A DNA stretch of 64,000 bases from an uncultured Verrucomicrobiota bacterium (GTDB lineage Bacteria > Verrucomicrobiota > Verrucomicrobiia > Limisphaerales > UBA9464): NCBI GenBank assembly GCA_903910585.1, contig CAIWAH010000141.1, positions 9,261-73,260 on the forward strand, read 5' to 3'. Below the pieces are notes generated by a model. That model worked only from the letters and a program-made list of their open reading frames with translations. It made no database searches and was not told where the DNA came from. Below are positions 1-64,000 of the stretch, piece by piece (positions within the stretch are counted from its first letter, which is position 1; every line of letters starts with the position of its first letter). Both the position numbers and the translations under genes were made by a program.

Positions 1-900
1 GCGCAGCATTCCGGCGTCGTTGGCCCAGGCGCCGCCGTCCGGATGGGGGGCCAGGTCACGGATGCTTTGGAACCATGCGTTGGTGCCCCGGCCATCCTGG
101 AAGGGCGGCGGCGCGGGAAATTCTCCGGCCCGATTCGGAAACGGCAGGGTGCTTACCGAGCCGCTGTGGAGCCGGCGCACCTGGTTGCCCGTCTGGCCTT
201 CGACCCACCACAGTTCGTTGGCCCCGAGGAAGGTCAGGGAACGCACCTGGCCGGCGATGACGCTGGCCGGGTTGGGCGGGATCACCGTCAGTCCGCCGTT
301 GTGCTGCCAGACGGAACCGTTGCCGTCGCCCGTTGGCGGCCTCACGTATTGGCTCGGCGCCAGAGTTTCGATGCGCTGGCCGGGAATCAGCCGCCGTAAC
401 CCGGCATCATCGGCAAACCAGATTGTGCCGTCCGGCGCGGCCGCCAGGGCGGTCACGGCGCGGATTTTCGCCACCCCGAGCGGACCGTCGGGCGATTCCA
501 GCGATTCCCAGGAAGGCACGCCGGTGACCACCGTCTGCACCACGCCATGCGGGCTCACCGTCCGGATGCGAGAGGGCAACGGATTCACGATGCTGGTCGA
601 AACATCCCAGCCATCGGCGACCCAGATCGTGCCATCGGGCGCCACGGTGATCGCATTGAGCCGGCTGAAGGAAACCTCCTTGCCCACGCCATCGGTCTGG
701 CGCGGCAGGCCGTCCGGAAACGTCTTGCCGCCCGCCAGCACATGCACCGGCACGCCCGGCCAGGCATAGGTGAAGCGGGAGAACTCCTCGGGCGCGGAGA
801 CGAGATCCGGCCGGCCGCGGGGCGGAATCAGCTGGGCCCAGGCCGTCAGTTGGGCCACGGCGAACAGGACGAGGACGGCGAGCAGGCGGCAGGGTTTCAT
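1..900 (-). CDS. secreted beta-propeller repeat protein (NHL/SMP-30-like), C-terminus cut by window edge
   Basis: Absent from the ORF track because it runs off the window. Reverse-strand ATG at 898-900 gives MKPCRLLAVLVLFAVAQLTAWAQ (signal-peptide-like), then repeated APDGTIW(V/F)AD motifs. The frame stays open to base 1. Confidence 0.6.
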   Translation of the reverse strand, partial: MKPCRLLAVLVLFAVAQLTAWAQLIPPRGRPDLVSAPEEFSRFTYAWPGVPVHVLAGGKTFPDGLPRQTDGVGKEVSFSRLNAITVAPDGTIWVADGWDVSTSIVNPLPSRIRTVSPHGVVQTVVTGVPSWESLESPDGPLGVAKIRAVTALAAAPDGTIWFADDAGLRRLIPGQRIETLAPSQYVRPPTGDGNGSVWQHNGGLTVIPPNPASVIAGQVRSLTFLGANELWWVEGQTGNQVRRLHSGSVSTLPFPNRAGEFPAPPPFQDGRGTNAWFQSIRDLAPHPDGGAWANDAGMLR

Positions 901-1106
901 GCAGGTCTGGAAGGTTTTCGGACCGCGCGGGCCAGACTTGAGACCCACCCCCCCGGACGAGTTCCGCCGTCCGGCCCGCGCGGAGCGATGGAACTGCAAT
1001 TCCGCTTCCATTCGCAGGGCGGCCGGCTCCGGGAAAACCCGGAGGCGGGCGGAAGGAAGACGCCGGCTGCGGCTGCTTCTTGGGCCCGGCGATTGGCCCC
1101 GCAGGG

Positions 1107-1748
1107 TCAGCGAACGGCCGGTTGGGTCACGAGCCATCCGCCGGTCCAGGCCCGGCTGATGAGTTCGGCGACATTGCCGGCGCCCAGCTTGATGAACAGG
1201 CCCTTGCGATACGTCTCCACCGTCTTGCCACCGACCCCGAGCGCAGTGGCGATTTCATCGGTCGTTCGACCTGCGGCCAGGAGACGCAGCACTTCGAGCT
1301 CGCGCGGGCTCGGTGGCAGCGATGCCAGCGCGTCGCGCAGTTCCGCCGGGTCCAGGGTCGGGCTCAGAAAGGTGTCGCCGGCGAGCACCTGGCGAAGTCC
1401 GTCCACCAGGTCGGTGAAGGCGTCTTCCTTCACCAGCCAGCCGTTGGCGCCCGCCCGCAGCGCCTCGGCCACCAGTGATGGGGCGCCGTAGGAACTCAGC
1501 AGGACGATTGGCACCGCGTCGCCCACGGCCCGCCGTTCCCGCAGCAGTTCCAAGCCGGTCGCGTCGGGCAGGTGGTAATCGAGCAGGGCGAGGTCCACGC
1601 CGCCGGCCGCCAGCGCAAGGCGGGCCGACGCGCCGTTGGCACAGGCGGGAAGCAGGGTAACGCCGGCTTGCTCGCGCAGCAGCGCGGTCAGCCCCTCGCG
1701 GAAGAGGGCGTGGTCATCGGCGAGCAGCAGGCGCACGGGCGGATTCAT
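1107..1748 (-). CDS. two-component response regulator, NarL/FixJ (LuxR HTH) family
   Basis: Receiver motifs (LLADDHALFREG, DLALLDYHLPD) and a C-terminal LuxR-type HTH (SPRELEVLRLLAAGRTTDEIA..GKTVETYRKG). ATGA overlap with the kinase gene at 1745-1748. Confidence 0.92.
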   Translation of the reverse strand: MNPPVRLLLADDHALFREGLTALLREQAGVTLLPACANGASARLALAAGGVDLALLDYHLPDATGLELLRERRAVGDAVPIVLLSSYGAPSLVAEALRAGANGWLVKEDAFTDLVDGLRQVLAGDTFLSPTLDPAELRDALASLPPSPRELEVLRLLAAGRTTDEIATALGVGGKTVETYRKGLFIKLGAGNVAELISRAWTGGWLVTQPAVR

Positions 1749-3610
1749 GGGGTGGCAGCGCAGGGGCAGGTGACTTCGAGGCGTGTGCCCCGGCCGGGTT
1801 CGCTGGTGAGACGCAGTTCACCGCCGCACAGTTCGGCCCGGTCCCGGAGAAACCGGAGGCCAAGCCGGCCGGGAGTGACCTCCCGGGGATCGAAACCCCG
1901 GCCGTCATCACTCACGGAAAATCTGGCCGCGCCCGCCTGGGCCTGCAATTCGACGCGGATGACGCGGGCTTCGGCGTGACGTCTGGCGTTGCGGACGGCT
2001 TCCTGGGCGATGCGGTAAAGGTTCTCGCGCTGCGGTCCGGTGAGGCCGGGCGGTTCTTCGCCGGTGACCTCGACCTGCGGCGGATCGCCCGCATGGGCGA
2101 ACCGCTTCAGCGCCTCGATGAGCGTGGTCTGCTGCAACGCCAGCGGCTGGAGGTCGTGGGCGAGGCCTCGGACCGCCCGGAGGCTGCCCCTGAGTTCCTC
2201 GGCGATCTGTCCGACCTTGGCTGCCGCTTCGGGGGAAGCCTGCCGGCCGAGCAGTTGGAGGCGCAGACGGGCCGCGTCGAGATCCTGGGCGACCGAGTCG
2301 TGAAGTTCCCGGCCGATGCGGCGCCGCTCCTCCTCGTGGGCCGTGAGCACCCGGGCGCGGAGTTGGGCCTCCTGTCGCTGGGCTGTCAGGGTCTGCCGTA
2401 GCGCGATGCCGCCCAGCACGAGCACCCAAACCACCGGAACCACGTCGGAACCCCAAAGTGGCAGGGCCGCATACGGTATGAAGTCGCACCAGACCGGCAA
2501 CAGTTGGGAAAGATTCACCGCCGCGACGAGGAGCCAGCCGTGGAGCAACGGGCCGGCCCGGCGGTCGCCCTCCCGGCGCGCCCGGTCGGCCAGCCAGACC
2601 TGCGCTCCCGTGAGGACCAGCAGGTAGGCCCCGTAGAGCCCGGCGACCGGCGCCGGGCCGAGCTTTCGCAGCGGGCTGAACAGCCCCAGCAGCAACAGCA
2701 ACGCCGCCCCCGCCAGCCAGTCGGTGCGCCGCCGCCGGTCCGGGAATACGCCGCGAAAGTAGCCGTAAAACGCCAGGGGCACCGTGAGGTTGAAGAATCC
2801 TTCCCACCACGACACCCAGCCCAGCGGCAGATCGGAATCCGCCAGCCATTGGGAACGGACCAGGCGATGCCCGGCCAGCAGCAGGGTGGGGGTGACCGAA
2901 CCGGACAGTTCCCGGATCTCCGTGCCGGCCCGGCGCCACAGGGCGAGCAATCCGGCCCACGCCAGGCAGATCGCAATGGTTCCGCCCCGCACGGTTTCCC
3001 GGAACAGTTCGGAATGGCGTTTGATCCGGGCTGCTTCCTCGGCCGGGAATACTCCCCACGGACCGCGCAGCAGTCCGCCGGCGCCGGAAAAATTGCCGAC
3101 CCGGACCGCCAGGAAATTGGTTTGCTCCGGCCGCAGCCACGCCGGAGTGAGGGGCACGACCAGCATCGTCCCGGCGGTGGGAATCTCCGGCGGCGTGAAG
3201 CGCCCGTGAACCGTCAACCGACGTCCATTGAGCCAGACCTCGGCGGAGTTTCCCACCCTCCCCAGCACCAAGCCCAAGGGCTGCGTTTCCGCCACCGGAG
3301 GCAGGGAGAACTCAAGGGCATACCAGCCATGCTGTCCCACACCGGGCCAGCCCTGTTGCTGGAGCGATTGTCCCAGTTTCACTGGCTTGGCCTGATCCCA
3401 AACTTCGGGCGGCTGTTCCCGGGCGGTGGCCAGGTAGCGAACCGAATGCAGTTGCCACGTTAGGCCGGAGGCAAGGGCGGGTTCGCCCGCTTGAATTGCA
3501 TCTCCTGTCAGCAGCTTCCACAGGAGCCCCAGAACGGCCATTTGCCCCAGCCGTTGCCACCTGGCGCAGAGCCCGGAGTAGAAACCGTCGGTTGGCTGCG
3601 GCCATCTCAT
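1745..3610 (-). CDS. sensor histidine kinase (HisKA_3/HATPase_c) with multi-TM region and periplasmic sensor domain
   Basis: H-box HEEERRRIGRELHDSVAQ and an ATPase region (SVSDDGRGF..GLRFLRDRAELCGGEL). Several hydrophobic helices follow a periplasmic domain resembling 7TMR-DISM-type receptors. The ORF-track extension to 4099 is R/P-rich and overlaps the next gene, so the start is placed at ATG 3610 (alternative 3541). Confidence 0.85.
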   Translation of the reverse strand: MRWPQPTDGFYSGLCARWQRLGQMAVLGLLWKLLTGDAIQAGEPALASGLTWQLHSVRYLATAREQPPEVWDQAKPVKLGQSLQQQGWPGVGQHGWYALEFSLPPVAETQPLGLVLGRVGNSAEVWLNGRRLTVHGRFTPPEIPTAGTMLVVPLTPAWLRPEQTNFLAVRVGNFSGAGGLLRGPWGVFPAEEAARIKRHSELFRETVRGGTIAICLAWAGLLALWRRAGTEIRELSGSVTPTLLLAGHRLVRSQWLADSDLPLGWVSWWEGFFNLTVPLAFYGYFRGVFPDRRRRTDWLAGAALLLLLGLFSPLRKLGPAPVAGLYGAYLLVLTGAQVWLADRARREGDRRAGPLLHGWLLVAAVNLSQLLPVWCDFIPYAALPLWGSDVVPVVWVLVLGGIALRQTLTAQRQEAQLRARVLTAHEEERRRIGRELHDSVAQDLDAARLRLQLLGRQASPEAAAKVGQIAEELRGSLRAVRGLAHDLQPLALQQTTLIEALKRFAHAGDPPQVEVTGEEPPGLTGPQRENLYRIAQEAVRNARRHAEARVIRVELQAQAGAARFSVSDDGRGFDPREVTPGRLGLRFLRDRAELCGGELRLTSEPGRGTRLEVTCPCAATP

Positions 3611-3663
3611 CAACGGACCGATTCTGCGGGTCCGGTGGGGCGGCGACAATTCTGTTCCCCGAG

Positions 3664-4440
3664 TCAGCGGGAGAATCCCATCCAGCGGCGGACCGCCGCG
3701 ACGGAGCCCTCCGCGTCCGTGGCCAGCACGACGTGGTCGGCCCGGCGGCGGACGTCGGTGCCGCGGTAGCCGGGACATTTCTCCCGCAGCCAACCGCGGA
3801 CCGCCCACCACGGCACCACGGGATCCCACCGTCCGGTCAATTGCCACACCGGGAGGTCCAGTGTGCGGACGGTAGCTTGGAAGTCCGCCAGTTCGATGAG
3901 CCGGAGCCGGTGGATGAGCGCGGCGTGGTCGGCGGGCTGCCGGCGGCGCTGCACGAAATCGGGCACGGCTGCGACGACTTCCGGAGCGTGCCGATACGCG
4001 ATCCGGGCCCAGAGCGGATATACGTGGAACAACGGACCGACTGCGGCCGGGGGAAGCCCGCCGAGCAGCCGCCGGGTCAGCGTCACCGCCCACAGCCAAG
4101 GATGGCGGACGAATCCGCCGGCGAGGATGACTCCGTTCACCGGGCGGGGAACCGCGGCCGACAGCATGGCCCAGGCGACCTGTGAGCCGAACGATTCCGC
4201 CAACAGCCAGACCGGCCCGGGCGTGGCCTTGGTCACCGCCTCCCAGATGGCTGCCGCATGGTCGGCCAGGTTCCAGCTGTGCCCGGCAGGATACGAGACG
4301 GCGAGCAGACGAACGTCGTCGCCGAGCCGCGCGCGGAAAGAACCCAGCAATGTGGCGTCGCCATGCACTCCCGGAAGGTAAACGAGGACGGGCCCCGCCG
4401 GGTCACCCTGGACTTCGAGGCGGACCTCCGGCGCGTTCAT
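3664..4440 (-). CDS. alpha/beta hydrolase fold protein
   Basis: MNAPEVRLEVQGDPAGPVLVYLPGVHGD.. with a nucleophile-elbow-like LLAESFGSQVAW. The start ATG at 4440 overlaps the upstream stop (ATGA). The rest of the 506-aa track ORF is R/P-rich junk. Confidence 0.75.
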   Translation of the reverse strand: MNAPEVRLEVQGDPAGPVLVYLPGVHGDATLLGSFRARLGDDVRLLAVSYPAGHSWNLADHAAAIWEAVTKATPGPVWLLAESFGSQVAWAMLSAAVPRPVNGVILAGGFVRHPWLWAVTLTRRLLGGLPPAAVGPLFHVYPLWARIAYRHAPEVVAAVPDFVQRRRQPADHAALIHRLRLIELADFQATVRTLDLPVWQLTGRWDPVVPWWAVRGWLREKCPGYRGTDVRRRADHVVLATDAEGSVAAVRRWMGFSR

Positions 4441-4886
4441 TGGGTCCGGGCTTCCGGGTCGCCGGCGATCGGTGCAGGCGCGACCCGGGCGATCACGGTC
4501 GCGAGCAGCAACATCGGCCATTGCCACACCGGGATGAAGATCAGGGCGAGCGAGTTCATCGCGTTGGGCACCTTGGGGACCAGGCCGGCGAAGTGACCGA
4601 GGAAACCGAGGGCCGCGGCCAGCACGGTGAGCACCAGAACCATTCCGCGCGAGAACGGCCGGCGGGCGATCCGGGCCGCGACCGGCGGGAGGACGAAGGG
4701 CAGCACGCCCCACAGCACGAGCATCATGAGCGCGGCGCCCGAACGCTGGTTCGCGCCGGCGCCCCGCAGCAGCGCGAGCAGCGGCTGCGCCGCGCCAAAC
4801 AGCGACAGTCCCGCGCACAGGCGGAACCACGCGGGCGAACCGGCTGGGGACGCGGGACCGGACTCGGAACTCATGGGCCGGAACAT
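4437..4886 (-). CDS. hypothetical integral membrane protein
   Basis: 149-aa ORF with about 4 hydrophobic helices, translationally coupled (ATGA) to the hydrolase gene. Confidence 0.55.
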   Translation of the reverse strand: MFRPMSSESGPASPAGSPAWFRLCAGLSLFGAAQPLLALLRGAGANQRSGAALMMLVLWGVLPFVLPPVAARIARRPFSRGMVLVLTVLAAALGFLGHFAGLVPKVPNAMNSLALIFIPVWQWPMLLLATVIARVAPAPIAGDPEARTQ

Positions 4887-5023
4887 GGTGGCCCCGCCCC
4901 GGTCCCGCCAGCGGGCAGTTGCCGACGCGGACCGATGTCGGTGATGGGGCGTTCGGCGGTGCGCGGAATCTCCCCTGCCGGCTTGGTTCTTTGGCGGTTC
5001 CGCAGTAAAGCGGGCGCGGCAAC

Positions 5024-6391
5024 ATGCTCACAAAGGACACGATTGCGGCGGTGGCGACGCCCCTGGGGGAAGGGGGGCTGGCAGTGATCCGGATCTCCGG
5101 TCCGGGGGCGCTGGCAGTGGCAACCGCAGTGTTCCGCCCGGTCAACCCGAAGGCTCTGGCGCCGGCCGACGCGCCGACGCACACGGTCCATTACGGACAT
5201 GTCGTGCGCGCCGGACAGCGGGTGGACGAGGTGTTGCTCACGGTGCTGCGCGCGCCGCGGACCTTCACCCGGGAAGATACGGCGGAGATTTCCTGCCATG
5301 GCGGGGTGCTCGTCACGCGGTTGGTGCTGGAAACGGTGCTGGCGGCCGGCGCGCGCCTGGCGGAGCCGGGGGAATTTTCCCAGCGGGCGTTTCTCAATGG
5401 CCGGCTGGACCTCACCCAGGCCGAGGCGGTTGCCGATCTCATCCATGCCCGCACGGAGCTGGCTCTGGATGCCGCCCACGAACAGCTGGCCGGCAAGCTG
5501 GCGGATCGCATCCGGTCCCTGCGCGACGACCTGATGAACGCCCTCGCGCACATCGAGGCGCACATCGACTTCCCGGACGAGGACATTGCGCCCGACACGC
5601 AGGCCGCCCTGCTGGGCCGGCTGGAGCGCGCGGTCGCGCAGATGCGGGAGCTGCTGCGGACGGCCCGGGAGGGCCAGATCCTGCGGCGCGGTCTGCGGGC
5701 GGCGATTGTGGGCCGGCCCAACGCGGGCAAGTCATCGCTCCTCAATCAGCTGCTGGGCCACGAGCGGGCGATCGTTTCGCCGGTCGCCGGCACGACGCGC
5801 GACACGGTCGAGGAGACGGCCAACATCCGCGGCATTCCGGTTGTCTTCGTGGACACCGCGGGGCTGCGTGACACCGCCGATGCCGTCGAGGCGGAAGGTG
5901 TGAAGCGGAGCCGCGCCGCGCTGGAAGCGGCGGAACTCATCCTGCACGTCCTCGACCATTCGGCGCCGCTGGCTCCGGAAGACGTGGCGTTGGCCGGAGA
6001 ACTCGCGGGCCGGCCGCGGCTGCTTGTGCTCAACAAGCATGATCTGGAGCCGCGGCTCGCGCTCCCGGCGGGCTGGGAGGGGATTCCGGTGAGCTGTTCG
6101 ACCGGAGCGGGGCTGGAAACCCTGAAGGAGGCGATCCAGCGGGTGGTCTGGTCGGGAGCGATCGCCGGCGAACCGCATCAGCTGACCGTCAACGCCCGTC
6201 ACGCGGATGCGCTGCGCCGCGCCGAGGCCGCCGTGGCGCAGGCAAAGGACACGTTGGTCGGGGGGAAGTCCCTGGAGTTGGTGGCGTTCGAACTGCGGTC
6301 CGGGGTCCAGGCTGTCGGCGAGATCGTCGGGGCGACGGCGACAGACGATTTGCTCGATTCGATCTTCCGCCAGTTCTGTCTCGGGAAATGA
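5024..6391 (+). CDS. mnmE: tRNA modification GTPase MnmE (TrmE)
   Basis: N-terminal DTIAAVATPLGEGGLAVIRISG, G-domain GRPNAGKSSLLN / DTAGLR / NKHD, and the C-terminal CLGK tetrapeptide typical of MnmE. Confidence 0.96.
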   Translation: MLTKDTIAAVATPLGEGGLAVIRISGPGALAVATAVFRPVNPKALAPADAPTHTVHYGHVVRAGQRVDEVLLTVLRAPRTFTREDTAEISCHGGVLVTRLVLETVLAAGARLAEPGEFSQRAFLNGRLDLTQAEAVADLIHARTELALDAAHEQLAGKLADRIRSLRDDLMNALAHIEAHIDFPDEDIAPDTQAALLGRLERAVAQMRELLRTAREGQILRRGLRAAIVGRPNAGKSSLLNQLLGHERAIVSPVAGTTRDTVEETANIRGIPVVFVDTAGLRDTADAVEAEGVKRSRAALEAAELILHVLDHSAPLAPEDVALAGELAGRPRLLVLNKHDLEPRLALPAGWEGIPVSCSTGAGLETLKEAIQRVVWSGAIAGEPHQLTVNARHADALRRAEAAVAQAKDTLVGGKSLELVAFELRSGVQAVGEIVGATATDDLLDSIFRQFCLGK

Positions 6392-6425
6392 CCGCGGCCC
6401 GGCCGCGTGGCTGGTGGGTCGGAGA

Positions 6426-7637
6426 TCATTTGCCCTTCAGCAGCTTCAGCCGGGGCGCGAGCAGAGAGGCGGTGCGGGCGAAAACCTCCGGCGGCACGCC
6501 CAGTGCCTGTTTCAATTCCACGTCGCGGTCCCATGGATTGCCGATTTGGGCGAGCCGGCTCATCTCCGCCTTTTCCAAGTGCAGGCCGAACAGCCAGGGC
6601 GAAACCAGCGCGGTGTTGATCAGCGGGAAATCGGAACCGTAGGCGAGCCGGCCGGCGAATTCAGGACGGGTGAGCGCTTCCTTCAGGTAGCCGGGCTTGT
6701 TCACCTGCGTGAGCGAGGAGATTTCCGAGTGCAGGTTGGGGAACTCCTTCATGAGGCGGGCGAGCCGGTCGGTATCCCGTTCGCCGCCATTTTCACCGGT
6801 CGAGGCAATGTGCGCGGCGATGACGGTGACGCCGAGTCGCAGGGGCAGGCGCAGGCGTTCGGGATCGGCGAGGCGGTCATCGGCATGCGTGAAGGACCGT
6901 TCCTGGCCGGCGTGGGTCAGCAGGGGAAGCTGGTGAAAGTTGAGCCGCTCGTAGAACGGAATGAGCCGCTCGTCAGCCGGATCGATGTGCATGATGCTGG
7001 GGATCCACTTCACCAGCACGGCACCGTTGGCCGCGCACCAGTCGAGCCGGGCCAGCGCATCGCGGCGGAGGGGATTCACCGAGGCGCCGAAGAGGAGGTT
7101 GGGGTGCCGGGCGGTTTCGCGGGCGACGAATTCGTTCGGCACATGGACCTCGGTGGCCGTGCGGTCGAGCTCGCCCGCGGCATCCACCGCGCCGTCCATC
7201 GCGAGGATGACGGCGTGGCTGACGTGCCGGCTGGCGGCGACCTGGGCGGCGATGCGGTCCACCAGCGAGGCGTCGCCCTGCGCGGTGAGTTCAGCGCGGC
7301 TGGTGCCGAAGGACTTGAGGTAGATGTTGAATTTCCAGCTCTGCTCCAGCTCGCGGGAAATGAAACAGCCGCTGCCGCCCGCGCCGATGCCGGCGGTGTG
7401 GACGTGCAGGTCAATGAGGCGCGTCGGAGGCAAAGGCGCCGGTGTGCGGTAAGGCCCGGAAAAGAACAGCACGCGGCCGACGACAAGCGAGAGGAGTCCG
7501 GCGGCGAAGAGGCCGAGGAGCCAGCGAAGCGCGCGTCGCCAGCGAGCGGAGCGCGGACGGTCACGTCCGCCAGGAGGCTTGGCGCTGACGCTGAATTCGT
7601 TGGTTGGCATGGCTTGTTTCGGCGCGAGGCCAATCAC
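6426..7637 (-). CDS. membrane-anchored metal-dependent amidohydrolase (TIM-barrel, amidohydrolase_2-like)
   Basis: N-terminal TM anchor (LRWLLGLFAAGLLSLVVG), metal motif IDLHVHT, and C-terminal AYGSDFP. GTG start at 7637; alternative ATG at 7610. Last gene of the 12992-6426 operon. Confidence 0.75.
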   Translation of the reverse strand: MIGLAPKQAMPTNEFSVSAKPPGGRDRPRSARWRRALRWLLGLFAAGLLSLVVGRVLFFSGPYRTPAPLPPTRLIDLHVHTAGIGAGGSGCFISRELEQSWKFNIYLKSFGTSRAELTAQGDASLVDRIAAQVAASRHVSHAVILAMDGAVDAAGELDRTATEVHVPNEFVARETARHPNLLFGASVNPLRRDALARLDWCAANGAVLVKWIPSIMHIDPADERLIPFYERLNFHQLPLLTHAGQERSFTHADDRLADPERLRLPLRLGVTVIAAHIASTGENGGERDTDRLARLMKEFPNLHSEISSLTQVNKPGYLKEALTRPEFAGRLAYGSDFPLINTALVSPWLFGLHLEKAEMSRLAQIGNPWDRDVELKQALGVPPEVFARTASLLAPRLKLLKGK

Positions 7638-7644
7638 TGGCTGT

Positions 7645-8346
7645 TCACGCGGACGTGACCGTCCGCGCCCCGGCGCGTTGACGGAAGCGCCACACGGCGA
7701 AACCGACCAGGGCCAGCGAAGCGAATTGGTAGCCCGACAGCCCGAGTGCGATCCGCGGCGTGTCGCGCCAGAACTCGTGCGCGAACCGGAACGCGCCGTA
7801 GCCGGCGAGGTAGAGATGGAAATGCTGCCCCGGCCAGCGCCGCTGCCGGCGCAACAGGGCGAACGTCACCAGCGCGACGACGTTGAACCCGATCTCGGCG
7901 GGCACTGCGGGCCAGCGTGGATGACCGTGGCGGTCGGCGAGCGTCCACCAGGCCGGGTGTTCGCAGGCGGCCCCGAGGCAACAGCCCTGAAGCAGGCAGC
8001 CGACGCGGCCGAGGATGATGCCGACCGGCGCCACGCTGGCGAACAAGTCGCCGGTGGCCTGCGGGTAACCGACCCAGCGCTTGGCCAGCTCCACGCCACC
8101 GTAGCCGCCGGCCAGCGCGCCGAGCACGGTTTTACCCGTGGCCCAGCGCAGCCATTGGTCAGCCTGGCCGTAGTCGAGCCAGCCTTCCGCGAGGAGGTAG
8201 AGCAGCTTCGCGCCTAGGGCCGCGCCGAAGAGGCCGCCGAGGTAAATGGGCAGCAGCCGCGCATCACGTCGGGCGAGGCGATACCAGAGGAACAGGCTCA
8301 CGCCGATGCCGGCGAGCATGAGCCAGCGGTAGGGAGAGGATTGCAT
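7645..8346 (-). CDS. lgt: prolipoprotein diacylglyceryl transferase family protein (short Lgt-like form)
   Basis: Multi-TM protein whose conserved blocks align by eye to E. coli Lgt: GRVGCLLQGCCLG vs GRLGNFINGELWG, PAVPAEIGFN vs HPSQLYE, YLAGYGAFRFAHEFWR vs FLIGYGAFRIIVEFFR. Start overlaps the upstream stop by 1 nt. Confidence 0.7.
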   Translation of the reverse strand: MQSSPYRWLMLAGIGVSLFLWYRLARRDARLLPIYLGGLFGAALGAKLLYLLAEGWLDYGQADQWLRWATGKTVLGALAGGYGGVELAKRWVGYPQATGDLFASVAPVGIILGRVGCLLQGCCLGAACEHPAWWTLADRHGHPRWPAVPAEIGFNVVALVTFALLRRQRRWPGQHFHLYLAGYGAFRFAHEFWRDTPRIALGLSGYQFASLALVGFAVWRFRQRAGARTVTSA

Positions 8347-8561
8347 CAGAGACTCGAACAGGCCCCGTAAACGAGTGCCAACAGAAGGGTCACAACTGCG
8401 AGCGGAACCACGAAGAGCCTTACTGCGACTTCAAGCAGCCCAGCCATGAAAGTTTTCGGCCGCCAAGCGCACTGTGGACAAATGACGGTTCCCGTATCGG
8501 TGCTCTGGTTGCTTGCGCCGCAGGCTGGGCAGGTCCACGGCGTTGGTAGGGGTCCGTTCAT
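8346..8561 (-). CDS. small zinc-ribbon protein with C-terminal TM helix
   Basis: MNGPLPTPWTCPACGAS..VICPQCAWRP (CxxC..CxxC) followed by a hydrophobic helix ending ..LVYGACSSL. Start chosen at ATG 8561, 7 nt after the radical SAM stop. Confidence 0.55.
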   Translation of the reverse strand: MNGPLPTPWTCPACGASNQSTDTGTVICPQCAWRPKTFMAGLLEVAVRLFVVPLAVVTLLLALVYGACSSL

Positions 8562-8568
8562 GGGAGAT

Positions 8569-10137
8569 TCACGGGATTGGGGGCGAATCGGCGAAGCCGG
8601 AATAATAGCGGCAGAACGAATCCAGCTTTCCGTCGGGGCGGATGACGTGGGTGCAGCAGCGGTCAATGCGGTCCTGATCCCAAGTCCACGCGTCCATGAA
8701 CGGCTTCACCATGAGACGGAAGGCGACGCTGCCTTTGAGTTCAAGATCCTTGAGCAGGGCGCCAAGCGGTTCGGTTTCGCAGCCGCAGCGGGCGAGGTCG
8801 GCGACGGTGTATTGGATCTTGTTCTGGAGGAAGCCCTGCAACCGGGCGAAGTCGAGGAACTCGCTCACGGAATGCACCTGGCCATTCAGGCGGAGCAGGT
8901 AGCCGATGATCGCGCAGTTCGGATCGCCGCAGGGCAGGGGCGTGAAGTCGTCGCGCTTCAGCCGGCCGGCGCTTTGGGCGAGCGCGGCGAGAAGGATGTC
9001 CGCGGCGTTGAGCCGTTCACCGGCGTCGAGGACAGCGCCCGGAACCGTCCCCGGGCGCAGTGCCTGGACCCCCTCTCCGCCATCCGATGGGGGAGAGGGT
9101 TGGGGAGAGGTGGTGTTCCGTGCGGCCGTTAGGTTCGGAGGCGGCCCCTCTCCCCGGCCCTCTCCCCGCTCGTGCCTCGCGGGGCGAGGGAGAACAGGCG
9201 CGCCAGCGTCCGGCCGCCGGCCGCTGCGGAACATGGGCTGGAAGGTGATGCCGTGGACGATGGGGCGGGCGAGGCCGAACTCGATGGCTTCCCAGACGTG
9301 CGGCAGGTTGTCGGGCGTGACGGTCATCGCGAGTGTCACCGGCAAGTCCATCTCGGCACAGACCGCGAGGGCGCGTTCGCGGGTGCTCCGGAGATCGGCG
9401 CCCCGCAGGAAGTGCTGGGCCGCGGCCTGCACGCCGTCGAACTGGAGGTAGAGCTGGAGTTTGCGGCGTTTGGCCGCGACCGCGAGTTGGGCGGCGAATT
9501 CGGCGTCGTGGGCGATCCGGACGCCGTTGGTGTTGATCAAGGCGTAGTCGATATGCGGATGGCTTTGGACCCATGCGAGCAGTTCCAAGAAGTCCGGGTG
9601 CAGCGTCGGCTCGCCGCCGGAGAGCTGGAGGATTTCGATCTTACCCTTGCGGGCGACGACGCTCTCGATGCGCGCCTTGAGTTCGGGCAGCGGCACGGCG
9701 TCCACCTTGCCGCCGGTGCCGAGCGGCGAGTTGGCGTAACAGGTCGGACAGCTCAGGTTGCAGGAACGGACGATTTCGATCAGCGCGAGGCAGGTGGACA
9801 GCGTCTCGAACGGCTGATCGCCGTGTCCGGCGGCGTTCCGGCCCAGCGAGGCCGGCGCGGAACCTTCGGCGGAACAGCAGCCGGAGCCGGGCGCGCAGCA
9901 GGCGTTGTCCGGATTGCCCTGGGCGAGCCAGTAAAAGTGCGCATCGGTGGCGAGGCAGGCCGACGATTCGCCGTGCTGTGGGCAGGTGCGGCGGAGCACT
10001 ACGCGGCTCGGTGCGACGCCTTCCTTCCAGACTTCGCCCGGGACGGCGGCGTGGCAGACGGGGCAACGGGTTTGGGTGTGCTTGAGGAGCTGGCGCGAAG
10101 GTTGGAGGCTGATGGGGGGCATGAGATCAATGCGCAT
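8569..10137 (-). CDS. radical SAM enzyme, COG1964-like (family of archaeal tetraether synthase Tes/GDGT-MAS, MJ0619)
   Basis: CNLSCPTC (CX3CX2C) radical SAM motif and SGGEPTL. N-terminal rubredoxin-like CPVC..TCPQHG. C-terminal PLPCGDPNC, CGC, and KPFMDAWTWDQDRIDRCCTHV..DGKLDSFCRYY. Start placed at ATG 10137, overlapping the upstream stop by 1 nt (alternative 10122; track start 10236). Confidence 0.85.
   Translation of the reverse strand: MRIDLMPPISLQPSRQLLKHTQTRCPVCHAAVPGEVWKEGVAPSRVVLRRTCPQHGESSACLATDAHFYWLAQGNPDNACCAPGSGCCSAEGSAPASLGRNAAGHGDQPFETLSTCLALIEIVRSCNLSCPTCYANSPLGTGGKVDAVPLPELKARIESVVARKGKIEILQLSGGEPTLHPDFLELLAWVQSHPHIDYALINTNGVRIAHDAEFAAQLAVAAKRRKLQLYLQFDGVQAAAQHFLRGADLRSTRERALAVCAEMDLPVTLAMTVTPDNLPHVWEAIEFGLARPIVHGITFQPMFRSGRRPDAGAPVLPRPARHERGEGRGEGPPPNLTAARNTTSPQPSPPSDGGEGVQALRPGTVPGAVLDAGERLNAADILLAALAQSAGRLKRDDFTPLPCGDPNCAIIGYLLRLNGQVHSVSEFLDFARLQGFLQNKIQYTVADLARCGCETEPLGALLKDLELKGSVAFRLMVKPFMDAWTWDQDRIDRCCTHVIRPDGKLDSFCRYYSGFADSPPIP
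9069..9199. repeat. GC-rich hairpin-forming repeat element inserted in frame in the radical SAM CDS
   Basis: 9071-9099 ccctctccgccatccgatgggggagaggg folds as a ~14-bp stem with 1 mismatch. A second imperfect palindrome lies around ccccgc(9164-9169)..gcgggg(9179-9184). The region translates as ..RGEGRGEGPPP..SPQPSPPSDGGEGV... Confidence 0.7.
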
Positions 10138-10421
10138 CAGTGAGGACGCATGAGCATCCATCCGACACTTTGAAGAAGCACCGAGGCCACAAAGCTGGCA
10201 AAAGACCAAAACCATGCCCGCACATACGGTCGCCAAGGTGATTCAGGCAGGCCGCGAACAATGTGAATGGCTGCCAAGGTAGAGAGAATTGGTGAAGTTG
10301 CCCCAAAGAGCAGCACGATAACCTTAAGATGGGAGGCGGCTCCAACGAGCACGCCAACCGCCGGTGCGACAGTCAGGCTGACCGGCAGGTGCCACCGGTA
10401 AGGGCGACGGGGCGCATTCAT
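10137..10421 (-). CDS. small hypothetical membrane protein (94 aa, about 3 TM)
   Basis: Hydrophobic ORF in operon register, with its stop coupled to the radical SAM start. Local GC is lower (a hand-counted 60-nt line is 57%). Confidence 0.5.
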   Translation of the reverse strand: MNAPRRPYRWHLPVSLTVAPAVGVLVGAASHLKVIVLLFGATSPILSTLAAIHIVRGLPESPWRPYVRAWFWSFASFVASVLLQSVGWMLMRPH

Positions 10422-10452
10422 GGCAAGCGTGGCCGGCTTGGCGGGAAAGTTT

Positions 10453-10749
10453 TCAATGGAAGTTCGGTTGGTAGCCGCTAAGGGAGCAGCCGGTCAGTTG
10501 CAGCCCGAGGGAAAAGATGCCGCAAACGATGGTCCAGCCGAGGGAGTGAAGAACATCCTTTCCCGGAGTTCTGCCGGTGTGCAGGCCCAAGAGGATTCCT
10601 GCCGCCAGGCTTGCAAACGGCCAAAGCATCAGAGCGATTCCCACCGCAGGTTCGGCTCCGCTCAGCGCAAGGAATCCGGGCAGTGCAGTAAGCGCCAGCG
10701 CCCACCAGACTTTGGCGTTTGAACGCGGTTGAGGATCGGTCGGTTCCAT
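10453..10749 (-). CDS. small membrane protein, paralog B (98 aa), C-terminal lipobox-like LTGC
   Basis: MEPTDPQ.. start at ATG 10749. Three predicted TM helices. Shares GILLG..TG..HSL.W..SLGLQ..GC with the neighbouring 98-aa ORF. Confidence 0.6.
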   Translation of the reverse strand: MEPTDPQPRSNAKVWWALALTALPGFLALSGAEPAVGIALMLWPFASLAAGILLGLHTGRTPGKDVLHSLGWTIVCGIFSLGLQLTGCSLSGYQPNFH

Positions 10750-10762
10750 GAGGTGGGGAAAC

Positions 10763-11059
10763 TCAGAAACGATAGTTGACCGCATTGCACCCCATGAACT
10801 GAAGCCCCAAGGAAACCCCGAACGCACCCAGCGCCCAGAGCAGGCTGTGCAAGGCCTTCTCGCCTACCGAGTCGCCGGTGCGGAAGCCGAGCAGAATTCC
10901 CGACACCAAGGACAGTGCGGGAGAGAGAATGAGGTTGGCGATGGTGAACTGCTCGGAGTTGGACATCGTGCCGAGGAGGGCACCGAGGCCCGGGCCGATG
11001 GCGAGCAGGATCGCGATGACGACCGGAGCAGTGCTGCGGGGCGAAGGGCTGGTTTCCAT
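10763..11059 (-). CDS. small membrane protein, paralog A (98 aa), C-terminal FMGC motif
   Basis: METSPSPRS..; same length and conserved C-terminal block as 10453-10749. Confidence 0.6.
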   Translation of the reverse strand: METSPSPRSTAPVVIAILLAIGPGLGALLGTMSNSEQFTIANLILSPALSLVSGILLGFRTGDSVGEKALHSLLWALGAFGVSLGLQFMGCNAVNYRF

Positions 11060-11066
11060 GGGAATT

Positions 11067-11243
11067 CTACTTGTGTCGCCAAATCCGCCAGAGGATCGCG
11101 CTCAGGAGCGTGCCGCTTCCGGCGTAGAAAACGTGCCAGGCGTTCGGGAAAGGCCACTCGAAGCTGGCGAGGAATCCATAGGCACAGAACGTCGCCAGCG
11201 CCGCCAGGGGCAGAGATGCAAAAACCCGGGAGAACGTTGTCAT
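11067..11243 (-). CDS. small hypothetical membrane protein (58 aa)
   Basis: Below the ORF-track size cutoff. Hand translation: MTTFSRVFASLPLAALATFCAYGFLASFEWPFPNAWHVFYAGSGTLLSAILWRIWRHK*. It exactly fills the gap between two operon genes (6-7 nt spacers). Confidence 0.4.
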   Translation of the reverse strand: MTTFSRVFASLPLAALATFCAYGFLASFEWPFPNAWHVFYAGSGTLLSAILWRIWRHK

Positions 11244-11249
11244 GGGAGG

Positions 11250-11801
11250 TCAGGGACTCTGCTTCTTCATCGCCTCGGCATACTTCACGCCGTCGAGGTA
11301 AACTTCGCGGATGATGCCTTGGCCGGAACTGGGAATGGCGACGTCCACGGTGAGTTTGCCGCGGGGATTGCCCGTGCCTTCCCGGACGTAGAAGCGTTCG
11401 AGGCCGTATTCGACCCGGAGGTGATCGGGACTGGCGGACGACCAGGACCATGACGTTTCCGATTTGCCCCGCAGCACGGGATGGTCCGCGTCGGCGGGCA
11501 ACTCGGTGAAGGCGGCCTCGATGGCCCGGTGGAACTCGCCCTGGCGTTCCAGCTTCACGAACACGGGCGTGCCGGCGGGCGGCCGGTTGGTCAGGCCATC
11601 GGTGAAGAGCTTGGCGTCGAGCGTGCTGAGCTCGTAGTTGAGGATCACGTAGTCGCCCCGCAGCAGGTCGCGCGGGTCCACGGGCCGGGTTTCGAGCCGG
11701 ACGACGGTTCCCTGGCTGAGTTTGGCTTCCTGCAGGATGACGGTGCCGATGACCCAGAGCACTTGCAGGCCGACGACGAGGCTGAGGAGTTTCGTTTTCA
11801 T
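11250..11801 (-). CDS. GDYXXLXY domain-containing protein
   Basis: N-terminal TM anchor and the literal motif RGDYVILNY; typical partner of DUF2157 proteins. Confidence 0.8.
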   Translation of the reverse strand: MKTKLLSLVVGLQVLWVIGTVILQEAKLSQGTVVRLETRPVDPRDLLRGDYVILNYELSTLDAKLFTDGLTNRPPAGTPVFVKLERQGEFHRAIEAAFTELPADADHPVLRGKSETSWSWSSASPDHLRVEYGLERFYVREGTGNPRGKLTVDVAIPSSGQGIIREVYLDGVKYAEAMKKQSP

Positions 11802-11807
11802 GGCGGT

Positions 11808-12992
11808 TCAGGCGGGCTGAGGTTCGATGACGGCGAACCGGCGGATCAGGGAGCGGCGTTTGCGTTCCAGATAAACGGCGAGGCCGATGAGGAAGAGGCC
11901 GGTGACGACAAACATCATGCCGGTGGTCTGCATGGAGCCGAACAACTGGAAGTAGGCGGTGACGATGTGCAGGCCGAGGAAGACCATCGCGAGGTTCACC
12001 AGCCACTTGCTCCGCCGGAGCAGTCCCACCTGTGCCTGCAGCAGGCAGAAGGCGAACAGCACCGGCACGGCGATCCAGTGCGGCCCGACCAGACGGTGGG
12101 TTTCCCAGCTTTCGTAACGGCCCTTCAAGGTCAGGCCGAACCACGCGAGTCCAACGAGGCCAAGCTGGGCCACGGTCCACACCCAGCGCCACTGGCGGTC
12201 CGGAATCACACCCAGTCGCGGGACCGCCAGCAGCCACACGGCCACGGTCGCGACGGTCAGCCCGCCGGTGATTGCCCAGGCGGCCGGGGCGACGGCGTCG
12301 GAGCCATAGAACACGCCCAAGGTGAGCGGATAGGAGGCAATGTGCGTGGCCAGCAGGCCGAACTTCTCCGTGGGCGGCCCGAATTCCGGGAACTTCGACT
12401 GCCCCAGCCACAGGCCGAGTCCGGCGAAAAGAATCCCGAGCAGGGCATACAGCATGAATTGGCGGCCTTCCCCGGCGAAGTAGAGCCAACTGTCCTGCTG
12501 ATTGAGTTCCAGCCCCAGCCAGACGCCGAAGATCGTCAGGGCGAGGATATGCTGGGCTTTGGAGCGGAGAATCCACGCCAGCGGCGCAACGCCGGCCAGC
12601 CAAAGCAGAATCGCGTTTGGCGGGCGGGAGGACAGGTTGTAGATCTGGCCGACGAGGGCGATGTTGGCCAGGAACAGGCCGGAGCCAATCAGGTGCAGCA
12701 CCTCCGCCAGCACCGGGTGCCGGCCCGACCGGGCCAGCGCGATCCCACCCACGTGACTGCCGACCAGCAGGCTGACGGCCACCCCGAGCTTCAGCATCCG
12801 CGGGATGTCGTTCCAGTTCGACGCGATCAGCAGGATGATGCCCGCACTGACCAGAATGGCGCCGAGGATGCCGACAATGGTCAGGAAGCGGTTGCTCTCC
12901 CGGTCGAGCCTGAAGTGCTCGACGATGGCGTGCTCCTGCGCCTCGTTGATGAACCCGGCCTCGCGCAGCTTCCGGATGTCGGTGGCGTTCAT
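11808..12992 (-). CDS. DUF2157-type polytopic membrane protein
   Basis: N-terminal soluble segment (LREAGFINEAQEHAIVEHF) followed by about 10 TM helices. Classic pairing with the GDYXXLXY gene, 6 nt downstream. Confidence 0.75.
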   Translation of the reverse strand: MNATDIRKLREAGFINEAQEHAIVEHFRLDRESNRFLTIVGILGAILVSAGIILLIASNWNDIPRMLKLGVAVSLLVGSHVGGIALARSGRHPVLAEVLHLIGSGLFLANIALVGQIYNLSSRPPNAILLWLAGVAPLAWILRSKAQHILALTIFGVWLGLELNQQDSWLYFAGEGRQFMLYALLGILFAGLGLWLGQSKFPEFGPPTEKFGLLATHIASYPLTLGVFYGSDAVAPAAWAITGGLTVATVAVWLLAVPRLGVIPDRQWRWVWTVAQLGLVGLAWFGLTLKGRYESWETHRLVGPHWIAVPVLFAFCLLQAQVGLLRRSKWLVNLAMVFLGLHIVTAYFQLFGSMQTTGMMFVVTGLFLIGLAVYLERKRRSLIRRFAVIEPQPA

Positions 12993-13067
12993 GGCGGCAG
13001 CCTGCCCGAGGCAGCCGTGAGAGCGTGAATTGATTTTCGCGATGGGGACATCACTCGCGGCGTGCCT

Positions 13068-15311
13068 TCAGGTTGTGGCCGCAGTCGCCTTCAGCCGGCT
13101 TTGCAGCTCCCGGTGGTTCACTTTCCCAGTGCCCAGCTTGGGGATCTCCCGCACGACCATGACCTCGCGCGGGACGCAGAGGTTGGTCATGCCCTTGCCG
13201 CGGATGACGCTGCGGATGTCCTCGAGGGTGAGCTTGGGCTGGTCGGTGACGGCGATGAGTTTCTCGCCCTTGTCCTCGTCGGGCACGGCGATGACCGCGA
13301 TCTCGCACTTGAGGCCGAGGTGCGGGAACGCGCCGGCCAGCGCGTCCTCGACGGCGGTGAGGCTGACCATTTCGCCGCTGATCTTCGCGAAGCGCTTCAG
13401 GCGGCCGAGAATGTGGACGAAGCCCTCGTCGTCCACCTTGACCATGTCGCCGGTGTCATACCAGCCGCCGAGCGCCTGGAACTTGGCGTTGGCGTCGGGA
13501 TTCAGGTAGCCGCGCATCACGTTCGGGCCGCGCACGAACAGCTTGCCGCCCTCGGCGACGCCCTCGATGGGCTCCAGCTTCCATTCCATGCCGGGCAGGA
13601 AGCGCCCGACGGAGCCGGACTTGGGTTCCAGCCGTGAGTTGATGGTGATGGCCGGGCTGCACTCGGTCGCGCCGTAGCCTTCGAGGATGCGCACGCCGAA
13701 CTTCTTCGCCCAGGTCTGCACCGTGGCGTCCTGGATCTTCTCGGCGCCGGCGACGAGGAATTTCACCGAGTTGAAGTCGTAGGGATTGGCCCGGCGCGCG
13801 TAGCCGTTGAGGAAGGTGTTCGTGCCGAGCATGACCGTGCAGGCCTTGTCGTAAACGGCGGCGGGAACGACGCGGTAGTGCAGCGGCGACGGGTAGAGGA
13901 AGGTGTAGAAGCCGTTGGTCAGCGGCACGACGAGTCCGGCCATGAGCCCGAAGCTGTGGAAGAGCGGCATGGCGCTGAAGAACCGCTCGTGATCGGTCAC
14001 GTCGAGCACGCCCATGAGTTGGCGCATGTTCGCGAGTAGATTGCCGTGGGTGAGCTCGACGCCCTTGGGCACGCCTTCGGAGCCGGAGGTGAAGAGAATG
14101 ACGGCGGTGGCCGACTGCGGATTGCGGATTGCGGATTGCGGATTGAGTCCCGCGCCGCACGCGAGGGTGTGCTTCACCAGCTTGGTAAGCTTGGTCAGGC
14201 CGGAGACGCCCGCGCGGACGTCTTCTAGGAAGATCAGTTCGATGCCGGCGTCGAGGAACGGCGTGAGTTCCAGCTTCGCTTTCTGGGCGAAGACCCGCGA
14301 CGTGATGACCTGCTTAAGCCCGGCCAATTGGGCGCATTGCAGCATCGTGGGGATGCCGGTTGAGAAGTTCAGGATCGCGGGAACGCAGCCGACCGCCCAG
14401 AGGCTGAGCAGGGTGACGGGCGTGCCGTTCACGTTGGGCAGCAGCACGCCGACGTTCATCGTAGGGCAGGCTGCCAGCCTGCCCGAGGTGTTGGCATTCG
14501 TTGCGCCCGAACTCGCAGACCCGGCGGGCAGGCTGGCAGCCTGCCCTACGTTGAGCCGCTTGCGCCATTCGCCGGCGAGCACGTCCACGCCGACCATCAG
14601 ACGGCGGTAGGTGAGTGCGGTGAAGGAGACATCCTCGAAGATGATCTTCCGGGGCAGCAGGGCGGCGGTTTCGACCACGGCGCTGAGGACATTCTGCGCG
14701 CCGAATTCCATCTCCGCCTCGAACTGTTGCCGGACCATCATGTCGCGCAGCCAGGTCGTGCGGCGCTGGCGGGCGACGCTGTTGGAGGTGCCGTCGGGCA
14801 GCGCCGGGGCGGTCAGGACGTCGCTGAAGTGGGCGCTGACGCGGGGCCGCCAGTGGGTCCAGCCGGTGTGCCGCACGAAGGGCACGCGGCGGGCGTTGCG
14901 CAGGTAGCAGGTGATGACCTTGGCGCCGGTCTTGTGGATCAGGAAACCGGTGCCGTCGAAGAGCTTCATCAGGGAGCCGGTCAGGGTGATGCGGCCCTCG
15001 GCGAACAGCACCAGCCGGCCGCCGGTGGCGAGAAACTCCGCCATGCGTTTGGCGGCGTAGGGCGACGAGGTGTCCACCGGAAAGGTGCGGCGGTTCACCA
15101 TCATCTTTTTGTGCACCCACGTCGTCTCGGCGGTCGTGGCGCTGGTGACGAATTTCCAGTCATCATCCAGCACGGCGTAGAGGAACAGCCAGTCGAGCCA
15201 GGAGACATGGTTCGGGATGAGCAGCACCGGGCCGGGTGTCTTCAGCACCTCGGTATTGAAGGCGCGGAAGCGGAACCAGAGCCGGGCGAACAGAAGGCAG
15301 ACGAGTTTCAT
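13068..15311 (-). CDS. aas: bifunctional 2-acylglycerophosphoethanolamine acyltransferase / acyl-ACP synthetase (Aas-like)
   Basis: N-terminal PlsC-type HX4D (NHVSWLD) and C-terminal AMP-binding core (LFTSGSEGVPKGV, YGATE, GWYDTGD). Carries two in-frame repeat insertions (see repeats). Confidence 0.88.
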   Translation of the reverse strand: MKLVCLLFARLWFRFRAFNTEVLKTPGPVLLIPNHVSWLDWLFLYAVLDDDWKFVTSATTAETTWVHKKMMVNRRTFPVDTSSPYAAKRMAEFLATGGRLVLFAEGRITLTGSLMKLFDGTGFLIHKTGAKVITCYLRNARRVPFVRHTGWTHWRPRVSAHFSDVLTAPALPDGTSNSVARQRRTTWLRDMMVRQQFEAEMEFGAQNVLSAVVETAALLPRKIIFEDVSFTALTYRRLMVGVDVLAGEWRKRLNVGQAASLPAGSASSGATNANTSGRLAACPTMNVGVLLPNVNGTPVTLLSLWAVGCVPAILNFSTGIPTMLQCAQLAGLKQVITSRVFAQKAKLELTPFLDAGIELIFLEDVRAGVSGLTKLTKLVKHTLACGAGLNPQSAIRNPQSATAVILFTSGSEGVPKGVELTHGNLLANMRQLMGVLDVTDHERFFSAMPLFHSFGLMAGLVVPLTNGFYTFLYPSPLHYRVVPAAVYDKACTVMLGTNTFLNGYARRANPYDFNSVKFLVAGAEKIQDATVQTWAKKFGVRILEGYGATECSPAITINSRLEPKSGSVGRFLPGMEWKLEPIEGVAEGGKLFVRGPNVMRGYLNPDANAKFQALGGWYDTGDMVKVDDEGFVHILGRLKRFAKISGEMVSLTAVEDALAGAFPHLGLKCEIAVIAVPDEDKGEKLIAVTDQPKLTLEDIRSVIRGKGMTNLCVPREVMVVREIPKLGTGKVNHRELQSRLKATAATT
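14116..14145. repeat. heptanucleotide tandem repeat (TGCGGAT) x4.3 inside aas
   Basis: tgcggat tgcggat tgcggat tgcggat tg read directly. Encodes NPQSAIRNPQSA on the minus strand. Confidence 0.95.
14460..14550. repeat. 91-nt element with perfect 25-bp terminal inverted repeats, in frame inside aas
   Basis: cgtagggcaggctgccagcctgccc (14460-14484) is the exact reverse complement of gggcaggctggcagcctgccctacg (14526-14550). Each arm is itself internally palindromic. Confidence 0.95.
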
Positions 15312-15377
15312 CGAGTGGCGGGAGAAGAGGCGGGTTGAAGGGGCAAAGTGTTGAAGGGGGAAGCGGTGCGGAGGTGG

Positions 15378-15523
15378 GCGCTAAGCGTCTTGGAGTGCGG
15401 CAGCGGAGCGAAGCGAAGCTGCCGCTTTGGCTGTTGGCCGACAGGGAGTGAAGCGTGGAAGTCCGGCGGGACGTTCATTCCGAAAAGCGGTGGCAAGCCA
15501 CACGCACTCCAAGACGCTGGCGC
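15378..15523. repeat. intergenic nested inverted-repeat (REP/MITE-like) element between lnt and aas
   Basis: The 16-bp core agcgtcttggagtgcg (15384-15399) pairs with cgcactccaagacgct (15503-15518). An inner 8-bp hairpin is gcggcagc(15398-15405)/gctgccgc(15418-15425). Confidence 0.85.
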
Positions 15524-15525
15524 GT

Positions 15526-16986
15526 TCACCGGGCCTCCTTTTGTTTCCGGCGCGGACGCCAGCCGGTTACGGCGAGCCACAGCATCACTCCCCCAGTCGT
15601 CCAGGTGCAGGCGGGGGCGAGCCACGCATCGAGGGGCACGGTGCCACCCTTGCCGGACCAGCGCAGTCCGCCGGCGATTAGTTCGCCTTGGCCGGGGAAA
15701 GGGGCGGTGGCCTGCTCCCGTCCGTCGCGGTCGATGATTTGCGAGATGCCGGAACTGGCCACGCGGAAAACGGGCACGCGGTGTTCGACAGCGCGGATCC
15801 GGGCCATGCGGGCGTTGAGGCGATGCTGATGTTCGCCCCATTCCTGCACATCCATCGTGGGGATGAGGAGCGCCACGGCACCTTGCCGGACGAGTTCATC
15901 GGTCACCTGCCGGTAGCTGGCGTCGTAACAGATGCAGATGCCAAGCTTGCCCCATGGCGAATCCCAGACGCGCTGCGAAGGCGCCGGCTCGCCGTCGGCG
16001 AAGAACTGGATGGGCCGCGACTTGGCTTGCGTGAACACCACTTCGCCGTTGGTGCTGATGACGAAGGCGGTGTTGTAGAACCGCGCCTTCGTAGCCGCCG
16101 ACGTTAGGAGGCGGAGCGGAGCGGGGGCGGAGGAATCCGCCTCGTCACCTCGGCGGCTACCGGGCTCGATGGGCTGCTTGCCACCGACGACCAGCCACTT
16201 GCCGTTCCGCCTGCACCACTCTCTAACGGCCCGCGGCGGCGGCCCGTCGGCGAACGTGTATTCGCTGAGCATCAGCAGCTCGGCGTCGGGATGTGCCTTG
16301 GCCAGTTTGTCGAGGCCGGTAAGCACATCGGGGACGGCGGGGAATTCGAGTTGGAGGCCGGCGACTTTTAACGCAGGTCGTCTTTGCGGCACGGCCATTA
16401 GCGGAGGAAAAGCCAACGCTCCAAGTATTGCCGCGGAGAGTGCATAGATTGTGAGGTTTAATCTCCGCTTCAGTGAATTGGTGGCCAAGAAACCAAGGCC
16501 AACGAATCCCAACAAACCAAAGCCAATTCCGTAAACGCCCAGAATCGCCGGAAGCGCAAGGATGGTGTCCACGAGTGAGCTTCCCGCCGTGAACCACGCA
16601 AACCGCAGCCACCAGACTTCGCTCCGGAAATACTCGATCCCACACCAGAGCACCGGCGCGAGGATCACGGCCCACTTCGTTCCCAGCCGGAACTCGACGC
16701 GGTTCAGCGTCAGCAAGAAGGCGGCGTGGAACAACGCGAGGATCAGCCACAGCGGAATCGCGGCCGCCTGGAAGATGGTCCACAGAAAGCCCATCTGCGG
16801 CACGAACACGCCGAGGCCGATCGCAAGTCCGATGTAGAATGCCTGCCGCGCCGTCGCCAGCCGCCGCAACGCGAACAGGCAACCCAGATACCCCAGCACC
16901 AACCAGCACAGCGCCGGCACCAGAAAGGCGAGGTGAAACAAGCCGACGGCCCCCAAGGCCAGCAGCGCGGCGGACTTGGCGGTCAT
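15526..16986 (-). CDS. lnt: apolipoprotein N-acyltransferase
   Basis: About 7 N-terminal TM helices, then a CN-hydrolase domain with MLSEYTF (Glu) and GICICYDASY (Cys). ATG at 16986; an upstream in-frame GTG at 17040 is also possible. Confidence 0.85.
   Translation of the reverse strand: MTAKSAALLALGAVGLFHLAFLVPALCWLVLGYLGCLFALRRLATARQAFYIGLAIGLGVFVPQMGFLWTIFQAAAIPLWLILALFHAAFLLTLNRVEFRLGTKWAVILAPVLWCGIEYFRSEVWWLRFAWFTAGSSLVDTILALPAILGVYGIGFGLLGFVGLGFLATNSLKRRLNLTIYALSAAILGALAFPPLMAVPQRRPALKVAGLQLEFPAVPDVLTGLDKLAKAHPDAELLMLSEYTFADGPPPRAVREWCRRNGKWLVVGGKQPIEPGSRRGDEADSSAPAPLRLLTSAATKARFYNTAFVISTNGEVVFTQAKSRPIQFFADGEPAPSQRVWDSPWGKLGICICYDASYRQVTDELVRQGAVALLIPTMDVQEWGEHQHRLNARMARIRAVEHRVPVFRVASSGISQIIDRDGREQATAPFPGQGELIAGGLRWSGKGGTVPLDAWLAPACTWTTGGVMLWLAVTGWRPRRKQKEAR
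16091..16160. repeat. 70-nt imperfect palindromic element in frame inside lnt
   Basis: The 11-bp arms gtagccgccga (16091-16101) and tcggcggctac (16150-16160) are perfect complements. Inner aggaggcgg/ccgcctcgt pairs partly. Translates as ..RRGDEADSSAPAPLRLLTSAATK... Confidence 0.85.
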
Positions 16987-17188
16987 TGGGCGACCGCAAG
17001 GTGGGGAGGCGGACTCGGCGGTTGGTTGTTCGGGTGACACGGGGCGGCGGTCAGGTCGGGAATTCGATGGTCAGCACGGGATGGCTATGACATGGCGCCG
17101 CGGAATTGGCCGAATTGAAAATCCGAATCGGGCCATTGGCCAAGGCAATAGCCCGACGGTTGGACCGGCCGCGGGCGGCACCGGCATG

Positions 17189-17223
17189 AAAAAACGCCGG
17201 CTTCCACGCGGAAGGCCGGCGTT
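17189..17223 (-). terminator. rho-independent terminator after ilvD
   Basis: On the minus strand: aacgccggccttcc-gcgt-ggaagccggcgtt (one bulge) followed by TTTTTT, 18 nt after the ilvD stop. Confidence 0.75.
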
Positions 17224-17240
17224 GATATGGCCACGTGAGG

Positions 17241-18965
<1,725 letters not shown>

Positions 18966-19049
18966 GTGACGGGCGGAGTTTGGGGAAGCGGGCGTTGCCG
19001 CAAAGGGGAAAGTGGCTGACAAGAGAACTCGGTTTGGTTGTCCAGGCGG

Positions 19050-21656
19050 TCACTCGGGAGAGTTCCAAACCCAGCCACCAACAACTTCTCGCGGCGCAGC
19101 GTTTCCCAGTTGTCCCCGCGAATGGCTGCCCCATGACCAAAGCGTTCCGTCCGCCCTGATGGCGATCGAATGGTATTCTCCGCCTGCGGATGCTTTCCAG
19201 TCATTGGCAAGTCCGATCTGCCGAGGCGGGGCCACGCCCGCGTTGCCGGAGCTTCCCAAGCCGACTTGGCCATCAGAATTCCAACCCCAAGCCCAAAGCG
19301 TTCCATCGGTCCGAACTCCAAGTCCATGCGCTTCCCCGGCGGCGATGGAGGTCCAGTTCGTATCTGCGGAGACAAGCAACGGAATCCGCCCCGAGAGCAG
19401 GGTGTCAGACAGGCCAAGCTGTCTGCCGGAATTGGCTCCCCAACCCCAGAGTGTTCCGTCTGCTTGGATTCCGAGTGTGAAGACGCCGTCGAGGGCCACG
19501 GTTTTCCAAACTGTCCCAGGGGCAACCAGTGTCGGTGTCAGGCGTCCTTGGTCGCGATCGGTTCCGGTCGCTCGACTCAGGCCCCAGCCCCACAGGCTGC
19601 CGTCGAGTTGGATGCCCATGGAGTGGACACCCCCGATGTGAATCTCCCGCCATTGGATGTTAGTCCCGATCTGAATTGGCGAAGGCCGGGTCAGTTGTGT
19701 TCCGTCGCCCAGCCCATACGAGCCATTACCCCAAGCCCACAGGGACCCGTCAGCTCGAATGGCCATCGTCCGAAACCCGCCAGCGGTCACCTGAACCCAA
19801 GTGGAGCCCGGCTGGATTTGAACGGGCGTCGGTGAGGCCTTAAATGAACCGAGTCCAAGCTGTCCGCCCGCGTTGGAACCCCATGCCCAGAGCGATCCAT
19901 CGGTTTTCAGCCCGACAGTGTGGTAGTCGCCCGCCGCCACCTGCTTCCAGTCGGAGGCTGTTCCGACTTGGGTGGGGAAGAATCTCGCGAAGTCAGACCG
20001 GCTGCTCAGGACGATTCCCAGTTGGTTTGAAGAGGCGGAACCCCAAGTCCACAGCGTTCCGTCCGAGCGGATTGCAGCCGAGTGATATTCGCCAGCGGCG
20101 ACCGAGTTCCAATTGGTGTCCATGCCCACCCGTTGGGGCACGAGCGGATTGAAGGCTTCCCCCGTTCCCAGCTCACCCGCCGAGTTCGCACCCCATCCCA
20201 ACAGCGTGCCATTTCGATTGAGAGCCATTGTATGCTTGGTTCCCGCAGCGGCCGAACTCCAACTGCGGCTGTCAACTTGGGTGAACTCCGGATTGACCGG
20301 GCGGACGCCAGCGCCAGTGGCACCGGATGCGTTGTCTCCGACGCCCCATAGGAAACCTCCAGAGTCGATGGCGATGGCATGTGCGCTGCCGGCAAAGACC
20401 TGACGCCAGTGGGTTCCGGGAGCGATTCTATTGGGCGACGATGCACCGCCGAGCAGAGGGTATTTCCCCCACCCCCAGATCGAACCGTCGCGTCTGAGCG
20501 CGAGGCTGTAGCTTCTTTCGTAGTTCACCCCCTTGTAGGTGCCTGTTCCTGCGGATATGGCTCGCCAATCCCGGTCATGCCCCACACGGGTCGGCTCATC
20601 GACGGTCGATGTGTTTGTGAGAATCAGCCCGAGCGCTCCCTCCCAATTCCAGCCCCAAGCCCACAGGGTTCCGTCGGTTTGGAGCGCCAGGGTGTGATAA
20701 GCTCCGGCTGAAATCCGGAACCAGTTGGTAGCGGTCCCGATTTGGACGGGCTCGGCGGTCCTTTGCACATCCGGACGGCCCATTCGTCCAGCCAAGTTTT
20801 CGCCCCACCCCCACAGTGTGCCGTTCTCGTGGATGGCCATGGTGTAGTTGACACCTGCCGTAACCCACTTCCATCTGCCGGTTCGGACCAGTTGAGGGTT
20901 GGACTTGTTGTCAAAACTCCCGTCGCCCAGTTCGCCGAATTGGTTGTTGCCCCAGCAAAAAATCAAGCCGTCGGCATTGATGGCAGCGGCGTGGCTGATG
21001 CCCGCGGCAACCATGGCCCAATTTGTTGCGGAACTGATCTGCTGAGGGGTCACCTTGAAGCCTTTGCTGTCGTCACCTGCCTGCCCAGCCCGGTTGTCTC
21101 CCCATGCCCAGAGCGTTCCATCCTCTCTTATGGCGATCGTAAAACCGTTTCCGCAGGCCAGGCGTGGCGGGCGCATGGTCACGCCTTCGTCCGGTTCGGG
21201 GATCGTCGGATCTGAATCCGCCAGAAATTCACTCGAGTTAACCCGGCCATCCCCGTCGAAATCGAGTGATGCATCCGCCGGATTGGCGGGATCGAGCCGT
21301 GGAAAATGCGTCAGCTCATACCAGTCAGGCATGCCGTCACCGTCCGAATCAGTGGTGGCATCCAGCGGGAGAGTCTCGACCCGATAGAAGCGCACATCCG
21401 CTTCGGCCACTTGGGCTTTCAGTTCAGGTGTGCCGCCATTTGGAACCCAAACGTCCTCCGGGGTGAACTTCCCGTCCGGGGCAGGGGCAGACAGCAGACG
21501 AAAATAAGCCCCGTTGGTTTCCGCGGAGAACCTGACCAGAAACACGTTTGATTCGGTCAGGTTAAAGCTGGTGATCGTGAGGGATTGTGCGCCCAGGCTG
21601 CCGGAGATCAATGCGGTCGCCAGTATGGTGGTGGCAGCTTTGAGGAACTTGATCAT
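19050..21656 (-). CDS. secreted RCC1-repeat (beta-propeller) protein with TSP3-like calcium-binding motifs
   Basis: Signal peptide MIKFLKAATTILATALISGSLGAQS, then DSDGDGMPDWYE / DFDGDGRVN, then 14 repeats ending in xLW(A/G)WG(x)N. Everything upstream of ATG 21656 in the 1165-aa track ORF is R/P-rich. Confidence 0.85.
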   Translation of the reverse strand: MIKFLKAATTILATALISGSLGAQSLTITSFNLTESNVFLVRFSAETNGAYFRLLSAPAPDGKFTPEDVWVPNGGTPELKAQVAEADVRFYRVETLPLDATTDSDGDGMPDWYELTHFPRLDPANPADASLDFDGDGRVNSSEFLADSDPTIPEPDEGVTMRPPRLACGNGFTIAIREDGTLWAWGDNRAGQAGDDSKGFKVTPQQISSATNWAMVAAGISHAAAINADGLIFCWGNNQFGELGDGSFDNKSNPQLVRTGRWKWVTAGVNYTMAIHENGTLWGWGENLAGRMGRPDVQRTAEPVQIGTATNWFRISAGAYHTLALQTDGTLWAWGWNWEGALGLILTNTSTVDEPTRVGHDRDWRAISAGTGTYKGVNYERSYSLALRRDGSIWGWGKYPLLGGASSPNRIAPGTHWRQVFAGSAHAIAIDSGGFLWGVGDNASGATGAGVRPVNPEFTQVDSRSWSSAAAGTKHTMALNRNGTLLGWGANSAGELGTGEAFNPLVPQRVGMDTNWNSVAAGEYHSAAIRSDGTLWTWGSASSNQLGIVLSSRSDFARFFPTQVGTASDWKQVAAGDYHTVGLKTDGSLWAWGSNAGGQLGLGSFKASPTPVQIQPGSTWVQVTAGGFRTMAIRADGSLWAWGNGSYGLGDGTQLTRPSPIQIGTNIQWREIHIGGVHSMGIQLDGSLWGWGLSRATGTDRDQGRLTPTLVAPGTVWKTVALDGVFTLGIQADGTLWGWGANSGRQLGLSDTLLSGRIPLLVSADTNWTSIAAGEAHGLGVRTDGTLWAWGWNSDGQVGLGSSGNAGVAPPRQIGLANDWKASAGGEYHSIAIRADGTLWSWGSHSRGQLGNAAPREVVGGWVWNSPE

Positions 21657-21869
21657 GGGGCGGGCGAAGTGTGCCGGACAGCCGTTGCTGGCAAAGCCAA
21701 ATGTCGAGCTGGGGATTGGCTGCCAGCTGGTTTGCGAGGTCGCAAAACCGGCAAGGCCGTGATTACGATCGCCCTTCACTGTTTGCCGGCCCATCTGGCG
21801 TCGTTGACTGATTCCTTGAGGACTGGTTGCCGAACCCGGGAAGGACAGTAGCGTCGGGGGCGCGGCGTT

Positions 21870-22364
21870 TTGAAAATGTCGCCGTCCGCCATGCCTGTCC
21901 ACACGCTCGAACGAATCCAGGTGTTTCCCGCCACCTTGGCGCAAGCCTGGGAGTTTTTCTCCAGTCCGCGAAACCTCGAACGCATCACCCCGAAGGCACT
22001 CGATTTCCAGATCCTGAGCAACCTGCCGCCGCGCATGTATGCAGGCATGATGATCCGCTACCGGGTGCGGCCTTTGCTGGGCATCCCGCTGACGTGGGTA
22101 ACGGAGATCACGCACATCGAGGAAGGGGTCCGGTTCGTGGATGAACAGCGGGTGGGTCCTTACCGCATGTGGCATCACGAGCACCATTTCCGCGAGCTCG
22201 ACGGCGGACGGATCGAGATGCTGGACCGCGTGACCTATCAGCTTGCGGGCGGTTGGCTGAGTGAGCCGGTGCATGCCCTGGTCGTCCGGTCGCAGTTGGC
22301 CAAGATCTTTGAATTCCGGACCGAGGCGGTGAGCCGCCTGTTTCCAGTCCCGACCGGATCGTGA
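21870..22364 (+). CDS. SRPBCC (START/Bet v1-like) ligand-binding family protein
   Basis: Motifs FFSSPRNLERITP, GPYRMWHHEHHF. TTG at 21870; internal ATGs at 21876 and 21891 are alternative starts. Confidence 0.75.
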   Translation: MKMSPSAMPVHTLERIQVFPATLAQAWEFFSSPRNLERITPKALDFQILSNLPPRMYAGMMIRYRVRPLLGIPLTWVTEITHIEEGVRFVDEQRVGPYRMWHHEHHFRELDGGRIEMLDRVTYQLAGGWLSEPVHALVVRSQLAKIFEFRTEAVSRLFPVPTGS

Positions 22365-23113
22365 ATGCCGCGCCGGCATCCGTGGCGTTGTCCCGGCGTT
22401 TGGCCGAAAGGGATCGGCCATCGACGCGTCCGGTGGGATTCCAGCGCTGGAGCGAGCTTCTGTTCCTGCACTGGGAGGTTCCCCGCCAGCAGGTGCAGGC
22501 GACCTTGCCGGCCGGGCTTTTCGTGGACACGTGGGAAGGTCGCGCATTTGTGGGTGTCGTGCCGTTTTTCATGGAACGAGTGCGACCGGCCGGCCTGCCG
22601 TCCTTGCCCTGGCTGTCCTGGTTCCACGAACTCAATGTGCGGACCTACGTCGTGGATGCGCACGGGCGCCCCGGGGTCTGGTTCTACTCGCTGGACTGCG
22701 ACCAGCCGATCGCGGTTTGGCTCGCCCGGCGGTTGTTCCATCTGCCCTATCAGCACGCGCGGTTCAGGTCATCCCGCGTGGGCGGTGAGGTGACCTGCGA
22801 GGCGCGGCGACCGACTCTTGGGATGGCGGACCGGTTCCGATGGAAGCGCTGCGGGGACGTCCGTCTGGCGGAACCGGGCAGCCTGGAGTTCTTCCTCGTC
22901 GAACGGTATCGGCTGTTCGCGGCGAATCGGCGCGGAGAACTGTTCACCGGGCGGGTTCATCATGTCCCTTACCCGGTCTGTGCTCCGGAGGTAACTGCCG
23001 AGGCACCGGCCGTTGGGCGGGCAGCGGGGTTTCAGATGACGGGTCCGGCGCCGCTGCGGCATGCGGTAGCGGGTGTGGATGTGGCGATTCACCCGCTGGA
23101 AGCGGTCCGGTAG
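22361..23113 (+). CDS. DUF2071 (YqjF-like) family protein
   Basis: QRWSELLFLHWEVP..LPAGLFVDTWEGRAFVGVVPFFM..NVRTYV. GTG start overlaps the upstream stop (GTGA). Confidence 0.75.
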   Translation: MNAAPASVALSRRLAERDRPSTRPVGFQRWSELLFLHWEVPRQQVQATLPAGLFVDTWEGRAFVGVVPFFMERVRPAGLPSLPWLSWFHELNVRTYVVDAHGRPGVWFYSLDCDQPIAVWLARRLFHLPYQHARFRSSRVGGEVTCEARRPTLGMADRFRWKRCGDVRLAEPGSLEFFLVERYRLFAANRRGELFTGRVHHVPYPVCAPEVTAEAPAVGRAAGFQMTGPAPLRHAVAGVDVAIHPLEAVR

Positions 23114-23171
23114 GGCCGCCGATTTGCGCAGTCGGGTTCCGCGATTAGCCTCCCGGGCCCGTTTGAAATCC

Positions 23172-23822
23172 ATGAAGACGCTCGCCTCCAACGAACTGAT
23201 CGACGCGCTCAACTGGCGCTATGCCACCAAGAAATTCGATGTTTCGAAGAAGATCCCCGCAGAAACCTGGGCCGCGCTGGAGCAGGCCCTGGTGCTGAGC
23301 CCGAGTTCTTTTGGCATCCAGCCGTGGCAGTTCCTCGTGGTGAACGACCCGGCGGTGCGGGAGAAGCTGGTGCCCGTATCGTGGGGCCAGACCCAGCCGA
23401 AGGACGCGTCGCACTTCGTGGTATTCGCCGTGCGGAAGGATCTGCCCGAAGCCCACATCGACCGTTACGTGGCCCGCACGGCCGAACTCCGCGGTTCCAC
23501 ACCCGAGGCTTTGGCGCCGTTCAAGAAGATGATGATGGGCAGCCTCGAAGGCGCCCGGGCGAAGGGGTTCCTCGACACGTGGCAGACCCATCAGGTTTAC
23601 ATCGCGCTGGGGCAGTTCATGGCCAGCGCAGCGGTGCTCGGCGTGGACACCTGCCCGATGGAAGGGCTGGAGCCAGCCAAGTATGACGAAATTCTCGGCC
23701 TGGCCGGCACCGGTTACGCGACGGTGGTCGCCTGTGCAGCGGGTTATCGGGCGGGCGACGACAAGTATGCGACCCTGCCCAAAGTCCGCTTCCCGGCTGC
23801 GGAAGTGATCCGGCACATCTGA
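23172..23822 (+). CDS. NAD(P)H nitroreductase family protein
   Basis: LNWRYATKKFD..PSSFGIQPWQFLVV..GFLDTWQTHQVYIALG..CPMEG; typical NfsB/FRase-type nitroreductase blocks. Start at ATG 23172. Confidence 0.88.
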   Translation: MKTLASNELIDALNWRYATKKFDVSKKIPAETWAALEQALVLSPSSFGIQPWQFLVVNDPAVREKLVPVSWGQTQPKDASHFVVFAVRKDLPEAHIDRYVARTAELRGSTPEALAPFKKMMMGSLEGARAKGFLDTWQTHQVYIALGQFMASAAVLGVDTCPMEGLEPAKYDEILGLAGTGYATVVACAAGYRAGDDKYATLPKVRFPAAEVIRHI

Positions 23823-23826
23823 AGCC

Positions 23827-24303
23827 GTGGATGCCGTCCATCTCCATCTGGCGCTGAACCACGTCCCGGTGCTGGGCTCAGTCTTCGTTGCCATTGCGCT
23901 GGCAGTGGCCTGGAGGCGGAAGAGCGCCGAGTTTGACCGGCTCAGCCTCTGGGCAGCCGCACTGCTCGCGGGTGTTTCCATTGCGATCAAGTTCACCGGC
24001 GACGCGGCGTGGGAAGATCTGCGTCCGTGGCCGCAGCCCTACGAGGGAAGCCGGGTGGAACGCCACGAGTCGGCGGCTGATCAGGCTACGACTGCAATCT
24101 TTGCGGCTGGCGCCGCAGCGGCGGTGGGGTTGTTTCTCGCCCGCCGCCGTCCGGCGGTTTCCGTGGCGGCCGTGGGAATCGTGTTGGCCCTGCTGCTGGT
24201 CACGTTCCTCCTGATGGCGCGCACGGCGAACCTCGGTGGCCAGTTGCGGCATCCCCAGTTGCGCGGGGACAATGCCGGTGCGGTTTCGCCCAATTCCCGG
24301 TAA
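23827..24303 (+). CDS. hypothetical membrane protein
   Basis: 158-aa ORF (GTG start) with 4 hydrophobic helices; high third-position GC consistent with coding. Confidence 0.5.
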   Translation: MDAVHLHLALNHVPVLGSVFVAIALAVAWRRKSAEFDRLSLWAAALLAGVSIAIKFTGDAAWEDLRPWPQPYEGSRVERHESAADQATTAIFAAGAAAAVGLFLARRRPAVSVAAVGIVLALLLVTFLLMARTANLGGQLRHPQLRGDNAGAVSPNSR

Positions 24304-24353
24304 GCCGGTGCTTGAATTGGCGCCCCGGTGTCCCGTCTTATCCCCGGGCCACC

Positions 24354-25349
24354 ATGAAAGCTGCCGTTCTCACCGGGATCAATGCCCTCGGACTCGACCA
24401 CGTCGCCAAGCCCACTCCGGGCGTCGGCGAAGTGGTCGTGCGGATCAAGGCGGCGGCGCTGAACCACCGCGACGTGTGGATCAAGACCGGCCAATATGCG
24501 GGCCTGAAGTTTCCGCTGACGCCGGGTTCCGACGCGGCCGGGGTTGTTCATGAGGTCGGCCCCGGGGTGGACCCGGAATGGCGCGACCAAAAAGTGGTCA
24601 TCAACCCGTCCTTCGACTGGGGCCACCACGAGAAGGCGCAGGAACCCAAGTTCAGCATTTTGGGCCTGCCGCGGAACGGCACGCTTGCCGAATACATCAG
24701 CGTGCCGGCGAGCCAGCTCGCGCCGAAGCCGGCGCACCTCAGCTGGGAAGAGGCGGCGGCATTGCCCCTCGCCGGCCTGACCGCCTACCGGGCGCTGTTC
24801 AGCAGGGCCCAATTGCAGGCCCATGAAAAGGTGCTGATCACCGGCATCGGTGCGGGCACGGCCCTGTTTGCCCTGCAGTTCGCGGTCGCGGCCGGTGCTG
24901 TTCCGTTTGTGACTTCCAGTTCCCCGGAGAAGCTGGAGCGGGCGCATCAGCTCGGCGCCCGGCACGGCACGCTTTATACGACCCACGGCTGGGCAAAGGA
25001 GTTTGGCGACCAATACGGCAATTTCGACGTGATCGTGGACAGTGCGGGCGGCCCCGGCTTCGGTGATCTTGTGGACTTGGCTGCTCCCGGCGGCCGGATC
25101 GTTTCCTTCGGTGCGACCCGCGGAAACCCCCATGAGCTGCCGATGCGGAAGATTTTCTGGAAGCAGATCAGCCTGCTCGGGACCACCATGGGCAGCCCGG
25201 CTGATTTCAAGGCGATGACTGAACTGGTGGCCTCCAAAGCGATCCATCCGGTCGTGAGCGAGGTCTTCCCGTTCGACCGTGTGGCCGACGCTTTCAATCT
25301 CATGGAACGCGGCGGGCAGTTCGGCAAGATTGTCGTCTCGATCGGCTGA
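24354..25349 (+). CDS. zinc-type alcohol dehydrogenase / quinone oxidoreductase (MDR superfamily)
   Basis: MKAAVL..GEVVVRIKAAALNHRD..PGSDAAGVV, and a Rossmann segment VLITGIGAGTALFALQFA. Confidence 0.88.
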   Translation: MKAAVLTGINALGLDHVAKPTPGVGEVVVRIKAAALNHRDVWIKTGQYAGLKFPLTPGSDAAGVVHEVGPGVDPEWRDQKVVINPSFDWGHHEKAQEPKFSILGLPRNGTLAEYISVPASQLAPKPAHLSWEEAAALPLAGLTAYRALFSRAQLQAHEKVLITGIGAGTALFALQFAVAAGAVPFVTSSSPEKLERAHQLGARHGTLYTTHGWAKEFGDQYGNFDVIVDSAGGPGFGDLVDLAAPGGRIVSFGATRGNPHELPMRKIFWKQISLLGTTMGSPADFKAMTELVASKAIHPVVSEVFPFDRVADAFNLMERGGQFGKIVVSIG

Positions 25350-25376
25350 ACGGCCCGGGTTCCCGGGCTGGCCGCA

Positions 25377-26669
25377 TCAACGGGCTTTTCCCAGATCCTC
25401 CCAACGGCCAATGCCGATGATCGGCAGTGCGAAGCGAAAGGCCGGTTCCCACTCTGGCGTGTCCGCCAAACGGAACGCTTCGTAGCTCGCCTTGCGGCGG
25501 TCGGGTTCCGACACGGTTCCCGGGCGATGCGTCCACAGGCCCAGCATCAGGCCGCCCTCTTGGGCGTGGTCCACATGCCGGTGCAGGATGAACGAATCGA
25601 TGCCCGGTTGCCGCTCGACCTGTTTCCACGCATAGCAATAGGCCGCAGCCTGAACCTGTTCGCCGTCCGCGCCCTTCGGCGTGTGAAAGCCCTGCTCGCT
25701 GAGAATGACGTGGCGCGGACGGTAATCGCAGAGGAGTTCCGGCAGTGCGAGGTAGGCGCCGAGCTGCTCCAGATTGCGAAACGTGATCCGCGGGGTGGTG
25801 CGCCAGTCGGGTTGAGCCGATTGGTCGTTCCAACTGCGCGGTTCAAAGAGGTTTTCCGGATACGGATGAAAGGCGACGTGCCAGTCAAAGTCGCCGGCGG
25901 CCTTGGCGCGCAGGTTGAACCAGTCGAGAAACGGCCGGGCTGGAAATGCCTGCGTGGCGTCGCCGCCGGGATAACGGAGGTTCCAGTGGTGTTCCAGCGA
26001 CACGTAAACCCGGGCGTGCTCTGAGGCCTTGCGCACCGCCGTGTGCGTTAGCCGAACGGTTCGCAGGTAATCTTCGGCGAAATCCTCCATCGTCACCGGC
26101 CCGACGTTCGCCCAGAACCAGTGCGAGTTGACCTCATTGCCCACGATCCAGTTCCAAACCCGGCCGAATTTCTGGTCCGGGCGGGACCAACGGTCCGCGA
26201 GGAATTCCATGCTGGCGGCATACCAAGCCCGTCCCTCGGCCGTCACCGTGTTGAAGGCGCTCAGGTGATTCGGGCAGCGGGCATCGTAGCGGGGATGCAG
26301 CAGCAGGCGGCGAATCTCAGGATCGCCGCTCTCGTAATTGAGGAGAATGAGCGAGACGACGACGCCGTGTTGCGAGAGCGGCCGGATCTGGCGGTCCAGT
26401 GCCTCCAGATAGCCGCGCTGAAAGCGGTAGGTCCGGCCTTCGAAGGCCCACGCCGGATTGTTCGTGTCGCCCCGGGGATCCACAAGTTGGGCGAGATTGA
26501 AGTTCAGGGCGGCGTGCTTCACGCCGAGGGCCAGCGCGTCGTCCACCATCTGGACCTGCAATCCCTTCTTGGAGGTCGGAGTGGGGAAGGGTTCCGGGTT
26601 CGGTGCCGCCAGCAGACGAGTCAGGGCGGCAACGACAAAGACCCAGGATAACGGGCGGAACCGGAACAT
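25377..26669 (-). CDS. secreted glycoside-hydrolase-like TIM-barrel protein (DUF5722-like)
   Basis: Signal peptide; IVGNEVNSHWFW block typical of GH5-like/DUF5722 proteins. Exact family assignment is tentative. Confidence 0.65.
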   Translation of the reverse strand: MFRFRPLSWVFVVAALTRLLAAPNPEPFPTPTSKKGLQVQMVDDALALGVKHAALNFNLAQLVDPRGDTNNPAWAFEGRTYRFQRGYLEALDRQIRPLSQHGVVVSLILLNYESGDPEIRRLLLHPRYDARCPNHLSAFNTVTAEGRAWYAASMEFLADRWSRPDQKFGRVWNWIVGNEVNSHWFWANVGPVTMEDFAEDYLRTVRLTHTAVRKASEHARVYVSLEHHWNLRYPGGDATQAFPARPFLDWFNLRAKAAGDFDWHVAFHPYPENLFEPRSWNDQSAQPDWRTTPRITFRNLEQLGAYLALPELLCDYRPRHVILSEQGFHTPKGADGEQVQAAAYCYAWKQVERQPGIDSFILHRHVDHAQEGGLMLGLWTHRPGTVSEPDRRKASYEAFRLADTPEWEPAFRFALPIIGIGRWEDLGKAR

Positions 26670-26708
26670 GCGCGGAGCATTCCGCGGCGCGCACCGGGCG
26701 GCAATAGC

Positions 26709-26741
26709 GGGTCCGCCGGAAGGGGGGAGTCCGGCGGACCC
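26709..26741. repeat. isolated perfect 12-bp stem hairpin
   Basis: gggtccgccgga-aggggggag-tccggcggaccc, 40 nt upstream of the 25377-26669 gene start. No U-tract. Confidence 0.6.
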
Positions 26742-26762
26742 GGAGCGCAGCGTGTGCGTGGC

Positions 26763-26987
26763 TCAGGCGCAGCCCGGCGGCACCCGTGGTGGAGGACGGC
26801 GCAACAGGGCATCTTCAAAGGCGTCAAAAACGAACTCCAAGGCGAGCCGCTGGATGTCGGGCTCCAGCTCCTTGAGGCTCGCCACCACCCGTTCGGCGCC
26901 GAGCATGACCGCTTCAGCCTTGCGACGGCCGTGGGTGGAATTGAGCCAGAGGATGCTGCGGAGCGTTTTTTGGGGGCAGGCTTGCAT
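26763..26987 (-). CDS. possible small hypothetical protein
   Basis: 74-aa ORF with high third-position GC and a helical-looking segment (VVASLKELEPDIQRLALEFVFDAFEDALL). No family recognised. Confidence 0.25.
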   Translation of the reverse strand: MQACPQKTLRSILWLNSTHGRRKAEAVMLGAERVVASLKELEPDIQRLALEFVFDAFEDALLRRPPPRVPPGCA

Positions 26988-27216
26988 GGGGAGGGCAGGG
27001 CAGTGCCGGGATCCTGCGCGACGGATGCCGGCCGTTTTCCCGAATCCAAGCGGATTCGGTCGGACAATCCACCGCCGCAGCCTGCGCCTCCGGGAAGTTG
27101 ATTGTCTCCATTGCGAAACCTTTAAGCAGGCCGGCTGCCAATCTCATCGCGATGGAAGATTCGCTCGGGAAAGGAAAAGAAATCTGAACTGCCCCGAACG
27201 CTCCGGACACCGCGAG

Positions 27217-28503
27217 TTACAGCCCGCGCAACACCTTCGCGGCCGTGGCGACCGTGGTTTCAATGTCCGCCGGGGTGTGGGCGGTGGAGATGAAGCCGGC
27301 CTCGAATTGCGACGGCGCCAGGTAGATTCCGGCCGCCAGCATGCCGTGGAAAAACTTCGCGAAGCGGCCGCGGTCGCTGTGCAGCGCATCGGCCAGATTC
27401 CACACCGGCCGATCGGTGAAGTAACCGCAGAACATGGAACCGATCCGTTTCCACTGCACGGCCACGCCGACGGATTTCGCCGCGGCGACCATGCCCGCCT
27501 CGAGTTGCTCGCCGAGCGTTTCGAGCCGCGCATAGCCGTTCGAGCCGGCCAGTTCGTCCAGCGCTGCCAGGCCCGCCGCCATAGCCAGCGGATTTCCGCT
27601 CAGGGTTCCGGCCTGATAGACCGGTCCGAGCGGCGCCAGATAGTCCATCACGTCCGCCCGGCCACCGAAGGCGCCGACAGGCAGCCCGCCGCCGATGATC
27701 TTGCCGAACGTGCTCAGGTCCGGCGTCAGTCCGAAGCGTTCCTGGGCGCCGCCCTTCGCCAGCCGGAAACCGGTCATCACCTCGTCGAGGATGAACAGCG
27801 CTCCGTGCTCGCGGCAGAGCCGGGCGATGAGTTCGTAGAAGCCCGGTCGCGGCAGGTAGAGTCCGGCGTTGGCGGGCACGCCCTCGACGATGACGGCGGC
27901 GAGCTCTTGGCCGTGACTGGCGAAGATGGCCTTCAGCGCCTCGGGATCATTGAAAGGCAGCACGAGCGTGTGCTTGGCGAAGTCGGCCGGCACCCCGGCG
28001 CTGTCCGGATTGCCGAGGGTCAGCGCTCCGGAGCCGGCCTTTACCAGCAGCGAATCCGCGTGGCCGTGGTAGCAGCCGTCGAACTTCACGAGCTTGTCGC
28101 GCCGGGTGAAACCGCGGGCGAGCCGGATCGCCGACATGCAGGCCTCGGTGCCGGAGTTGCAAAAACGCACCTTCTGCACGCTTGGCACGAACTCCTTCAC
28201 GCGGAACGCGAGCGCCACTTCCGCCGGATTCGGCACGCCAAAGCTGGTGCCCCGGTCCGCGGCGTCCTTCACCGCCTGGATGCTCTTCGGATGCGCGTGA
28301 CCGAGAATTGCCGGACCCCAGGTGCCCACGTAATCGAGCAATTCGTCCCCGTCCACGGTCCGCAATCGCGCGCCGGCGGCGGACTCGACGAAGAACGGAT
28401 TGCCGCCCACCGCGCGAAAGGCGCGCACAGGCGAATTCACCCCGCCGGGCGTGTGTTCGAGGGCGGCGGCAAACAGGGCTTCAGACTTGGACCGCGAAAG
28501 CAT
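27217..28503 (-). CDS. hemL: glutamate-1-semialdehyde 2,1-aminomutase
   Basis: [23 protein letters not shown].., [11 protein letters not shown], and the PLP-lysine region [16 protein letters not shown]. Start at ATG 28503. Confidence 0.95.
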
Positions 28504-28579
28504 GCGGAAAGCGTAGGCCCGGCCTGGCGGCGGAAACAGCACGAAGCGCTTCCGCGCGGGCCGGTTGCCACGACGACGC

Positions 28580-28608
28580 TTGACGTGTAACTACCTCGGT
28601 AGTATTAC
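28580..28608 (+). promoter_or_regulatory. candidate sigma70-like promoter with embedded dyad operator upstream of the BlaI-type repressor gene
   Basis: TTGACG (28580-28585), a 17-nt spacer, then TATTAC (28603-28608). The dyad ACTACC-TC-GGTAGT (28590-28603) occupies the spacer. The ATG at 28626 leaves a very short leader. Confidence 0.4.
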
Positions 28609-28625
28609 CGTGGTCGTCAATCGCT

Positions 28626-29012
28626 ATGCCCGCACCTCCCCTCCGCCTTGGCGACCTGCAGCTCCGCATTCTCGAGGTTCTCTGGGAACATCCCGATGCG
28701 GGCGTGGGTGCCGTTCACGAGGCGCTCAAGCCCGAACGGGACCTCGCCTACACCACGGTCGCCACGATGCTGCGCAAGATGGAGGCGCGCGGACTGGTCA
28801 CGCACCGGGAGGAAGGGCGCAGCTTCCTTTACCGTGCGGCGGTGGCGGCCGACGACGTGAACCGCAGCGCCGGTGACCACTTTGTCGAACGCCTGTTCGA
28901 GGGCAGCCTGGCCGACGCCGTCAGCCATCTGCTCACGACCCGCGAGGTCAGCCGGGGAGAGCTCGAGCAGTTGGAAAAGCTCATCCGCGAAGCCAAACGG
29001 AGGGCCAAATGA
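28626..29012 (+). CDS. BlaI/MecI/CopY-family transcriptional repressor
   Basis: Winged-helix block LQLRILEVLWE..YTTVATMLRKMEARGLV and the usual ~125-aa size. ATGA overlap with the M56 gene. Confidence 0.9.
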   Translation: MPAPPLRLGDLQLRILEVLWEHPDAGVGAVHEALKPERDLAYTTVATMLRKMEARGLVTHREEGRSFLYRAAVAADDVNRSAGDHFVERLFEGSLADAVSHLLTTREVSRGELEQLEKLIREAKRRAK

Positions 29013-32000
29013 TTCCCGATCTCGCGTGGTGGGGACGGCTGATCGGACTGCTCGCGGCTGAGGCGGCGCTGCTGGTCGCCGTGGCGACCGCGGCCTCATG
29101 GCGGGTGCGCTCGGCTCAGTGGCAACGGCTGGTCTGGCAGTCGGCGTTTCTGGCCGTGCTGCTGGTCTGGAGCGCCGAGCTCGCCGGGGGGCGCGCTTGG
29201 ATCGCCCGTTTTCGTCCGGAACTGGAACTGTCCCGAAGGGTCACGGCGCGGGTGATTGGGGAAATTCCGGTGCGCGGAGAAGAAGTGGCCTTCGAGTTCC
29301 CGGGGGACGTCCCGAGCGCCCCGGCAACCTTGCCGCCAGAATTGCCGCAAGCCCGGTGGTGGCCGGGTGCGTTCTGGCTCACCGGTCTCGTGGTGATGCT
29401 CTTGAGGACAATCGGAAGCCGAGCGTGGGTGGCTTGGCGGTTCCGTCGCAGCCGCCGTCAGGAGGCCCTAGCTGAAGTTGGCCAGCGCCGGTCGGAAGTC
29501 GGGAGCCCACAAGGGGGCGTCACTTCGGCTCCTACGCAGGAGGTGGTTGGGCGGCTCCGCGCCCGGTTGGGCCTGGGCGCAGTGCGCGTCGTCGTGTGGC
29601 CGCGGCTGTGCGGGCCAGTGGCCTTCGGCATTTTCCGACCAACGGTGGCGGTGCCGGCGGACTTCGCGGAGCGGTTCCCGCCGGCGCAACGCGAGGCGAT
29701 GCTGGCGCACGAGTTGGGCCACCTCGCGCAGCGTGATCCCCTGTGGCTGCTTGTGGCCGAACTCGTATGTGCGTTCGCATGGTGGCATCCGGCCGTGTGG
29801 TGGGCGCGGCGGCAGTTCCGGGCGGCCTGCGAGGCGGCGGCGGACGAGGCAACGGCGCTCGTGCCCGGCGGTCGGGTGGCGCTCGCGGAGGCGCTGGTGA
29901 GCGTCGGCCGTGAACTCACCGCGCCCGGCGGTGTCGGCGTCGGCGGCAGCGGGTTGAAGTCGGAACTCGCCCGCCGCGTGCAGGCACTGGTGGAACATCC
30001 TGGCGACGGGGGCGCGGTGCGGGGAGCCGGTCGTTGGTTGTTGCGGACGGGTATCGCCGCAGTGCTGGTCGCGTTGCTGTTCGCGCCGTGGCCCGGTGAT
30101 CGCAACGGCTTGGGAACAGTGTTGGCTGCGGTGCAGGCGGAGACGGCTCAATCCGCCTCCCAAGCCGGCAAGCGGCTCCAGACAATCTCCGACGTGCTGG
30201 CCGACCCGCAATTCCGTGAAGTGGTGAAGGCGCTGGAAGCCGCCGCGGGGGATTCGCCTCCCAGAGCGCAATCGCCGGCTGACCTTTTTGCGGCGGATAA
30301 GCGGCCTTCGTTGGAATCGGTGGTGCACGAGGGCATCCCGGTGGCAGGAATCGGCTACGACAAAAGACCGATGCTCGGGGAGACAAATGCGCTCCACCCG
30401 CTCCCACCAGAGACCTTCACGAACCCGCGGGACTCGCGGAAGCGTGCCTCGGCCGTGGAATCGTTGAAGGCCGCCAAACAGGCGCTGGATGAAGCTGCGG
30501 CACTTCACGGCCGGACTTCGCTGGAATGGACCAATGCCTTCAACCGTCTGCTCGCTGCCGATCGCACCTTGGCCGGACTGATGCAGGCTAATCCGGGAAA
30601 CTTGGCCGACGACCCCAACCGCAGCCGCCTGCTGGCCGCCTTGGAGACGCTGGTGGTCCCCGGCTTTGAGGCGAACCGCGAACGGCTAGATGCCGTGGTG
30701 CGGCGCCTGGAATCCGCAGCCAAGTCGGCAGATCCAGAGGGGAAGGGTTTGAACTTCATCATCAATGAACCTGACGACGCCGGGGCCTTGTCCGCGACTG
30801 TCATCAACGTGCCGACACTGCGTGGGGCCAGGCTCATGGATGTGGTTTTTAATGTGGTCACCGGGGCGGAGCCGCCGATTGCGGCCGCCGTGGAGAGCTA
30901 CGCCGTGGTCTTTTCCGTGCGCCCGCCGGTGACCGTGCAACTGCATACCCGCCAGTTCCGGCTGTCGGCGCCGGACTTCGCCCGTCACCTCCAACCGTTC
31001 TTGCCGGTGGGCGAAACCAACTCGGCAAAAGCGTTCCAGCTCGCCGTCCGCGCCTTCTGTGCGGCCAACGGCATCGAGTTCCCAAGCGCAATCACCATTG
31101 CCCAGGGCAGCACGCCGCCGCCGGACCAGTCCGCGATCTTCTACAACGACCGCACGGGACAGCTCTTCGTCCGGGCGACGCTGGAGAATTTGGAGCGAAT
31201 CGAGCAGGCGCTCCAAAAACTGGACCTCCCACCCGCCCAGGAAGCGAAGCCACGGGCCGAACTGGAAGCCCAACTGCGCGCCTCGGGGAATACCCTCGCG
31301 GAACTGCGCTCCCGCTACCGTGAGCGACACCCTCGCGTGGTCGAAGCGCAGACGCAGCACGACGACTTGCTGGCCCGGCTCCGGGTGCTGTCCCAGACCA
31401 AGGCTTTGACTAACGCAGCGGTGGTCATCTCATCACCAGCGCCCACGCCGCCGCTCCTCACTCGGCAGTTCCGGGTGGATTCCGGCAATTTTTCCGCCCG
31501 AGTGCTGGCAGCTTTCGATCCCGTGGCGGAGGTCGCCCGCAAGTTGGATGCATTGCCCAATCGCGAACTGATTGCCTCCGATGTGGGCGCCTCGGTGTCG
31601 CGCACCGCGCTGCCCGCGTCGGTTCCATCGACGCCGTTGCCCGGCGTTTCTGGGAAGGGCGATACCAAAGATCAGCAGCTCGGAGGTGCGATTCATGCGT
31701 ATTTTCGGAAGCACGGTGTGGAGTTCCCAACGCCAACATCGCAGGTCACCTCAGGTTCCGAGGCGCAGGAACGTCCTGCGCTCTTTTTCAAACCCGATTC
31801 GGGAATCCTCTTTGTCCGCGCCTCGCTGGAAGACATGGCGACGGTGGAGCGGGCCTTGGAGGGGCTTGAACCGACGGATCAGATGCCGCAGGTGGAACTC
31901 GCCGTCACCCTTGTCGAGATCGCCGATGGCGGGCCCGACGACGTGGGGCTCGACTGGCTGTTTGGCCAGGCGGCGACGAACAATCCGCCCGTGGTGTCCG

Positions 32001-32713
32001 CGCTCGCCACGAACCTGCCGGGCGTGGCCGGCGCCTTGCAGGGCGACCGGCTACGGGTGGACCGGCTGGCCGTGGCTGGCCAGTCAGCGGTGCTCAGCGC
32101 GGAGCAGTTCGCAGCCTTGGAAGGCCGCCTCAAGGAGCGCCACAGCGTGGATTTCCTGTCGGCGCCCAAGGTCATCACGCTGTCCGGCCGGCAGGCACAG
32201 GTGTCGGTCGGCGAAATCCGCACGCTCGTGACCGGCGCGGTGGCGACCGACGGTTCGAAGACCAACGAGGCGGGCATCCAGTATCTCACCGACCAGGTGC
32301 CCGTCGGTCCCGTGGTGGACCTGTTTCCGACAGCCAGCGAAGGCGCCTGGCAGGTGAAGGTGGTGGCATCCGTCACCGAGTTCCTCGGCTATGACGACCC
32401 TGGCAAAACCAACCGCGTGCAGGCCGCGACGGCGGAAGGCAAACCGCTGAAGGGCACGCCGCCGCTGCCCCGGCTGCGGGTCCGCGAAACGCAGTCCACG
32501 GCCTCGGCGAAGGCGGGCGAAGTCATCGCGCTGCGCGGGCCGCTGGCGGAGAACGTGGTCCGCTTCAAGGACAAGGTGCCGGTGCTGGGCGACGTGCCCC
32601 TGCTTGGCCGGCTTTTTCGCAGCGAAAGCCAGCAGACCCGCCGCACCCGCCTCTATGTGTTCGTGCGGCCGGAAACGGTGGACGCCCAAGGAAATCGTCC
32701 GGCCGCAAAGTAA
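29009..32713 (+). CDS. M56 (BlaR1-like) membrane metalloprotease fused to periplasmic N-domain-like repeats and a C-terminal secretin domain
   Basis: TM helices plus HELGH (29708-29722) and a further TM (GIAAVLVALLF). C-terminal secretin hallmarks: QVELAVTLVEI, LSAPKVITLSGRQAQVSVG, and KVPVLGDVPLLGRLFRSE (core 32576-32620). Confidence 0.85.
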   Translation: MIPDLAWWGRLIGLLAAEAALLVAVATAASWRVRSAQWQRLVWQSAFLAVLLVWSAELAGGRAWIARFRPELELSRRVTARVIGEIPVRGEEVAFEFPGDVPSAPATLPPELPQARWWPGAFWLTGLVVMLLRTIGSRAWVAWRFRRSRRQEALAEVGQRRSEVGSPQGGVTSAPTQEVVGRLRARLGLGAVRVVVWPRLCGPVAFGIFRPTVAVPADFAERFPPAQREAMLAHELGHLAQRDPLWLLVAELVCAFAWWHPAVWWARRQFRAACEAAADEATALVPGGRVALAEALVSVGRELTAPGGVGVGGSGLKSELARRVQALVEHPGDGGAVRGAGRWLLRTGIAAVLVALLFAPWPGDRNGLGTVLAAVQAETAQSASQAGKRLQTISDVLADPQFREVVKALEAAAGDSPPRAQSPADLFAADKRPSLESVVHEGIPVAGIGYDKRPMLGETNALHPLPPETFTNPRDSRKRASAVESLKAAKQALDEAAALHGRTSLEWTNAFNRLLAADRTLAGLMQANPGNLADDPNRSRLLAALETLVVPGFEANRERLDAVVRRLESAAKSADPEGKGLNFIINEPDDAGALSATVINVPTLRGARLMDVVFNVVTGAEPPIAAAVESYAVVFSVRPPVTVQLHTRQFRLSAPDFARHLQPFLPVGETNSAKAFQLAVRAFCAANGIEFPSAITIAQGSTPPPDQSAIFYNDRTGQLFVRATLENLERIEQALQKLDLPPAQEAKPRAELEAQLRASGNTLAELRSRYRERHPRVVEAQTQHDDLLARLRVLSQTKALTNAAVVISSPAPTPPLLTRQFRVDSGNFSARVLAAFDPVAEVARKLDALPNRELIASDVGASVSRTALPASVPSTPLPGVSGKGDTKDQQLGGAIHAYFRKHGVEFPTPTSQVTSGSEAQERPALFFKPDSGILFVRASLEDMATVERALEGLEPTDQMPQVELAVTLVEIADGGPDDVGLDWLFGQAATNNPPVVSALATNLPGVAGALQGDRLRVDRLAVAGQSAVLSAEQFAALEGRLKERHSVDFLSAPKVITLSGRQAQVSVGEIRTLVTGAVATDGSKTNEAGIQYLTDQVPVGPVVDLFPTASEGAWQVKVVASVTEFLGYDDPGKTNRVQAATAEGKPLKGTPPLPRLRVRETQSTASAKAGEVIALRGPLAENVVRFKDKVPVLGDVPLLGRLFRSESQQTRRTRLYVFVRPETVDAQGNRPAAK

Positions 32714-32731
32714 GCGGGCGTCTGGCTTCCC

Positions 32732-33700
32732 TCACTTCTGGCGCGCCTTGGCGATCACCTCGGCCAAGGTCACCTCGGCGCCGCCGCGGCGTTTGCTTTC
32801 GTCGGCGGCTTCCATGAAGGCGAAGATCTCGATTGTCTCCTGCGGCGAGACCGGGGCGATGCCGGTTTCGTAGAACTTCACGACGGCGGCGACCAGCGGG
32901 GCGTAGCCGTCGTAGGCGCCGACATCCATCGCGCCCTTGGTGCCTTCCGCACGACCTTTGTAACCCTCGACTTCACGGAAGGTGCCGGTCCGGCCGCCAG
33001 TCCATTTGCCGACGACCTCGATCTTGCCATCGGCGGTCGTGCCGCGTTTGACCGAGAGACAGCCGGTGCCCATGATGGTGAAGAGCGATTCGCAGCCGTG
33101 GACGCCATACCAGAACAGGTCCGGGTGCGTCTTCTCGAGGTGAGCCGGGCTACCGCACCAGGCATTGGTCACGGTGCCGATGGCGCCACCGCGGACGGCG
33201 AGGGTGTTCTTGGCGAACCGCAGCGATGACGCGCTGAACACGGGCACCCGCGCCTCGTTCGCAAGCCGGAAGACTTCCAGTGCGTCCCGCAGCGTGCCCG
33301 CGACCGGTTTGTCGATGTAAACGGGCTTTCGCGCGGCCAGGACCGGCCGGAGCTGTTCGAGATGCGGCCGTCCGTCCACGCTTTCGATCATGACCACATC
33401 CACCTGGCGGCTGAGTTCCGGGATGGTGTCGTAGATCGTCACGCCGAACTTCTCGCGGAGCGTTTTGGTGTATTCCTCGACCCGCGACCAACTGGACTCG
33501 ATGTCCGGGCTGCCGCCCTTGAAGCCGGCCACGACCTTGGCGCCGGGGACGAAGTCCTTGGCCTTGGGATCGTTCAGAATGCCGGTGAAGGCGGTGACGT
33601 GCGACGTGTCGAGGCCGATCAGGCCGACCTTGAACTCGGCGGCGGCGAGGGACGACACGAGGCAGGAAGCCAGCAGGGGCAGCAACGAGCGGATGGTCAT
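32732..33700 (-). CDS. Gfo/Idh/MocA-family oxidoreductase with signal peptide
   Basis: MTIRSLLPLLASCLVSSLAAA then a FKVGLIGLDTSHV Rossmann start. The track N-terminal extension is rejected as R/P-rich. Confidence 0.8.
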   Translation of the reverse strand: MTIRSLLPLLASCLVSSLAAAEFKVGLIGLDTSHVTAFTGILNDPKAKDFVPGAKVVAGFKGGSPDIESSWSRVEEYTKTLREKFGVTIYDTIPELSRQVDVVMIESVDGRPHLEQLRPVLAARKPVYIDKPVAGTLRDALEVFRLANEARVPVFSASSLRFAKNTLAVRGGAIGTVTNAWCGSPAHLEKTHPDLFWYGVHGCESLFTIMGTGCLSVKRGTTADGKIEVVGKWTGGRTGTFREVEGYKGRAEGTKGAMDVGAYDGYAPLVAAVVKFYETGIAPVSPQETIEIFAFMEAADESKRRGGAEVTLAEVIAKARQK

Positions 33701-33824
33701 GGGAGATTCTGGCCACGACGACCGGCGCCTTGGCAATCCGCAGAAACAGGGCAGGCAAGCGGCGGGCGCGTTCGCTGATTGCCAGTTTAGTGGCATCGGC
33801 GCCTCGCCGGTGGCAAGTCCACCG

Positions 33825-33860
33825 GGCGCCCTCGCCCGGTGAACAGCAGGCGAGGGCGCC
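33825..33860. repeat. isolated perfect 12-bp stem hairpin
   Basis: ggcgccctcgcc-cggtgaacagca-ggcgagggcgcc, in the 5' region of the Gfo/Idh/MocA gene. Confidence 0.6.
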
Positions 33861-33947
33861 TGCCGCACTCGTGACAGCCGAGGCGGCTGTCCCACTGGGG
33901 TGGAGAATGCCGGTCGTGGAATCGTGACTTTCGAGCCAATCTGTGGG

Positions 33948-33981
33948 GAAAAGAAACCGCCCGGCGGGTGGGCCGGGCGGT
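33948..33981 (-). terminator. rho-independent terminator after the pseudopilin gene
   Basis: Perfect 10-bp stem accgcccggc/gccgggcggt with a 6-nt loop, then TTTCTTTT on the minus strand. Confidence 0.7.
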
Positions 33982-34005
33982 TGGCGAACGCGAAAGGAAT
34001 ACGTC

Positions 34006-34413
34006 TCAGTTTTCGTCCAAGGTCACTTGGCCGCCGGCTTCGATGGCTTTCTTGGCCATCTTCAGGCGCGACGGCAGCGTGGCGGTAGGATTCTGGCCGC
34101 AGGGATTGATGTTGTAGGTCTCGCCCATCACGGAGGTGGGGAATTTGCCGCTGTTGAAGTAAGGCGCGAGGTCCGATTCGGTCGGCGTGTCGCTGTCACC
34201 CTTCTTGTTCTCCGCCATCCAGAGCTGCTTCTGGTTTTGGATCACCCGCAGGTTGTTGATGATCGAGTTGTAGCGGGCGGTGGCCATCGAGTTGCCCACC
34301 GCGGGGATCGCGATCATCGCCAGCAGGCCGATGATCATGACCACGATCATGATTTCGATAAGCGTGAAACCGGCCCGGCGGGCGGCGCGTGAGGAGTTGT
34401 GGCGGACGTGCAT
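34006..34413 (-). CDS. prepilin-type N-terminal cleavage/methylation domain protein (pseudopilin-like)
   Basis: AGFTLIEIMIVVMIIGLLAMIAIP class-III signal peptide motif; 135 aa from ATG 34413. Confidence 0.85.
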   Translation of the reverse strand: MHVRHNSSRAARRAGFTLIEIMIVVMIIGLLAMIAIPAVGNSMATARYNSIINNLRVIQNQKQLWMAENKKGDSDTPTESDLAPYFNSGKFPTSVMGETYNINPCGQNPTATLPSRLKMAKKAIEAGGQVTLDEN

Positions 34414-34630
34414 GGTCGAAAGCGTTGTGTTTGCGCGGACGTCACGGGAAACACCGGCAACCGAGAATGGTTGCAGGGCCTGCGCCTGCGGAATTGCGGG
34501 AAAGGTAGAGGCTCGCCGGGCCGGTTCAACGCCGAATCCGCCCGAAGACAGCTTCGAAGCCCGATTCCAAATGGAAACGGCCGCCGGGAAGTGCAACTTC
34601 GCGGCGGCCGTCGGAAACGGGAATGGGGCC

Positions 34631-35875
<1,245 letters not shown>

Positions 35876-36073
35876 GTTCGCAAAAGCGGGCGCGAGTGAA
35901 CGGCAGCCAATCGGGCCGGGGAAGGGGAAACTTTGCGGCGCGGCGAGCGGCCGGTTGGGCGCAGGGAGGGGCGGAAATCCCATTGCGTGGGGGCGGTTGC
36001 CAACATGAAGCTTGCCCCTCGACGCTGGGTGCGTCATGCTTTGTTTAACAAGTTTAGCAACTAACTTAGGATT

Positions 36074-37777
36074 ATGTCCGAAGCCGCTGGCAGTGCTGCC
36101 CCCGCCGAAAAGGCGCTTACTCGCAACGAGAACCTGAAGATTGCCGTGCCCACGCTGGCCGGAAACATCGCGGCCACGCTGGCGGACCCGAATGCGGACT
36201 GCTTTTCGCCGGACGATGAGCAGTTCCTGAAGTTCCATGGCATCTACCAGCAGGATGACCGCGACCGCCGCAAGCAGGGCAAGACGCATATCATGATGAT
36301 CCGCGGGCGCATTCCCGGCGGCGTGCTGTCCGCGAAGCAGTGGATCACCTTCGACAACCTCGCGACCCAATACGCCAACAACACGCTGCGCATCACGACG
36401 CGCCAGAGCGTGCAATTCCACGGCGTCGCCAAGTCTGGTCTGGGCGCGCTGATGAAGGGTCTCAACCAGGCGATGGTGGACACGCTTGCGGCCTGTGGCG
36501 ACGTGAACCGCAACGTGATGGCGGCGCCGACGCCGGCCAGCACCCGGGCACGCCAGCAGGTTTACGAACACTCCAAACTGGTTTCCGAGGCGTTGCTGCC
36601 CAAGACCAAGGCCTACCATTCCATCTGGCTCGACGGCGTGCAGCTGAACCTTGAAGCGCCCGAGAACAAGGATTTCGTGGATCCGCTCTACGGCCGGCAA
36701 TACCTGCCGCGCAAGTTCAAGGCGGCCTTCGTCATTCCGCCGGTGAATGACATGGACATCTTCACCAACTGCCTGGGTTTCATCGCCATCGTCGAAAACG
36801 ACCAGGTGATCGGCTACAACCTGACGGTTGGTGGCGGCATGGGCCGGAGTCATGGCAACGCCGCCACCTATGCGCGGTTGGCAGATGTCCTTGGCTTCAT
36901 CACGCCGGACCAACTGGTTCCCGTCTCCAAGGCGGTCCTGACGGTCCACCGCGATTTCGGCGACCGCACCGATCGGAAACATGCCCGGCTGAAATACGTT
37001 CTCCAGGAGCGGGGCGTGGAGTTTGTCCGGGCCGAAGTCGAGGCGCGCGCCGGCATCAAGTTCGGACCGGCGCGTCCCTACGGATTCAGCACCACGGGTG
37101 ACCGCTACGACTGGCAGCGGGCGCTCGACGGATCGTGGTATTGCACGCTGTTCGTCTCGATGGGCCGCGTGAAGGACGCCGACGGATGGCAGATGAAGAC
37201 GGCGCTGCGGCGGGTCGCGGAACGGTTCCCGGGGGTCGAATTCCGCCTGACCGGCAACCAGAACGTCATGCTCGCCAATGTCGCGGACACGGACCGTGCG
37301 GCGGTGACCGCGCTGCTGTCGGAACACGGCGTGAAGACCGAAAAACAGGCGTCGGTGCTGCACGCGGCGGCGATCGCCTGTCCGGCCTTGCCGACGTGTG
37401 GTCTATCACTGGCGGAGTCGGAGCGTTATCTGCCGAGCCTGCTGACCCAGATCGAGGGACTCTGCGGGGAAGTGGGGCTGGGCGGTGAGGAGATCGTCAT
37501 CCGCATGACCGGCTGTCCGAACGGATGCGCCCGCCCCTACATGGCCGAGATCGGCTTTGTCGGCAAGGCGCCCGGTCGTTACCAGGTCTGGCTCGGTGGC
37601 AACGCCAACGGCACCCGGCTGAACCGTGTCTGGAAGGAAATGGTGAAGGATGCCGACATCCTGAACGAACTCCGGCCGCTGCTGACCCGGTTCAAAAATG
37701 AACGCACGGTTGGCGAGCGCTTCGGCGACTGGGCGGCCCGGTCGGTTTGGACTGAACAGGTGCCGTCCGCCAATTGA
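36074..37777 (+). CDS. cysI: assimilatory sulfite reductase hemoprotein (CysI/Sir type)
   Basis: [21 protein letters not shown], and siroheme/4Fe-4S cysteines [11 protein letters not shown] and [10 protein letters not shown]. Confidence 0.92.
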
Positions 37778-37794
37778 TTTCCGCGAATTGACGA

Positions 37795-37828
37795 AGAAAA
37801 AAGCCAGCCCCGGACCGGGCTGGCTTTC
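37795..37828. terminator. bidirectional terminator between convergent sulfite reductase and peroxiredoxin genes
   Basis: Perfect 9-bp stem agccagccc/gggctggct with loop cggacc, flanked by an A-run (37795-37802) and TTT. Confidence 0.6.
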
Positions 37829-37846
37829 GAACATCTGAAAGTGACC

Positions 37847-38455
37847 TCAGCCGTTCAACGCCTCGTAGACCTTGCCCACCATCTTTTCGTTGGGAGCAAG
37901 GGTCTTGGCGCCGGGCTTCCACTTGGCCGGACAGGCTTCCGCCGGGTGGTTGATCAGGTAGGCGTTGGCTTCCATCTTCCGAAGCAGTTCGCCGGCATCG
38001 CGGCCGACGTTGTAGAAGTTGATCTCGGAGCCCACCAGCACGCCGCTCGGGTTGATGATGAAGGTGCCGCGCAACGCCAGCCCGGAGCCCGGATCATACA
38101 CCCCGAACAGTCGGCTGACTGCTCCCGTGGGGTCGGCCGCGAGGGGATATTGGACATTGGCCAGCAGTCTCTCGGAACTGCGCCAGGCAAGGTGGGAGAA
38201 CTTGGTGTCCGTGGAGACGCCCGCGACCGTCGCCCCCAGATTGACCAAGGCCGCATGTTTGTCGGCCAGGTCGGCAAGTTCCGTCGGGCAGACGAAGGTG
38301 AAGTCGGCCGGGTAGAACACCAGGATCGTCCATTTTCCCGCGGCCTTTTGCGCGGCCAGCGAGAGCTTGCCGAACTGCCCGGACGCCGGGTCGTAGGTTT
38401 CCATCTCAAAATCGGGGACAGACTGTCCCACGCGAATTGCACAGGTATCGCTCAT
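37847..38455 (-). CDS. typical 2-Cys peroxiredoxin (AhpC/Prx1 family)
   Basis: FYPADFTFVCPTE peroxidatic Cys motif and resolving Cys in EACPAKW. Start at ATG 38455. Confidence 0.92.
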   Translation of the reverse strand: MSDTCAIRVGQSVPDFEMETYDPASGQFGKLSLAAQKAAGKWTILVFYPADFTFVCPTELADLADKHAALVNLGATVAGVSTDTKFSHLAWRSSERLLANVQYPLAADPTGAVSRLFGVYDPGSGLALRGTFIINPSGVLVGSEINFYNVGRDAGELLRKMEANAYLINHPAEACPAKWKPGAKTLAPNEKMVGKVYEALNG

Positions 38456-38553
38456 AGAGTCAGCCGGGAAGTAACTGCCGGAATGCGGCGGCGCAAGCCG
38501 GGCGTTGCCACAGTCCGGTCGTCGTCTGCCAACACCGTCCGCCACTGCCCATC

Positions 38554-38781
38554 ATGAACGAGAAACCCTACCGCAGCCTCGTCAAGGCCATCTCCTGGCG
38601 CGTGACCGGCACGTGTGACACCATCCTCATCTCCTTCCTGATCACCGGGAAGGTGAGCCATGCGTTCAGCATCGGCTTTGTGGAACTGTTCACCAAAATC
38701 GCCCTGTATTACGCCCACGAACGGATCTGGAACCGTCTCTCGTTCGGCCGGATCAAGGGCAAGGACGACTTCAACATCTGA
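38554..38781 (+). CDS. DUF2061 small membrane protein
   Basis: RSLVKAISWRVTGTCDT..YYAHERIWN matches my recollection of the DUF2061 signature; such genes often sit in sulfur-assimilation clusters. Confidence 0.7.
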   Translation: MNEKPYRSLVKAISWRVTGTCDTILISFLITGKVSHAFSIGFVELFTKIALYYAHERIWNRLSFGRIKGKDDFNI

Positions 38782-38798
38782 AACTGAACCGCTTCTTC

Positions 38799-39464
38799 AT
38801 GACTCCCGAAAAAATCGCCCTGGCCAACGCCGATCTCCGGAACAAGTCCGCCCTCGACATCGTGAAGTGGGGCTTCGCCCAAGCCGGTGGTCGCGCCATC
38901 GTCTCGACCAACTTCCGACCCTACGAGGCCGTCATCTTGCATCTGGTCACGCAGGTGCAGCCCGACATCCCGGTGCTGTGGGTGGACCACGGCTACAACC
39001 GGCCTGCCACCTACAAACACGCCGAGGATCTCAAGGCCCGCTTGAAGCTGAACATCAAGCCCTACCTCCCGAAGCTCACCGCCGCCCACTACGACGCCGT
39101 CTTCGGCGGCATGCCGGAGCCAACGCCGGAGAATGAAGAGCGCATCAAAGCCTTCAGCACCGCGATGAAGCTGGAACCCTTCCAGCGTGGCATGAAGGAA
39201 CTGGCGCCGACCGTCTGGATCACCGCCCTGCGCAAGGTGCAGAACCCGAACCGTGCCGGCCTCGACATCGTTTCGCCCGACGGGAATTTCAATTCCCTCA
39301 AGCTCAGCCCCGTCTTCCACTGGAGCGACGCCGAGATGGAAGCCTACCTCAAGCAGCACAACCTGCCCAACGAGTGGGACTACTTCGACCCCGCCAAGGC
39401 CGACGAGAAGCGCGAGTGCGGCCTGCACGCCGCCTGGGGCGGCAAAGCCGTGGCCCAAGCCTGA
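38799..39464 (+). CDS. cysH: phosphoadenosine phosphosulfate (PAPS/APS) reductase family protein
   Basis: PAPS_reduct fold with C-terminal catalytic ECGLH. This is the only Cys in the protein (no CC..CxxC Fe-S motif). Confidence 0.85.
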   Translation: MTPEKIALANADLRNKSALDIVKWGFAQAGGRAIVSTNFRPYEAVILHLVTQVQPDIPVLWVDHGYNRPATYKHAEDLKARLKLNIKPYLPKLTAAHYDAVFGGMPEPTPENEERIKAFSTAMKLEPFQRGMKELAPTVWITALRKVQNPNRAGLDIVSPDGNFNSLKLSPVFHWSDAEMEAYLKQHNLPNEWDYFDPAKADEKRECGLHAAWGGKAVAQA

Positions 39465-39494
39465 AGTTTCTTTCTCCGGTCAAGAGTCCCCCCC

Positions 39495-40433
39495 ATGAGC
39501 AGCTATCATCTCGATCACCTCCAGTATCTGGAGACCGAAGCGATTCACATCATGCGTGAAGTTGCGGCGGAATTTGAGCGGCCCGCCCTATTGTTCTCCG
39601 GCGGCAAGGATTCCATCTGCCTTCTCCGTCTGGCCGAGAAAGCCTTCCGCCCTTCGGACATTCCGATGCCGTTCCTCAACGTCGAGACCGGCCACGAGTT
39701 TCCCGAGCTGATCGAGTTTCGCGACCGTCGCGCCAAGCAGCTCGGTGCGAAGCTCATCGTCCGCTCCGTGGACGAGGGCATCGCCAAGGGCTTCGTCACG
39801 CCCACGCCCGGCCAGATCAGCCGCAACCAGCTCCAGATCCCCGTCCTGCTGAACGCCATCGAGGAGTTCCGCTTCGACTGCGCCATCGGCGGCGCCCGGC
39901 GCGACGAGGAGAAAGCCCGCGCCAAGGAACGCTTCTTCAGCTTCCGCGACGCCTTCGGCCAATGGGACCCGAAGAACCAGCGTCCCGAGATCTGGAACCT
40001 CTACAACGCGCGCCTGAACCAGGGCGAAAACATGCGCGTCTTCCCGCTCTCCAATTGGACCGAGATGGACGTCTGGGAATACATCCGGCAGGAGAAGCTG
40101 GAGGTGCCCAACATCTATTTCAGCCACACCCGCGACGTCTTCCGCCGCGCCGGCCAATGGCTGCCCGTGCCCCCGCCGCACACCGATTCGACCAAGCCCG
40201 ATCCCTTCGCCGGCGGCCGTCCGAAGCCGAACGAGCCGATCCAGTCGATGGTCTGCCGCGTCCGCACCATCGCCGACATGATCAGCACCGGCATGATCGA
40301 CAGCCCGGCGACGACCGTGGACGACATCATCGGCGAAGTCGCCGCCGCCCGCGTCACCGAACGCGGCACCCGCGCCGACGACAGGGCGAGCGAAGCCGCG
40401 ATGGAAGACCGCAAAAAGGCTGGGTATTTCTGA
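39495..40433 (+). CDS. cysD: sulfate adenylyltransferase subunit 2
   Basis: LLFSGGKDSICLLRLA PP-loop, ..GGARRDEEKARAKERFFSFRD.., WNLYN; canonical CysD. Confidence 0.95.
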   Translation: MSSYHLDHLQYLETEAIHIMREVAAEFERPALLFSGGKDSICLLRLAEKAFRPSDIPMPFLNVETGHEFPELIEFRDRRAKQLGAKLIVRSVDEGIAKGFVTPTPGQISRNQLQIPVLLNAIEEFRFDCAIGGARRDEEKARAKERFFSFRDAFGQWDPKNQRPEIWNLYNARLNQGENMRVFPLSNWTEMDVWEYIRQEKLEVPNIYFSHTRDVFRRAGQWLPVPPPHTDSTKPDPFAGGRPKPNEPIQSMVCRVRTIADMISTGMIDSPATTVDDIIGEVAAARVTERGTRADDRASEAAMEDRKKAGYF

Positions 40434-40483
40434 GCTAAAGCCTACTTACCGTGATTCGATCGCAGATCCTGCGTTTCTGCTCT

Positions 40484-40963
40484 ATGACCAACTTGCGCTT
40501 CAACGTCCGAGCCAAAACCAAGAAAGCGGACATTGCCATGATCGCGAGGTTCGAGGCATTGATCGGCTGCCGGTTGCCTCCCGAGTATTCTGCCTTCCTG
40601 CAGGCTCAAAACGGGGGGGAACCGCGGCCGAGAGAATATGTTCGTGTTTCCGACGGGGAAAAGAGCGCGGTTGATTTTTTCTATCACTTGGGAAGCGGAA
40701 TCTGGTCGCTCCAGTCTATCGCAAGATTAAGTTGGAGGGAGAAGACCGTTCCAAAGGATTTCCTGCCGATCGCGCGTGACTTTTTTGGCGGAGATATCTG
40801 TATGCCGCTTAGTGGCATTGAAGTCGGGAGAGTCAGATATTGTCCGGATGACTTGGGTTTGCTCGAATTCGGAACGGATGGGTTCCCGGCTGAATCGTCC
40901 ACAGTGTTGATTGCCAACTCGCTGAATGGCTTTTTGGAAAGCTTCCACGAACTCGACGGCTAA
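40484..40963 (+). CDS. SMI1/KNR4 (SUKH-1) family immunity-like protein
   Basis: IARFEALIGCRLPPEYSAFLQAQNGG.. and ..FLPIARDFFGGDICM.. are typical SUKH-1 blocks. About 50% GC in hand-counted lines. The track ORF starts at 40451; ATG 40484 is preferred. Confidence 0.75.
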   Translation: MTNLRFNVRAKTKKADIAMIARFEALIGCRLPPEYSAFLQAQNGGEPRPREYVRVSDGEKSAVDFFYHLGSGIWSLQSIARLSWREKTVPKDFLPIARDFFGGDICMPLSGIEVGRVRYCPDDLGLLEFGTDGFPAESSTVLIANSLNGFLESFHELDG

Positions 40964-40994
40964 GGTTGCACTGAGACCAATCGTGGACATCGCG

Positions 40995-41231
40995 ATGAAC
41001 CCCGAATTCCAGCCCTTGGCTGACTCGCTCTACTGGGAGCGCGTTGAGCGAGCTCGTCGGCTGACGCCGGAGCAGCGGCTCATGGCCGGGCCGGAGCTGT
41101 TCGACTACGCCTGCACCATCACCCTGTCCGCGCTCCGTGAGCAGATGCCCGAGGCCAGTGAAGCCCAGTTGCTGGAAGCGTTGCGTCGTCGCTTGGCGGT
41201 GAAGCGCAACGTGGAGGACATCGCCGCCTAA
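40995..41231 (+). CDS. small hypothetical helical protein
   Basis: 78-aa ORF from ATG 40995 (MNPEFQPLADSLYWERVERARRLTPEQRLMAGPELF..). No family name recalled. Confidence 0.45.
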   Translation: MNPEFQPLADSLYWERVERARRLTPEQRLMAGPELFDYACTITLSALREQMPEASEAQLLEALRRRLAVKRNVEDIAA

Positions 41232-41277
41232 AGCGGCGGGCTTGAGATTCATGTGATGTCAGCGCACCATCCATCGT

Positions 41278-41478
41278 GTGATCGACCCCGAGGACATCGT
41301 TTCAGCCGAGCAGGCTGCGTGGTATCGGCTCACGCCCTTGGAGCGTCTGCGCGAGACGGAGAAGCTATGGGCGCACTACCTGTCGATCGGAGGTGAACTT
41401 GATCCCGAACCTGATCCCCAAAGTCCGTTCTTCGATCCCGCTGATCCGTATCTGCGATCAAGCGGAACGCCCTGCTAA
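41278..41478 (+). CDS. small hypothetical protein
   Basis: 66-aa ORF, GTG start (..EQAAWYRLTPLERLRETEKLWAHYLSIGGELDPEPDPQSPFFD..). No family name recalled. Confidence 0.4.
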   Translation: MIDPEDIVSAEQAAWYRLTPLERLRETEKLWAHYLSIGGELDPEPDPQSPFFDPADPYLRSSGTPC

Positions 41479-41558
41479 GTTTCCTCCGAAGTTTTCCGTT
41501 ACCCACGAGTGGCAGGCAACGGAGTGCGTTCCAATTTTCCTCAGCTAGACGATTTCCC

Positions 41559-42875
41559 ATGTCCGCCAATCACCCCATCGAACTCCTCCGATTCAACACC
41601 TGCGGCAGCGTTGACGACGGCAAGTCCACGCTCATCGGCCGGCTCCTCTACGACTCCAAGTCGATCATGGAGGACCAGATGGAGGCGCTGGAGCGTTCCG
41701 CCGACATCACCGGCGGCGGCCAGATCAACCTGGCCAACCTGACCGACGGCCTCCGCGCCGAACGCGAGCAGGGCATCACCATCGACGTCGCCTACCGCTA
41801 CTTCGCCACCCCGCGCCGGAAGTTCATCGTCGCGGACACCCCGGGGCACGTGCAATACACCCGCAACATGGTCACGGGCGCCTCCACGGCGAACCTCTCC
41901 ATCGTGTTGGTGGACGCCCGCATGGGCGTGATCGAGCAGACCCGCCGCCACACCTACATCGCCGCGCTGCTGGGCATTCCCCATCTCGTCATCGCGGTGA
42001 ACAAGATGGACCTCGTGGACTGGAGCGAGGCCCGCTTCACGGAAATCCGCGACGAGATCGAAGGCTTCCTGCCGAAGCTGTCGTCGTTCAAGGATGTGAA
42101 GTTCATCCCCATCAGCGCGCTCAACGGCGACAATGTCGTGGAGCCGTCCAAGCACACGCCGTGGTATGTCGGGCCTTCACTGCTGGGGCATCTGGAGACT
42201 GTCCATATCGCCAGCGACTGGAACCTGAGCGCGCTGCGTTTCCCGGTGCAGTGGGTGAACCGGCCGAACAACCCGACCAACAAGGAATTGCACGACTTCC
42301 GCGGGCTGAGCGGCCAAATTGCGAGCGGTATCGTGAAGGTGGGGCAAAAGGTCATGGTGCTGCCGAGCGGCATGAAGAGCACGGTGAAGGAGATCTGGAC
42401 CTTCGACGGCTCGCTGCCAGAAGCCTTCTGCCCGCAGAGCGTCACGCTCCAGCTCGCCCATGACTTGGACATCAGCCGGGGCGACATGATCGTGGGACTC
42501 GAGGGATTGCCCGGCATGGGCACTGACCTCCACGCGCGCGTATCCTGGATGAACCAGCGTCCGCTCCAGCGCGGAAAGAAATACTTCCTCAAACACAGCA
42601 CCCAGACCGTCCAGGCGATGGTGACCGCGCTGGAAAGCCGGATCGACATCCAGACCTACGACGAGCTGCCCGAGCCGGCGGAACTCGCGATGAACGACAT
42701 CGGGGTGATCCGCCTGAAAACCGCCAAGCCCCTCATCTACGACGGTTACGGCATCAACCGGCTGACCGGCGCGTTCATCCTCGTCGAGCAGGGCACCAAC
42801 GCGACGATCGCGGCCGGCATGCTGTATCCCGCCCTGGAAGCGGTGAAGCCCGAGTATAACGACTTCGCGATCTGA
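41559..42875 (+). CDS. cysN: sulfate adenylyltransferase subunit 1 (GTPase), no fused APS kinase domain
   Basis: CGSVDDGKSTLIGRLL, DTPGH, NKMD. At 438 aa it lacks a CysC domain. Confidence 0.95.
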   Translation: MSANHPIELLRFNTCGSVDDGKSTLIGRLLYDSKSIMEDQMEALERSADITGGGQINLANLTDGLRAEREQGITIDVAYRYFATPRRKFIVADTPGHVQYTRNMVTGASTANLSIVLVDARMGVIEQTRRHTYIAALLGIPHLVIAVNKMDLVDWSEARFTEIRDEIEGFLPKLSSFKDVKFIPISALNGDNVVEPSKHTPWYVGPSLLGHLETVHIASDWNLSALRFPVQWVNRPNNPTNKELHDFRGLSGQIASGIVKVGQKVMVLPSGMKSTVKEIWTFDGSLPEAFCPQSVTLQLAHDLDISRGDMIVGLEGLPGMGTDLHARVSWMNQRPLQRGKKYFLKHSTQTVQAMVTALESRIDIQTYDELPEPAELAMNDIGVIRLKTAKPLIYDGYGINRLTGAFILVEQGTNATIAAGMLYPALEAVKPEYNDFAI

Positions 42876-43016
42876 TGGCAGTCGTCAACGGCGGCGTCCG
42901 AATGGATACTCCGGCCGGGAAATGAAGGCTAGACACCGGAGAGGGCTCACCTTAGCTTCTGTGCCTCGATAAACGGAAATACGGGGCGGTGAAGTGCTGC
43001 CCGACACCGAATCAAC

Positions 43017-43274
43017 ATGGTCAACAAAGCTAAAGTAATCACCGAGAACCGCACTCACGACAAGGACACGGGATCACCCGAGGTCCAAATTGCGCTTCTC
43101 ACCAACCGCATCAACAGCCTTTCGGAACACCTTGCCAAGAACAACAAGGACCACGCCTCGCGGCGCGGCCTGCTGATTATGGTGAGCAAACGCCGCCGCC
43201 TGCAGCAGTATTTGCAGCGCACCGATGGGGAACGCTATCAGGCGCTCATCAAGCGGCTCGGTCTCCGCAAGTAA
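43017..43274 (+). CDS. rpsO: 30S ribosomal protein S15
   Basis: [45 protein letters not shown]. Confidence 0.95.
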
Positions 43275-43284
43275 GCTTTCTGCC

Positions 43285-43307
43285 ACGCCGGGCCTCGCGC
43301 CCGGCGT
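43285..43307 (+). terminator. stem-loop after rpsO (terminator/attenuator or processing hairpin)
   Basis: Perfect 9-bp stem acgccgggc/gcccggcgt, 10 nt after the rpsO stop. Only a weak T-tract follows, so partial read-through into pnp is plausible. Confidence 0.4.
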
Positions 43308-43558
43308 CGCATTTCGGCCGGAGCGGAATTCGAGATGGGCCTTCGCCCATTGAAGAAGTCCGCGACGCCTTCCAAAGGACGCAACAGGGTGTCCCCGGCC
43401 GAATCCGAAACAGATCCGTTGCGTCCGCAACATAATCGCTTCGCCCGCCTCCGGGTGATTTCACTCAGCGACCCCGCGCTGCCGCGGTCTGTTTCTCAGG
43501 CCGCATTTCGGGGTGTTTGACTGAAGTTCCTCGTGGGGTGGGCGGGCAAATACCGCAC

Positions 43559-46255
43559 ATGCCAGAACAAGTAACCGTCAATGTTGGCGGCCAGGACATC
43601 ATCATTGAATCCGGCCGCTATGCCCGTCAGGCCGACGGGTCCGTCACCGTCCAACTGGGCGAAACCGTCATCCTCACCGCCGCCGTCGGTGCCTCCAAGG
43701 CCAAGGAAGGCCAGGAATTCTTTCCTCTCACGGTCGACTATCGTGAACGCGCTTCCGCCGCGGGCAAATTCCCCGGTGGCTACTTCAAACGCGAAGGCCG
43801 GCCAACCGAGAAGGAAATCCTCACCAGCCGTCTGACTGACCGCCCCATCCGGCCGCTCTTTCCGAAGGGTTGGTATAACGAGGTGCAGGTGCAGACGATC
43901 CTGCTTTCGACCGACGGACAGAATGATCCCGACATCCTGAGCATCGTCGGCGCTTCGGCGGCGCTGATGGTTTCCGACATTCCTTTCGACGGTCCCATCG
44001 GCGCGGTTCGCGTCGGCCGGGTGAACGGCGAGTTTGTCGCCAACCCCACCCACGAACAGCAGGCCGAGTCCGACCTCGACCTTGTTTATGTGGGCAACGC
44101 CACCGACGTCGTGATGTATGAAGGCGCCGCCGACGAGATCAGCGAAGCCGACTTCATCAAGGCGCTCGAATTCGGCCAGCAGGCCATCCAACCCCTGATC
44201 ACGGCGCAGAAGGAATTGGCCGCGAAGATCGGCAAGCCCAAGCGCCAGATCACGGTCAAGGTCGTGCCCGAGGAGATCCTCGCCGAGGCCAAGGCCCTGG
44301 CTGGCGACCGGATCGTGCCGGCGCTGCTGACGGTCCAGAAGCTGGCCCGCGAAGCCGCTGTCAACGCCGTGTTCGCCGACGTCGGCACGAAGCTGGTGGA
44401 AAAGTTCGGCGCTGAAAAGGTGACCGCCTTCGTCCTCAAGGACATCCAGTATTACCTCCAGAAGGAAGCGGTCCGCGCGCTGATCCTCGACCACAGCAAA
44501 CGCCTTGATGGTCGATCTTTCGATGCCATCCGGCCGCTGAACAGCACCGTCGGCTTCCTGCCCCGGACGCATGGTTCCGCCATGTTCCAGCGCGGCGAAA
44601 CTCAGTCTGTCTGCGTCGCGACGCTCGGCACCAGCGACGACATCCAGGAGTTCGACGCCTACACCGGTGGCGAGACCAAGAAACAGTTCATCCTGCACTA
44701 CAACTTCCCGAACTTCTCGGTGGGCGAAACCGGCCGGATCATGGGCCCGGGCCGCCGCGAGATCGGCCACGGCGCCCTCGCCGAACGCAGCGTGCGTCCG
44801 GTGGTGCCGAGCGACGACTATCCTTACGCGATCCGCGTGGTGTCCGAGATCCTCGAGTCCAACGGCTCCAGCTCGATGGCCTCGATCTGCGGTGCGACCC
44901 TCGCGCTGATGGACGCCGGTGTGCCCCTGAAACGGCCCGTGTCCGGCATCTCCATCGGCATCTGCACCGAATACGGTGCCGACGACCAGATCAGCCGCTA
45001 CCAGCTCCTGACTGACATCATCGGCTGGGAAGACGCGTTCTGCGATATGGATTGCAAGATCGCGGGCACCGCCAACGGCATCACGGGCTTCCAGCTCGAC
45101 CTGAAGCTGCGAGGGCTGCCGCTCCCGATCATGGCCGAGGCGATTGAGAAGGCCCGCATTGCGCGCCTCGAAATCCTTGTGCACATGGCCGCGACGATTG
45201 CCGAGCCGCGCGCCGACATCTCCAAGTATGCGCCGCGCATCCTCGTCCTGAAGATCAACCCCGAGAAGATCGGTGCGTTGATCGGGCCGGGCGGCAAGAA
45301 CATCAAGCGCCTCGTGGACGAGTCGGGCTGCGAAATCGACATCGAGGACGATGGCACGGTGAAAATCTTCTCCGTCACGCCCGAGGGCATGGAAATTGCC
45401 CGTAAGGAAGTCGAGGGACTCAGCGCCGAGATCGAACTCGACAAGATATACCAAGGCCGCGTCGTCACGATCAAAGAGTTCGGCGCTTTCGTTGAAGTCT
45501 TCCCGGGACAGGATGGCCTGGTCCACGTCAGCGAACTCAGCGACAAGCGTGTCGCCCGGGTCGAAGACGTGGTGAAGATGGGTGACTCCATCTGGGTGAA
45601 GTGCATCGGCGTGGACGAGAAGGGCCGCGTGAAGCTCAGCCGCAAGGCGGCGATGATTGAGCGCGGCGAGATGGTGGCGACGCTTTCCGAAGCCGGGAGC
45701 GATGAGGCTCCTGCCGAGCGTCCGGAACGTGCCGACCGTGGTGAGCGTCGGGATCGGGGGGAGCGACGTGGTCGGGGAGAACGTGGCGATCGTGGCGAGC
45801 GTTCTGATCGCGGTGACCGCGGTGAGCGGTCGGAACGGCCTCCTCGCGCCGAGGGCGACGACAAGCCGAAGAACAAGCGGGAAGGTTCTCCCGAAGACAA
45901 GGCCCGTGCCGCCTCCGCCGCTGAACCCGGAAAGATCTATCGGGCCAAGGTTGTTTCGATCAAAGACTTCGGGGCGTTCGTTGAGTTCTCGCCCGGAGCC
46001 GAGGGGCTCGTCCATGTCAGCGAATTGGCCAACTTCCGGGTCAAGAAGGTCGAGGACATCGTCCGCTTGGGCGATGAGATCACCGTGAAGTGCCTCGGTG
46101 TGGACGAAAAGGGCCGCGTCCGCTTGAGCCGCAAGGCGGCCTCGGAAGAACGCGAGGCGCAGGAAAACGGCGGTCCGGCTCCGGCCGAATCCGCCGCTCC
46201 CGCGGCTGAAGCGCCGGCTCCGGACGCCGCTGTCGGTGAGGCACCGCAGGCATAA
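43559..46255 (+). CDS. pnp: polynucleotide phosphorylase with duplicated C-terminal S1 domain
   Basis: Two RNase PH cores ([16 protein letters not shown].., [12 protein letters not shown]), KH ([12 protein letters not shown]), an S1 domain, an Arg/Glu/Asp-rich repeat linker and a second S1 domain. Start at ATG 43559. Confidence 0.93.
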
Positions 46256-46276
46256 CCGGGTGATTCACTGAAAACG

Positions 46277-46307
46277 AAAAACGGCGGGCGCTACGCCCGC
46301 CGTTTTT
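46277..46307. terminator. bidirectional rho-independent terminator between pnp and the polyprenyl synthase gene
   Basis: AAAAA-cggcgggc-gctac-gcccgccg-TTTTT; the perfect stem is flanked by A and T runs. Confidence 0.85.
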
Positions 46308-46325
46308 GCTTTTGTGAGTCGCGTC

Positions 46326-47231
46326 TTACCGGTCGCGTTCCAGCAGATATTTCGCGAGCGCTTCCAGCGCGACCGCCCGTCCTTTGAAAGGCTTCAGGGC
46401 AGCGAAGGCTTTGTCGGTGAGTTCCCGGGCGATCCTCTTGGACTTTTCCAGACCAACGAGGCGGGGATAGGTCGCCTTCTGGGTCGCGACATCTTTGCCG
46501 GCGGTCTTGCCCAAGGTCTCGCTGGTCTGGGTCACATCCAGAATGTCGTCAATCACCTGGAACGCTAGCCCGACATGGTAGCCGAAATCCGTAAGCGCCT
46601 TGAGTTGGGCTGGCGTGCAGTTGGCGCTCATGCCGCCCAGACGGACGGAGCAGCAAAGGAGGGCGCTGGTCTTCCGCTCATGGATGTAACGGAGCTGGGG
46701 GACGGACAGCCCCTTGCCCTCTCCCTCGAGATCCGCAACCTGTCCGGCGATCAGCTGCAACGACCCCGAAGCGACCGCCAAATCCAAGATCACCGCGCGC
46801 AGATCGTAGCGCGGCCAGGTCCGGCACTGGGCCGCAATTTCGAACGCCTGGGTCAGCAGGGCGTCACCGGCCAGCACGGCGATGCCTTCGCCAAACACCT
46901 TGTGATTGGTCGGCTTCCCGCGGCGGAAGTCGTCGTTGTCCATCGCCGGCAAGTCGTCGTGGATCAGCGAATAGGTGTGGATGCACTCGACGGCGCATGC
47001 GAGGGGCATCGCCTCGTCCGCCTTCCCTCCGCAGGCTTCGGCCGCGGCGAGCACCAAGGCCGGTCGCATGCGTTTGCCGCCGGCGAACAGCGAGTAGCGC
47101 ATCGCCTTGTGGATGGTCGCAGGCTTTGCGGAAGGTTTTGGCAGGAACATGTCCAAGGCGCGGTCCACGGCCTTGGCCTGGGCATTGACCCATACTGACA
47201 GATCGAACGGGGCGGATTTCTTGGCTGGCAT
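46326..47231 (-). CDS. polyprenyl diphosphate synthase (FPP/GGPP synthase, IspA-like)
   Basis: First and second Asp-rich motifs LIHDDLPAMDNDDFRRG and FQVIDDILD. Start at ATG 47231. Confidence 0.9.
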   Translation of the reverse strand: MPAKKSAPFDLSVWVNAQAKAVDRALDMFLPKPSAKPATIHKAMRYSLFAGGKRMRPALVLAAAEACGGKADEAMPLACAVECIHTYSLIHDDLPAMDNDDFRRGKPTNHKVFGEGIAVLAGDALLTQAFEIAAQCRTWPRYDLRAVILDLAVASGSLQLIAGQVADLEGEGKGLSVPQLRYIHERKTSALLCCSVRLGGMSANCTPAQLKALTDFGYHVGLAFQVIDDILDVTQTSETLGKTAGKDVATQKATYPRLVGLEKSKRIARELTDKAFAALKPFKGRAVALEALAKYLLERDR

Positions 47232-47392
47232 CTCGGGGCGTGTTTCTAGCGGCAAGCCGGCGGGAAGCTCAAAGCCCAAAGTGATCAAAGAAGAGAATTT
47301 GGGCGCTTCAACGCGCTGGCGGACGACGTTTTCCAAGTTGGCACTTGCTCGCCGCCGACGGGCGCACTAGAGGGATCGCTGGAGTTTGGAAG

Positions 47393-47851
47393 ATGTCCCG
47401 GTCCCCCCTCTTGGAACGTTACGCCGAACGCCTCCGAATTACCCCTGAGGAGGCGCGCAGCCGGCTGTTCTATGAGTGCGTCCCCAACTGGAAACGCGGA
47501 TTGGTCCGGATACATCGCGTGGTTCGGCCGGGACTCTACCAGATGGATGTCCGCTTGGTGGATGAGGCCAGCAAGGCCACGAGTTATCAGGCCGTTCTCG
47601 ATGCGCTGGACCGGTGGAATCACCGCATGCCGGCGGTTCGGTCAATGGCGAGAATCCGATGGCATTGGCGGGTGTCTGGCCGGCGGCTGCTGACTTTGGC
47701 GCTGGCGTTGTTCCAAGATCAGACCGCGGTGGAAGAGCCCCATTCTACGTTGCCGCCGGACGCCCCGGGGGCCCCGGCTCCGGCAAAAAAGCCTCCGGTG
47801 CCTTCGCGTTCCAATCCGACTGTGGCGGATGTGGTGCGGGCGCACGGCTGA
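47393..47851 (+). CDS. hypothetical protein
   Basis: 152-aa ORF from ATG 47393 with a Pro/Ala-rich tail. No motif recognised. Confidence 0.4.
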   Translation: MSRSPLLERYAERLRITPEEARSRLFYECVPNWKRGLVRIHRVVRPGLYQMDVRLVDEASKATSYQAVLDALDRWNHRMPAVRSMARIRWHWRVSGRRLLTLALALFQDQTAVEEPHSTLPPDAPGAPAPAKKPPVPSRSNPTVADVVRAHG

Positions 47852-47919
47852 ACCGGGGGCGAGAATTTCCGTTCCTGTCCTTTTCGCCGGCGCAGCGAGC
47901 CGCTTAGGCTGGCGCCGCG

Positions 47920-49185
47920 ATGCCGTTGCCGGAGCTCATCGAAGTCCAGCCTTTGTCACGCCCTGTCCGGGCCGAAATCACCGTGCCCGGTTCCAAAAGC
48001 ATCACCAACCGCGCACTCGTGCTGGCGGCCTTGGCGGACGGTGTGACCGTGCTCAAGGGGGCGTTATGGAGCGAGGACACCGAGGTGATGGTCAACTGCC
48101 TCCACCGGCTCGGATTCGACGTGGCGGTGGCGCAGGATCCGGTCGAGCCCGCCAATCGCACGATGACGGTTCATGGCCTCGGGGGACGAATTCCTCGCGG
48201 CGGAACCGCCGCTGAGCCGCTCGAGCTGCACGTCGGAAATGCCGGCACGGCGGCGCGTTTTCTTGCGGCGATGGTATGCTTGGGAAGCGGTATCTTCGGG
48301 CTGAGCGGCGTGGCGCGGATGCACGACCGTCCTCAGTCAGCGTTGCTCGACGCACTCCGATCCCTCGGCTACCGGATCGATTCAAGCAACGGCTGCCTTC
48401 CGGCGGTCATTCACGGAGACGGCCGACGCCCCGGAACGGTCTGTGTCAGCGTTGAGGAGAGCTCCCAGTTCGCTTCGGCCCTGCTGCTGTCAGCCCGGCA
48501 CGGCGGTTGGGACGTTTCGGTGGCCGGAGCCAATCCGGAAGAGCTGCCCTACGTGGAAATGACCCGGCAACTGGTGGCGGCTTTCCCCCGTTCTGGAGGC
48601 GAGTTTCAGATTGAACCGGATGCGTCCAGCGGCAGCTATTTTTGGGCTGCCGGCCAGCTGCTGGACGCTCCGGTTTCGGTGCGGGATTGGCCGAGTTCCG
48701 GGTGGCAGATTGATGCCGAGTTTCCCCGGCGGTTGCCTTTGCCTGCGGTGCTGTCCCGGGAGAGTGATCTGGGTGACTCCATCATGACGGCAATCGTCCT
48801 CGGGGCCTTTGCCGGTCACGAAGTTCACTTCACTGAACTCGGCCGGCTGCGCGTGCAGGAATGCGAACGCGTGTCCGCGTTGCGGACCGAATTGACCAAG
48901 TGCGGGGCGAACATCACTGAGGTGGGGGACACGCTGGTGGTTCAACCGGGCCCGCTGCACGGCGCGGAAATTGAGACCTATCGCGATCACCGGATGGCGA
49001 TGTGTTTCGCCATCTTGGGCCTGCGGGTTCCAGGGATGCGGTTGCGCAATCCCGCCTGCGTGAAAAAGACCTTTCCCAACTTTTTTGCCAAACTGGCCGC
49101 GCCACCGCCGCATGGACTGGGAGCCTCGATCACCGAGGTCGGGTCCGGACGTCGTCTGGCCGGAGACGAACTTCTTGCCGACTGA
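47920..49185 (+). CDS. aroA: 3-phosphoshikimate 1-carboxyvinyltransferase (EPSP synthase)
   Basis: PGSKSITNRALVLAALADG, GNAGTAARFL, and DHRMAMCFAILGL at the C-terminus. Confidence 0.95.
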   Translation: MPLPELIEVQPLSRPVRAEITVPGSKSITNRALVLAALADGVTVLKGALWSEDTEVMVNCLHRLGFDVAVAQDPVEPANRTMTVHGLGGRIPRGGTAAEPLELHVGNAGTAARFLAAMVCLGSGIFGLSGVARMHDRPQSALLDALRSLGYRIDSSNGCLPAVIHGDGRRPGTVCVSVEESSQFASALLLSARHGGWDVSVAGANPEELPYVEMTRQLVAAFPRSGGEFQIEPDASSGSYFWAAGQLLDAPVSVRDWPSSGWQIDAEFPRRLPLPAVLSRESDLGDSIMTAIVLGAFAGHEVHFTELGRLRVQECERVSALRTELTKCGANITEVGDTLVVQPGPLHGAEIETYRDHRMAMCFAILGLRVPGMRLRNPACVKKTFPNFFAKLAAPPPHGLGASITEVGSGRRLAGDELLAD

Positions 49186-49907
49186 TGCCCGCAGCCAAAT
49201 CCAAATCGCCAGCCGAAAAGCCAGGCTCGCGTTCCATGAAACTACCACAGGTCGTCGCCATTGATGGCCCCAGCGCGTCCGGCAAGGGCACCCTGTCCCG
49301 GCGCTTGGCGAAGGAGCTTGGTTACTACTACGTCGATTCCGGGGCGATGTATCGCACGCTCGCGTGGCAATGCCTGCGGAAGGGCGTGCCCGTGCCGGCG
49401 GAACCGAAGCTCCTGAACCGGGACACGGAGAAGCCCATCCTGGCCGAGCTCCGTCGGTGGAAGACGGAACTGCGGGAGGTGGAAGGGGCGCTCTGGCTGC
49501 ACGTGGACGGATATTTCCCGAAGTCGGAGATCCGCACCAACGATGTGGAGAAGACCGTCCCGATCATCGCCCAGATCGGAAAAGTCCGTGACTGGATGGT
49601 CGCCAAGCAGCGGGAGTGCTCCACCTTGGGGGCGCTGGTGATGGAAGGCCGCGATATTGGCACCGAAGTGTTCCCGCTGGCGCCGGTGAAGTTCTTCCTG
49701 GATGCCAGTCCCGCGGCCCGGGCGGCACGACTCGAAGGACGTGGCAACGTGGCGGACACCAAGCGCGACGAATACGACGAGAAGCGCAAACAGGGAGCAC
49801 TGATTCCCGCCATTGACGCGATTCGGGTCGACAACACCGGACAGTCTCCGGACGAAACCTTTGCCGTGCTGATGATGCACGTCCGGACGCGCCTGAAGTT
49901 GAACTGA
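49185..49907 (+). CDS. cmk: cytidylate kinase
   Basis: VVAIDGPSASGKGTLSRRLAKELGYYYVDSGAMYR. ATG 49185 overlaps the aroA stop (TGATG); alternative ATG at 49236. Confidence 0.9.
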   Translation: MPAAKSKSPAEKPGSRSMKLPQVVAIDGPSASGKGTLSRRLAKELGYYYVDSGAMYRTLAWQCLRKGVPVPAEPKLLNRDTEKPILAELRRWKTELREVEGALWLHVDGYFPKSEIRTNDVEKTVPIIAQIGKVRDWMVAKQRECSTLGALVMEGRDIGTEVFPLAPVKFFLDASPAARAARLEGRGNVADTKRDEYDEKRKQGALIPAIDAIRVDNTGQSPDETFAVLMMHVRTRLKLN

Positions 49908-49910
49908 TCC

Positions 49911-51668
49911 GTGTCTTCAGGCGTCTGGATACCAAGCTGCCGAATGAAACCCTGCCTGTCCCTCCGGAAGTCCGTCGTCCTCCGATGGTGCCTTGTTTGC
50001 GGCTGGTTGGTGGCTGGCAGCCGGGCGTGGGGAGACGGGGGCGACGTCGTGCTGCTGTTCAACCGCCGGGTTCCCCAGTCGCTGGAGGTGGCCCGGCACT
50101 ATGCGGAAAAGCGGCTGGTGCCGACCAATCAGATCCTTGGTTTTGAATTTCAGGATCAGGTTGCCATCACGCGCCAGGATTACATGGCGTTTGCCGAGGA
50201 CTTTTTGATCAAGGAACTCGAGCGCCGCGGGTTGGCCCGGTTCCGGAAGGAGATCGTGCCGATGCAGGCCGGTCGGCCGGGACGCGTGAAGTATCACCTG
50301 ACCGAGTCCAAGGTCCGCTACCTCGTGCCGACCTATGGTGTTCCCTGGCAGATTCGCGAGGCCCCGGGTTGGGGCGAAGCCCCCACGCCCGGCATGCCGG
50401 CGGCCGTGAAACGCAACGAGGCGTGTCTCGACAACGAATTGGCCGTGCTGCCGCGGCATGGCCAATGGCCGTTCGACGGTCCGCTGCGCAACGTCTGCTT
50501 CTCCCGCACGAACGCCGCGGAAATCCACCCCACACAGGGCGTCTTCATCGTCAGCCGGTTGGACGGACCCAGCCCGGAGATCGCGAAAGCGCTGGTCGAC
50601 AAGGCGCTGGTCGCCGAACAGGAAGGTCTCTGGGGGCGGGCCTATTTCGACCTCCGCAACATCACCAACGGCGCCTACGCTCCCGGCGACCGTTGGATCA
50701 CCAACGCCTCCACGGTTGCCCGTGATGTGGGTTTCGAGACCGTGGTGGACAACCGGCCGGCCGTGTTCAACAACGCCTTCCCGATGAGCCAGATCGCGCT
50801 CTACTTCGGCTGGTATGAGGGCACGGTAACGGGGCCGTTCGCGCTGTCGTCGGTCGAGTTCGGTCCGGGGGCGCTCGCCTACCATCTGCATTCCTTCAGT
50901 GCCGGGAACCCACGCAGTTCGACCGCGAACTGGGTCGGCCCCTTCCTCGCCAAGGGCGTGACGTTCACCATGGGATGCACCGCGGAACCCTATCTCGGCT
51001 TCACGCCGCAGGTGGATGTCTTTGCGGAGAGCCTGCTGAAACTCGGATTCACGGCGGGCGAAGCGGCCCACAACTGCCTGCCGGTCCTGTCGTGGCAGAC
51101 GGTGGTGGTGGGCGATCCGCTCTACCGGCCCGGAGTGAAGAATCCCATCGAATGGGCGGACGAACTTGGGGCCCGCAACAGTCCGCAGCAGGACTGGGCC
51201 GAGCTGCGCAAGGTCAACCTGCACCTGCGCGCCGGACGCGATCCCGAAGTGCTGCGGGAATACCTGATCCAGCTTCCCTTCGCGCGGAGCAGTGCGGTGA
51301 TCTGCGAGAAAGTGGCAGACCTGTTCGCCGACAAGGGCTCCTACGACGCGGCTACGGAATGGGCGGGGCTGGCGCTGAAGGCCGGCGGCACGCCGCAGCA
51401 ACGGGTGCGCGTTTTGCGGACGCTGGCCGAGTGGCAACGACTCTACGGGCAGCCGGCGGATTCGCTCAACAGCCTGAACCAGTTCACGCTGGAGTTCCCC
51501 GGCCATCCCGACCTGCTGGCGGTGCGTCGGGAACAGCTTCGTCTGGCCAAAGAACTGGGCCGGACCGAACAGACCCAGTTCCTGCAGGAGGAAATTCTCC
51601 GGCTTGATCCGCCGAAAACAAACGCTGTTCCGGCAACCAACGTCACCGTGAAACCCTCCGGGAAATGA
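49911..51668 (+). CDS. TIGR03790-like conserved hypothetical secreted protein with helical-repeat C-terminus
   Basis: VVLLFNRRVPQSLEVARHYAEKRLVP.. and ..GCTAEPYLGFTP..LSWQTVVVGDPLYRP match my recollection of that family. GTG at 49911; alternative ATG at 49944. Confidence 0.6.
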   Translation: MSSGVWIPSCRMKPCLSLRKSVVLRWCLVCGWLVAGSRAWGDGGDVVLLFNRRVPQSLEVARHYAEKRLVPTNQILGFEFQDQVAITRQDYMAFAEDFLIKELERRGLARFRKEIVPMQAGRPGRVKYHLTESKVRYLVPTYGVPWQIREAPGWGEAPTPGMPAAVKRNEACLDNELAVLPRHGQWPFDGPLRNVCFSRTNAAEIHPTQGVFIVSRLDGPSPEIAKALVDKALVAEQEGLWGRAYFDLRNITNGAYAPGDRWITNASTVARDVGFETVVDNRPAVFNNAFPMSQIALYFGWYEGTVTGPFALSSVEFGPGALAYHLHSFSAGNPRSSTANWVGPFLAKGVTFTMGCTAEPYLGFTPQVDVFAESLLKLGFTAGEAAHNCLPVLSWQTVVVGDPLYRPGVKNPIEWADELGARNSPQQDWAELRKVNLHLRAGRDPEVLREYLIQLPFARSSAVICEKVADLFADKGSYDAATEWAGLALKAGGTPQQRVRVLRTLAEWQRLYGQPADSLNSLNQFTLEFPGHPDLLAVRREQLRLAKELGRTEQTQFLQEEILRLDPPKTNAVPATNVTVKPSGK

Positions 51669-51686
51669 GGCCGAGGGCACCGCGGT

Positions 51687-53729
51687 TCACTTCTTGACCG
51701 GCTCTCTTGCGGCCAATGTGGACACCAGCCGGAACAGTTCATCTTCGCTGAGTTGTTCATTGTGCTCGGTGAACTTGTCCGCAAATCCAAGGGCCTGATA
51801 GCTGTCCTTGATCCAACCGGTGTCGAATCGTCCTGCGGTCTGGGTGAGCACAAGCTTTTTGGGGGCAACCAAGGCGGCGCAGACCGGCAGTCCGCCGGAG
51901 AGCAGGGCACCCGGAAAGAACCGGCTCGGTTGCATCAGGCGATCGGTTGCGTTCGGATTGGCCGCCTCGCAGTCCGCGATCGTGGCATCCACCATGTTGC
52001 CGGCCATCATGGTCCACGCGCCGGCTTCGCCAAAGCCGAGGAGGATTTTCTTTCGCCCGGTGACAAACTTGGCCGCAAAAGCGCAGGCGGTGCGAGTGTC
52101 CTGAACGCGCTCCTGGAAGATGGTCCGGTTGTAGGTGGTGTAGTGGTTCTCGAACAGCGGCGGAAGCTCCCTCCGGTTGCGGCCGGTTTCGTAGGCATCG
52201 AAGGCCAACACCGCGTAACCGTCGCGCACCAGTCGGGCGGCAAAGGTGCTGAGTTTGCCGCCCTTCTCGATCACTGCTTTGCCGTCCGGATGAGCGATGA
52301 TGATCACCGCATCCAGCCATCCCTCGTCATTCGGCATCAGCAAGGTCTTCTCAATCCGGTCGCCTTTGCCCGGGCGCCCAAAGGCACCGAACGGCATCAC
52401 GTCCCACTCCGAACCGTCGAGGGCCAAAGTGTGTCGCTGGAGCACACGCTGGATGTTCATGAAATTGGTGAACGACGCGGCGTCGGTGGGCCGCAGCCGG
52501 TCGAGGGCTGCCTGGCGGGCTTTGGTCCATTCCGCGATGAAATCGGCTTCTCCCAGCGCGGTGGGGGGAGACTTTCCGTCCGGAAAAACCTGCAAGTCGG
52601 CATCCGGTTCCTTGGAATACGCTTTCTCGGGTGTGGCGGTGCCGGCGGGTTTGCCCAACATCCATTGGCCGGCCCACGAATAGACCTGTTCGCGCGTGGC
52701 GCGATTGTAGTTGTGGGGGAAATCCAGCCGGACCGAAGCGAAGTTGGTCGGCCGATCGATCAGTTTGTAGACACCCGCGATGGCCGGGCCTTCAACTTCC
52801 AGGGTCGCCTTTGTCCAGTCGCCGGTCGCCCCCACCAGCAACTGGGGCTTGGGGGCCGCTGCGGCGGCAAAGTCCACGTTGAAGTGCCGGATGCGGAGGC
52901 CGGGTGCATTTTCGCACCAGCAGCCGCCCTGCATCGTGTGGGACACCATCACGATGGGGGCCGTGAATCGGACGCGTTCCTCCACCGCGGCCAGCAGGAA
53001 AGTCTGGGTGCCGCCGCCGGATTCGCCGGTGCAGCCGATGGCGCGTGAATTCACGTCAGGCAGTGCCGCCACAAAATCCACCGCCCGCATCGCGTTCCAC
53101 AGCTGGAGGCCGAGCAGATTCAGATTCCAGAGCTGGTTCGTCGGGTCTCGGAACAGGGCGACGTGATTGTCGTAGAATTTGGGTTTGATCAGCTTGCCTT
53201 CGCTGTCCCGAGCCGAGAACTGGGCGGTGTCGTTGTAGCCCAGCATGTCCCACGAAAACGCCACCATTCCCATGCGGGCGAACTGGATGCACCGCGCCGC
53301 CGTGCTGAAGGTGGCATCGTCGGTGAGCCGGCCGAATTCCGAGTGCCCGTGGGGATTGAGCATGGCCGGGAAGGGGCCCTTTCGGCCGAGCGGCCGATAG
53401 AGATTGCCGGCGACGAAAAGGCCGGGAAACGACTCGAACTGCACCTTTTCGACCGTGTAGCCGTCCCGCTCGATCCGGCCGCTGATCTGGGCGTTAAGCG
53501 GCGTGCGGGTTGGCAGCGGCCACAGCCCGGCGCTCACGAGGATTTGGTTCCGGGCGTCGGCCTGTTGCCGCCACCACTGGTTCGAATTGGTGTAGGTGCC
53601 GAAAGTTCGCGGGGTGTTCAGTGTGACCGGCGTCCGCCCGCGCCGATCCTGTTCGGGAAAAGTCGGTTGGGCCGTCGCGCGCCACGCGGTCAGCAAAAAG
53701 AAAACCCCCATGAACCATTGGCGATACAT
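51687..53729 (-). CDS. secreted alpha/beta hydrolase (acetyl-xylan-esterase/dienelactone-hydrolase-like), two-lobed
   Basis: Signal peptide MYRQWFMGVFFLLTAWRATAQ, AMLNPHGH, and nucleophile elbow GCTGESGGG. Start at ATG 53729 (track GTG 53759). Confidence 0.75.
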   Translation of the reverse strand: MYRQWFMGVFFLLTAWRATAQPTFPEQDRRGRTPVTLNTPRTFGTYTNSNQWWRQQADARNQILVSAGLWPLPTRTPLNAQISGRIERDGYTVEKVQFESFPGLFVAGNLYRPLGRKGPFPAMLNPHGHSEFGRLTDDATFSTAARCIQFARMGMVAFSWDMLGYNDTAQFSARDSEGKLIKPKFYDNHVALFRDPTNQLWNLNLLGLQLWNAMRAVDFVAALPDVNSRAIGCTGESGGGTQTFLLAAVEERVRFTAPIVMVSHTMQGGCWCENAPGLRIRHFNVDFAAAAAPKPQLLVGATGDWTKATLEVEGPAIAGVYKLIDRPTNFASVRLDFPHNYNRATREQVYSWAGQWMLGKPAGTATPEKAYSKEPDADLQVFPDGKSPPTALGEADFIAEWTKARQAALDRLRPTDAASFTNFMNIQRVLQRHTLALDGSEWDVMPFGAFGRPGKGDRIEKTLLMPNDEGWLDAVIIIAHPDGKAVIEKGGKLSTFAARLVRDGYAVLAFDAYETGRNRRELPPLFENHYTTYNRTIFQERVQDTRTACAFAAKFVTGRKKILLGFGEAGAWTMMAGNMVDATIADCEAANPNATDRLMQPSRFFPGALLSGGLPVCAALVAPKKLVLTQTAGRFDTGWIKDSYQALGFADKFTEHNEQLSEDELFRLVSTLAAREPVKK

Positions 53730-53755
53730 GGGGGCAGAGTAACGGTGGCGGCGAA

Positions 53756-55597
53756 TCACGCCAGCACGCGCTCCAGCAGCGTGTTCATCCGCTTCAGCAG
53801 GGCGCGGGGATCTTCCATCACTCCTGCCGCCACGCGGGCCTGGTCCAAGATCGTGGCGGCGACGTCGCCCGCGAAGGCGAGATCCTTATGCCGGGCGGCT
53901 TCCAATCGGACGATGATGGGGTGGGCCGGATTGATCTCGAGGTCGAGCTTGGTCGGGCTGACAGCGTCCTCGTCCTTCTTCAGGGCTTTCAGCATCCGGC
54001 GCATGCTGTTGGTCATGAACTTGTCGGCGTCCACGACGACGGCCGGACTGTCCACGAGACGCTGCGACACACGGACCTCATTGATCTGGTCGCCGAGCGT
54101 GGACTTAAGCCATTCGGCGAGCGACTTGCCGGTGGCTTCGTCGAGGGCACCGTCCTTCTTAGGGGCGTCGAGGTTGAGGTCGGCCTTTTCCGCGGACTTG
54201 AGCGGTTTGCCGTCAAATTCCCGCAGGTGTTCCATGACGAATTCGTCCCAGGCGTCGTAGAGGAACAGCACCTCGAACTTGCGCTCGCGGAAAACCTCGA
54301 AATACGGGCTGGCTTCGGCCGCCTCGCGGTTTGGCGCCATCAGGCAGTAAATCTCCTTCTGCTCGGACGACATGCGTTTCACGTAGTCCGCGAGCGAGGT
54401 CGTCTTGCCCTTCTCGGTGTGGGATGACTCGTAACGGACCAATTTGCCGAGGGCTTCCTTGTGCGTGAAATCGGTGACGATGCCCTCCTTCAGGAAGCGC
54501 TGATACTCGGCGTAAAACTTCTCGTAGGTCTCGGGCTCCTTCTCGGCCGTCTCATCGAGGAACTTCAGGAAGCGGGTGGTGAGCACCTTGTTCAGCTTCT
54601 GCATCAACGATGTGTCCTGCATCGTCTCGCGGGAGATGTTCAGGGGGAGGTCCTCGCTGTCCACGACTCCCTTCAGGAAGCGCAGCCACTCGGGGAAGAG
54701 TCCCTTGGACTTGGCCTGGATGAGCACTTTCCGGCAGTAGAGGTTCACCTCCGATTCCACGCGGCCCATGCCCATCGTCTCCCAGTTCTTCTGCGGCACG
54801 AACAGCAGCGACTGGATCGCCAGCGGGGCGTCGGCATTGAAGTGAAGGCGCAGGAGCGGCGTCTCGTGGTCGTGCCCGATGAACTGGTAAAACTCGTCGT
54901 ATTCCTCCGGCTTGATCTCGCTTTTGCTGCGGGTCCACAGCGCCTGAACGGTGTTCACCTTGTCGCCGTTCAGCTCGATCGGGAACGGCACGAAGCTGGA
55001 GTAACGCTTGATGATCCGTTCGATTGCGGACTTTTCCGCGAACTCCTTGGCCTCGTCCTTGAGCTCCAGCGTGATCTTCGTTCCGCGGGCAACGTCGCCA
55101 CCCGCCGGGGCGATTTCGTAGCCGCCTGCGCCCTCGCTGGTCCACACCCATGCGGGTTCGCCGCTGGCCGACCGGCTTTCCACGGTGACCCGCTTGGCCG
55201 CCATGAATGCGGCGTAAAAGCCCACGCCGAACTGGCCGATCAGACCCACATCCGGCTTCTTCTCCTCGGCCAACTGCTTGAGGAACGCCTTGGTGCCGGA
55301 ATGCGCGATGGTTCCCAGGTTCTTCACCAGCTCGTCGTGGGTCATGCCGATGCCGGTGTCCGTGATGGTCAGCGTGCCCGCCTTGTCATCGGCGGTGAGC
55401 GAAATCGTCGGCGCGATTTCCGCCTGGTGCACGGCTGCTCCTGACGCCTGGGTGAAGCGCAATTTTTCGCAGGCGTCGGCGGCATTGGAAATCAGCTCGC
55501 GGACGAAGATCTCCTTGTCGGTGTAGAGCGAGTGGATGACGATGTTCAGCAACTGCTGAATCTCGGCCTGAAACGAATGCTTTTCGGGTGCGTTCAT
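53756..55597 (-). CDS. htpG: molecular chaperone HtpG (Hsp90)
   Basis: FQAEIQQLLNIVIHSLYTDKEIFVRELISNAADA and GQFGVGFYAAFM. Start at ATG 55597. Confidence 0.95.
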   Translation of the reverse strand: MNAPEKHSFQAEIQQLLNIVIHSLYTDKEIFVRELISNAADACEKLRFTQASGAAVHQAEIAPTISLTADDKAGTLTITDTGIGMTHDELVKNLGTIAHSGTKAFLKQLAEEKKPDVGLIGQFGVGFYAAFMAAKRVTVESRSASGEPAWVWTSEGAGGYEIAPAGGDVARGTKITLELKDEAKEFAEKSAIERIIKRYSSFVPFPIELNGDKVNTVQALWTRSKSEIKPEEYDEFYQFIGHDHETPLLRLHFNADAPLAIQSLLFVPQKNWETMGMGRVESEVNLYCRKVLIQAKSKGLFPEWLRFLKGVVDSEDLPLNISRETMQDTSLMQKLNKVLTTRFLKFLDETAEKEPETYEKFYAEYQRFLKEGIVTDFTHKEALGKLVRYESSHTEKGKTTSLADYVKRMSSEQKEIYCLMAPNREAAEASPYFEVFRERKFEVLFLYDAWDEFVMEHLREFDGKPLKSAEKADLNLDAPKKDGALDEATGKSLAEWLKSTLGDQINEVRVSQRLVDSPAVVVDADKFMTNSMRRMLKALKKDEDAVSPTKLDLEINPAHPIIVRLEAARHKDLAFAGDVAATILDQARVAAGVMEDPRALLKRMNTLLERVLA

Positions 55598-55660
55598 GAT
55601 TGTCGGTTTGTTTAGAGGCCACCGGACGTTCGTCAAGTAGGCCGGGAAGTCATTGTCGAT

Positions 55661-55849
55661 TCAGTCGAAGTCCGAACAGCTCATGAAATAGTGGCAGCGG
55701 GGACAGCGGAGCTTGCAGCCCTGGTTGTGCAGTTCGTGGCCGCAGCGCGGACACCATCGCCAATGTTCGCCCACGGAGTTATCCGGCGCATTTTCCGTGG
55801 GGGCTTCGGAATCCGGACGGGGCACGGGTGAATTTGGTGACGATTCCAT
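55661..55849 (-). CDS. small zinc-ribbon protein
   Basis: 62 aa from ATG 55849; WCPRCGHEL..CKLRCPRCHYFMSC (CxxC..CxxC). Confidence 0.45.
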   Translation of the reverse strand: MESSPNSPVPRPDSEAPTENAPDNSVGEHWRWCPRCGHELHNQGCKLRCPRCHYFMSCSDFD

Positions 55850-56037
55850 GTGCCGGATGATTGAAAATCCCGGGCCTCCGTAAAGGTGGCATCGGCGGAA
55901 TTGAACATTCGAAGGCGTCGTCGGTCCTCCCGATGGCGGCGGCGGACGGGCCACGGAACCCTTGACGGGTCAATTTGGCCCATTATCTCTAACGCCCCGT
56001 CAGATACATAAACAGCTTCGGGCAGCGCATTGTCAGC

Positions 56038-56766
56038 ATGATTACCGTCGAAAATCTGCACAAAGAGTTCGGCCCCAAGAAGGCCGTGAACGGCATTTCG
56101 TTCAGCGTCAAGAAGGGCGAGATCCTCGGATTCCTCGGCCCCAACGGTGCCGGCAAATCCACCACCATGCGAATGATCACGGGCTTCATCCCCCCGACCT
56201 CGGGCCGGGTGACCGTGGGTGGGCATGACATCGCCGAGAACCCGATCCCGGCCAAGAAATTGATCGGTTACCTGCCGGAAAGCGCTCCGTGCTACAGCGA
56301 CATGACCGTGCACGGGTTCCTGAGCTTCGCCGCCGAGGTTCGCGGCCTTCACGGCACGGTGCGCGAAGATGCGATTCGCCGCGTCGTGGGGCAGTGCTTT
56401 CTGGAGGCGGTGCTCCATCAGTCGGTGGACACCCTCTCCAAAGGCTACCGGCACCGCACCTGCCTCGCCCAATCCATCATCCACGATCCTGAGGTGCTCA
56501 TCTTGGACGAACCGACCGACGGTTTGGACCCCAACCAAAAGCACGAAATCCGGCAGTTGCTCAAACGCTTCGGCAAGGACAAGGCCATCATCTTTTCGAC
56601 CCACATCCTCGAAGAAGTGGACGCCGTGTGCGACCGGGCCATCATCATTGATCGCGGCCGCGTAGTGGCCAGCGGCACACCGACGGAACTACGCGGTGGC
56701 CATGCCCGGCTGGATGAATTCTTCCGCAGTGTGACCGTGTCCGACACGGCGCGGCGGGCCGACTGA
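56038..56766 (+). CDS. ABC transporter ATP-binding protein (ABC-2/GldA-like)
   Basis: Walker A GPNGAGKST, signature LSKGYRHR, Walker B LILDEPTDGLD. Confidence 0.92.
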   Translation: MITVENLHKEFGPKKAVNGISFSVKKGEILGFLGPNGAGKSTTMRMITGFIPPTSGRVTVGGHDIAENPIPAKKLIGYLPESAPCYSDMTVHGFLSFAAEVRGLHGTVREDAIRRVVGQCFLEAVLHQSVDTLSKGYRHRTCLAQSIIHDPEVLILDEPTDGLDPNQKHEIRQLLKRFGKDKAIIFSTHILEEVDAVCDRAIIIDRGRVVASGTPTELRGGHARLDEFFRSVTVSDTARRAD

Positions 56767-56805
56767 ACCTGAACCGACCCTGAGAACGACTACGAATCTG
56801 TTCCC

Positions 56806-57555
56806 ATGACTTCCGAATCACTTCGCAACATCTGGACCATCGCGAAGCGCGAACTGGTGGGTTACTTCAACTCGCCGGTCGCCTACGTGTTCATTGTCAT
56901 CTTCCTGCTGCTGAATGGTTTCTTCACCTTCATGCTCGGTGGCTTCTTCGAGCGCGGGGAGGCCAATCTGAATGCCTTCTTCACCTGGCATCCGTGGCTT
57001 TACCTGTTCCTGGTGCCCGCGGCTGGCATGCGCCTCTGGGCGGAAGAACGTCGGGTCGGCACGTTGGAATTGCTCCTGACCATGCCCATCGCGGCGTGGG
57101 AGGCGATCGTCGGCAAATTCCTCGCCTGCTGGGCGTTCCTGGCGTTGGCGCTGGCGCTGACCTTCCCGGTGGCAACCACCGTCTGTTACCTCGGCGACCC
57201 TGACATCGGCGGCATCATCGCCGGCTACGTCGGCAGCCTGCTGCTGGCCGGAGCTTACCTGGCGGTCACCGTGATGACGTCGGCGCTGACCCGGAATCAG
57301 GTCATCAGCTTCATCCTGTCGGTCGTCATCTGCTTCTTCCTGATTCTCGCCGGCTGGGAGCCGGTCACCAACCTGCTGGTGCGCTGGGCCCCGGACTGGT
57401 TTGTGAATGTCGTGGCCTCGTTCAGCGTGATGCCGCATTTCGCCGGCTTCCAACGGGGCGTGCTCGATCTGCGTGACCTGCTGTTTTTCGTCAGCGCGAT
57501 GGTGTTCTGCCTGTTCTCAACCAGTGTGATTCTCCGCGGCCTCCGCGGCGCCTGA
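56806..57555 (+). CDS. ABC-2 type permease (GldF-like)
   Basis: IAKRELVGYFNSPVAYVFIVIFLLLNGFF and 6 TM helices. Confidence 0.85.
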   Translation: MTSESLRNIWTIAKRELVGYFNSPVAYVFIVIFLLLNGFFTFMLGGFFERGEANLNAFFTWHPWLYLFLVPAAGMRLWAEERRVGTLELLLTMPIAAWEAIVGKFLACWAFLALALALTFPVATTVCYLGDPDIGGIIAGYVGSLLLAGAYLAVTVMTSALTRNQVISFILSVVICFFLILAGWEPVTNLLVRWAPDWFVNVVASFSVMPHFAGFQRGVLDLRDLLFFVSAMVFCLFSTSVILRGLRGA

Positions 57556-57574
57556 ACCTGTCTTTCTGCGAACC

Positions 57575-59470
57575 ATGAAGAATTCCAAGTTCCAGACGCT
57601 TCTCTACTCTACCGCCGGCGTGGCGCTGGTGTTCATCGCCGTCGTCGGTGCCAACCTGATCTTCAGCCCGGTGCGCGCCCGCGTGGACCTGACCGCTGAC
57701 CGGTTGCACACGCTGTCGGACGGCACCAAGGCAATCCTCACCAAGCTCGATGCGCCGATTCAGGTCCGGCTCTACGTGAGTCAGGGCAAGGACCGCATGC
57801 CGAGCGCCATCCAACCCTACGTGCAGCGGGTGGAGGATTTGCTCGCCGAGTTCAAAGCCCAATCCAAGGGCAACCTCGAGATCAAAAAGTTCGATCCGGA
57901 ACCGGATTCCGAGACCGAAGATTCGGCCAAGCTGGACGGCATCGAGCCCATCAGCCTGCAGCAGATGAGCGCGGAGCCGTTCTACCTCGGGCTGGCCATC
58001 GAGTATGCCCCGCAAAAGGTCGCGATTCCGTTCCTGTCGCCCCAACGGGAGAAGCTGCTGGAATACGATCTCGCCCGGGCCATCACCCAGGTGCTGTCCA
58101 CCAACAAGCCCGTCATCGGCGTGATGTCTCCCCTGCAGGTCATGGGCGGGTTCAACCCCATGGCGATGCAGATGGGCCGGCAGCCGCAGCAAAGCGAACC
58201 CTGGGTGTTCGTGAACGAGCTGAAGCGTGATTTCGACGTCCAGGCCTTGGGCATGGACGTGGACAAGATTGACGACAACATCAAGGTGCTGGTCGTCCTG
58301 CATCCCAAGGACATCACTCCCAAGGCCGAGTTCGCGATTGATCAATTCGTGCTGCGCGGCGGCAAGCTGGTGGCTTTCCTCGACGCCCTCTGCCTCGCCG
58401 ACAACCGGAATCCCAATCCGATGGGTTTCAATCTCGGCGGCGGTTCGACCTTTCCAAAACTGCTGAAGCACTGGGGTTACGAGTTCGACACGTCCAAAGT
58501 GGTCTCGGACACCGACTACATGCGGCAGTTGCAGGGGCGCGACGGCCGGCCCCAGTTGGTGCCGTCCTTCCTGTTCCTGAACGCGAATGCCATCAACAAG
58601 GACGATGCCGTGACCGGCCAACTTGATGACGTTTGGCTGCCGTTCGCCGGCGCGTTCACGGGCAAGGCTGTCGACGGTCTGAAGGCGGACGTGCTGTTCC
58701 ACTCGTCCAAGAATTCCCAACTGACCGACGGCGTCACCTCGCAGTTGAACGGCGGCAAGGTCGTGGACGAATTCAAACCGAGCGGAGTCGAGTATTCGCT
58801 GGGCCTGCGCCTGACCGGCAAGTTCAAGAGCGCGTTCCCGGATGGCAATCCGTCTGACACCAACTCGGTCGCGGGCGCGACCAACGCTCCGGCTGGCGGA
58901 TTCCTGAAGGAGGCGACTGCTGAGGGCGCGGTTTACCTCGTCGGCGACGCAGACCTGCTTTCTGACCAGTTCAGCGTGCGTGTGGACCAGATGTTCCGGA
59001 TGGCCTATCCGCTGAACGGCAACCTGACGTTCATGCAGAACCTCATCGAACAGGCGACGGGCGATGCCAACCTCATCACCGTCCGCAGCCGCGCCTCGCT
59101 GCGCCGGCCGTTCACGGTAGTGCAGGAGATGGAAAGCAAGGCGCGCATCGCCTATCAGGCCAAGATCGAGTCGCTCGACAAAAAGCTGCAGGACCTGCAG
59201 TCCAAGCTGAACGACTTCCAGATCAAGAAGGAGGGCAACACGGCCAAGATCATCCTGTCGCCCGAGCAACAGCAGGCGCTCAAGCAAGTCAACGAGGAGC
59301 AGGCCAACACCCGCAAGGAGCTCCGCAAGGAACGGCGCAACCTGCGGCTGGAGGTCGAGTCCCTCGAAAACCGGCTGAAGTGGCTGAACATCGCCGCCAT
59401 GCCGCTCCTGGTGACCGCGACCGGCATCGGGCTCGCCGTGACCCGGCGCAAGCGCACTTCGGCCCGCTGA
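57575..59470 (+). CDS. GldG-like ABC transport auxiliary protein
   Basis: N- and C-terminal TM anchors, a large periplasmic domain, a coiled-coil tail, and position after GldA/GldF-like genes. Confidence 0.75.
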   Translation: MKNSKFQTLLYSTAGVALVFIAVVGANLIFSPVRARVDLTADRLHTLSDGTKAILTKLDAPIQVRLYVSQGKDRMPSAIQPYVQRVEDLLAEFKAQSKGNLEIKKFDPEPDSETEDSAKLDGIEPISLQQMSAEPFYLGLAIEYAPQKVAIPFLSPQREKLLEYDLARAITQVLSTNKPVIGVMSPLQVMGGFNPMAMQMGRQPQQSEPWVFVNELKRDFDVQALGMDVDKIDDNIKVLVVLHPKDITPKAEFAIDQFVLRGGKLVAFLDALCLADNRNPNPMGFNLGGGSTFPKLLKHWGYEFDTSKVVSDTDYMRQLQGRDGRPQLVPSFLFLNANAINKDDAVTGQLDDVWLPFAGAFTGKAVDGLKADVLFHSSKNSQLTDGVTSQLNGGKVVDEFKPSGVEYSLGLRLTGKFKSAFPDGNPSDTNSVAGATNAPAGGFLKEATAEGAVYLVGDADLLSDQFSVRVDQMFRMAYPLNGNLTFMQNLIEQATGDANLITVRSRASLRRPFTVVQEMESKARIAYQAKIESLDKKLQDLQSKLNDFQIKKEGNTAKIILSPEQQQALKQVNEEQANTRKELRKERRNLRLEVESLENRLKWLNIAAMPLLVTATGIGLAVTRRKRTSAR

Positions 59471-59539
59471 GTCCTCCGAGTCTTCACCGAAACTTCCAGA
59501 ATCACCTGCGGCCCCCGAGCCGCACTTTTTGAGACGACG

Positions 59540-60730
59540 ATGAAATCGAAACAATTGACCCTTCTGGTGCTTGCAGCCGTGGTCCTTGGCGGCGGCGGAC
59601 TGCTGGTCCTCAAGAACCGCCAGTCGGAATTCGCCGACGCCAAGACGAACGTGGGCGGCCTGCTTCTGGGCTCCTTCGACGTCACCTCCGTTGCCGGCCT
59701 GCGCATCACGCAGGGCTCCAACTCCGTCAACGTGGTCAAGTCCGGCGACGACTGGGTCGTGAAGGAGCGCGGCAGTTACCCGGCGAACTTCGACGAGGTT
59801 CGCTCGCTGGTCCGCAAACTGTCCGAACTCAAGGTCACCCAACCGGTCAAAGTGGGCCCCTCCCGGTTGCCGATGCTGGAACTGACCAAGGAAGCCGGCA
59901 CCCAGGTCGAGCTGCTCGACAAGGATGGCAAGGCTCTGAAGTCCCTCACCTTGGGCAAACAGCTCACCGCGGGCGGCAATGACAATTCCCCGTTTGGCGG
60001 CGGAGGAATGCCCAACGGCCGCTACGTGCAGACCGGCACCGGGGCCGACAACATCTCGGTCGTCAACGACCCGCTGAGCTCCGCCAAGACCGATGGCTCG
60101 GAGTGGATTGCCAAGGAGTTCATCAAGGTCGAGCAGCCGATCGGCGTGGTCGTGGCAGGCAGCTCTCCCACCAACAGCTATTCACTGGCCCGCACCAACG
60201 AATTTGCCGACTGGACCCTCGCCGATGCCACGGCGGGCGAACAGCTCGACAAGAACAAGCTCTGGAGTTTCAACAGCCTGCTGAGCTCACCCAGCTTCAA
60301 TGACCTCGTGCTCAATCCGGACCCGGCCAAGCTGGGCCTCGACCAGCCGACCAAGGCCACGATCCGCACCGCCGGTGGATTCGTCTACGAGGTGAAGCTC
60401 GGCAAACCCGACGGCGACAACTACCCGCTGCAGGTGTCGGTCAGCGCCGAGCTCAAAAAGGAGCGTGAGGCGGGCAAGGACGAGAAGCCGGAGGACAAGG
60501 CGAAGCTCGACAAGGAGTTTGCCGAAAAACTGGCGAAGCAGCAGGAGAAGCTGAAGGCCGAACAGGCGTTCGGGAAATGGACCTACACCGTGAGCAAATG
60601 GACCGTTGATGCCCTCCTCAAGGGACGTGCCGAGCTGCTGGCCGACAAGAAGGCCGAGGAAAGCAAGCCGGCCGGTTCGGCCACGGAATCGCTGGGCATC
60701 GAGCTGCCGAAGATCCCGGGTGCCCAGTAA
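59540..60730 (+). CDS. DUF4340-like periplasmic protein
   Basis: N-terminal anchor MKSKQLTLLVLAAVVLGGGG and the usual position after GldG-like genes. Lys/Glu-rich C-terminus. Confidence 0.6.
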   Translation: MKSKQLTLLVLAAVVLGGGGLLVLKNRQSEFADAKTNVGGLLLGSFDVTSVAGLRITQGSNSVNVVKSGDDWVVKERGSYPANFDEVRSLVRKLSELKVTQPVKVGPSRLPMLELTKEAGTQVELLDKDGKALKSLTLGKQLTAGGNDNSPFGGGGMPNGRYVQTGTGADNISVVNDPLSSAKTDGSEWIAKEFIKVEQPIGVVVAGSSPTNSYSLARTNEFADWTLADATAGEQLDKNKLWSFNSLLSSPSFNDLVLNPDPAKLGLDQPTKATIRTAGGFVYEVKLGKPDGDNYPLQVSVSAELKKEREAGKDEKPEDKAKLDKEFAEKLAKQQEKLKAEQAFGKWTYTVSKWTVDALLKGRAELLADKKAEESKPAGSATESLGIELPKIPGAQ

Positions 60731-60762
60731 ATCCAGTGGGGCAGCCGCATCTCCCTGACTCA

Positions 60763-60792
60763 CCCGCCGACAGCCTGGCTGCGGCGGGTTTT
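60763..60792 (+). terminator. rho-independent terminator after the DUF4340-like gene
   Basis: cccgccgacag..ctgcggcggg stem (10 bp, one bulge) followed by TTTT. Confidence 0.65.
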
Positions 60793-60950
60793 CTGTGCCA
60801 ATGGGTGCAGGCGGCAGAATCGAGTTCCGCCAGCCAATCGGGTCCGGACAACCGTGAAGGGGATTCATCGTCGCCGGAGGATTTGCGCCTGACACGTCAG
60901 GTGGAACCCTGACCTTCGGAACCGAGGTTGGTCATTGCCGAATCACGAAC

Positions 60951-62228
60951 ATGTTCACCCGAAACTCCATCGAAGAACGCGTCCGCATCTCCTACACGAT
61001 TCTCGAGCGACTGCGGCGCCCCAACGGCGGTTACGTGGCGAGTCCGTATTCGGCGGAGGACGGGTCCGGCGACGCCTACAACGTATTCTGGATCCGGGAC
61101 ATCATGTTCGCCACCTACGCGAACGAGTATCTGGGGTGCTTCGACCGGATGATCGAGAGCTTCCGGCTCGTCCTGGACATCTTCAAACGCTACCACCTGC
61201 GCATCATCCGGGCCTCGATCGTGAAGCCCGACGTCAACTACCAGCGCGGCGACTTCATGCCGGCTCGGGTCCACCCGACCACGCTGGAATCCATCACGGA
61301 CGACTGGGGGCACCACCAGCTCGATGTGTTCGGGCTGTTCATGTATAAGATGGGTGACCTCATCCGGAAGGGCTACGGGTTCCGCTTCACGCGCGAGGAC
61401 TACATGCTCATCAGCCACATCCGGAACTACATCTACAATCTCGGCTTTGAGCCGGACTTCGGCATGTGGGAGGAAGGGCCGGAAGAGCACGTCAGCAGCT
61501 ATGGCGCGGTGCTCGGCGGCCTCATGATGTGGCACGACCGCGGCTACTACGATTACAAGTATCGGCAGAAGATCGAGATCGGCCTCCACGTGCCGGTCAG
61601 CGAGCGGATGATTGCCGATGGCCGCGCAGCGCTTGCCCGGCTGTTGCCCCGGGAGTCTCCCAGCCGGCCGTGCGATCTCGCGCAGCTCAGCCTGATCTGG
61701 CCTTACAGCATCGTGGACTACGACACCAAGCTGCTGCTCCTGCAGCAGGTGGAGAAGCATCTCGTCGGGGAACGGGGCGTGAGCCGTTATCCGGGTGACG
61801 TCTATTGCGGCAAGGGGCTGGTTCCCCACCACGGCGAAACGGCCCAGTGGCCGCTTGGGTTTGCGTGGCTGGCCATCTGCTATGCGAAGTTCGCGGAACA
61901 CGGTTTCGGCTACCGCGCCGACCGGAGCTCGTTCCCGTTGAGCTGGGAGGTGCGGCAGGAATACTTTTCCAAGGCCGTCCACTACTTCATGCGCCTCGAA
62001 TCGGTGATGACTCCGGAAGGCTACGTTCCGGAAATGTATGTGGGCGAACAGATGGGCCATAACACGCCCCTCGCATGGGCGCAGAGCTTCCACATCATCG
62101 CCGCGCAGATGCTGCTGAATCTCAGCCATCGGCACCCGCAGCAGTTCAGGCTTCCGGCCGAACTGCGTTTCGGAAAGCCGGGGCGGGCGGTATCCACCCC
62201 GACGCTGGGCGAGTCGCACCTGGGCTAG
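60951..62228 (+). CDS. glycoside hydrolase family 15-like (glucoamylase / phosphorylase-kinase-like) protein
   Basis: FWIRD, HHQLDVFGLF, GMWEEGPEEHVSSYGAVLGGL, and a C-terminal PLAWAQSFHI; typical (alpha/alpha)6 GH15 blocks. Confidence 0.75.
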   Translation: MFTRNSIEERVRISYTILERLRRPNGGYVASPYSAEDGSGDAYNVFWIRDIMFATYANEYLGCFDRMIESFRLVLDIFKRYHLRIIRASIVKPDVNYQRGDFMPARVHPTTLESITDDWGHHQLDVFGLFMYKMGDLIRKGYGFRFTREDYMLISHIRNYIYNLGFEPDFGMWEEGPEEHVSSYGAVLGGLMMWHDRGYYDYKYRQKIEIGLHVPVSERMIADGRAALARLLPRESPSRPCDLAQLSLIWPYSIVDYDTKLLLLQQVEKHLVGERGVSRYPGDVYCGKGLVPHHGETAQWPLGFAWLAICYAKFAEHGFGYRADRSSFPLSWEVRQEYFSKAVHYFMRLESVMTPEGYVPEMYVGEQMGHNTPLAWAQSFHIIAAQMLLNLSHRHPQQFRLPAELRFGKPGRAVSTPTLGESHLG

Positions 62229-62247
62229 CCAGCGGTTGCGGACCGAC

Positions 62248-64000
62248 TCAGTCGCCGTCGCCGTCTGACTTGCGCTCCCATTTTCGCAGGGCGCGCTCCG
62301 GCAGGCTGCGGTCGGCGATGGCGGAATACGTTCCGTCACCGAACGCTTCGGTCAGTGCGGTCTCGAACTCCACCGACGGTGCGACCGTGAAGTGGTTGTT
62401 GGGTTCCAGGTAGGCGATTTCCCCGCCCGGGAACCGCAGCGCGAGGAACAGCGGCACCGGACCACGGTGGGCCTCCACCAGCGACCGCACCGACTCCAGC
62501 TTCGCGCGGTCCAGCTTCGCGATGTCAAAGCGGAGCCGCACCTGTTTGGTGAGCTTACGGGGGGCGTCGTTGAGGCGCAGGATGTCCTGGGGAAACAGCT
62601 TGGGCTTGTCCTCGCCGGTGCTGACTTCGGAAGTGATCAGCAGGGCCTCGTTGGGGGCAAAGAGAGGTCGGAACTTCTCGTAGTTCTCGTTCATCGCGAG
62701 GATCTGCACTGTCCCGGTCAGGTCCTCGATGGTGACCATGGCGTATTTCTTGCCGGACTTCTTGCTGAAGCCGTCCTGCACGCCGGTGACCAGCCCGGCC
62801 ACGCGGGCCATGCCGCGGTTGGGGACGCTCGCCAATTCCTCGATGGTGTGGGTGGCGTAGCGTTCGGCGAGTCTGAGGGACGGCTGGAACGGATGGCCGC
62901 TGACATACATGCCGAGCAGTTCCTTCTCGTAGCTGAGGCGCTCGGAAGTCGGCCATTCGGGCAGAACCACGGGCTTCTCCACCTTCTTTTTGGGCGCGGC
63001 GTCGAAGGCGTCGAAGAGCGAGCTCTGGCCCTTTGCCTTGTCGGCGGCGAGCGACGAGGCGCGGGCCAGCGACTGATCCAGCAGGGCCATCAGGGTGGCG
63101 CGGTTGGGTCCGAGCGCGTCGCAGGCGCCGGCCTTGATGAGGCATTCGAGCACCTTTTTGTTCACCGCCCGGGTGTCGATCCGTTCGCAAAGGTCGGCAA
63201 GCGTGGCGAATCGCCCGCCGGCCTGGCGGGCTTCAAGGATGCTTTGAACGGCTACTTCACCGACGCCCTTGATGGCGGCGAGGCCGAAGCGGATGCGTTC
63301 GCGAGGTGGGCGGCCAGCCTGGCCGTCACGTAGTTCGGGCAGCTTGCCCGAATCCGTTCCCGGCAGGCTGGCAGCCTGCCCTACTTTGACGGGCGAGCCG
63401 CCCGTCCTGCTGAGCGACGCCGGTGCGAAGCTCACGTCGGATTCGTTCACATCCGGTCCGAGCACCTCGATGCCGAAGCCCTTAGCCTCGGCGATGTATT
63501 GCGCGAGCTTCGCCAGGTCAGCCTGGTCGTTTGTCATCATCGCGCAGAGGAACTCCACCGGATGGTTGGCCTTCAGATAGGCCGTCTGGTAGGCGACGAT
63601 GGCATAGGCGGCGGCATGGGACTTGTTGAAGCCATAGCCGGCAAATTTCTCCAGCAGGTCGAAAACCGAGTTCGCGTCCTTGGCGTTGATCTGATTCTTC
63701 TCGGCGCAGCCTTTGACGAAGGCTTCGCGCTGCTTCTGCATCTCCTCGACCTTCTTCTTGCCCATCGCGCGCCGGAGCAGGTCGGCGCCGCCCAGCGTGT
63801 AGCCGGCGAGGATCTGTGCCGCCTGCATGACCTGCTCCTGGTAGATGAGGACGCCGTAGGTCTCCTTGGAGATCGGCTCCAGCAGCGGATGCGGATACTC
63901 GACCTCCTTGCGGCCGTGGCGGCGCTCGATGAAGTCCGGAATCAGGTCCATCGGCCCCGGGCGGTAGAGCGAGACGAGCGCCGTGATGTGCTCGACGGAC
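62248..64000 (-). CDS. dnaE: DNA polymerase III alpha subunit, C-terminal part (N-terminus beyond window)
   Basis: The frame continues upstream of the track ATG through ..SVEHITALVSLYRPGPMDLIPDFIERRHG... Also QEQVMQAAQ, FNKSHAAAYA, and the OB-fold region. Confidence 0.93.
   Translation of the reverse strand, partial: SVEHITALVSLYRPGPMDLIPDFIERRHGRKEVEYPHPLLEPISKETYGVLIYQEQVMQAAQILAGYTLGGADLLRRAMGKKKVEEMQKQREAFVKGCAEKNQINAKDANSVFDLLEKFAGYGFNKSHAAAYAIVAYQTAYLKANHPVEFLCAMMTNDQADLAKLAQYIAEAKGFGIEVLGPDVNESDVSFAPASLSRTGGSPVKVGQAASLPGTDSGKLPELRDGQAGRPPRERIRFGLAAIKGVGEVAVQSILEARQAGGRFATLADLCERIDTRAVNKKVLECLIKAGACDALGPNRATLMALLDQSLARASSLAADKAKGQSSLFDAFDAAPKKKVEKPVVLPEWPTSERLSYEKELLGMYVSGHPFQPSLRLAERYATHTIEELASVPNRGMARVAGLVTGVQDGFSKKSGKKYAMVTIEDLTGTVQILAMNENYEKFRPLFAPNEALLITSEVSTGEDKPKLFPQDILRLNDAPRKLTKQVRLRFDIAKLDRAKLESVRSLVEAHRGPVPLFLALRFPGGEIAYLEPNNHFTVAPSVEFETALTEAFGDGTYSAIADRSLPERALRKWERKSDGDGD
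63312..63384. repeat. composite GC-rich palindromic repeat in frame inside dnaE; 23 nt identical to the aas element arm
   Basis: ggcaggctggcagcctgccctac (63362-63384) equals 14527-14549. It is preceded by the palindromes ggccagcctggcc (63312-63324) and ttcgggcagcttgcccgaa. Confidence 0.85.

Follow-up and report, generated by a model that had tools for sequence, protein, structure and literature searches.

A BlaI-type repressor gene and an M56 protease–secretin fusion gene as a candidate trans-envelope signalling cassette in Verrucomicrobiota

The stretch of Verrucomicrobiota chromosome analysed here, which we call the window (64 kb), contains a two-gene cassette consisting of a gene for a BlaI-type repressor and a gene for a 1234-residue protease–secretin fusion. 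In BlaR1 and MecR1, the corresponding M56 protease carries a penicillin-binding sensor; here, roughly 870 residues ending in a secretin stand in the sensor's place. An earlier note had read this architecture from the sequence, and Pfam, structural comparison and conservation agree with it.

The cassette and its operator

The arrangement described in the earlier note was reproduced to the nucleotide, including the ATGA overlap of the repressor stop codon and the fusion start codon at 29009-29012. The features of the cassette are as follows.

28580..28585, + strand: putative −35 box of the cassette promoter, TTGACG, from conservation in related loci
28590..28603, + strand: operator dyad 1, ACTACCTCGGTAGT, a perfect 6-2-6 palindrome conserved across loci
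28604..28617, + strand: operator dyad 2, ATTACCGTGGTCGT, directly adjoining dyad 1, with 8 nt between its end and the blaI ATG
28626..29012, + strand: blaI, BlaI/MecI/CopY-family winged-helix repressor, 128 aa (Pfam Penicillinase_R)
29009..32713, + strand: M56 protease–secretin fusion gene, 1234 aa, its start overlapping the blaI stop

The repressor matches Penicillinase_R over its full length (1.4e-30; profile positions 1-114 of 115) and scores under the NCBIfam equivalog cutoffs of CopY, BlaI and MecI. In each of the 20 loci compared, its gene precedes the M56-secretin gene, in most of them overlapping it by 4 bp, and the two genes are translationally coupled via the ATGA. Across these 20 loci, no conserved neighbour was found beyond blaI and the fusion gene. 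Neither the window nor the related loci contain T2SS or type IV pilus genes, no T3SS genes were found linked to the cassette, and no beta-lactamase or PBP2a-type gene was seen near it.

The putative two-dyad operator, ACTACCnnGGTAGT-ATTACCnnGGTCGT, is conserved just 5′ of blaI, flanked by a conserved TTGAC box and the blaI start codon. Dyad 1 occurs once in the window and is kept in 19/19 M56-secretin loci and, among related M56 cassettes from Verrucomicrobiota and Planctomycetota, in the majority. In almost every related locus, the TTGAC box lies a few nucleotides 5′ of the operator; assuming a 17-nt spacer from TTGACG, the putative −10 box would be TATTAC at 28603-28608. A consensus promoter scan made no call for this TTGACG/TATTAC pair, and we infer the cassette promoter from conservation alone.

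Operators were searched for within about 10 kb either side of each locus and, by the exact two-dyad pattern, in metagenomes. The metagenome scan matched 120 loci, with blaI directly downstream in 116 and adjacent on the opposite strand in three, the remaining contig being too short to judge; all 119 assessable matches thus adjoin blaI. In 703 kb of sequence from related loci, a single dyad matched 41 times, each time within a blaI promoter (vs. 0-3 matches per shuffle in shuffled controls). A separate regulon had been expected from the operator dyad, but none was detected: neither the 119 assessable exact matches nor the 703 kb held an operator away from blaI promoters, and the cassette's own promoter is the sole detectable target of the repressor in these scans. 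Since the operator is found only at blaI promoters and no other neighbouring gene is conserved, the cassette looks like a self-contained, autoregulated unit.

A protease and a secretin in one open reading frame

The fusion protein is divided as follows.

29009..30094, + strand: BlaR1-like M56 module, residues 1-362, with TM1-TM3, a membrane-associated gluzincin protease and TM4
29708..29722, + strand: HELGH zinc-binding/catalytic motif, residues 234-238
29735-29737, + strand: D243, downstream of HELGH
29831-29845, + strand: E275-x3-D279, downstream of HELGH
30095..30649, + strand: periplasmic linker of variable length, mostly disordered or helical, residues ~363-547 (AF2)
30650..30928, + strand: beta-alpha-beta-beta-alpha-beta-beta module, residues ~548-640, possibly N0/STN-like (confident AF2 topology)
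30944..31240, + strand: secretin N-domain of the ring-building type, residues ~646-744 (Pfam Secretin_N, AF2)
31235..31396, + strand: long helical hairpin, residues 743-796, carrying LRSRYRERHPRV (AF2)
31457..31861, + strand: second module resembling an N-domain, interrupted by disordered insertions, residues ~817-951 (AF2)
31889..32680, + strand: secretin core, residues 961-1224 (Pfam, PDB profile, Foldseek)

The M56 layout with HELGH that had been claimed for the N-terminal part is borne out by Pfam, hydropathy and structural matches to BlaR1. Peptidase_M56 matches residues 192-326 (1.5e-20, 74 bits vs. a cutoff of 31), hydropathy places TM helices at ~7-31, 41-59, 118-140 (weaker) and 343-362 of the 1234-aa ORF, and the AF2 model has pLDDT >90 for most of residues 1-300. 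The top six Foldseek PDB matches of the module are Staphylococcus aureus BlaR1 (8exq, 8exs, 8ext, 8exp, 8exr), with minigluzincins and Ste24 ranking after them. Further M56 signature residues, whose absence would have spoken against the assignment, are present: H234, E235, H238, D243, E275 and D279 are all invariant in a 49-sequence alignment. The active site is intact in sequence, and this invariance, together with the retention of HExxH in 123/125 fused proteins, speaks for the protease being active. The C-terminal ~870 residues, all of which follow TM4, are predicted to be periplasmic from the hydropathy layout and the positive-inside rule, and no second hydrophobic segment was found after residue 362 by hydropathy.

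The linker has pLDDT <50 at residues 414-471 and helices at 473-526, and its equivalent spans 13 to 920 aa across the M56-secretin family, the shortest forms having a Pro/Ala/Ser-rich tether. A tether of such variable length between two conserved ends is what would be expected if the ends work in different membranes. The module at ~548-640 gives just coiled-coil noise in a PDB profile search and a weak STN match (E=0.038) in one of 11 homologues, so that it is only possibly N0/STN-like. The next module is recognized both by Secretin_N (residues 654-744; 5e-8, 33.4 bits vs. a Pfam gathering score of 28.2) and as an alpha/beta fold at residues 646-737 of the AF2 model. The helices of the hairpin (AF2 model positions 104-130 and 136-157) weakly resemble polysaccharide co-polymerases (TIGR03007, E=0.067; the KpsMT-KpsE chain 8tsh_F, E=0.038). 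Residues 931-955 align to the last N-domain of GspD/ExeD (PDB 6i1x).

Pfam, PDB and Foldseek searches all identify the C-terminus as the secretin domain that had been proposed. The Secretin profile is covered almost entirely (positions 2-168 of 169; residues 1041-1224; 1.1e-21, 77.6 bits vs. a cutoff of 27.5), the core matches ExeD 6i1x at 8e-15 as a single sequence and 3e-26 as a profile, further PDB matches are to other GspD, PilQ, pIV, InvG and RcpA entries, and the top 39 Foldseek matches of the C-terminal region are without exception secretins. The canonical KDKVPVLGDVPLLGRLFR motif shows little or no variation, and in the fusions conservation of the full core is strict, extending to the last strands and the VPxLGDxPxLGxLF motif. 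Short M56-secretin forms retain this core without any N-domain. Just 10 residues follow the core, which leaves no S-domain, and the core contains the family-specific inserts TEFLGYDxP and PLPRLRVR. The best NCBIfam match of the protein is Amuc_1098_fam (126 bits vs. a cutoff of 750), and its scores for GspD and PilQ are 93 vs. 351 and 56 vs. 284; with scores far under the equivalog cutoffs of every named secretin family, the fusion is not an orthologue of any of these subfamilies, and, given also the inserts, pore formation should not be assumed. Among stand-alone secretins that are full-length and have signal peptides, the nearest (P0111, P0142, P0154, P0162, P0167 and P0188; 41-46% identical to the fusion in its C-terminal ~210 residues) belong, by partial NCBIfam matches, with the Amuc_1098-like secretins of type IV pili.

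The fusion is no one-off. PF05569 and PF00263 occurred together in 34/54 matches of a first search, and both domains are present in 125 of 190 proteins (cluster representatives). Among species-level representative genomes, 19 have both domains in one ORF always preceded by blaI, and 17 of these are labelled Verrucomicrobiota. Judged by these searches, the M56-secretin design is a large family, common in Verrucomicrobiota. Sister cassettes (L023, L032, P0045-P0047) carry Secretin_N domains without the core. Public annotation pipelines have already found the M56 and Secretin domains, naming such proteins 'M56 family metallopeptidase' or 'GspD/PulD (secretin)/Zn-dependent protease'. Our literature search found no paper or experimental study on the architecture, in line with the earlier remark that no characterised example was known.

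Relation to known systems

The cassette shares with BlaR1-BlaI and MecR1-MecI (S. aureus, Bacillus licheniformis) a Penicillinase_R repressor beside an M56 gene, a four-helix TM layout in which HExxH, D+5 and ExxxD lie between TM3 and TM4, and a TAC...GTA dyad operator at its own promoter; the cryo-EM structures of BlaR1 are the best structural matches of its protease module. Unlike those systems, it has the repressor gene first, no resistance gene under its operator, two proteins far under the NCBIfam BlaR1 and BlaI cutoffs, and a diderm host. It also resembles CenIR of C. difficile, PvmSR of P. aeruginosa and mycobacterial BlaIR, in which an M56 protein without a transpeptidase is likewise paired with a BlaI-like repressor; however, their extracytoplasmic domain is short, disordered or absent, whereas here it is a large folded domain of the outer-membrane channel type. 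The signal of these non-canonical systems is likewise not known (PMC13492132; 10.64898/2026.08.03.742534). Such transpeptidase-less proteins make up the majority of M56 proteins, and secretin is not among the nine M56 architectures with at least 100 InterPro entries (PMC13492132).

M56-TonB_C fusions, e.g., TonB1 and TonB10 of Bacteroides thetaiotaomicron, also join M56 to a periplasm-spanning region that engages the outer membrane, and have been suggested, not shown, to be signal transducers (10.1101/2023.07.07.548152). TonB_C just touches outer-membrane receptors, whereas the part fused here is itself homologous to an outer-membrane channel. TonB has a Pro-rich spacer, which the shortest M56-secretin tethers resemble. 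With GspD and PilQ, and especially the Amuc_1098-family secretin of Verrucomicrobiota, the fusion shares the canonical core and Secretin_N domains, but it has a polytopic protease module in place of a signal peptide, lacks an S-domain and linked T2SS, type IV pilus or T3SS genes, and carries invariant inserts of its own.

Envelope machines are coupled to transcription in FecA-FecR-FecI, in FlgM and ExsE export and in the Psp response, which mislocalised secretins trigger, and VirB10 is a single polypeptide reaching from the inner to the outer membrane. The conversion of outer-membrane or trans-envelope machine state to transcription proposed here resembles the former in concept. Those systems, however, use separate proteins or secreted anti-regulators, whereas the cassette would combine candidate sensor, tether and protease in one polypeptide and employs a BlaI-type repressor.

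What the tethered secretin may do

We propose, with a probability of about 0.5, that the cassette is an autoregulated unit in which an inner-membrane M56 protease is tethered to a secretin and senses its state. Two other accounts can be effectively ruled out. At the related loci L029 and L034, the M56 and secretin parts lie in separate, overlapping ORFs, which could suggest that two genes were joined here by an error of assembly or sequencing, or that the long ORF is a pseudogene, but these splits look like frameshifts in their own assemblies; here the frame is continuous with a uniform GC3 of 0.79, the 90% cluster contains three identical or near-identical full-length 1234-aa members (P0001, P0192, P0194), the fusion recurs in the 125 proteins and 19 genomes described above, and both of its ends are strongly conserved. 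A canonical beta-lactam sensing BlaR1/BlaI system would be hinted at by the NCBIfam blaR1_generic match (1.3e-8), which, however, covers the protease region only and reaches 33.7 bits vs. a cutoff of 400. Pfam finds no transpeptidase or penicillin-binding domain in the fusion, i.e., the defining sensor domain is absent, as are nearby beta-lactamase or PBP2a-type genes.

A more serious, though still unlikely, alternative is that the secretin-like region builds no pore of its own and acts as a periplasmic reporter subunit, either as a minority subunit in the organism's stand-alone PilQ/GspD-type ring or docked beneath it via its N-domains, so that the protease would report whether a type IV pilus or T2SS machine encoded elsewhere is assembled or active. 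The type IV pilus character of the nearest stand-alone secretins and the absence of cognate machine genes beside the cassette fit this account, as do the sister cassettes with just Secretin_N, which suggest that M56 is repeatedly paired with secretin-docking parts. The strict conservation of a complete core speaks against it, and the short forms, having kept the core and lost every N-domain, are the reverse of what a subunit serving only to dock and report would need. We give a rather low probability to a further account, in which M56 is no signal transducer but a polytopic anchor or an export-and-processing device for an unusual secretin (M56 could, e.g., be removed after export or serve secretin quality control), and BlaI merely autoregulates the operon without regulated proteolysis. 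An operator found only at its own promoter leaves no downstream regulon in need of a signal, and M56 proteins, which occur in 254 domain arrangements, mostly have no known signal (PMC13492132). A mere anchor, however, would need neither the retained and translationally coupled blaI in 20/20 loci nor invariant catalytic residues. Moreover, we read no canonical signal-peptidase site after TM4, where the hydrophobic stretch ends in FAPWPG, with Pro and Trp at positions requiring small residues, and hydropathy offers no later segment.

Returning to the sensing proposal, trans-envelope signalling by the fusion protein is plausible. To our knowledge, the N-terminus faces the inner membrane in all solved secretins, which fits a predicted periplasmic region after TM4. 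The secretin part would multimerise in the outer membrane while its N-terminus remains tethered to the inner-membrane M56 module. Secretins are 12-15-mers and BlaR1 is a dimer in its cryo-EM structures; these stoichiometries do not obviously match, which counts against the proposal. On the model of BlaR1, TM4 and the extracytoplasmic loop would pass the secretin's state (whether it is assembled, and whether its gate is closed or occupied) to the protease, which would then cleave BlaI and derepress the promoter. Because these searches detected the operator at no promoter but the cassette's own, the simplest circuit would be feedback on the tethered secretin's own synthesis and would not involve a separate regulon.

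Architecture of the fusion protein

Both ORFs of the cassette were found at the coordinates reported in the earlier note (the fusion gene at 29009-32713, +), with the TGA of the blaI-like gene and the ATG of the fusion gene overlapping as ATGA (29009-29012). The upstream gene (28626-29012, +) encodes a BlaI/MecI/CopY repressor of 128 aa, which matches Pfam Penicillinase_R over its full length (1.4e-30, profile positions 1-114 of 115), i.e., both the winged-helix and the dimerisation domain, in agreement with its proposed BlaI type. Its scores are below the NCBIfam equivalog cutoffs for CopY (56.8 vs. 121.95 bits) and BlaI_of_BCL (38.6 vs. 180 bits). In each of the 20 loci compared, blaI lies 5′ of the fusion gene, mostly with a 4-bp overlap.

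Features of the cassette (nucleotides, + strand for the genes) and of the 1234-aa fusion protein (residues)
nt 28580-28585: TTGACG, putative -35, 5′ of the operator
nt 28590-28617: operator, two abutting dyads ACTACCTCGGTAGT-ATTACCGTGGTCGT, immediately upstream of blaI
residues 234-238 (nt 29708-29722): HELGH
residues ~363-547: poorly ordered plus helical stretch (AF2)
residues ~548-640: beta-alpha-beta-beta-alpha-beta-beta module (AF2, confident)
residues ~646-744: Secretin_N module (AF2 and Pfam)
residues 743-796 (nt 31235-31396): long helical hairpin between two N-domains, carrying LRSRYRERHPRV
residues ~817-951: second N-like module (AF2)
residues 961-1224: secretin core

Hydropathy places hydrophobic segments at residues 7-31, 41-59, ~118-140 and 343-362, where the AF2 model also has helices, so that TM3 and TM4 flank the protease, and the C-terminal part is predicted to be outside the cytoplasm; Arg-rich loops after TM1 and TM3 can be read from the sequence. 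Peptidase_M56 (PF05569) matches residues 192-326 with 74.0 bits (gathering score 31), covering profile positions 157-295 of 296 only. The signature of the family, as defined in the PvmSR preprint (10.64898/2026.08.03.742534), comprises HExxH, an Asp five residues past the second His, and ExxxD. The corresponding residues H234, E235, H238, D243, E275 and D279 are invariant in alignments of 44 and 49 sequences, and HExxH is kept in 123 of 125 fusions. The M56 layout claimed from the sequence is thus borne out, with all three signature elements invariant among the 49 sequences and four TM segments.

The AF2 model of residues 1-660 has a mean pLDDT of 77.8, exceeding 90 across most of residues 1-300. 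Its best six PDB matches in Foldseek are BlaR1 entries from S. aureus cryo-EM (8exq, 8exs, 8ext, 8exp, 8exr; E of 3e-4 to 4e-2, probability 1.0), and minigluzincins and Ste24 rank next. A single-sequence phmmer search of the PDB did not reach BlaR1, and the sequence-profile match to BlaR1 8exp has an E of only 0.33, so that membership in the BlaIR family is assigned from Pfam, the motifs and Foldseek. No transpeptidase-like penicillin-binding sensor domain was found by Pfam in the 1234-aa protein, and NCBIfam blaR1_generic gives 33.7 bits (cutoff 400); the protein therefore falls within the broader M56/BlaIR family and is no BlaR1 orthologue.

By predicted topology, all residues after 362 are periplasmic, and hydropathy gives no further hydrophobic segment past this point. 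An N-terminal Sec signal peptide or lipobox is absent, its place being taken by the four-TM M56 module, and no canonical signal-peptidase site is apparent after TM4 in a reading of the sequence by eye. When residues 548-640 were tested as an N0/STN domain, the PDB profile search returned only noise, and a weak STN match (E = 0.038) was obtained for one of 11 homologues. Pfam Secretin_N matches residues 654-744 (33.4 vs. 28.2 bits), and the AF2 model shows two alpha/beta modules. Across the fusion family, the stretch from the M56 module to the core spans 13-920 aa (median 228) with both protein ends conserved, and in the shortest forms it is a Pro/Ala/Ser-rich tether alone. The hairpin weakly resembles polysaccharide co-polymerases or chain-length determinants (TIGR03007, E = 0.067; in Foldseek, the KpsMT-KpsE chain 8tsh_F, E = 0.038, probability 0.91). 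Slime polysaccharide export is tied to stand-alone secretins in a 2025 paper (PMC12475490).

The core is matched by Pfam Secretin (PF00263) at residues 1041-1224 with 77.6 vs. 27.5 bits (profile positions 2-168 of 169). Its best PDB match is ExeD 6i1x (8e-15 with the single sequence, 3e-26 with the profile), and besides GspD/ExeD it also aligns with PilQ, pIV, InvG and RcpA chains. The best 39 Foldseek matches in the PDB are all secretins (E of 1e-12 to 9e-7), with TM-scores that are low (0.2-0.4), as is to be expected for the model of a single protomer set against chains from rings. The C-terminal secretin domain that had been proposed is therefore supported by Pfam, the PDB profile and Foldseek alike, and its proposed replacement of the sensor is upheld by a full-length Secretin match at the C-terminus of a protein with no transpeptidase domain. 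The protein ends just 10 residues past the last strand and hence has no S-domain. NCBIfam detects the same kinds of domain, but named secretin subfamilies score far below their curated NCBIfam cutoffs (Amuc_1098, 126 vs. 750 bits; GspD, 93 vs. 351; MshL, 88 vs. 250; PilQ, 56 vs. 284), and judged from these scores the fusion protein is no orthologue of GspD, PilQ, MshL, SctC or Amuc_1098.

Distribution and genomic surroundings

A frameshift joining two genes, which the earlier note had considered, is contradicted by the three full-length 1234-aa members of the 90% cluster and by 125 two-domain proteins; together with the unbroken frame, the uniform GC3 and the recurrence of the fusion, these effectively exclude an artefact. 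The first homologue search gave 54 proteins, 34 of them with precomputed PF05569 and PF00263, and a query with the core only against 1.84 billion cluster representatives gave 170 matches at E ≤ 1e-30. Local HMMs detected both domains in 125 of 190 proteins; another 51 are "secretin-only", mostly fragments. Full-length stand-alone secretins with signal peptides, partial matches of the Amuc_1098 family, appear from ~3e-39. One protein from the core search (P0184, 613 aa; 1.2e-32, query positions 13-226 against residues 64-284) is an unusual secretin-related fusion with a ResA/TlpA-like thioredoxin-fold domain at its C-terminus.

A census of the domain architecture and its taxonomic spread, suggested in the earlier note, yielded 19 loci in species-representative genomes with M56 and secretin in a single ORF; 17 of them carry the label Verrucomicrobiota or that of a subgroup, another is listed as "bacterium", and the last lies on a 2.8-kb contig binned as a cyanobacterium. 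This last locus (L014, JBIKWS010000726.1) carries an M56-secretin cassette with a typical operator in a MAG labelled Cyanophyceae; since all other assignable carriers are Verrucomicrobiota, the short contig is probably mis-binned. Relatives from Planctomycetota, Acidobacteriota and Gemmatimonadota end in other C-terminal domains. In a rough NJ tree of M56 domains, one large clade is almost purely secretin-bearing, and other C-termini are interleaved at its base. The sample is biased toward secretin-bearing sequences, so the tree serves only as a hint, namely that inheritance of the fusion may be old and mostly vertical.

Two further loci have the parts in separate, overlapping ORFs: L034 (9111-18046), in which an M56 ORF of 2573 aa precedes a secretin ORF of 451 aa with an overlap of ~140 nt, and L029 (2535-5346); both are probably assembly frameshifts or pseudogenes, and less likely natural split versions. 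In sister BlaI-M56 cassettes of Verrucomicrobiota and Planctomycetota, the same protease module is fused to other envelope-machine parts (e.g., loci L023, L032 and L035, and proteins P0032, P0040, P0041, P0045-P0047, P0049 and P0054). Their C-termini include Secretin_N alone, two Secretin_N with Peptidase_S41, SLBB, ExbD, a SecDF P1-head with a secretin, Poly_export, and DUF1559 (PF07596). These two phyla seem to pair M56 quite generally with machinery that crosses the envelope.

The window is an ordinary piece of chromosome, with mnmE, lgt, lnt, ilvD, a hemL-like aminotransferase, a Gfo/Idh/MocA oxidoreductase and argG, as well as sulfite reductase, PAPS reductase/cysD/cysN-like genes, pnp, polyprenyl synthase and htpG. 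These 64 kb contain no T2SS, no type IV pilus system, no T3SS and no assembly system of filamentous phages. All-against-all ORF clustering of the 19 loci and window positions 19001-43000 returned no conserved neighbours but the cassette and its shadow ORFs. The sole gene of T2SS or type IV pilus kind is an isolated N_methyl prepilin-type gene (34006-34596, -); it lies two genes past the cassette and is not conserved as a neighbour. Further downstream, a 910-aa ORF (34631-37363, -) is a high-GC run-on that is argininosuccinate synthase-like in its C-terminal part only, its upstream part overlapping a sulfite/nitrite reductase gene (36074-37777, +), and a sulfate-assimilation cluster with PAPS reductase, cysD-like and cysN-like genes occupies 38799-42875.

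The operator and its targets

The two dyads are of the ACTACCnnGGTAGT type and belong to the palindromic TAC...GTA class; located at the cassette's own promoter, they are candidate BlaI sites. The TTGACG and the two-dyad layout are kept in every M56-secretin locus, and the arrangement recurs in most of the related M56 cassettes from Verrucomicrobiota and Planctomycetota. A consensus sigma-70 scan called no promoter around the cassette, nor was a convincing terminator found there; the putative -35/-10 assignment is read from conservation. Across loci, the gap between the operator and the blaI ATG is often 0-12 nt. The operator ends 0-3 nt from the ATG in six loci (L004, L008, L012, L014, L039 and L040) and 8 nt before it in the window (28617-28626), which would leave no room for a Shine-Dalgarno sequence and suggests a leaderless or nearly leaderless mRNA. 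The right half of dyad 2 is GGTCGT in most M56-secretin loci and GGTAGT or GGTAAT in most non-secretin M56 cassettes, a difference that could be a specificity determinant or merely shared ancestry.

Within the 64-kb window there is a single operator site, and blaI, M56 and secretin genes occur once each. When the window and 703 kb of related loci were searched for single dyads with at most one mismatch, all 41 matches fell in blaI promoters, and shuffled sequences gave 0-3 matches each. When metagenome contigs were scanned with the exact two-dyad pattern, at least 120 loci were obtained; among the matches listed, blaI starts directly downstream in 116 and adjoins on the opposite strand in three, because the operator is nearly palindromic, and one contig is too short to judge. 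No operator copy away from blaI was found in the window (up to two mismatches), in the 703 kb of related loci, or among the exact two-dyad metagenome matches listed. Of the regulon that the earlier note had hoped to read from the dyad, the cassette's own blaI promoter was thus recovered, and no other target emerged from the window, the related loci or the metagenome matches listed.

Possible mechanism and relation to known systems

Sequence and structure prediction show a repressor with an operator of its own, a co-translated M56 protease whose active site is intact, a periplasmic tether that varies in length, and a canonical secretin core. The core may multimerise in the outer membrane while tethered to the inner-membrane M56 module, the state of the secretin would be relayed to the protease, and the protease would then cleave BlaI and derepress the cassette. 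As no other operator target was detected, the circuit would most simply control expression of the cassette itself, as a homeostat or a switch for the tethered secretin. Arguing by analogy with BlaR1 and with secretins, we give this reading of tethered-secretin signalling through BlaI cleavage roughly even odds (about 0.5). In solved secretins, the N-terminus points toward the inner membrane, so a tether to that membrane at the N-terminus is geometrically natural. A more specific form is tentative: a single uncleaved polypeptide would span the envelope, 12-15 copies would form a gated outer-membrane pore with each copy tethered to an inner-membrane protease, and a pore that opens, is occupied or fails to assemble would directly trigger proteolysis of the cytoplasmic repressor, mainly setting the abundance of the protein itself.

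The cassette protein is a member of the secretin superfamily, but it has neither a signal peptide nor an S-domain, no machine is linked to it, and it is not orthologous to any named subfamily. In an alternative that we consider unlikely, its secretin part would be a subunit that reports on a separate secretin machine. Compared with BlaR1, it belongs to the wider BlaIR family and lacks the defining sensor, and canonical beta-lactam sensing is effectively excluded by the missing penicillin-binding domain and the blaR1_generic score (33.7 vs. 400 bits). Somewhat less probable still than the reporter subunit is an M56 part that acts as an anchor or processing device with no signalling. Taken together, the observation in the earlier note is confirmed, and its interpretation of trans-envelope signalling is partly supported.

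BlaR1-type proteases are understood chiefly as antibiotic sensors, and secretins normally carry a signal peptide for export and contact their inner-membrane partners non-covalently. The CenIR paper (PMC13492132) describes non-canonical BlaIR systems as the majority: its InterPro survey covers ~15,000 M56 proteins in 254 architectures, with the transpeptidase domain in only ~6% of them and the TonB_C arrangement second commonest. M56-TonB fusions are recorded as uncharacterised in a B. thetaiotaomicron TonB paper (10.1101/2023.07.07.548152), and PvmSR of P. aeruginosa is a further sensor-less BlaIR example (10.64898/2026.08.03.742534). No description of the M56-secretin architecture was found in full-text literature searches, the nearest being the CenIR-paper survey and the TonB paper, and annotation pipelines already name family members "M56 family metallopeptidase" or "GspD/PulD (secretin)/Zn-dependent protease". 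What is uncharacterised is the combination; its parts and its regulatory logic are known.

If the secretin part were cleaved off or formed no pore, the cassette would be just another unexplained M56 architecture. The fusion also raises the question of how a secretin anchored in the inner membrane could be directed to the outer membrane and assemble there. The cassette deserves follow-up as a minimal system, common across one phylum, that lends itself to direct tests. If the proposed tethered-secretin signalling is true, two genes and one operator would constitute a minimal system in which to ask how the state of a channel in the outer membrane is relayed across the periplasm, and would supply one or more branches of the many non-canonical BlaIR systems with a specific candidate signal.
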